A stretch of DNA of 64,000 nucleotides, from assembly GCA_037379345.1 (NCBI GenBank), contig CM074511.1:2976001-3040000 (forward strand), given 5' to 3'. Below the pieces are notes generated by a model that saw only the letters and a list, made by a program, of their open reading frames with translations, searched no databases and had not been told where the DNA came from. Every line of letters begins with the position of its first letter. Within the stretch, counting starts at the first letter, position 1. The position numbers and the translations under genes were made by a program. Shown piece after piece: positions 1-64,000 of the stretch. Source of the stretch: Perna viridis. Taxonomy: Eukaryota.

Positions 1-9700: not shown

Positions 9701-10969
9701 GAAGCACTCCTGATCCTCGTTCTGCACGTTGATGATCCCCTTCTTTTTGGCGAGTGCTGATGGGGTCGGTATGAAGGAAGCCCCCTTGAGAGGCTTGAAT
9801 TGGTTGAGGTGGATCTCAAGCTTCTCAACGTGTCCGAAAGTCCATCCGCTCCCTTCCCGCATGTATTTAGCCATATTTTCCTTGATCTTCTCCATCATGA
9901 ACGCAATCTCCAGATCGAGATCTGCGGATTCGAAGAGGGTAATAAGGCCCGATCTGAAGTAGGGGGTGATGTTGGTATTTTCTCCGGTCGCGGGGTTGGT
10001 CTTTACCAGCTCTGCTAGAAGCACTAAGTGGACCTTCAATCCCTTCTTTTCGGTGAGAGCATCAGAGATGGTGGTGGAGATTGTGCTTCGACTTACCTTG
10101 AGAAACGTAGCTACGTCATGCGATTTCAAGGGTTCGATGACGACTGTGCCAAATACACCATTCAGTGCCTGACGCCTATCGGTGATCTTGATCTCCTCTT
10201 CGACTGGGGCGCTTCTGATGCTCTCTTCCACCTGCTGGAGTAGATCCTCTCTCTTGAGCCGGGAGTACCTGGTGAGCCCGCGATTCTTGGCGAGTGCTTT
10301 CAGCTGCTTCTTGCTGAAGACTTCCCTACGGGTAAATTTACGGGCGGTTTTCTCCTCGATGAGCTTCACCAAGGCCTCCTTGTTCTTCCTACTGAATCCC
10401 CTCAGACCCTCATCCTTAGCTATTTGACGGAGGGTCTTCATGGTCTCTTTGACCACCATCTTCCCCTCAACTGGGATGACCTCATCCTCCTGCTGGCGTG
10501 GTTGCTTGCTATGCATCCAGCAGCGACCACCCATCCCGGGCTTGCTCTTGCAGAACTGCCCCTTCTTCCTTTTCAGTGGATAATCGCAGGTGGTCTTCTG
10601 CTCCCCATCTGATTGATGCTCAAATCGCGGCTTGGCGGACTGCGCACCGCAATTTTGACACATATGGGTATGCTCATCCATCTGCGCCATGCTAGGGTTA
10701 TCGCAGCACTGCTGCTGCTTTTGGGGGATTGGGGTTGGAATGGTATCCTCCAAATCTTCTTGATTCTTCAGAAATAAATCCTGTAAGCGATCCATATTTT
10801 CACTATTGGATGCCGTCCCTTTATTTATTTCAATCTGTGACGCACTTCTCTTAAAGGTGTCCTTATTCACATCCCCACTATCCTCTGGGGCGACCTGACT
10901 TATGCTCTGTGCGAAAGACATAATTCTTGTATTTACCCTATGCTCAATAGGGATGCCGTCCGTTTGCAT
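6789..10969 (-). pseudogene. polB: Protein-primed family B DNA polymerase (pPolB2 type with endonuclease VII insert); in-frame stop and frameshift
   Basis: Motifs YADFEC, CHICG...VRDHDHLTGKYRGAAHNQCNL (EndoVII), HNLSGYDAH, RKGVYPYDY, YLDANNLYG (just after TAA 8027-8029), KLMNNSVFGK, FTDTDS and KAKGV. After a 1-bp deletion near 6963 the tail reads KIALSAKDELRHILPDGISTLAHGHY. Likely start is ATG 10795. Confidence 0.95.
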
Positions 10970-11030
10970 TTGACCGTCGGGGTTGGGGATTTTATGCAGG
11001 ATTTCTGCATGTGGGGCAGAATTGTCATTT

Positions 11031-11046
11031 TCACACTACTAGCGTG
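11031..11046. other. Right terminus of Polinton (ACTACT-3') and candidate 6-bp target-site duplication AGCGTG
   Basis: TCACACTACT|AGCGTG coincides with the GC-to-AT transition. The partner end is not in the window. Confidence 0.7.
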
Positions 11047-13938
11047 TAAATATGAATTGTTTTATACATTGTCTGATAACGATAAATTTATTTATATTTT
11101 TAATTGTCAATTAGCTGCTAAAGCCTGCTAAAAAATGTTATGTAGGAGGACTAGTTTTTTATATAAATAGTTAACTTTTATAAATGTGCTGTATATTTCT
11201 TCTTGTATTTTATTTCGCATTTGTACATATGTGAATATATCTTAATAGTCTCTCATAATTCTTAATAGAATGGTACTTGTCTACTGCTTTTCATTCCTTT
11301 TATTGTTGACTTTTAAGCCTAAGTATAAATTATGGTTTTTTATATGTTGTACAAGTGGTGAAACTGTAATTAAAAATTGAATCTGAAAATCTGTAAATCA
11401 AAGTTTTTCCCAGAATGTCAAACAATGTTATAACTGTATTGAATATTTTACTTTAATTTTGAAAGACTAAAGTTTTTACAACAATCTTTTCCCACGTGTT
11501 TTATTCTTTTGTTCAATTCATGCAACACTTTATTCTTTGTTTGCACACCAATATCCCCTTCGTCCATATGTCAGACATATTTAATAATAGAAAAAAACAA
11601 AGGTGTCAATTCGGGAGACCAACTTGAAAATCTTATAAAAACAATCAAATTTTAATGGTGATTGGCTAAAATGATAAAAATTCTTATTTTCAATAAATAT
11701 TACATATTGTTTGTTAAATAACTAGTTTTTTCTTTTTAGAAATTATGGGAATAAACCTATTTTTTTCATTAGACTTTCTGGGCACAATTTCATTAACCAT
11801 TCTTGAATTAGACATTTTGTGAATATTCAAGGCTAGCATACATCACGGTCTACTTATTTTCCGATATATTTTTGAAAACGATACGGCAGTCGAATAAAAA
11901 TCGAAGACATATGTATTTATAGCCATTTTTGGTTTGGACTTCTTTGGTCTTCATTTCTACCATGAAAATCGCAATACGCTATTTTCAGCCATAGAAATCC
12001 AAAACCCGAAATATATGTTATGGAAACAACTTAAACGCATCATATTATTGATATTTTACACAAAGTAAAATAAATCTATATTTATAGCAAAATTTAAGTT
12101 TGGTCTTTTTGGTCTTCATTTCTACATTTTGGTCTTCATTGTGCGATATGATGTTTTCAGCCATAAGAACCCCAAACTCGAAATTAATGTTGCGGAAACA
12201 ACTTAAATGCATCATATCAGTAATATTTTACACAATAAAGTTAAAAATAAAACGTATGTTTATAGCTAATTTCAGGTTTAGTCTTCTTTGGACTATTTCA
12301 ACCCACCGCATTCTTTTGATTTCCGCTAGAATCTTGGTTCCCTTGATTAAAACATTTTGATTTTTTTTTCAAAATATTCTGATAACGTTTTTGAAACATT
12401 TTACTCTTTAAGTTTATAAAAAAAATGTTTGACTCTTTATTGAAATGTTTTTGAAATGTTGCATCGATAATATAAGTTAAGTACTACAACTTGATCGTGA
12501 ATGGAGGATGTTAAGGATTGTGAAACAATTTTTATCGAAGGGTCAAATGGAAGGTCAGTAGTACTTTACCTAATAATATTTGATACGAAGCTATGTTATT
12601 GGAAAAAAAGAAGACTTTTCCATGAAAGTCAACATCAGAAGCCGAACAATTTTCACACGCTGATGGCAGGTGGGATTCCTGCATGTATTTTTTTTTTAAA
12701 TGTTAATAAATCTCATGTATTTTGAAATTAAACGAAATATTTATTATTTTGGTTATCAGCAATATATATGTTCATTTACACTGTAAAGTCAGCCTCGTAT
12801 CTTGGCCTACACTTATAGATCGACGGAAAAGGAAACCTATTCACCAAACTATACGACAAAGGTTACGACTATTCATTCCGTACTGTCCTTTCCTTTGTAA
12901 CTTTCCTTTCATCTGTGGCAACATACCTTCAGCACGTGCGTACGGAGTTTTCATATCACACATGCCAGAGCTTGCAGACTTTCTGTACCACACTAGACTT
13001 CTTACAATTAGGGTTCTGGAGCAATGTTATGTTGCTACAAGATTGGAGTCATCACTACAGAAGTTTTAGGTTGTCACCATGAACTCAAGGATCGTTATGA
13101 TTTATCCTTATGTTCTAGTTCGCCTGGCTCAATGATTTATCCTTATGTTCTAGTTCGCCTGGCTCAACCGAACATAAATTATTTAAACAATAATAACTAG
13201 ACACTTATAGAAATGAGCTCTCCTAGCCAGAGTAGCACACTTTTATTTTGCAAAAAAAAAAAAAAAAAATATTTCAATAGTCTCGTCGCCGAGACCAAAA
13301 TAGTTCAGATTCTATACAGTCCTTCTTTAACTCAGAAATTCCTACAAACACCACTAACTGCCTGTCCAAACACTGACTTTCCAGACATCAAAAACAGCAT
13401 TAATAATACACATTCTACAAAACATAACATAAAATTTAATTTCTGATAAACGTTATATTTCATAATCGACAGAATTAGATCCTATGTACAAGAGACACCT
13501 TTACAAAATTTTAGATAAGGAATTTTGGTGGTGGGGGTGTGTAACCGGTGTGCTACTAGCCAAAGCTTTGAATGACGAACATCCTTCAAACATCCTTATT
13601 TATACCTTATAATAGAAGATCATGCTTTGCATGAACCCGCCAACAGGGGTGTTAGTTGTTAAAGAAGTATTCATAAATAAAACATATACCTGTTTTACAG
13701 GTATACATGTCAGTACGTACACTTAATTATAGTCATACCTGTAAACATGTTTATGATTTGTAGACATTAACACGTGTTAACCTGTGTGCGTTAACCGTAA
13801 CATTTATAAATATATTTATGTTCTAGTTCGCCTGGCTCAAGCGAACATAAATTATTTAAACAATTAAAACTAGACACTTATAGAAATGAGCTCTCCTAGC
13901 AAGAGTAGCACACTTTCGATGAGACCAAGTAAGACAGT

Positions 13939-14923
13939 TTAAATGCCTATGTTCTGAGTAACTGAAAGTTTTTCACCAAGGTTTTCATGTACATATCCAT
14001 CTTTGGCTGTGTCGGACGCCCATCTACCGTGTTTTTTAAACAGTCTGTCACTAATTTCAGCCGTGGCTGCTGCTGTCGTACCCCCTGCTCGAAATGAATG
14101 AAGACCAAATCTAGACTTATCCAGCCCTAAAGACTGTAATGCATTTAAGAACAGTTCTCTTGCTCTAGTGCATGATAAAAGTCAATTTCCTCTTAAACTA
14201 TACAATTGAGAACTTTTACGAAAAGTTAAAGATCTAAAAATAAATTCGTCTGCCATACTTATGCTAGCTTTACATATATACCTTTCCAACAGTTTTACCG
14301 GACAAGTTATAGTATTTGTTCTAGATAAAAGTACAGATGAACCTTCTCGTTTTTGATCAGTCTTACTTTTTTCAATATATAACGAAGCATGAGTAGGATG
14401 GAACTGGATATCTGATTTTCTTATATTGACTAGTTCTGAGAAACGTAGAAAACCTGCGTAACAAACAAGACACATACACGCTAACCTTAAATCGCTCAAG
14501 TTACTAAGATCATGAGCATATCTAAAAAATTTTTGTAATATATCAACAGTTATATGTTTTTTTTTATGTATTATACTATGACCTACAATTCTGCTTGATC
14601 CGTCTTTTACAGAATTGCATAAGAATGAATCACATGGATTTTTATGATTTGATATTTTGTGCACCCAGCTTATGGAATAGAAAAGCTTCTACTTTAGACG
14701 TAGAATTAACATTTTTGCTCAAATAATTAAGATACAAAGCTACAATAAGCTGGGTAGCAGGTAAGGGGTTTAATCCATTTGAACTACACCATTTACAAAA
14801 ACTATCAAATGCGTCCCTATATTTCTTTCTAGTGTTGTCAGCCCTTGACTTCATACAAAATTCTGGAATTTCTTCTGCCAAAAGTCTCAGGTTAGAATTC
14901 AAAACATCAGCACCCCTATCCAT
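13939..14923 (-). pseudogene. Tyrosine recombinase of the DIRS element
   Basis: SRADNTRKKY, GFLRFSEL, EKSKTDQ, GLHSFRAGG and KHGRWASDTAKDGY across several frameshifts. Confidence 0.85.
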
Positions 14924-15099
14924 CGTGTGTTGTTGAAGATGTCTGAAAATCGTAAAAATATAATATAAATTTTATTTATATTGCAATTTTGAAAAAAAAA
15001 TAATGTAAAACATCAAATTCTGACCATGCATTTTTTCAATGCCTCGTCATAATCACACTACAAAACAGACAGTGGAAAACAGTTATCCACTTCTTATTA

Positions 15100-17000
15100 G
15101 GCTTTCAACTTTATAGCCAATATCTTTGATGTAAAATTTTCTGTCCCGAATATGACATTTTTATTGTTTCCTTGAAATTAAAATATTTTGACCAGTGTTA
15201 AATTCGAAAACTTCTTCTACAAAAAAACTTATTTCATATCTCTTCCAAAAATCATTGTCCAAAATGATGAAGGCCAATTCGGTACAATTAATGTTCCCGA
15301 TGCTTTACTTGTGATCAAATACCTGATGATTTTAGGAATAAGGTGTATAGGGGGCACTAACCAGTTATTATCTCTACTCCAATTTTGAGTAAAAGCATTT
15401 ACTGCTTCACTATCAGGATTCAAAACTTCAGAAGTCTGTGTTTTAGTATTCATGAAATTTGCGAATCTATCTATAGAGTAAGGGCCCCACATTTGATTCA
15501 AAAATAAGAAAAAACTCCCAGGTTGTTTGCCAATCATCGATATCAAATTTGAAATAAAATCTGCTTTGCAATTTTTTGTGATCTGTGCACCCAAACAGGA
15601 ATTAAACTAATCTCCTCTGTAGAGCAAACCTTAAAAAATATCCATTGCCAAGTGTTGTAAAAACACTCTTGTACTACCTTTGTTTATAATTTTCACACAA
15701 TTTTGACTATCTGTATTCCATTTCACAAATTTGTTTCTTAACTCTTTCTTAAACGAATGCAACGCCATTTGGATGGCCCCGAGTTCTCGCCAGGTGGAAC
15801 TCGTTTCTTTCTCGGTTTAATCCCACATGATGAAAAACTTTCTCATTCACTTCGACGGTGTAAGTAGCCGCTGCAACATCGCTAGCATCAGAGAATATTT
15901 TTAAAGTTTCTTTCATAGTTTCATTCATTAAAACTTTTTATCCAGTATAGACAATATTTTTAACCAAAATGTTAGCTTAGAATGTACATTTTCTATGAAA
16001 TCAAACATTAACTTTGAATCCCAAAATGTTCTCTTCTCTATAACTAAATATAGAAATCTTGTCATTAAAGCTGATATATTGCCTAATACAAGTGACATAG
16101 AAATAATTCTCCCTGTAAATTGAGCTAATTCTCGGGCCGTTACCCGTGGGAAGATTTAAAATAAGCTTAAAAAATTCAACTGTATTAACAATTCTACTGT
16201 TGGTAATTGAAGAGAATGCTTTAAAATTCCAAATCAAGCCAAGCCATTCAATACTTTGAACAGGTTCAAAATAGATTTTTCTTAATTTATGAAAGAACCA
16301 GCTTGTTCTAAGGATAATTTAACAAATCTGGACACACTTTCACACTCATTTAGACTGTTGGACACACCTAAACCGTCATCTATGTAGAGAACAATATTTA
16401 CCCCATTGAGTCGCCAATACTTAACTAGCGGTCTCAAACATTTCGTGAAAATAAAAGGGGCTGACGATAGGCCAAAAGCTAGGACGCTATAGCAATAAAA
16501 CTTATCGTTCCACTAAAAACCCAAATATGTCTGCTGTTGTTTACAAATATCAATATGAAAATATCCAGATTTTAAGTCAAATTTAAACATAAAACATTCT
16601 TTTGAAAAGTATTGTAAAGGTACTCTCCAATCTTCAAATTTTACTTTAGATTTTTTGACATAAAAGTTCAATTCACTTAAAGCTAGAATTAACCTTTTTA
16701 ACCTGACTTTTGGATAGCAGCGCTGAAAGGATTAACCACAAAAGGCTGAAATGGAAGTTCATTAATACAACAATTATCTAATAGTCCGGAAATTGTCTGA
16801 GTTACGGAAATCGCTATTTTGTAAGGCTGATCTGTTATTTTCAAAACACATACGTGGAGGTATATCACAAAAAGGTATTAAATAGCCATATTGTAAAATA
16901 TCTAGAATGAATTTGCTTGCACCTGTATGCTTCCAAACATCAATATTTCTAGAAAGTCTAGATTTAATTCCTTTATGATTAGAGGACATATCAATTTTAT
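15100..17000 (-). pseudogene. RT / RNase H / adenine-methyltransferase-like ORF of the DIRS element
   Basis: FDLKSGYFH, VLAFGLSSAPFIFTKCLRPLV, LYIDDG, FSDAS, SSTWRELGAI, then IDRFA...FTQNWSRDNNWLVPP. Confidence 0.85.
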
Positions 17001-17065
17001 CAAAATATTTCACATGTTCAAAAAGAACACCCATATCGGATTGGTCTGAATTCAAGTCAGAATAC

Positions 17066-17825
17066 TTATCTTTTACACCAATTTTGTGGGTTTGCTGCTG
17101 GCTTGTTCTTGGGGCAGTTAATCTTCCAATGCCCGTAGTTTCGGCAGTCAAAACACTGGTCATAAGGGGTCGCCTCCCGGCGACGGTTCCTCGGAAAGGG
17201 CTGATGATTACAGTTGTACTGAGGAATGTCATCAGTAGGAGGCCTAGAAACGGTAGCTGTAGGTCTGTTATACGGTTTGGAACGATTCTTCTTGTCCTTA
17301 ATTGAACGCATAGCCCTGCTTTCAGCTTGTCGCAAACGTTTCTCATCCTCTGAGTTTGATGCTAAGTCGTCGCTTTCGTATTCTCTTACTGTTTTCCAAC
17401 CCGCGGGTGACTTATCAGCTATGCGAATCAGTTTATTTCTCTAATTAATTTTTCAGAAACAATCCCGAAATGATATTGGAAGCAGCGAAATTTCCCGTCT
17501 GAATATGCCTTAACAGCTTCTGTAATTCGGCGAGTATATCCGAGTTAAAGTTGAACTGGATTTGATTTTCCTCTCCCTTGAATCTTACAGAAACTTCTTT
17601 CTTTAACTTTTACGCCAACGAGTCGTTGCCCAGTAATAGATCGTTCCTAAGAACTGAAAACTTACTGTCAAAATCAGAAGTCAGCAACTGAAACGATTCA
17701 TCATTCTGTGAGATAACAGCTTGTTGTACCTGTGCAGAGTGAGTTAGATTGTGTTGTGCGGTATCAGCTGGGTTTTCTAGTAGTAAGCTATCTTCATCCT
17801 CTATTTGTTCGCGACGTTCGGACAT
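17066..17825 (-). pseudogene. gag-like ORF of the DIRS element
   Basis: IRIADKSPAGWKTVREYESDDLASNSEDEKRLRQAE and a CCHC knuckle CFDCRNYGHWKINC. Confidence 0.8.
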
Positions 17826-18134
17826 AGTGTAACCGGTGTGCTACTAGGCAAAGCTTCGAATGACGAACATCCTTCAAACATCCTTATTTATACCCTTATA
17901 ATGGAAGATCATGCTTTGCATGAACCCGCCAACAGGGGTGTTAGTCGTTAAAGAAGTATTCATAAATAAAACATATATCCGTTTTACAGGTATACATATC
18001 AGTACGTCACATTAACACGTGTTCACCTGTGTGCGTTTACCGTAACTTATATGAATATCCGACTTTTCTCGACGGGTGTTTCTAGAAAAGCAGAGGACGT
18101 TTACTCCACAGGTGCACCTGGTCCATGCTCTTAT

Positions 18135-18713
18135 TTTTTTATACGCCCGTCTAAGACGGGACGTATTATGGTATACCATTGTCCGTCAGTGCGTCTGTCG
18201 TCAACACTTCGGACAATAACTCAAAAATGCTTTTATCAACTTCATGAAACTTTGGCGAATTGTTCATATCTATTGTCGTAAACTCCTTTTCGATTTTTAT
18301 ATATTTCAGATTTTTCCTTTCCCTGTTATGATTTTTTTATACTTAAAAAAAGTGTAATTTTCAAGTTTTCGGACAATAACTCGAAAACACTTTCACTAAT
18401 TTTTTTTTGAAATTTTGATGAATTGTTCATATCTATTGAAGTAAGCTCCCTTCCGATTTGTATAAATGTAAAATTTTACGTTTCCGTGTTATGAAGTTTT
18501 ACTTTTTAAAAAACGTCCAAGGAAATTTATTTGTTGAAAACGGATGCATTTTTTGTGCATTTTTCATTTACTTTTTTTTTTTTTTTTTTTTTTTGGGGGG
18601 GGGTATTTGACACGGCTCACGATATTTCTAGTTGATCATATAACTTCATTAAAAGCATAAGGACAAGTTAAAAGGGCAACAGGCGTATCATGCGTTTATA
18701 GCGCAGCTCTTTA
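18135..18713 (+). mobile_element. Non-autonomous helentron-type (HINE/pearl-like) element
   Basis: Starts TTTTATACGCCCGTC-TAA-GACGGGACGTATTATG (subterminal palindrome), has two internal tandem units, and ends with a GGCGTAT...TGCG..CGCA hairpin. Inserted at T-runs inside the Penelope UTR. Confidence 0.65.
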
Positions 18714-20059
18714 TTAGTGGTGTCCGATTTCCTCATTTACTTTTGTTGCTTTGTACGTATTATTTTGGTTATTTTTATTTAATGTTCTTTGTTGTGTGTG
18801 CCTGTTTTCCATGTCTGATCTTTGTCCTTGGATTACATTTTATTGATTTTTACTACAATCTTGGTTCCCTTGATTTTAGACTCTTTCAATTGATGACATA
18901 ATCCCGATGATAATGCCTATACTGGTGTAAGCTAGTTTTAGTTTGATAGATTTATCGCACTCGGAGGGCGGAAAGGAAAACGTTGGTTTTGTTAACTAAA
19001 GCAGTTTTTGCCCAAAATCAATAAGCAGAAATAATAAGAAAGAGAAAAAAACCCTTTAATTGATATAATGATCTTTATGGTCAGCTTTATCGAAGATTAA
19101 ACTGCTTCGAAACAAATCCATGCTTGAGGAATGGCTCTCTTAAGCGAATTCTGCTGTTTTGAATTTCATCTTTAAAACCGTTGAAGCAAGAAAGAAAGTT
19201 TTAAATGTTGATATGATCCTTATGATTAGACCAACAAATGATTCAACTTAGTCATGATAAGTTACGACTCTTGTAAGAAGATACCGACATTAAATATCAC
19301 TATAACAATAAAGTTGAAAAAGATAGCACTTTCCGTATATCCGTTACACCCTTCATTTCGTGCGTTAAAAGCTATGATATCGTTGCTTCTAGCAGATAAT
19401 TTGACTGTATTTTTGGATATAAACCACTAAAATCCCCCAAACTTTTTCACAATGTTAGCCAATCAATTGCACGATATGAGTGATGCTGACCATCAGCTGC
19501 CATCAGCTGACTGTTCCTATACTTGGTTTAATTGTTGTTTTCGTGTTAACATATATACTCAATTCTGTTAGACCCGGTTTGCATTCATATGTGGTATTTG
19601 TAATACATGTCGGACTGAGGAGTTTCTTAAAGCCCTTGGCTATCATTATGGGCCATGGTGTATTCGGGGGGGGGGGGGCGGGGGGGGAGGATATTAGTTG
19701 TCATGTGACCATGTTCATTCATCAAATTCATTAAATGCAATTACGTGATTTAATGTCGATCCGTGACCTAGTGATCCAATTTGTGATCTGCACGCTATGG
19801 AAGCTTCCATAGGAACAGTTTAGGTAGGGCAAATGTAAAAAGACCATATAGATTTTAATTGTTAGCAAATTACACTTCCTAATTTGGTCCTAAGGAAGAG
19901 TAATTGACAGGCTTTTTAGGTAATTGAAAATGGAGCATGTCCAAACCCCGAATCTGCCTATATATATATATACAAACATCTCGGAATGTGACGACTCTAT
20001 TCGCTACACTGCTCCATCGGATCAAATTGATACAGGGTAGATATGTAAACGTATAGAAA

Positions 20060-20226
20060 GGTCTGAAAAATTCCCAACGATGTTAGAACTGTCAAATTAT
20101 CGCAAATTTTTGGTTGTTCCCTCCGTGGGACTCGAACTGCTGTGGCATCTATGGCAACACCGCCTGCACAAAGTCCAGCGCCCAAGACCACTCGGCCAGC
20201 TAGGCTATATAAAAATATAGCTTTAG
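20060..20226 (-). mobile_element. tRNA-derived SINE
   Basis: Minus-strand A box TGGCCGAGTGG and B box GTTCGAGTCC. A second copy lies at 38745-38906. Confidence 0.65.
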
Positions 20227-21151
20227 CTGGCCGGGTCATTCCTCCTCGTAGGATTAATCTAGGGCTGTAACTTAGTACACGATGTATGGTAGTACGGGAC
20301 AGTTCATTTAGATGTTATTATGTAGGATATAATATAATCGTATCACCGCAAAAAAAATTGCGATCGTACATGTATATTGGTATGGTGCTGACGGCGTCAT
20401 TGTCGGAGGCGTCCGTGTCGTCGCCGTTCATATACATTTTATTTTCGGTTGATCAATTGTTATGAAATTTTGATATGATTTTACTACCTACTAAAGGAAG
20501 GACCATCTATTGCTATTTAATTTGGAGTTGATGGCCCCAACCATTTTAAAATACGGGCGATCCATGTAACTTTCAGATACGACACTGTCGGTTTCTGTTA
20601 ATCTAAATAAAAAACTGACAATCCAGAATTAAATCAACAAATTTTACCAGGTTAACCTACATAAAGTGAAATTGTCAAATCTTAGCATGACATAGCATGT
20701 ACAACACAATCATGCAAGTACACCTTCAAGAAAGAAGCATTGTAATATGGATATGACTTGTCTTACGAATATGGCAAGCCATTGTGGAATTTATTCCCTA
20801 TTTATTGATATCAGTAGATATTTAGTAACATATGTTCATGGATATTTATCAACATGTGTATAATTCAATTATTGATTTCAATAAATGGAGGAGTTTTTCT
20901 ATGCAATGCAAACACATTCAAGACAAAACGTATGTTCAAATTTGCTCTTCGGGCAATACAAGTCTGTGTCCACACTTGTTAAAAAGTAAAAAAAAAGCCA
21001 GTTATGCAGTTTTGGGCTTATATTTAACGGACTATAGGATTCTATAGCTGGTATATTTTTAATTCTGATACCAAATGTTCATAAACCAAAGACAAATCAA
21101 GTATTAAACAATAGACTATATATCATGTCACTAAAAACATGATCATCAGTC

Positions 21152-21735
21152 TTACAAACAAGAACACGTTTTTATCGTCATATTTGGTACCAATTTCACT
21201 TGTGTGCTATGATTTCTATCCATGTACAAAATTTTCAATGGACTTAATTCGGCTGGTACACAACATGCTCTTGGTACTGTTTCATCGCTGTTTCTATTCA
21301 GATGATAATAATTCTTTACCATGGAATAGTTGGTCGAATTGTAATATGGATGATTGATTATAGCGGGGCATAAGCCTTCACAGATATTGGCTGCGTACGA
21401 TGATGGAATGACTATAAATGAAAGACCAATTTCACGAAAAGTAACATTCCAAGGCTTTACACCACAGTTGGCGGTATTAAAGATGCCCGCCTCAATCTCC
21501 GGCAATATGTCGGAACGTGACCTCTTTTGCCTACCCGATTCTTCTATCACACTTTCCAACATTGATACCTCACTCTGTGTAAAGCTTTTGAAGACAGCCA
21601 TTATCGTCTTAATCCTGAAGGGTTTTCTACTTAACTCTGATAAGTCAACCATAAACATTTCAGTTTTGGAATTCTCCCTGGTACACCTTGTAATGTCGGA
21701 AACAAATCCAAAAGGCGTGTACATTGTTCTTATTT
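21152..21735 (-). CDS. TGF-beta superfamily ligand, last exon (prodomain end, RQKR furin site, 7-cysteine mature domain)
   Basis: Acceptor TTTTTTTATAG at 21736-21737 (phase 1). Reads RQKR then C...CEGLC...CCVP...CSCL*, a cystine-knot pattern. Confidence 0.92.
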
Positions 21736-23984
21736 CTATAAAAAAAAATGCATTTTTCATGTTAGAATATATTACATTTGTATATTTAAGTATTTCATGG
21801 TTTTTCTGTCAGTTGCGGATCCAGACATTGGTCAGCTGGGAGAGATTTCAGATTGTTTTCTTAAACCTTTAACTTTTAACAAGGACAGAACAAATAATTC
21901 AGGCCAGGGAGCCTTAACGTAACTAATTGCCGAGTTTTTTAGGCGAAATATGTGCAAATAAAGATGTGTACTAAAATATCCATTTTTCCAATAAAACTGG
22001 TTTAGAACGTCGCCACCGCTCTGAATCTGCTACTGCTTAATTCAAAAGACGATGTTCGTGCGAGACTCCTTATTTAGGGAATGGAACCGATCTTGTGAGC
22101 TATAATAATTATGCAAATCATGCGCCGACGTTACTCAAGACTCAGAATGTCTAGTAGAATTATTAATCTTGGCTTGGGTCTCGTAAGGCAAACTTCTGTC
22201 AAGGTACCGAAATTGATAGGCTTGATGTAAAATTGGTGCTTCATTTTCCAATTCACATTCTGATCCAAGCTATTGTTATTTTGTATACGTGATGATACTG
22301 CTGATATATTACATTACAATACTTAAGTCGCTATATAGTTTCATTAGTTTTCAGCCATCCATCTACCTTCAATAATCCCTTAATTAAAACATTTATTAAG
22401 TAGAGAAATTGTATCGAAACAAGTCCTTCTGCTTACAAAACACGCCTTACTATTTACAAAACATTAAGTGATGTAACATATGATGCGGAATAATCAATTG
22501 ATACATATATGGCACACTGGGTGTTAATTCACCCATAGTTATACAAGATAAACCAAATTAGCTTAGTTTTATGGTGATAATAATTATTTTTAAGAGATGC
22601 AAATGGGGGGCTAAAGCCCTCTTAGCTCAATCCGCCGCTGTCTATATAATTGCAAAAACAAAGACAAATTAGGTTACATTGTACTTGCCTCAATGATAAA
22701 GCAAAAGTGATAAGGCAAATGGCTGTGGAGACAGAGGAGGTAGGGTACAAGAAGTATGTTATAGTATATACATTCAATACTATTAATGATCAAATCAACA
22801 GAAGTAGAAAGGATGTCAATTACTGGTATATATCAAATAAATGTCATTAAAATCTTATTATATTAAAGATGAAATCGTCATAGTCAATCTCACCCATATC
22901 TTTTAAATAATTAGAAAGCAATAGTCCATCATGAGACAGATCACAGAACACTCACCATAGTGGGACTTTTGTAGACCTATACATGTTGATAGATATAAAT
23001 CCTACCAAAAATAAATGCAGCTTTGTCATAGAAACCAGGGTCTAAAAGTAAACCACAAGGTCATTTCTAAGTATTCGATGTTGAAACATTTTGCTTCCAT
23101 ACAAGTAACACAATTAAAAACTTTTTGCATATACAAATGGCAGCAAGAGAAAACCAAGATATTCCATTTTACTAAATTTTACCCTTTAAAAATCGCTTAA
23201 TAGATCTCAAACAGTTTGATTAATTTGTCTTATATATACTATAGGTGAACAAAAATGAAAAATTAAATCGAGGGGAAAATAATGTCTTATTTACGTTAAC
23301 AAATATGTGTGACCTCAAAACATGAAAAATATGCAATACTCAGATTTTAAAATTATGCAATGAAGTGGTTTAGTTTAATTGTCATGTCTCCAAATGTAAT
23401 AAACAAATTACAATACATACATATATATTATGATATTACATTACATATTATGTAAGTCAAACTCTCAAACTAGAATTTTTTTCTTTAAATCAAATAATTT
23501 AGAAAACATGCTCCATATTCTTCAGATTTCCAATCAAAAGCATCTTTTATGGATACTGAATACTTCGGAAAGTCTTTAAAAAAGGCATATGAGTATGGGT
23601 AACTCATATAAAAATCCCATTATAAGTGATTATTTTGTTATGCATACATCCATTTAACTCTTTAAACGATAAAGAAGGATCTCAAAATTAACGTATTTCC
23701 TTCTTAAAAGATAATCTTTTACCATATTTTCTTTTCCGGACACAAGAATTTCAATTTACATGGTATTTCAAATATGACACAGTATTCTTCTAACAAAAAA
23801 CTCATGTGAGTTACTGTTCTAAAAATGATCAAAATTAAAAAAACAAAACAATGTTATGTATAACCAGAATACGCCAATATTACACACATGTGATATGTTT
23901 AATATAGTGATAAGTAATCATCATTATTATATAGAGAGCAGTAATGTACCAAATTTTCCTTGTGTAAACATTTTTCCGATAAGA

Positions 23985-24580
23985 GTACGCAAGGGAACCA
24001 AGGTTATAGGGTAATCAAAAGAATGCAATCCAGGAACAATTACCAGACATGGAAAACAGAAATACACAACAAAGAACACAAAGTAATTTAGATCATACAT
24101 ACAAAGTAACAGAAGCAAATCAGCAACTCGGACTGGGAGCATGGACCAGGTGCACTGGTAGGGTAAGCGTCCTCTGCTTTTCTAGAAACACCCGCCGAGT
24201 TGCTGTTAAAAAGTCAAGTCCGGGGTAGACAAACGAGGAAAGGAAAACTATGACGCGTTGAATAAATCAGTTTTCATGGTGCAGATGGATACACCATAAC
24301 GATCCACGAGTTCATGATGACAACCATAAAACTTCTGTAGTGATGACTTCAATTTTGTAGCACCATAACCCTTTTCCAGAAGCCTATTTGTTAGAGTTCT
24401 AGCGCGATACAAAAAGTCTGTGTAGTTTCGGCAGGCTCTGGCATAATGTATGAGTTGTGATATGAACACTCCATACACAGGTGCTGAAGGGATGTTGCCA
24501 CAGATGAAAGGAAAGTTGACAATTCTGAATGAAAAGTCATCACGTTTGTCGTAAAGTTTGGTCAATAGTTTTTCTTTACG
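23985..24580 (-). mobile_element. Penelope-like (Naiad-type) 3' fragment
   Basis: LYDKRDDFSFRIVNFPFICGNIPSAPVYGVFISQL...DLFNAS*, followed by the family 3' UTR. Confidence 0.8.
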
Positions 24581-25599
24581 ATAAGCCACACTGTGAAATA
24601 AATTCGATAATTCCACTGTCTGACTTTCTTACGCCAAAACGTCACAAAACGTTACAGCACGAATATCAATCTGACATTCATATTTTTTTCTAAATTTATA
24701 TTGAAAATATCTAACAGTAACAGAGAAAATATATATAATGAATATAATAATCAATTGGTTAATAACACATGCCAAGCACTCAGATTTAACTTGTGTCCGG
24801 ATCTTGTTCCGCATACTCGTTAAATCTAGACGTTCTTCGGTACATGTGACCATTTAGGTTATTCCCTCTTTCCAATTATTTATCCTAATATTATCCGTTT
24901 CCCTCTTTCCAGAAATCAACACAAATTTTTTAAAACAAGAACGATAAAAAATTAACAGTACAAAGTATCGAAAAGTGATAGAAAAAAGTTTTACTTTTAA
25001 TTAATTTAGCTACATAAAATATTGATTCACAAGTTATTTGAGGCCCAAACTTTGGCCTTCTTAATTGCATAAACAAATATTTGAAAATCTTATCATTAAC
25101 TGAAAAAGTTACTGCTAACAGACTTTAACTGTGGCATTTTGATGCTGCCCATTAGTGTTAAAATTTTCCAGAAATAATGAACGGTGATTGAAGCGGGAGA
25201 TAAACGCGTTATAAACCCTGGTTTAACCCACCTTTCATTTTGAAATGCTAGGACCAAGTCAGGACCATTGCGGTGGTTCCAACTTTCCGGTTTTTTCCCT
25301 GATCTTACCATTTTTAAACGGACATTGCTTTTGACTACTGCCTGGATTTTATCCATTCGGTAATTTTGTTATTATCCTTTAAATTTTGATTTTAAAAGCC
25401 ATATTAATCAATCAAAAAGAAGCACCAGGAAATATTATTCTTTTGATTTTGGATACAAACTTTAGTATAGTGGATTCTTACATTAACATGTGCTAAAAAG
25501 TAAGCTATGTAAATAATAACATCACAAATAGGATTGAGGTAAGAAGAGAAAGTCTAATAGTCGGATGATATATTATTATTTATGTTAGACAATATTAAT

Positions 25600-27130
25600 A
25601 ATAATATCATTTATTTATTTAGTTTCATAACTAGTTTACAATATGGTCCTGCAATATATATATATATATATTTACAACACGATTTATAAAATTGGCTTCG
25701 AACCAAATTAAAATTACTAAAATTGCCTTTATATATAAAAAAATAATTAGGCATAGCCATCCATTTAAATTTGTTAAGAAGTACAATAGATGGAGTCAAG
25801 ATATTTTGCTCATTTAAAATTATCCGTACTGCTCTTTTTTGAAATTTATAAACTTTAAGTAAAGCATTGCTAGACATAAAACTTTATAATCTACGTAACA
25901 CGCCCAATTTCGATATCTTCTTACTTAAAACATTTAAAAGATGAGACCATGTAAAAAAAAACAATCCATATTTACTCCTAGGAGTTTTTGTACAGTTTCA
26001 AGAATAACATTATTAATTTCAATACATATTTTTCAACATTTTGACAACCTTGTTTTGTTCCAGTTAACATAAATCGTGTTTTCTTTCAATTCATTGTCAA
26101 TTTATTTCTTTTCATCCACTGCGTGGAATTAACCAGATCTGCTTTTAATTTGTATTCAATTAATTTATCTAATACATCTTTGTATCGGCATAAATTGTAG
26201 CATGTGAGTACTTTAAATTTTTTGGATAATCATCTGCATATAGTATAAAAAGTAAAGGTCCCAGTATAGAACCTTGTGGGACACTTATAGTTATATTTTA
26301 AGGCTGTGACTAAATACCATTCCAAGCAACACATTGTTGTCTATTACAAAAATAAGATTCTGACCATAAAAGTGAATTATCACAAATACTGAAAGATTTG
26401 AACTTATGTAATATTACATTATGGTTCACAGTATCAAATACCTTGCTTAGGTCAATAAATCATACACCTGTTAATTTACCATCATCTTTATGTTTCAGCC
26501 ACCGATCAACAAGGTTATTTAATGCTGTCTCACAGGAATGTTTTGGTCTAAAACCAGATTGACAACAACTTATTAAATTCATTTATTAGTAGCTAGATAT
26601 TCATAAAAATATTGAAAACATGTCGTTCAAGAATCTAACTAACAACTGGCAGTAATGAGACCGGTCTATAATTGTTTACAATGTGATTATCTCCAGAATT
26701 AAAAATAGGAGAAACTCGAGGATTTTTCCAATCATTTTGAACATAATTTGTTCAATTGAAAAAATTGAAATATATGTGTTAACACATTAACAATTACATC
26801 TGATGTTAATTTATATAACTTTGCAGATACACCATCTAAATCTGTAGCTTTTCAGCAAACATACCAGAGATTTCCTTTTTTAACAAAACTTGCAGACATT
26901 TTTGGAACACTAACTGAGTTGTTTGGCATGAGTTGTTCGATCTATAGTAAAGAGTCATCACAATTTTTACCTAAATTAACACCAATACTGCAGAAAAAGT
27001 CATTGAAAATGTTCTCTCTTTTTTTGGCCATTTTTAGTCTGATTGTCTGATTTTTAATATGATGTACAGCAGTTTTTGGTTTGAACAACACGTTTAAGCA
27101 AATACTAGTTTGTTGAATAACTTTGGACAG
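25600..27130 (-). mobile_element. Degenerate LINE (CR1/L2 group) reverse transcriptase remnant
   Basis: NYRPVSLLPV, QSGFRPKHSCETAL, DLSKVFDTVNH and VPQGSILGPLLFILYADD motifs, with stops. Confidence 0.85.
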
Positions 27131-27299
27131 CTGTCTACATTGGCATCATTTTTGTACAAATATCAAAATATCTAGGCATTGGATTACAAATGTACTTTCA
27201 ACCATAACACAACGACAATCAACTGACCGATTCTAGTATAAAACTGAACTCTAAAATGAAAGACCAACATTTTGGTTAATTTAATTATTAATGTGTATC

Positions 27300-27710
27300 A
27301 GTACGGGGATTTGATACATTGTATGCACCCAAATAACTTAAAGGATACTACAGACTCTGTGAAGTCAGCCTCATATCTTGACATTCACTTAGAGATCGAT
27401 GGTAAAGGAAAACTATTACCAAACTATATGACAAACGCGATGTTTTTTTTGTTCGTATTGTCAAGTTTCCTTTCATCTGTGGTTGTTTCCAAAAAAACAG
27501 AGGACGCTTACCCTACCGGTGCACCTAGTCCATGCTCCCAATTTTTAGTGAAGTCCGAGTTACCCATGTACCTTTGTTACTTTGTAAGTGTTATTTTGTT
27601 TTTTTTTTCATGTTCTTTGTTGTGTGTGTCTGTTTGCCATTATCTGGTCTTTGTCCCTGGATTACAGTGTTTTGATGTTCACTAGAATTTTGGGTTACTT
27701 GATTACTCTT
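27300..27710 (+). mobile_element. Penelope-like (Naiad-type) fragment with internal deletion
   Basis: DTTDSVKSASYLDIHLEIDGKGKL joined directly to the family 3' UTR. Confidence 0.75.
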
Positions 27711-28929
27711 TCGATAAATAACAATATGTGTAAGTTGGTTTGTATCAAATAAAAGCTTAAGTCAACTTGAATGCCCAAAAAGTTAAATGAAGTATTAAAT
27801 GACATAATTTATCGTATTCTTCCATGTTCTTGATCAGTAACCGATTATTTTTTTAAATATTGTCTAAATAAATCCAAACTTCTGTATACTTTGATAAAAA
27901 AGGAAAGCCATTCATGACTAGTACACTAAGAACAATTCTGAACATTCTCAATCTCTCTTTAACCATAATGCAGGTGTCGACTCAAATGAAATATTAGCTT
28001 CAGTTCAATTTGGAATCGTTATCTCTTAACTTCATCCTTATTATTATTTATGGCGATTGCAGTACAGTTTTGGAGATTTTTAACTAAGAACTCAACTCCA
28101 ATAAGCTGAAAATTAGAGTTCAGTCTTAAATGTTTTGTTTTTTTTTAAATATGTACCTCTGAAGATATTATGACAATAGCATGCAAATGCTTTTTAATCA
28201 CCAAAGTCACGCCACAATAGAAGAGGGAGGTTTAGCGCATCGTAAAACCTAGAATTAGCCCACCATTTCGTCAGAAGTGCTTGTACCAAGCCAGGACCAT
28301 TGCGGTACCAGCTGCTCCAGTGGTGCAATATCTATATCTAAACGGATTAGTGTTCGGTAATTTGTGGTTACCCTTATTTATAGATTGAAGCCCCACCGGA
28401 CACAATTACGAACAAATTTAAATGAAATACCATTAGTGAAAATATTAAAGCGCAACATCATTAACATGGGGTGAGAATTCAAGATGTACCAATATGGCAA
28501 AAACATTCCCATAACATATATTTTTACCTGGTTCTGCATATTTTATTTTTTGGATAATTGACATGACCTACTTGAATTGCTCTAAGGTATATCGAAGGAA
28601 CACAGTTCCGAATAAGTCACAAAATTGATAATATCATCGCAATTCAAACTGGACACTGAAAGCAAATAAAATAAATCCTCTTTTAATGACTTTATTTCTG
28701 GTTAGATAAACATGCTAGTAGATAAATAATTAAAAAAGTAGCATTTCCAATGTAAACAAATCAGTTAGCCATGACAGTAAAAACTCGATGGTTTTAGTAT
28801 TACTCATTAATCACCCTTAAAACGGAGCGCCATCAAAGTAAATGCGAAAAGAAGCAAAACGGAATACAATCAACTGACATTATGGATAATCAGTATATTG
28901 GTTACATTTCAAACATCATATGGCAATAG

Positions 28930-30300
28930 TTCATTGTTTAGAAAATTGTATACATTGCCACTCTGAGGATGTGACAATGCAGAAATCAACAACAGTTGAA
29001 CACCATGAGGCAGTGGTGCCACCTCTCACATACATCACACCCAACCTTTTCTAGTCTGGTATTCAGCATACATATCTCGCACAACCCGTCATCTAAGTGC
29101 ACTTCAATTTCAATGTCATCTGTGACTTAAGTTTGTTGCTGTTTATTGTAGATTTTACGGTTTTCTTTGACTTAAGTTTGTTGCTGTTTATTGTAGATTT
29201 TACGGTTTTCTTTCTCTTGCTTCTTTGTTTCGCATCTTTTCTTTCCACATTTTATTGGACTCAAGTTCTTGTGTTTTGTGACGAACAGTCAGTAATTACT
29301 ATCGCCCCTCAAATTGTTGATCACTTAGATGGAGCTTTTTCTGGTGGCATTATCCTTTAGCACCAAACCAATATCAATGGTCGATCATGGGTTTTCTATT
29401 TCAGCCCGGGTTCTAAGTTTCTTTTTCAAATTTTCTAATACCACATATGAATCTATGGGCCAGAATCGTGCACGCCTAAAAGCTGTAGTGTAGTCCCTTG
29501 GACAAAGAGTGTTGCAGGAATCTTTTCTCGTGGAGCTAATATCGTAGCTGATTGAATAGCTTGCTATATTCTCCTTTGAATTTGTGGAATACAGCTAAAT
29601 CTAGAGGTTGTAACATATGACTTAGGAAGGAGACAGTGAAGTTCCACATAATTGTCTTTGGCAAATCAATAGTATCAGGTGATAGATGAGAGGCAAGATT
29701 ATCAATTATAAGTAGAACAGGAGATTTCTAAGCATCCATTCGTTCGTATTGAAATTCATCGAAGTTTCTTGGAATTGTTTTATTGAAGATTAATATAAGT
29801 GGTAAGCATCTTCCAGTAACTGAAATTGCCATATTGATTGACAAATGACCACCACGTGTACTTATTCCCTCGTGATAGGGATGTTGCCCATCCTCCACCA
29901 GAACTTTTACGCGGATCAACTCCTTTCCACTTATTTCTGTTGCCCATCCACCACCAGAACTTTTACACGGATCAACTCCTTTCCACTTATTCCTGTTTCG
30001 TCGCAATTAAATATGCAGCCTGACTTTTCATGCAAATTCATTTTGTCGACTGTTGTCTGCAGAAGTCTGAAGTATTCCACAACTTTTTCTTTCGATACCT
30101 CAATGCGGGCATTTGATCGTCTGCCTGGCCATCGTAGCTTGATTTCTGTAGGACGCTTTTGAAACCTCTGACGGCATTTGTCACTTGGACCCTTATCCTT
30201 GGGTATTTGTGTGGTGCGTTCGTCACTGCGGATGATAGCAGTAGCAAATTTCTTCAGTATTTTATTTGTTATGGCCTCCCACGCTCAGCCATATACTTAA
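28930..30300 (-). pseudogene. pogo/Tigger-like transposase, 3' part (CENP-B HTH, DDE_1, C-terminal PHD finger)
   Basis: KYMAERGRP...KGPSDK...IFNCDETG...HLSINMAISVTGRCLP...HMLQPLDLAVF...CEIC...GCDVCERWHHC. Internal tandem duplications near 29125-29210 and 29885-29997. Confidence 0.75.
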
Positions 30301-31054
30301 CTTTCATTATACGAGAAAACAAGGCAATGTAGAAAAATATCAATTTCCGCAGTATTCGCAAACCCCAAATTGTAATAGATTTCAAACGTATATGTGTGTT
30401 TTCAAGTATACAAATACATACCCTTCTGTCCGTTTGCTATAATTTTAAAAGCGAGGATTGAAATGCATAAGAATGAGCGAAATATTTCGAGTCAAAAATG
30501 ACAAAATGAAATGATTAAATTTTAGTTTTGTGTTTGTTAATTCCACAAACAAGCAATAAAAATGTAATTATAAATATCTAGTTTGAGTTAAATTTATTTG
30601 AAACCGTAATTGACATTTTGCTATGGCAACGACGCAAAATGACGTCATATTAGCTATGTATCATTTAGTACCAACTTTACCCTGTATAAAGCATATAATA
30701 GATGTATTATTTAAAGAGAAATCTTATGATTTGGGTAAACCCTCTCTTCCTCTATATGTGTGCCAGTTTGCATATTTGGGTTTTTGTCGGTTTAGAAAGA
30801 AACGACAGTTTAAATAAGCCTGAATTTACGTTGCAATAAATATAAAGCTAAACATGTCCAATAGAATAACTTGTTTGTAACTATCACTTCTGGTCATGAA
30901 TGCCAGTAAAAGTTTTGATAAATGTTGTGCTGAGAAATTACCATTAAACTTCCTAAAAGATGTGAAAAAGACCGTTTTCCTTATAGAGTTTTATATCATC
31001 TTCAATTCATTTTCTTCATAATTTGATAAAACTTTAGGATGTACCAAGAATAAT

Positions 31055-32370
31055 CAAGGAAAGCATGGACCAGGTGCACCGATAATGTAAGCGTCCTCTG
31101 CTTTTCTAGAGACACCCAGCGAGTTGCTCATAAAACAGTAATCAAGGGAACCAAGGTTATAGCGATAATCAAAAGAATCTAATCCAGGGACAAAGACCAG
31201 ACATGGAAAACAGACATACGCAACAAAGAATATAAAGTAACTGAAATCATACATACAAAGTAACAAAAGCAAATGAGCAACTCGGACTCCACTAAAAACT
31301 GGGAGCATGGACCAGGTGCACTGTTAGGGTAAGCGTCCTCTGCTTTTCTGGAAACACCGGCCGAGTTGCTCATACAAAGTCAAGTCCGTGGTAGACAAAC
31401 GAGGAAAGGAAAACTATGACCCATTGAATAAATCAGTTTTCATGGTGCAGATGGATACACTATAACGATCCATGAGTTCATGATGACGACCATAAAAATT
31501 CTGTATACTCGACGTCACATACAGCACATCTTCGATTTGAGCTCTATTTTTTAAACTGTCGGGACTTACCGCTAGAGTTGTCTCTCTTTTATTTAATCGG
31601 AAGATAGTTCGCATATATGCATGACGTGAGAGTTTCAATGAGACGTTTATTGGCTGAAATTGTGCGTAACAAATCCTTACGGGAAAATCCTATACTAATA
31701 TCTGCCATGCTGGTTTCTACGGGACGATTTGTTTACAAACGAAGTTCGTAAATTCCCGTCGAACTCCAGTGACAATCGTCTGCTAAATCGACTTCTCGGT
31801 GTTGTACGATGTTTGCGTAGAATAAATCCGAGATATTGGTTTTTGGACAAACCATTTAAACGTAAACAACATCTCCTAGCAACCCGATCACTGTAAACAT
31901 GGCCGACTTTTGACAATGTAAATATTGGGACCGAGAATTAAAATTTCACCGGAATTTAACGATTCCATGTTCAGGGAGAAGCCGTTTGGCTAAACGAATG
32001 AGCAAGTTATTTAAGACAATTTAAACGACGGTAGGTGTCAATAAAGTCGTAGAAAATATATTTATTCAAATTTTAACAGTATCTTGTTTATGTGACGCCG
32101 AGTATAGTGATGACTTCAATCTTGTAGCAGCATAACCCTGTTCCAGAAGCCTATTTGTTAGAGTTCTAGCGCGATACAAAAAGTCTGTGTAGTTTCGGCA
32201 AGCTCTGATATAACGTATGAGTTGTGATATGAACACTCCATACACATATGCTGAAGGGATGTTGCCACAGATGAAAGCAAAGTTGACAATTTTGAATGAA
32301 AAGTCATCACGTTTGTCGAAAAGATTGGTCAATAGTTTTCCCTTACCATTAACTTCTAAGTGTAGGTCAA
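31055..32370 (-). mobile_element. Penelope-like (Naiad-type) 3' fragment with partial tandem UTR, interrupted by a MITE
   Basis: RT thumb (FDKRDDFSFKIVNF...) at 32107-32370 continues at 31503 downward. The UTR is partly repeated at 31055-31130. Confidence 0.8.
31506..32104. mobile_element. Tc1/mariner-type MITE, ~600 bp
   Basis: TIRs TACTCGACGTCACATA / TATGTGACGCCGAGTA, with TA duplicated at 31504-05 and 32105-06. Splits the Penelope sequence CTGTA|GTGATGAC. Confidence 0.8.
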
Positions 32371-32759
32371 GAAATAACATGATTTCCCGCCATATTTCTG
32401 GTTCCCTGCTAATTTATTACTTTATGTGGTAAGACTCTTATTAAGTACCAGTTGTAGCATTTTCATTCGGAACTTCTGATTTTGTGTTTTACTAAAGGTA
32501 AAGAGCAGAAATATGGCGGGAACATTTCAAAATATCCATAGAAACAAGATGGCGGATAAACAATACATTCAATGCAAAATTCTCGTAGGAAAAATAAATT
32601 TTGAATTTTTTTCAATCTCGGAGGTAAGAACGAAAAATAATTGTAAGGGAATCGTAGTACAGAACGACATGAATAAAATGGCAAGTTTTTGAAAGGAACC
32701 GTCGAGTAATTACAAAAATAAACGCAAAAAACCGCAAACAATCTGAGGTGACTTGGACT

Positions 32760-35700
32760 ATAGGACAGACACAACAAGTAACTGTAGGCCAGGACCTATG
32801 CTTAGTAGTATGCCAGCAACAGCGCCACAGGCTAGACCACCATTACAGTACACCCTGACTCCACAACCCACTTATCCAGTATCAGGAGTGAACAATTTAG
32901 CCAACCTAGGACCAGGAAGACCAAGATAACAAACTGCACAGCCCATATTCACTTATACACAACAAAAGTACGACCCAAAACTGCATGCCGAGACCGCAGC
33001 ATGTAGGCTCGTTCATCGCAGATCCAACAACCAATCCAGCTCCGCCGAAGCTCAGAAGTCAACCAGCCATGTTGAAATCGTTGAAATATGACGGGACAGA
33101 AAAGTGTGATTACTATCATCGTTCTTACTTAAATTTGAGATTTTCATAGAAGCTGCAGAATAGACAGACCCAAGAGGCGGAACCGGTTATGATGGTGCCT
33201 GACAGGACCAGCTAGTCAGTATGGCACAAATATATTGCGACGTAATAAGAACATCACCTATGTAGAAAAAATGGGACAACGTTTCAATTATGCCAACGAA
33301 ACTGACACTCTACAAGTAAAATTTCACAATATGCTCGACAGAGTCCAGGCGAAGGTACGTCAGAGTGGGTAGACCGCCTCGCGGCACTTGTAGACAAAGC
33401 TTTCCGTGATGTACCAGAACAACATGTACACCAGCAGGTCATTAAAAAGTTTCTTCAGGCGTTGAAGGACGAAGATTCGGGTAAAACCGCGTCCATGTTG
33501 AAACCAAAAACAATAGAAGAAACTTGTCAACCAGTTAAATTGAGGTCAACACATTGACACTTCTATCTATGGGACAAATAGATGGCATGACCAACACGAC
33601 GATGAACTATCTTGTCATGCCATTACCTATGGTACCCATGAAGAGGCGACGAAGATTTCATTGGATGAATAGATTGCCGCATTAATAAACATCATGCAGA
33701 CATTGCAAGAAAGAACGCAATCAGCCTTTCCAGAACTACGTCAACAGGTGGACAAGTTAGAGCACGGAGACAGGGTCAAGGGATCATCTCAACCACCAAA
33801 AGAACGGGACACATCTTCCCAGTCCTATAACTGCGATGGCTATGGGCACATAGTGAGATGGTGTAGGAAACCCATCCGTGACAGTAGACAAAAACGGGAA
33901 GGACAAGCACCCCCTAGATCACATGGACCTCCAAAAGTTCACGAAAAGCCTTTAAACATGTAAAGGTCGGTCAAAGGGACGTAAGTCTGACCCGAAAAGA
34001 ATATTTTTGCCCAACTTTAAAAACTGACCAAAGTTGTAGTATAGAAAGGGCGATTCCAAAACCCGAAATGAACTCAGAGGAATTGGAAGTTAAGTATACC
34101 GTGAGTGAACCAGAACAGCAAGGGGACATAATAACAATGTGGTCTTAGGTCACAGAGATCCCAAAAGCAAGAAGAAAAAGGAAAAGAAAAAAACTCAGAA
34201 AGATGCCAGCTTAATGTCCTTGGATAAAAATAGTATAGCGCAACCCAGTGATGGTTTCTTATTTGATACATCAAACGACATCATTGTGGAAAACATCAAC
34301 GTACTGGAACACAAAACAGTCACCAAAGACGATCCATTTGATCCACAAAATGCCGAACTTTGTGCATTGTTATTACCATCTGCTGAATCAGACAACGAAA
34401 AAGAGGTGGTACTGATGAAAAAGAGGTGGTACTGATGAAAGATAACACTCAACTAACCATAGCGAAGGATTTACTTGTAGTTCAACTGAACGATGACGTA
34501 ATACCTGACTCCACACATAAGACCGGGAAAGTCGTAGACACAGCACAAGAGGGCAACACTGATCCAAGACTAAAGATAGTCAAAGGTATTGGCAGAGCGT
34601 TCACGATTCTGAAAACATATGTTGCATCAATAATAAGAATACCAGTGAAATGTAACCAACGCCCAATCGTAGCAGTAATCGACACACCGGCCAAAGTAGC
34701 TATTATTTCAGATTGAAAGTTTAATGCTTTGAAAGAGAGAAACCTGTCATATTGAGGAACACCCTTATGTATGTAGCAGGCGGACGTATGTAGATGGACA
34801 CAATCATAGTTGGTCCACTACAGTAGAAGATTGAACCCAAGCTGTATCTAGCAGAAGTATATGTTTCTCCTGACTGACAGTATTCTGATGAACTAGTATT
34901 ATGGTGCAGAGTACAAGATTCCATCAGTTCCATAGCAAAGAGGACTGTCGTTCCAGCAAATTCAGTGGTACACGTTGAGGGAAAGCTAGATTCGGATCCA
35001 GATACATACATCGTAGAATCAACACAACACACCAAAACGCCACTGATGATCCAAAGATGTTATGACAGGAAACCTATCCATATGAATTATGAATAATACG
35101 GACAATTCTTATACCATCAGGAGAAATGCGGTAATTGGACATGCAAGCGGTGCTTCGAGCATCATTGGAAGACTATACTGACATTTTGACATTTTTTCCA
35201 TATTTCCAAAGATGATTTTGATTTTGGCAAATCGAGCAAATGTGGAGTCTCACCGCTACCTTAGAAGGGTCTAAACCCAGTTACTAGTCTGTATCCTCCA
35301 AACCATACCATGGTCCTGATTCATTGGAGATACCGGGTGGCAATGCTGCTACATCTAACACCAGAAGAACGCATTGTGTACATTAACTTCGGACTAGAAT
35401 TTATGACGACACCTACCAACTTTATACCACCAGCTGTTAAATGGAGCGAAGGAGAGACTTTACCTGCTAGGAGCCTTCTAGCGCCGTGACCTCCAAGAAT
35501 CCATCGCCTCAGACAAAGAAAGACCGGATGCAGAACAGACTGTATTTATAAGGCAACAGCTGTATATCCTAGCGTTGAAGGGTAACACCCCTGACATTAG
35601 TGGTCTGTTCTTCGTAGACCTTAAACAACTACAGTGATTGAACCAGTAGACGATAATAGATGGGAGGCATTTGATGTGTATGACTCCCACCTTCATCTTG

Positions 35701-37050
35701 ATAAGAACAGCAAAAGACTGTTAGAAAACCTGGCATTGGAAATGGAAGATTGGTTGAACGAGCCACGGAACGTCCACCCACACAACCGGATAACGTGGTT
35801 GGTGGTGCTTCAATTTATTGTGACCCGGAGATGTTTCCAATATCCGTGCCCATCCAGGATAAATGGAAGATTGCTGAAGGTGTTCGTCCAAAAAAGAAGT
35901 CCATATCATCACGGACGCACAGACGGAAGAGTTCATTGAGCAGATTGATTCATTGAGTTCATTGGTTCAGAGAGGGTTGCTGCAGTCGGAGAGTTGGGAA
36001 TGGACAGGACTATCAGCGACATATACAGGGAAGGTAAACTTAAATTCCTGAAGGAGACAGCACCTTACATATCCATACAGTTAGCTACTCTACACGGTCG
36101 TGTTGAAGCTGTGTGTGGACCACTTTCGGGCGCACAGAAATTTATACTACATTGCTTTACCAGTACACCAGTTATTCAGAAAGGCTATTTCACTTTGAAA
36201 ACAATTACTTCGGCTTCACGTACTTGGTAAATACATGTTTCTATATCCGACAGCAAGCTTTGAGGGAAACACGTTTTAACCGATTTCTGGTGGAAACGGA
36301 TGCACCCTATATGGTACCATCAGGGATCAGTATCAACAATCGTCCCATCTATCTGGTAGAGACGCTACGGAAGATGGCAGAGGCTCAAAGAATGGAGCAG
36401 GTCTGCAGGATTACAACCATCAACGCCACAGTCTGGTTCTCTGTTGTGTAAGCTCCTGTGGAAGTAGTAAGGGACAGAGATTTTAGTTTTAAAACATTTG
36501 AAGATAATAAGAAGTAACAGGGCGGCATTTAGTTCGTTGTGATGAAGATATTGATGGAAAAATGAATACTATGAATATTGGATTTTATGAACGTTTATTT
36601 TTTTTTTTATTAATTCATGATAGAAATTGATAAGACAACAATTTCTTGTAATGTCAGTACATTGCTCAGTTTTATGAATTTTATCATCTATAAATGGGTT
36701 GAAAGAGAAAGAAAATACCTTAGAGAGACAGCACTTTGACAGAATCCACTCGAAGTTAATTACCAACATGCCTATCCAGTGCCAAGACGAATAAACGCTC
36801 TTCCTTGCGTAAGAGGGAGGAGAGTGTAGTGGATTCCACGGCATACAAGCCGTTTGTTATAATAATCATGACCTACCAGGAACGTCCGATACTTTCGGGC
36901 ACATTCGTTTTAGTTAAACATCAACACGATTGACGACCCGAAGTAGAGAAAGGAGAGGGAAAAGGAAGGCAACACGTGGCAGAAGAGCAGACGAAATAGA
37001 AGACGATATATCTAGTTGTAGGCGATTGATCATTGAGCTATTCTTTTGGG
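32760..37050 (+). mobile_element. Degenerate Gypsy LTR retrotransposon (gag, protease, TatD, PPT, start of 3' LTR)
   Basis: gag (KYDG...RQSPGE...EWVDRL), a decayed knuckle (YNCDGYGHIVRWC), slippery TTTAAAC at 33951-33957, protease AVIDTPAKVAIIS, and PPT AAGAGGGAGGAGAG at 36811-36824 followed by TGTAGTGG. Confidence 0.7.
35660..36451 (+). pseudogene. tatD: TatD-family metal-dependent DNase, frameshifted
   Basis: Ordered motifs DSHLHLD, EGVRPK, AVGELGMD, LHGR, LHCFT, YFGFT and LVETDAPY across four short ORFs. Confidence 0.8.
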
Positions 37051-38744
37051 TGAGTTTTCCTCTAGGATTGTGGTCACTTGTGACCTGTTACGGCCCATTA
37101 AACCATAAGCAGTGACTACCAATTTTATTTTCTTGTGTGTCTCAGCCAGGGATCAAACCCATGAACTGCTACGCTTGTGCAAGTATGATAAAAACAAATG
37201 CGAGAAAAAAGGTAAATATTGGCATACATTGAGTTGTGCAAGAATTACCACAACATGCCTTGGACTTAATTCATGTATACATCAAACTGGGCATTATGCT
37301 ACACCCTACTCATACATGCATATAAAAATTGAATCTCAATGTTAACAACCAAACTAAAATAATTTGATTTGTTTATAATCTGCCAATAAAACAAGAAGAC
37401 ATTGAAAAACATTGGCCTCCTTATACATTATTTGTATAAGAAGTCATACAATGTAGTAGAAGTTTACAGAATGTTCACTTAATGTAGTCGTATTAATAGT
37501 AAACATGTATATCAATGTGATGCAGTAAAGTGTACAAAACATGGAACAAATGGCCCATATTGCACTGGAAACTCTGGGTATTTGTGTCCAAGACAGCTTA
37601 TCAGTACAATATGGATTTATACAGTATTTTCATATTAAAAACTAAAAAGTAGCATTCATTAAAGGCTGCAATATGTTTTTTTTCACTGTGGATGCTTCAA
37701 AGTGAAATTATTTGCATAGATAATTGTTTGGTCTCAATATTTCTGGTTTTAAAAGAACCATGTGAAATGCACCTATGAAATGCAAACTCAAAAAAAAAAG
37801 AGAGATGTATCACTGATAATGGAGGTTTACAAATGTAGTTGCCCAGAACTTACATGTTCCTGAGAAGAGTCATTCATTCCTCTTAAAAAAACCCATTGAT
37901 GGCAGAAAGCTTTTATCACGATGGGGCAACTAGCATTACAGATGTTGCAATGTAGTTGTTGGCAAGTACAGTATGCAGACAAACTCAGTAACCTATAACC
38001 AGTCCATGTATAGCACAATCAATCTAATGAGAGTAATTACAACTCACGGGAGAACAAGAACAAAACTGAATGGACCCTTATCTTAGTGTCATAGGAAGAT
38101 GATGAAAACCAAGGAAAATGAAGAATCAAGTGGGATTCTTTGTGAACTTGATGCTAGTGAAGCATAATACACTGTAAATTATGTAACTAAAAATTGATTA
38201 CTGTGAATTTGTGTGAGTTGACTAGTAAGAAAAATGAAATCACGATGAAAACAAAATTTAAAAAAAAATGATACGTGTGTATTTATCTAAACTTGCAAAA
38301 CCGGCTTTAAAAATGGAAATTTACAATGTGAACACATCCACAACAGGCAGTATTGAGGATAAAATAGGTCTGTTTTATTATCCCCCCTTTTGAAACATAA
38401 GTATAAATGTATATTGATCATGCAGTGTGTCGGTCCATTGGCTACTCCTCAAAAAACTACAAAATGGAATTCAGTGAAGTTTCCATATATACTTCGTCAT
38501 ATTTGAGTATTTCATTTAGCATTTCCACCAATAAGTATAATTTCCGACGTTTCGATAGTATAGTAGAAAATTGTTGTATTGCCGTTACTAGTGAAATGTA
38601 GATTTTGAGCGAGAATATTTTCCCTTTCTAGCCTACATCTGACTGGCCAACACTCCAGTTTCAGTAAAAATATAGGAGATATTTTTGTCTGTTTAAATTT
38701 TATTATTATGATTATAAATTTTTCAATAGTAATTCATAGATATG

Positions 38745-38906
38745 TCTAAAGCTATATATTTATATAGCCTAACTGGCCGCTGGACTTTGTGCAGGCGGTG
38801 TTGCCATAGATGTCACAGCAGTACGAGTTCGAGTCCCGAGGAGGGAACTACCAAAAATTTGCATCGCAAATTGGACAGTTCTAACATCGTTATGAATTTT
38901 TCAGAC
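38745..38906 (+). mobile_element. tRNA-derived SINE (second copy)
   Basis: Matches 20060-20226 in reverse orientation; B box GTTCGAGTCC. Confidence 0.6.
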
Positions 38907-39944
38907 CCCCACCCCCACCCTCTCATCAACTTCATGGTGATTTTTGGGTCCCTTTTATTTATTGAATATATCAATAATTAAAACAATAGTACCCAACATG
39001 TTTACTGTATACCGTTTGTATGCCAAAAATTAACATTTTAGTTCATGATGAGGCATTTTTTATCATGGGTAGGGTTTCAATTTTCCACCTAACTTGACTT
39101 GCAAAAGTTCAAATATTTATTAATTGGTCTCAATTTGAAGCTAATACATTATATCAATGAACCGTATCTCACAAACGTTTTTTTTTTCTAAAATACATTA
39201 TTATGAAAAAAGACAATGTTGTGTGATAAAGTAGAAAATTCTAAAATTCTGAAAATTCCCATTTTTCCGATCTTATAATAATTTCACCCCAAAAGGAAAT
39301 CTAAGCGTCTGAATTGATCAGATATGTTAGGTACATCATTATCTTAATTATGAATGCCTAAAATACGGTGTCAGTATGCTGTGAATGAAAAGTCTGTCTG
39401 ATACCGAGACCAGTTCTCTAAGCGTAGGGGTAGTAATTTTAACATTTTTTTAAATTCATTCTTGAAAATTAGTTCTTCGTGATTTATCTATGTAGAAAAT
39501 TAAATTATCTTTCAAATGATACCAAAATTTAGACGTTTTATTTGAGAAATAACTTGTAGAGTCGAACTTTTGTGACTTTTGACCGAAAAATCGAAAATCC
39601 CATTTTTCGCTTTTTTTTTTTTTTATAAATTCTGATTACGAAAATCGCCAAAATTCATCAAAAGAATCCCAGGAGTATAAAATGTGATAATACTAAACAG
39701 AAAATACCAAATAAGCTATTTTTTACTGGAACATGAATACTCTAGGGGTTTTGACATTGAAAAATATGTTAATTGAAGCTATATTTCGGCGGGGTAGGGA
39801 TGCACATTTTTTCATTTTACCGCAAAACCCTAAGTGTTACTGCAACTTTCTTGGTGCTATTGTAAAGCTGAGACATTGGGCTACATGATGATACATACAT
39901 TTGTCACTTTGCTTCGTTCTGTAGAAAGAAGAAGTTCGTAGAAT

Positions 39945-40500
39945 AAAAAAGAGGCTCCTAGGAGCCTGAATCGCTCACCAGATTAAAGTTTGTCTTTCGA
40001 GGGCAATAAAGTTGTCCAACAATTTTGACTCAAGAATACTTTGGTGGGACTATCATTAGGATAATTTCAGCGATAGAAAGTTTCTTTCTTTTAGTTTTAA
40101 AGGTATTGGCTGAAAACTGTAAAAAGAAAACCTGTCATTTTTTATCTTTCAAAGGCAATAACTCTTACAGGAGTCACCTGACAACTTTGATCCCTGACTA
40201 CTTTTGAAGGCCTTATAATAAGGGTCATTTCAGCAATAGAAATAATTTTGCAAAACCTAACAATTTTCGAGATGTATGCGAAAAACTACTGTCTGACCCC
40301 TATGTTATATTTTTAGTAACAGCGGCCATGTTTTTTTAACGGATCAAAAATCAACACATCAGTTCTATGCACGATACCTCAATGAACATTCATACCAAGT
40401 TTGGTTCCAATTGGTCAAGTAGTGTCAGAGGAGAAGGGTTTTGAAAAATTGTTAATGACGACAACGACGAAGACGGACGCCAAGTGATGGCAATGAACTA
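39945..40500 (-). mobile_element. Helentron-type non-autonomous element
   Basis: Ends GAGGCTCCTAGGAGCCTGAATCGCTCACC and GACGAC...GGACGCCAAGTGATGGC. Same family as 54500-55712. Confidence 0.65.
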
Positions 40501-40629
40501 AAAAAAAACTTTTAATAGATTTTTGCCTCAACGAGGTATGAAAAGTAGCCAAAAAATACAAAAGTGATTCAGTTTATTTTTTTGACGACAAAAAGATTCG
40601 CAAATGGGAGGTATAAGTGTAACTGAAAG

Positions 40630-40850
40630 AGTAATCAAGGGAACCAAGGTTATAGCGGTAATCAAAAGAATGTAATCCAGGGACAAAGACCAGACATGGA
40701 AAACAGACACACAACAAAGAACATAAAGTAACTAAAATCATACATACAAAGTAACAAAAGTAAATGAGCAACTCGGACTCCACTAAAAACTGGGAGCATG
40801 GACCAGGTGCACCGGTAGGGTAAGCGTCCTCTGCTTTTCTAGGAACACCC
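40630..40850 (-). mobile_element. Penelope-like 3' UTR fragment
   Basis: Near-identical to the reverse complement of 61810-62030. Confidence 0.8.
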
Positions 40851-41614
40851 TCATATTTTGGTAGATGAGTCGGGGGGGGGGGTGCAAGAGATGTTATCTC
40901 AGCCCACGTACTATATGTATGTGATGATAAATAAATAACAGTAGCGAATCTCCAGACATGTTATGCTTCTTTTTTGAATTTAGTATATGCAGTCATTAAT
41001 ATGATAAATACACTGTGTGCTTGATTTCAGTCACATTCGTTTGAATTATCAGATCTTACTGTTTGCTGTGTTTTAGTCTGAAAGATTTTCTAATTTCTTG
41101 AAAGGTAGTTTTATATTAAAATACACGTGAAAGCTTCTGTATACAATACATTTTATTCAAAATGACCCAAAAAGAGAAAAGACATAATTTCATAGAAGTT
41201 TTAAAGAGTTATCAACAAGGCAGAAATAACATCTTGGGGTATAATTGTCACAAAATGTTTTGTTTTTTTTTTTCAATCCAAATGTTCTTGTTATGCATTG
41301 AATACCAATTGAAATTTACCAATGTATGTGGGAGTACATGTAACAACCATCCCCTAGCATAAAAATGAAAACAAAAAGAACTGCATGTTATGAAAGATAT
41401 GCTTTCCAGGGGAGATAATTCTTCACTTAGTGATTTTATTATTTTTTATGCAATTTTTAAATTTACGAAAACGTACTAAATGCTCAGAACCAGAATATAC
41501 CTGGATATGATATAATCATTAAGTACTTATCTTCAGTTAGAAACTATTGAGAATGAAAATGAGGCGTCTATTCTGTATTTTATTATTGTATGAAGAAATT
41601 CATCCTCCGTTAAG

Positions 41615-42134
41615 GCCCCGTGCAGGTCCGGGTGTCTACAGAATAGGCCTGCAGCAGCGCTAAGCCTGTCGTAAAAGGCGACTAAGTAGTACTCAGAAGC
41701 CTAGCTGGGGGCTAGGCGCTCTGCCCACAGAGCAACTGGGATGTGTCTCCAGGTGGTGGAATGGTGTACCCCTAGCGTGTTACACGCTGGGGTTGTCAGG
41801 CTATAATACGGAAAACCTGACCGCAAACCATAGTGGTGCACCGTGTTGGGAAAGATGCCACGTTCCTCGCACGTTAAAGAACCCTGCTGTGGTATTCGAT
41901 AGGAGTAGGAAACTTTGCGCTCCGCCACAGGAGGCTAAATTGCCCGACACTACCCAGCCCCCCCCCTTTTTCTAGTGGCAACCAAAATTTGTCGACCCTA
42001 TTGTTCTTGTGTCCCATCTTTTGTTTCATTTCATCATCAATCATGTTCATTTTATCATCCACTTCATGTTCATCGCCTGAATATAGCTGAAATATTGCTG
42101 CTCGGGCGTTAAACCCCAACAATCAATCAATCAA
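41615..42134 (+). mobile_element. Full-length short retroposon with 8-bp TSD
   Basis: CCGTTAAG at 41607-41614 and 42135-42142, an (AATC)n tail, and internal GCACGTTAAAGAACCC and ATAGCTGAAATATTGCTG blocks typical of mollusc SINE bodies. Confidence 0.8.
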
Positions 42135-42485
42135 CCGTTAAGACTTATCTCCCTTAAAGTGTAACTGAAAATTAGTTATATTTTTGTTCATACATAAAGA
42201 TATGTGATACATTCATATAGTTATAACCTTTGATTGCCTTATTTTCATCAGGAGCCTTTCAATATGATGTCGGAATTAGGTGATTTTTAGAAATTTTGAT
42301 GAATTTGATGGGCCAAAAAAGGGGGCCCTGAGAATGTCATCATATAGCCTCTCATCGTGCAGAGTAATAAGAAATTAAATGTTACCCAAACTTTGCTTCA
42401 TTTTGGTAATATTTGGTATAAATTTGGTGGAATTCTGAATACCTTGCTGTATTGACTTCTGCCTGGGTCTATCGTAGAATGACAG

Positions 42486-42705
42486 TTAATATGATTAACT
42501 AAGGCTTGGTCTTCTTCTGGTTTTAGTGATAGTTGCTGACCTGGACCTTTTTGTGCTTAACTGAAGCCGTCCTTTAGTGTGATCAAACAATGCTGTTTGG
42601 GAATGTTGTATAGTTTGGCAGTTGCAGAGAGCCTTTTACCACGAGTGACAGCTCTAATAACTAAATATTTTTTATCATACAGCTGGTGTTTCTGTCTCCG
42701 GGACA
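42486..42705 (-). pseudogene. pogo-like transposase 5' part (psq-type HTH)
   Basis: MSRRQKHQLYDKK...AVTRGKRLSATAKLYNIPK...KGPGQQLSLKPEEDQALVNHI, which joins KYMAERG at 30300. Confidence 0.7.
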
Positions 42706-42839
42706 TCTGAAAAGAGGAAATTATGGTGAATGTGAGAAAATTACATTACATGTAACTCTTTGATGTTACTTTTTAAAAATTATTTGTTTATTGCATTGAC
42801 TTTTCAAAATTAATTTTTAATCTAGATTTAAATAAACAT

Positions 42840-43670
42840 CGCTTCGATATTTTATCTGTGCTCCTCTCCTAGCCGATTTGTTTCATTATGAATATGACAC
42901 TGAATTTCTTCAGAACCTGGTAAAGAATACAGATATATTGATGGTATATTGTATCAACAACACTTCTTTTGGAAAAGAGTTAACGTAAAAAATATCCACC
43001 AGAGCTCGAGATAAAGGAGATAGCCTGTTCTGCTTCTTTTTTGGACCTACATCTCGAATTTGCATGCAGTGGTCATCTCAGCACTAATATTTATGATAAA
43101 AGAGATGACTTATTTTGATAATTATCATAAACTTTCCTTAACTGTGCAGCAATATGCCTTCATCTCCTGCATATGGTGTTTATATTTCAATACTGATTAG
43201 CTACGCTAGAGCAAGTACTAACTACTCTGATTTACTTCAACGCCATAAATATCTGCTTAACAGACTCCTGAATCAGGGGTATCAGGAAATGCGTCTAAAA
43301 GGTCTGTTACCAAATTCTTTTTTTAGATATCAGTTCTTGGTTGAAAAATACTCAGTTTCTTCTGAAACAATGAGTAATGATTGTTTTTTTTTTTGTAAAT
43401 TGTTCTTTGTGCTTATGTGACCGCTGATTTACCGATTATGACAATAGCATGTAAATGCTTTTTAATCATCACTGGTATGGTCACATCGAAATGGAAGAGG
43501 GATGTAAAACCTAGATTGAACCCACCACGGTTGAAGTATCTGTACCAAGTCAGGACCATTACGGTACTAGCTGCTCCAGTGGTGTACTATCTGTTTTGCC
43601 AGATTTGTTTTGGACTTGACTTGCTTATGAATCGGATTAGGGTTCGGTAATTGTGTTGTCACCCTTATTA
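42840..43670 (+). mobile_element. Penelope-like fragment, second family
   Basis: CAPLLADLF, RYID, SFLDLHLE, IYDKRDD and PSSPAYGVYISILISYARAS. Its UTR recurs near 28165-28380 and 53440-53910. Confidence 0.75.
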
Positions 43671-44298
43671 ATTAAACAAATATTAAGTTTTTATGCCCGT
43701 ATTAAAATATGGTAATTTTGTATGACTGTTTTATTATAGGATAAAGTAAAATTATTCCTTTATTCATCCAAGTAAAGTTCATACATGTATCACCATTCGG
43801 ATTTCTCTTGACTTGTGTGTAAATGCCATGAATAGTATTAGAGAACAAAAAATTGTGAATTGAAAAGAAATTTGATACAAACACAGCGGTTTTTGCGAAT
43901 TATTTACAAGGAATGAATGTATTTTCATTCATGCACAGAGTTTAAGCACAATTAAGTAGACTACGTACCTTTGAAGGAACAGCCTTGAGAATCTAGCAAA
44001 CGTTGGTATGCCTCCCGTGTAGTTGGCTTTATTTTTTGTCGTCAGCAAAATCTACCGAATGCGCATGAAATTTTATATCACGTATTCCACGTGCTTTTGT
44101 GCGCCCTTTGCAATTATGAAAAGAAAATTTATGTATTTATATTGATTTCATTGAAAGGCTGAAACTTGAAAAAAAATATTCGTAATTGCGTCCGTTGTCG
44201 CATAATATAAGTTCCGGCCTGTTAACGGTACCGGTAGGAACCTGTATCCTATAATAGATACAAATCACCCCCCCCCAAAAAAAAAAAAAAAAAAAAAA

Positions 44299-44340
<42 letters not shown>

Positions 44341-44438
44341 CTGACATCCTTATATATAAATAATGATGAATATGAATTTATGTACACCATCCATGCGAGA
44401 CACAGTGTAGTCAAGGATGTTAAAAAAAACCTCAGTCA

Positions 44439-47400
44439 TGTGCTGTTACATACCTAGTATTTGTCGTTACTTTCTGCTCTGGACCTTTTTTCTTCAATAT
44501 TATGGATGCTTTTTTTACTTTTGGAGCTCTTGAAATTTAGGAAAAACTGTAGGTCCCCACAGACTTTTTTACCTTCCTCTGGAGAGTTTGTGATGAATAA
44601 AGGATTACAAAAGTTTATAAGGCTTGAGGCATTACAGTAAAAATAACCCGCAGAAGACTTTCAGGAATTATGGCTTACTCCGTGGACCCTGGAGAAACTG
44701 AAAAGAGACTTAGAACATTGAGTGAAAAGGGGAAACCAATATACCAAGAACGAGTTGATAAAGAATTCAGAACAATCGCTGGAATAAAAAAGTAATATAG
44801 AAGCAACGTTAGACTTTATAGAACTTTTCAAGGACAGTTCATACAAATTAAATGAAACCAGAGACCTATTAATAGAATCTATGAACAAATTTCATGGCAC
44901 TACGATTGATTTCAAGGAATATTTAGACAATCAAAATACAATTGAGAGTATTCAGGAAGGCACTGTTGTAGACAATTTGTACCAAGAAATAGAGAACAAA
45001 ATCAAGACAAGACTTGTCTGATCGACCAGTTTACTACACCCACACAGATAACAGAGGAAAAACCTAAAACTGAACAAATAAGTGACAAAGACAGCCATAA
45101 AAGTTATAAAAGCAGTAAAAGCCGTTCAAGTCATTGTTCAAAGAGTAGACATGGAAGTCAAAGTTGGCATAGCTCATCATATTATTCACATTCTAGTAGC
45201 TTCTGGAAAAGAAAGCAAAGCTTGAGGTTGCCAAAATTAGACTTGAAATGGTGGAAAGGGAAAAACAGATAAAACAAAGGCTCTAGAGGAAAGAACTTTA
45301 CAAGACGCTCAATTGCAAAAACAGAGGTTTTAATTCACATCCACTTTAAATGTGCTCAAAACAGAAGAGGGAAATGATGGAAGCAGAGCTATCAATAATT
45401 GAAGTTCTTGAAGAGGAAAATTTAAGTGATGGTGATAAAAGAAAAAAAATTAGATATCCCGGAAATAAGTTCTTCAGGCAAAGTAGAGAAATATGTGTCA
45501 CAATATAGCCTTCAGAGTTCAATCGAAGAAACTTTCAACACTCAAGATGTAAATCCCGAGAAAAAAGACTGGTTTTCAAGTAAATAATTATAAAAATTCA
45601 GTGAAACAAGATGTAAATCCCGAGAAAAAAGATTCTGGTTTTAAAAGTTTGGATCCAAATGTTGAGGAATTCATTCCAAGAAGGGTGTAATTGGAAGTGA
45701 ATAATAATGTCAGTGCCAAAACAACCGACAAGTATACATCTGTAAGTACGAACAATGAAGCTGGAAAAAATTCTACCGTAAGTGATTTGACAAAGTGTAT
45801 TATGAAAAAGGACCTGTTGTTGTCTAGATTGACACAATTTAATGATAGACCTGAGCAATATTTTAGTTGGAAATGTAGCTTCAAGAATATCACAAGGGAA
45901 CTTGAAACAACTAGTACAGAGGAATTAGAGACGGACAAGTTCTATGAACTTTCTGATCTATTATCAGAGATACTTTCAGTAAAGGAGAATCCTCAATATA
46001 TTATGGTTTTAAGTATAAAAAAATGGTAATGTATCCGCCTTTCTCAGTGTTTGTGGAATTTATGCATAGCATTGCCATTCGATTGAATGATCCAAGCTTT
46101 CAGATTCTAACAAATGACTCTCGATATGACCGCCTGAATGTCAAGAAAGAGAAGAGAGAGCGTATAAAATTCAATAACCCAGCAAAGACATATAGTCCCC
46201 GAGTGACAAAACCGAAATAGATCATTTTAATCCAAAGAAGCTTACATGCCCAATTCATGAAGCAGGAAAACACAAATTAGCAGATTGTCGAGTATTCTTA
46301 GGAAAATCCTTCGAAGACAAAAGGGAGTTCATCAAGAAACATGGAATTTGTTTCAAATGCTTGAATGAGATACATTTAGCAAAACATTGCAAAGAAAACA
46401 TCAGATGTGAGAAGTGTCGTAGTGAAAATCATAGTACACCATTTTATTTGGAACGTAAACAATCCGACACAATTCATGGCGGGAAACATGATAAAACCCA
46501 AGTAGAGACAAATTGCACTCAGATTTGTGGCGACGTATGGAATGAAAAACCATTTAAAGGAAAATCATGTGCAAAAACTATCTTGGTAAAGATATACCCT
46601 ATAGGACTTGTGCAACCATCGATGATCAGAGTAATAGATCGCTAGCTCGTAGTGAACTCTTTGCCTACTTTGATGATAAATCTGATTGCATAAGTTATAC
46701 ATTGATGTCATGTGCAGGAAAAAACAACTTGTACTGGACGACTTGCAAATGGATACATTCTCCAGTCATTAGATGGTGATATACAATTAAATTGCCCTAG
46801 ATTATTTTAGTGTAATGAGATTCAAAACTCGAAACACGAAATTGCGACACCTGCTGTTGCAAGACAATACGCCCATTTACAGGATATAAAACAATTTATC
46901 CCAGGGATAGATTCAAATTCAGATGTGTTACTTCTGATAGGAAGAGACATGATGCCCGCTCATCATGTCATGGACCAGAGAATCGGTAAGAACAATGAAC
47001 CGTACGGTCAGAAACTAAGATTAGGATGGACTATTATAGGAAAAACCTGCTTAGGATTTGTGCATACCTCGGATACAAAAACTGTCAATAAAATTGCAAT
47101 ATTGGCAAACGGACGTGAATCACATTTAGAACCATGTGAATATGGTTTTAAGATAAAGGACACTGTAGAACAAGACTTGTATAGTCAAATATTTTAACGT
47201 ACTCCCGAAGACCACACACCAGGGCTATCTTAGGAAGATAGAGAATTTATTTCAACTACGGATAATGAATTCACAAAGGCAGAAAGTGGTAAGCTAAGTG
47301 CACCACTACCTTTCCGGAAAAATCGACAAACTTTAACAAATAACTATACTCAAGTAATGCAAAGAGCTGAAAGTCTAGCACAGAATCTCAAGAGAGACAA

Positions 47401-60326: not shown

Positions 60327-61367
60327 CAGATGAGATTACTTCTAACCTCTCTCAAAATCTGTCAGAATCTGTCAGGAAAACTGTTCTATGACAGCGGTTA
60401 GAACAGAAATCCTGACAGGGTCTGGCAGAGGCTGTCCTGGGTCATGATGACACACTTTGTCTAATTCCCTGACAGATCCTGACAGAAACTGTTCTGGGTC
60501 GAGACAAAGAAACACGAAAAGCTGTTCTAAACTGTCAGACCCCTGGACAGTTCCTGACACTAAATCTGTATTCTACGTGACGTCATTTAGAACAGGAAGT
60601 TTGATTAAAAAATGAAAACTGATCAAAAAAGAAGATTGTGTCTGTGTGTCGTGATTTAGAATAGCAATTCAGATTACAATTGTCGTTTTATTTCGAATAT
60701 TTATATAAGCGCAGTCACTTACTTGTACACTGGAAACGCAGAAGTTATACCGTCTTCGCTTTGCGACTTTCACAGTACGTATAAACGATGGCGGAAATTA
60801 CGTAAGAGATCGCTCGACGAAGTAGCAAAAAATCGTTACACCATCACACGAACAAGTTTTCAAAGTAACGAATCTGGAATGGCCATGGACATGAGAACGT
60901 ATTGGCTGATAAAATTGCCCAATAGCCTCTTTTGAAATAGATATTCTCTCAGAATCTACTAAAATCTTGGCAATTTCCACATATGATGTTCGCCTTCTCG
61001 TAAATTATCGATCCTCTGTCTCAGATAAACTGAAATTCGGTGAACCTTTACGACTGGCATTACGATACGTGTCTTCTGGTGAACCAAAAAAGTTCTAAAT
61101 GACGTAATTTGGAAGAATAGTATTATAATCTGTCAGGATCTGTTCTCGTTAGAAACTGTTCAGTAATAGAAACTGTTCAACGTAGAACAGTTCCTGATAG
61201 AGAAAGAGCGGTATCAGGACCCAGGACAGTTTATGATAGAGATTGTTTCAAGTCCTGACAGAGTCTGACAAGGTGTGTCATGGGTCTGGACAGTTCCTGA
61301 CAGATTAGAACTGTTCTGACAGCAAACCCTGACAGGATCGAAGAGAGGTTAGAAGTAAACGCATCTG
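60327..61367. mobile_element. Non-autonomous DNA transposon (~1040 bp) with TA TSD
   Basis: TIRs CAGATGAGATTACTTCTAACCTCTCT / AGAGAGGTTAGAAGTAAACGCATCTG and many subterminal CTGACAG/CTGTCAG motifs. Inserted in a ~37-bp minisatellite (ACCATTATCTATCTGGCACCCTTACCCTTTATGGTAG). Confidence 0.8.
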
Positions 61368-61454
61368 TACCTGGTCCCCTTATCCTTTATGGTAGACCAT
61401 TATCTATCTGGCACCCTTACCCTTTATGATAGACCATTATCTATTTGGCCCCTT

Positions 61455-62032
61455 TATGTGATGACTTTTCATTCAGAATTGTCAACTTTCCTTTCATCTG
61501 TGGCAACATCCCTTCAGCACCTGCGTATGGAGTGTTCATATCAAAACTCATACGTTATGCCAGGGCTTGCCGTAACTACGCAGACTCTTTTGTATCGGGC
61601 TAGAACTCTAACAAATAGGCTTCTGGAACAAGGTTATGTTGCTACAAGATTGAAGTCATCACTACAGAAGTTTTATGGTCGTCATCATGAACTCGTGGAT
61701 CGTTATGGTGTATCCATCTGCACATGAAAACTGATTTATTCAACGGGTCATAGTTTTCCTTTCCTCGTTTGTCTACCCCGGACTTGACTTTTTAAGAGCA
61801 ACTCGGCGGGTGTTTCTAGAAAAGCAGAAGACGCTTACCCTACCGGTGCACCTGGTCCATGCTCCCAGTTTTAAGTGGAGTCCGAGTTGCTCATTTGCTT
61901 TTGTTACTTTGTATGTATGATTTTAGTTACTTTATGTTCTTTGTTGTGTATGTCTGCTTTCCATGTCTGGTCTTCGTCCCTGGATTAGATTCTTTTGATT
62001 ACCGCTATAACCTTGGTTCCCTTGATTACTCT
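61455..62032 (+). mobile_element. Penelope-like (Naiad-type) 3' fragment
   Basis: DDFSFRIVNFPFICGNIPSAPAYGVFISKL...QKFYGRHHELVDRYG plus the full family UTR. Confidence 0.8.
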
Positions 62033-63410
62033 TTAACTGTAAATGACTATTGTAAAAGTAATCAAGGGAACCAAGGTTATAGCGTTATATAGGTTATATG
62101 CTAGATGTAAAAATGAAAAACCCTTTCAAATAACTCCGTCGTTAATACCTATCAAAGTATGTTACCTTTGAATGCAACAGGCCAACAATACAAAAACTAT
62201 CTCGGTTTCCCCTTTCCGAAGTTAGATTATATTCTCATAACTAATGACTAACACTATGATTACTACAAAAAGTTGTTTAGTTAAGAGTAATAATTCTGGG
62301 TAGATACATACAGAATGAAGTTCGGTATTAGCCCAACAGTTGCATGTATCAAAATACCGTGTACTAGTGATTAAACATATTCTCTGTAAAAGTTTGAGAC
62401 TTCTCGCCGTCAGCAGAATTCCTGGTGTCACGGTACGGATTTTTTTGTTTTGATTATCAGTAACAACTCTTAGGTCGCAGTATGGATGAAGATTAGAATA
62501 GCGTACACGTCATTTGTATACTGATTCACAAAAAAAATCAATTAGTTCGTTTATTTCATATTAGTTCATTTTATTTCATATAGTAATCCCGCCATTGGTC
62601 TACAAAAATAATGATATATTTGAAGAAAGAAATTATGCTGTCACGAATGTTACTACTCGTGAAATCATTTAATGTTAATCACTGTTCAGTAAAACGAAAT
62701 TTGCGATAGAAGATCCTGTCTTTTTATTTTTTTTCCTTACGACCTGTCCTGTCAGCCTACATAACAATACAATGGTTGTTCCCTTAACCAACATGATTTA
62801 TAACTATATGAATGTAAATCTTTATTATAAGTAAATAAAAGCCTAACTCATAAATTCTACAATGGTCATTCTGACATGAATGGATGGATATGGAAGAGAT
62901 CTTGGGCTGAATATAAAAATGTATAATACATAATGAACTTTTCACCAAAAACATACAAACATAAACTGGAGATAAATTATACAACACAGCATCATTCTGT
63001 ATAATATCAATGAACAACACATAGGAGTCATCTTAATGTATATTCTTAATTTTCTATACTACTCTTAAACATTCGTTTCAGTGTTAAATCAAGTCTCGAG
63101 GCAGATAAATCTCATTTCACTAAATTCACTAAAAATGTACTTCTTTATGGAAGTATAAGTTATGGAGATGACAGGAACTTGACTTACATCCTAGCTGCTC
63201 CAATATATATATATATATATATATAATTTACCTCTCTACCATGTCCATCTATGTATAATATTTGTCATATTTCTATCCATTACATGGCACATTTTTAACA
63301 TTTTATTCCAAACATGTTTTAGGAACTCTCATCTGTCAGATCTCTAAACATCTATATACAACATAGCTACATTATGTATCACTTTTCAGGGAATCTACAT
63401 CATTTATTGA

Positions 63411-63907
63411 TCAGGAATCATTACTGCCTTCCTTGTTATCGTCACCAGGAGTTGTAATAGTAACTGCGGGCACATCGTCGCTAGTAAGTCCCTCCTTATC
63501 CCCTGTTTCATCTGACTTTGTTACCTCCCCTTGATTTTCAGATTTATTTCCATCGTCAGTTTCATCAGTCTTTTCTTGTTCATTGTCCTTTACTTCTTCT
63601 ATATTGTCAGATTTCTTATCAACATTTTCGTCTTTCAATTCTTCAGTTTTATCTTCAATTTTAGCTTCCTCGTCGGCACTTTCGTCTTTCTTTTCTACGA
63701 GAGGAACTTCTTCAGCTCTATTTGACCTGAGTTTATTAAGAAACCGTAGACCACCTTTTTTCTTAGGTTTAGCCTCCTCGTTCTCTATTGATGCCTCGTC
63801 CTTAGATGTTTTATTTTTCTTGTCTTTCTTAGACTTTACTTCCCCATCTTCAGCATGTGATGCCTTATGGAACGTCATTTTTGCTTTAAATCCAGCAAAC
63901 GATGGTC
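63411..63907 (-). CDS. Probable terminal exon of an unidentified host gene (acidic/lysine-rich disordered tail)
   Basis: Acceptor TTTCTAG at 63908-63909, then a stop-free E/D/K-rich frame to TGA at 63411-63413. Confidence 0.6.
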
Positions 63908-64000
63908 CTAGAAATTAAGCAGATTTATAGGTAAAACAATAATGTCTCCACAAATAACCACTTTGATACGGCTGTTTAGTTTACTCTTCCAACAAACAAG

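What the first reader, a model, noticed from the sequence alone, without database searches (positions are those of the whole stretch)
33070..36900. Gypsy retrotransposon carrying a TatD nuclease in the env-like position
Seen: gag-frameshift-protease, no recognisable RT or integrase, then an intronless TatD-family sequence on the same strand with the main motifs in order, ending ~360 bp before a PPT and TG LTR start. Known: TatD proteins are TIM-barrel 3'-5' exonucleases/AP endonucleases, and some act on RNA:DNA hybrids. They are not a standard LTR-element domain. Inference: a Gypsy lineage that captured TatD as an accessory gene (cDNA processing, R-loop removal or evasion of nucleic-acid sensing). 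It may be poorly described.
Basis: partly seen in the sequence, partly recalled or inferred. Interest (0 to 1): 0.75.

Follow-up and report, generated by a model that had tools for sequence, protein, structure and literature searches.

The report
Gypsy retrotransposons carrying a TatD nuclease
This is a dead, internally deleted copy of a widespread family of marine-invertebrate jumping genes whose third gene is a nuclease most like the cell's own RNA-cutting enzyme TATDN2, kept intact across many diverged relatives, so the element appears to carry its own nucleic-acid clean-up tool.

Summary
Confirmed. The window holds a dead Gypsy relic: gag, slippery site, protease, a deletion of about 4.5 kb (RT, RNase H, integrase, start of ORF3), a frameshifted TatD gene, PPT and a lone 3' LTR (36825-37121). 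Contigs from two other studies carry the same deletion.

Relatives show gag-pol-ORF3(TatD)-PPT-LTR. Integrase or its PHD finger lies directly upstream of ORF3 in 18 of 30 loci examined, and none showed a host-gene setting; 21 of the 30 come from one assembly. 121 of 136 homologous domains keep all six metal-site residues. ORF3 co-diverges with integrase (Mantel rho 0.61). TATDN2 is the nearest cellular group. ORF3 also has a conserved zinc-finger/helical domain with no fold match, and splice signals point to an env-like spliced message.

Most likely role (inferred, about 0.45): an RNA-directed clean-up or counter-defence nuclease. Ten paper searches found no description; enzyme ORF3s are known from rotifer elements. 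This scan noted the same layout earlier in a sea urchin (e1-7881919).

The parts
32735..33059 (+). Low-complexity remnant, probably the N-terminal part of gag; cut on the left by a high-copy repeat. 5' LTR, PBS and the gag helix-hairpin-helix start are missing.
   Evidence: Single-copy contigs begin at 32735-32736 and depth jumps upstream; Q/P/T-rich reading; no match to the L002 gag N-terminus here. Assignment to gag is inference.
33060..33960 (+). gag capsid region and zinc-knuckle remnant, broken
   Evidence: blastn 66% and tblastn E 1e-31 to L002 gag; weak zf-CCHC hit E 0.098; L002 and L003 gag carry Retrotrans_gag, PNMA, zf-CCHC
33951..33957 (+). TTTAAAC heptamer at the gag/pol overlap, probable -1 frameshift site
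   Evidence: Same heptamer near the gag end in 7 of 10 related elements scanned; its role as slippery site is recalled knowledge
33961..35163 (+). pol N-terminal spacer, aspartic protease and post-protease region, broken
   Evidence: 34474-35163 aligns with L002 pol residues 193-461 (E 8e-36); that L002 region hits gag-asp_proteas
35164..35227 (+). Junction of an internal deletion of about 4.5 kb that removed RT, RNase H, integrase, PHD finger and the first ~250 codons of ORF3 including its zinc finger
   Evidence: pol match ends at 35163 and ORF3 match starts at 35228; single contigs from two studies span the junction (X2 32735-36631, X5 34638-37343)
35228..35486 (+). ORF3: C-terminal half of the conserved helical domain that follows the C2H2 finger
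   Evidence: 67-74% identity to P0001 residues 218-306
35488..35654 (+). ORF3 linker remnant
   Evidence: 44% to P0001 residues 342-380
35655..36451 (+). ORF3 TatD nuclease domain, pseudogene; HxH, GExG, HCF and ETD motifs readable in different frames
   Evidence: PF01026 E 1.5e-10; separate pieces 45-71% identical to L002 ORF3
36811..36824 (+). Polypurine tract
   Evidence: same G-rich tract 301-673 nt after the ORF3 stop in 15 of 22 related loci with at least 360 nt downstream
36825..37121 (+). 3' LTR, TG...CA, 297 nt, with a splice-donor-like GGGTGAGT at 37048; no PBS behind it
   Evidence: Start from the PPT; end inferred from related LTRs of 243-342 nt that end in CA before a PBS; donor motif

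Best explanation
The window holds a dead, internally deleted copy of a Gypsy lineage whose intact members read LTR-PBS-gag(HhH, capsid, knuckle)-frameshift-pol(PR-RT-RNase H-IN-PHD)-ORF3-PPT-LTR. SHOWN: this order; ORF3 = disordered N-terminus + C2H2 finger/helical domain + class II (HxH) TatD barrel; conserved active site; inheritance with pol. STRONGLY INFERRED: one old capture of a TATDN2-type nuclease domain, added to a zinc-finger ORF3, and expression from a spliced subgenomic RNA (donor near the LTR end, acceptor just before the ORF3 start codon), so the protein is made apart from Gag-Pol. INFERRED: the protein works in the nucleus, where the finger domain binds the element's nucleic acid and the barrel degrades the RNA strand of RNA:DNA hybrids or hairpin RNA (R-loops on element copies, reverse-transcription leftovers). 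This would keep the element transcribed and remove triggers of silencing or sensing. Odds: architecture and capture 0.95; active nuclease under selection 0.85; RNA-directed clean-up or counter-defence as the function about 0.45.
For: Order in relatives. L144 has flank-LTR-PBS-gag-pol-ORF3-PPT-LTR with ends 99% alike over 94 nt. 7 of 8 near-complete elements have gag, pol and ORF3 open, one of them with pol split only by the contig ends; L144 has one stop in ORF3. Six metal-site residues kept in 121 of 136 domains although the 13 elements compared share only 38% median TatD identity. The residues matching TATDN2 E593, E705, D707 (needed for R-loop RNA cleavage, PMC10711561) are kept in 129, 134 and 131 of 136. 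dN/dS 0.18 for the TatD domain of L001 vs L002. Integrase and TatD distances correlate, rho 0.61, P 0.0002, 13 elements. Tree: ORF3 clades A and B join TATDN2 against prokaryotic TatD, SH-aLRT 94. Profile scores: 11 TATDN2-type rows 152-226 bits, E. coli YcfH 140, 96 prokaryotic loci median 94 (max 135), TATDN3 63, TATDN1 59. Splice donor in 8 of 13 LTR ends (shuffles mean 0.6, max 4); acceptor before the first ATG in 11 of 17 ORFs vs 280 of 2643 other ATGs. Basic clusters before the barrel in 43 of 58 long ORF3s, no control run. Pol keeps its own RNase H domain, so ORF3 does not replace it.
Against: No activity, substrate, transcript or protein was observed. The window copy has no RNA reads over ORF3 in two RNA-seq runs of which 19% and 24% were read. 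TATDN1 and TATDN3 are DNases (PMC10085689), and substrate cannot be read from the motifs. The dN/dS rests on 3 non-synonymous and 5 synonymous changes; other pairs were saturated. Only 5 of 11 splits are shared between the integrase and TatD trees. The tree is a quick LG+G4 run without TATDN1 or TATDN3 sequences, and the TATDN2 join is not starred. The splice motifs were chosen after looking at the sequences. 21 of 30 context loci come from one assembly, and most are collapsed repeats without target-site duplications. 15 of 136 domains have lost at least one metal ligand.
Confidence: 0.55

Rival explanations
1. ORF3 is a DNA-side enzyme: a 3'-5' exonuclease or AP endonuclease that trims or repairs the element's cDNA, or processes integration intermediates, helping long (9-13 kb) elements copy faithfully.
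For: Human TATDN1, TATDN3 and the three E. coli paralogues have AP-endonuclease activity, and the human pair 3' exonuclease activity, on DNA (PMC10085689). Elements are long. Gag has a helix-hairpin-helix domain.
Against: The nearest cellular group is TATDN2, which cut RNA and not the DNA strands of R-loops. ORF3 is a separate frame with its own splice signals, not part of Gag-Pol, so access to the particle is not obvious.
Confidence: 0.22
2. ORF3 is mainly a zinc-finger regulator of element transcription or chromatin. The nuclease barrel is a secondary nucleic-acid-binding module, dispensable in some branches.
For: Neighbouring Gypsy lineages in the same assembly have zinc-finger, disorder-rich ORF3s with no TatD. 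The C2H2 ligands are kept in 71 of 73 rows covering them. 15 of 136 barrels have lost metal ligands, some several.
Against: 121 of 136 keep the full site at low overall identity, which a mere binding module would not need. The TatD-linked finger domain shows no clear similarity to the other ORF3 fingers (best E 0.007 in 14 sequences).
Confidence: 0.13
3. ORF3 serves spread or conflict at the level of the cell, as an env substitute: it degrades extracellular or rival nucleic acid, or kills cells that lose the element.
For: It occupies the env slot, and true env genes sit in that slot in other elements of the same assembly (Baculo_F hit). Parasite TatDs digest extracellular traps (PMC10085689 introduction).
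Against: Only 1 of 78 ORF3s has a hydrophobic segment of 1.9 or more, against 2.6 and 2.8 for two env controls. No antidote gene was seen.
Confidence: 0.06
4. The TatD sequence is a host retrocopy or passenger, or a domesticated host gene, lying next to retroelement debris by chance.
For: This copy is dead and single at 82% likeness in the two DNA runs laid. Public databases name some homologues TATDN2-like or uncharacterised host genes.
Against: Fixed position after integrase in 18 of 30 loci and PPT-LTR behind it; co-divergence with integrase; its own N-terminal domain, absent from every named host TATDN2 row; many copies per genome.
Confidence: 0.04

Closest known systems
Juno and Vesta LTR retrotransposons of bdelloid rotifers with a DEDDy 3'-5' exonuclease or GDSL esterase ORF3 (Rodriguez et al. 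2017, PMC5408684; abstract, section 3.3 and Discussion read)
   Same: Gypsy-type element with an enzymatic, non-envelope ORF3 after pol; intact catalytic residues; a 3'-5' nuclease; function untested
   Different: Different fold (TatD TIM barrel vs RNase D-like DEDDy). Fused to a conserved finger/helical domain. Found across molluscs and an echinoderm by database names, in over 100 clusters at 50% identity, not in one class. Signs of purifying selection, whereas the rotifer ORFs showed no significant departure from neutrality within the genome.
Host TATDN2 (class II TatD; PMC10711561 abstract and one results section; PMC10085689 passages)
   Same: HxH class II site, catalytic Glu/Glu/Asp, CDP motif before the barrel core, long disordered N-terminus, nearest cellular group in tree and profile
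   Different: The element's gene is a single open frame, multi-copy and inside an LTR element, and carries a C2H2/helical domain not detected in any named TATDN2 row; it forms its own long-branched clades
env-carrying Ty3/Gypsy elements (errantiviruses; PMC13524379, term passages only)
   Same: Third ORF between integrase and PPT, probably expressed by splicing (splicing of env is recalled knowledge)
   Different: No transmembrane segment or fusion-protein domain; soluble enzyme
Mollusc Gypsy clades MolGy1-16, C-clade, CsRN1 (Thomas-Bulle et al. 2018, PMC6238403; term passages only)
   Same: Probably the same pool of elements, classified there by RT/RNase H
   Different: That text does not mention TatD, PHD or ORF3; which named clade this is could not be tested without reference sequences

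Membership tests
Ty3/Gypsy LTR retrotransposon (the family) | pol order protease-RT-RNase H-integrase after gag | tested here: met
   L002, L003, L144-L146, L151, L154, L156
Ty3/Gypsy LTR retrotransposon (the family) | paired LTRs with PBS and PPT | tested here: met
   L144 flank-LTR-PBS ... PPT-LTR, 99% over 94 nt; L145 ends 97% over 216 nt; others are collapsed circles
Ty3/Gypsy LTR retrotransposon (the family) | target-site duplication | not testable with these tools
   No contig held both host flanks
Autonomous element (this window copy) | RT, integrase, 5' LTR and open frames | tested here: not met
   RT, RNase H, integrase absent; no second LTR in the window; frames broken
TatD nucleases (PF01026) | TIM-barrel fold and profile match | tested here: met
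   Pfam; model of P0001 matches TatD structures best, E 9e-15
TatD class II (TATDN2/TATDN3) | N-terminal HxH motif (PMC10085689) | tested here: met
   H412 in 133 and H414 in 129 of 136
TatD class I (TATDN1) | (G/A)xN motif (PMC10085689) | tested here: not met
   HxH instead; TATDN1 scores 59 bits
TATDN2 clade | groups with TATDN2 in a tree of all TatD clades | tested here: inconclusive
   Joins TATDN2 against 32 prokaryotic rows, SH-aLRT 94, as sister and not nested; no TATDN1 or TATDN3 rows available; profile scores favour TATDN2
TATDN2 clade | RNase activity on hairpins and R-loops | not testable with these tools
   Needs an assay
Errantivirus (env-carrying Gypsy) | ORF3 is a membrane fusion glycoprotein | tested here: not met
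   1 of 78 ORF3s with a hydrophobic segment of 1.9 or more; env controls 2.6 and 2.8; Pfam shows TatD in 52 of 52 long homologues and no env family
Rotifer Juno/Vesta DEDDy-ORF3 elements | DEDDy exonuclease ORF3 | tested here: not met
   ORF3 is TatD by Pfam and fold
Named mollusc Gypsy clade (MolGy etc.) | RT/RNase H tree position with reference elements | not testable with these tools
   Reference sequences not held

The most novel reading that the evidence does not exclude
An old Gypsy lineage spanning molluscs and echinoderms turned the host R-loop RNase TATDN2 into a dedicated counter-defence enzyme. A zinc-finger/helical domain of undescribed fold aims it at element transcripts or small-RNA-targeted nascent RNA, so it would be an LTR-encoded anti-silencing nuclease in animals. 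Independent captures of 3'-5' RNases into the same slot (DEDDy in rotifers) would then mark a general, unrecognised arms race over retroelement RNA.
Probability: 0.25. Interest if true: 0.85.

Novelty: new variant of a known kind. Interest (0 to 1): 0.63.

Why it matters
Accessory genes of LTR elements other than env are rare and none of the enzymatic ones has a shown function (PMC5408684, Discussion). This lineage offers many diverged, intact ORF3s with a defined active site and a host counterpart of known biochemistry, so the question 'what do non-env third genes do for retrotransposons' becomes directly testable in vitro. It adds a conserved ~150-residue domain with a confident model and no match among solved folds. 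It also means that many bivalve and sea-urchin gene models named TATDN2-like or uncharacterised, and TatD calls in some bacterial MAGs, are probably retrotransposon genes.

Tried and rejected
No whole genome is held for the window. IMG/VR scans with P0001, A1 and A4 found no relative. The GTDB scan returned one family contig and 79 ordinary prokaryotic TatD loci among the 80 kept. Rfam found nothing at 32000-38000. The run search listed no RNA holder; this blank is not used as evidence. The ESM Atlas gave only generic TatD clusters and hits under 0.9 for the finger domain. The structure search of the finger/helical model gave best Z 3.2 among 48,161 chains; a weak match does not prove a new fold. 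dS was saturated for window vs L002 and L004 vs L027, so dN/dS could not be computed. Assembly artefact rejected: contigs of two studies span the deletion. Bacterial origin of the MAG contigs rejected: they carry complete Gypsy elements. In the RT tree of 47 rows the TatD label needs 5 changes, but the four unlabelled rows inside clade A end within 65 nt of the pol end, so they are uninformative; two rows of the sister branch (L160, L161) have 832 and 1064 nt after pol without an ORF3 hit, also too short to decide. Three clade B contigs (L107-L109) gave no upstream pol match. Literature: searches (plus 42 for TatD biochemistry) listed no paper on TatD in a retrotransposon; I saw listings only, except where stated. 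'TatD' has 0 occurrences in PMC13524379, PMC6238403 and PMC10294476. The Kojima 2019 review was not held. Repbase entry notes and the supplements of these papers were not seen and could mention the domain.
Full report
1. What is in the window. The stretch lies in an AT-rich, repeat-dense animal genome. The host is probably a bivalve; this is inference from the named relatives and is not established. On the + strand, 33060-33870 matches the gag of related locus L002, and 34474-35163 matches its pol N-terminus and protease region. A TTTAAAC heptamer at 33951 recurs at the gag end in 7 of 10 relatives scanned; reading it as a -1 frameshift site is recalled knowledge. Pfam finds TatD at 36107-36448 (E 1.5e-10). 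Pieces from 35228 to 36445 match an intact 678-residue protein, P0001, at 41-74% with six frame changes. A purine tract at 36811-36824 is followed by TGTAG; the pattern occurs 4 times in 128 kb of both strands. The LTR probably ends at 37121. No second LTR, RT or integrase belonging to this element was found.

2. The deletion is real and the copy is dead. The pol match stops at 35163 and the ORF3 match starts at 35228, so about 4.5 kb of L002-equivalent sequence is missing. One contig of run X2 spans 32735-36631 with 6 substitutions, and one of run X5, from another study, spans 34638-37343. Two RNA-seq runs of the same species label, 19% and 24% read, gave no reads over ORF3. A second element with gag and protease joined to TatD pieces without RT or integrase was seen in another assembly (L159).

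3. The family. P0001 retrieved 46 further proteins in one search and 153 clusters at 50% identity with E up to 1e-30 in another. Named hits are from Lytechinus, Pecten, Mizuhopecten and Crassostrea. One 90% cluster holds 9 Pecten maximus gene models on 8 different scaffold lengths; I did not see their DNA context. The metagenome scan gave 26 loci, 9 of the family and 17 distant, apparently prokaryotic TatDs. A bacterial MAG contaminated with animal repeats (G001) held 16 clade A and 4 clade B loci. Of 30 family loci examined, 18 have integrase or its PHD finger directly upstream of ORF3, one has gag and protease upstream, one has LTR and gag downstream, one has an RT scrap beside an assembly gap, and 9 are contigs too short upstream. 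None showed introns or host genes around ORF3. A G-rich PPT plus TGT follows the stop by 301-673 nt in 15 of 22 loci with at least 360 nt downstream; three more show variants by eye. L144 reads flank-LTR-PBS-gag-pol-ORF3-PPT-LTR. Seven of 8 near-complete elements have all three frames open. Limits: 21 of the 30 loci are from one assembly, and most are collapsed repeats.

4. The protein. ORF3 has a disordered N-terminus, a ~150-residue domain and a C-terminal TatD barrel (pLDDT over 90 in both domains). The middle domain was detected in 100 of 112 proteins with room for it. It begins with a C2H2 finger kept in 71 of 73 rows covering it. Its model is confident (mean pLDDT 89.5) and has no clear match among 48,161 solved chains (best Z 3.2), which does not prove a new fold. 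The barrel matches solved TatDs. All six metal-site residues are kept in 121 of 136 full domains, a set that includes some near-duplicates; 15 have lost one or more. The HxH motif places it in class II with TATDN2 and TATDN3 (PMC10085689, passages).

5. Origin. With the 650-position family profile, 11 TATDN2-type rows from mammals, ticks, an ostracod, a nematode and a sea slug score 152-226 bits. E. coli YcfH scores 140, human TATDN3 63, TATDN1 59, and 96 prokaryotic loci a median of 94. In a quick tree of 98 chosen rows, clade A (32 rows, SH-aLRT 99) is sister to a second ORF3 clade B (16 rows, 85), and both join TATDN2 against prokaryotes (94, not starred). No named TATDN2 row has the finger/helical domain. 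A clade B gene is also ORF3 of an intact Gypsy element (L151). In an RT tree of 47 rows, clade A elements form one branch (99) and L151 lies in the sister branch (98 for both). Integrase and TatD distances correlate over 13 clade A elements (rho 0.61, P 0.0002), with 5 of 11 splits shared in the 14-element trees; median identity is 64% for integrase and 38% for TatD. More distant Gypsy elements of the same assembly have zinc-finger ORF3s without TatD, or env. The simplest history is one capture of a TATDN2-type barrel onto a zinc-finger ORF3, then inheritance with pol. This is inference.

6. Expression route. A GGTRAG donor motif lies in the last 130 nt of 8 of 13 LTRs, including the window's at 37048 (shuffles mean 0.6, maximum 4 in 2000; antisense 1). 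A pyrimidine-rich YAG lies within 18 nt before the first ATG in 11 of 17 ORF3 frames, against 280 of 2643 other ATGs. The splice consensus is recalled knowledge and the rules were set after seeing the sequences. The reading is a spliced subgenomic RNA, as for env genes. No transcript was observed.

7. How it most likely works. Human TATDN2 degrades hairpin RNA and the RNA strand of R-loops, needs E593 and E705, and spares the DNA strands (PMC10711561, abstract and one results section). The matching residues are kept in 129 and 134 of 136 family domains. Pol has its own RNase H domain. ORF3 lacks membrane segments (1 of 78 at 1.9 or more; env controls 2.6 and 2.8) and often has basic clusters (43 of 58, no control). 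I therefore favour a nuclear, finger-targeted RNase that clears RNA:DNA hybrids or structured element RNA, helping transcription and removing triggers of silencing or sensing (about 0.45 for this function). Rivals: DNA trimming or repair of cDNA (0.22), a finger regulator with a secondary barrel (0.13), an env substitute (0.06), a passenger or host gene (0.04). Selection evidence beyond residue conservation is thin: dN/dS 0.18 from 3 and 5 changes.

8. Relation to what is known. Enzyme-coding third ORFs are known in rotifer Gypsy-type elements, as DEDDy exonucleases and GDSL esterases of untested function (PMC5408684, abstract, section 3.3, Discussion). TatD in that slot did not appear in searches or 98, and the word is absent from three surveys of metazoan or mollusc elements. 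Subscription papers, Repbase notes and supplements were not seen. It also pointed me to the rotifer comparison, which I had already reached through the reference list.

9. Verdict. The observation and the capture reading hold. The locus itself is a fossil, but it marks a large, old lineage with a conserved captured nuclease, a probable spliced message and an unassigned domain. It is a new variant of a known kind. Interest 0.63.

Noticed in passing
window 280-11035: GC-rich (51-55%) Polinton/Maverick- or adintovirus-like element: protein-primed DNA polymerase B, integrase with a phospholipase A2-like domain, double jelly-roll capsid, several frames broken. The family name is recalled.
   Followed up: partly
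L151 7518-9035; proteins P0052, P0186-P0230: A second, shorter (~480 aa) clade of finger-TatD ORF3 with a Cys-rich insert in the barrel; the one long contig is an intact Gypsy element without the PHD finger.
   Followed up: partly
L170, L172, L173, L178, L179, L185, L191, L193, L194, L195 (contigs of G001): Neighbouring Gypsy lineages carry other non-env ORF3s that start with zinc fingers and run into long disordered tails; L195's ends in a BTB/POZ domain (E 7e-13). The ORF3 slot looks like a wider pool of finger proteins.
   Followed up: partly
L002, L003, L007, L146, L147, L151 gag starts: Gag begins with a helix-hairpin-helix domain (HHH_3), and clade A integrases end in a PHD finger.
   Followed up: partly
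L159 (G001 C1280): Another element with gag and protease followed by TatD pieces, PPT, LTR and PBS but no RT or integrase: the same kind of deletion as in the window.
   Followed up: partly
   Followed up: partly
proteins P0225, P0148: Database proteins joining this TatD to a NADAR-family domain (PF08719) or to a sulfatase; may be gene-calling chimeras.
   Followed up: no
window 14182-17440 (-), 46196-50388 (+), 56630-57148 (-), 31133-32430: Fragments of a tyrosine-recombinase retroelement, a BEL/Pao-like LTR element, a LINE RT and a very high-copy RT-derived repeat that abuts the finding. Family names are recalled.
   Followed up: no
window 21152-21808 (-): Host TGF-beta family exon (Pfam E 9e-24).
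   Followed up: no
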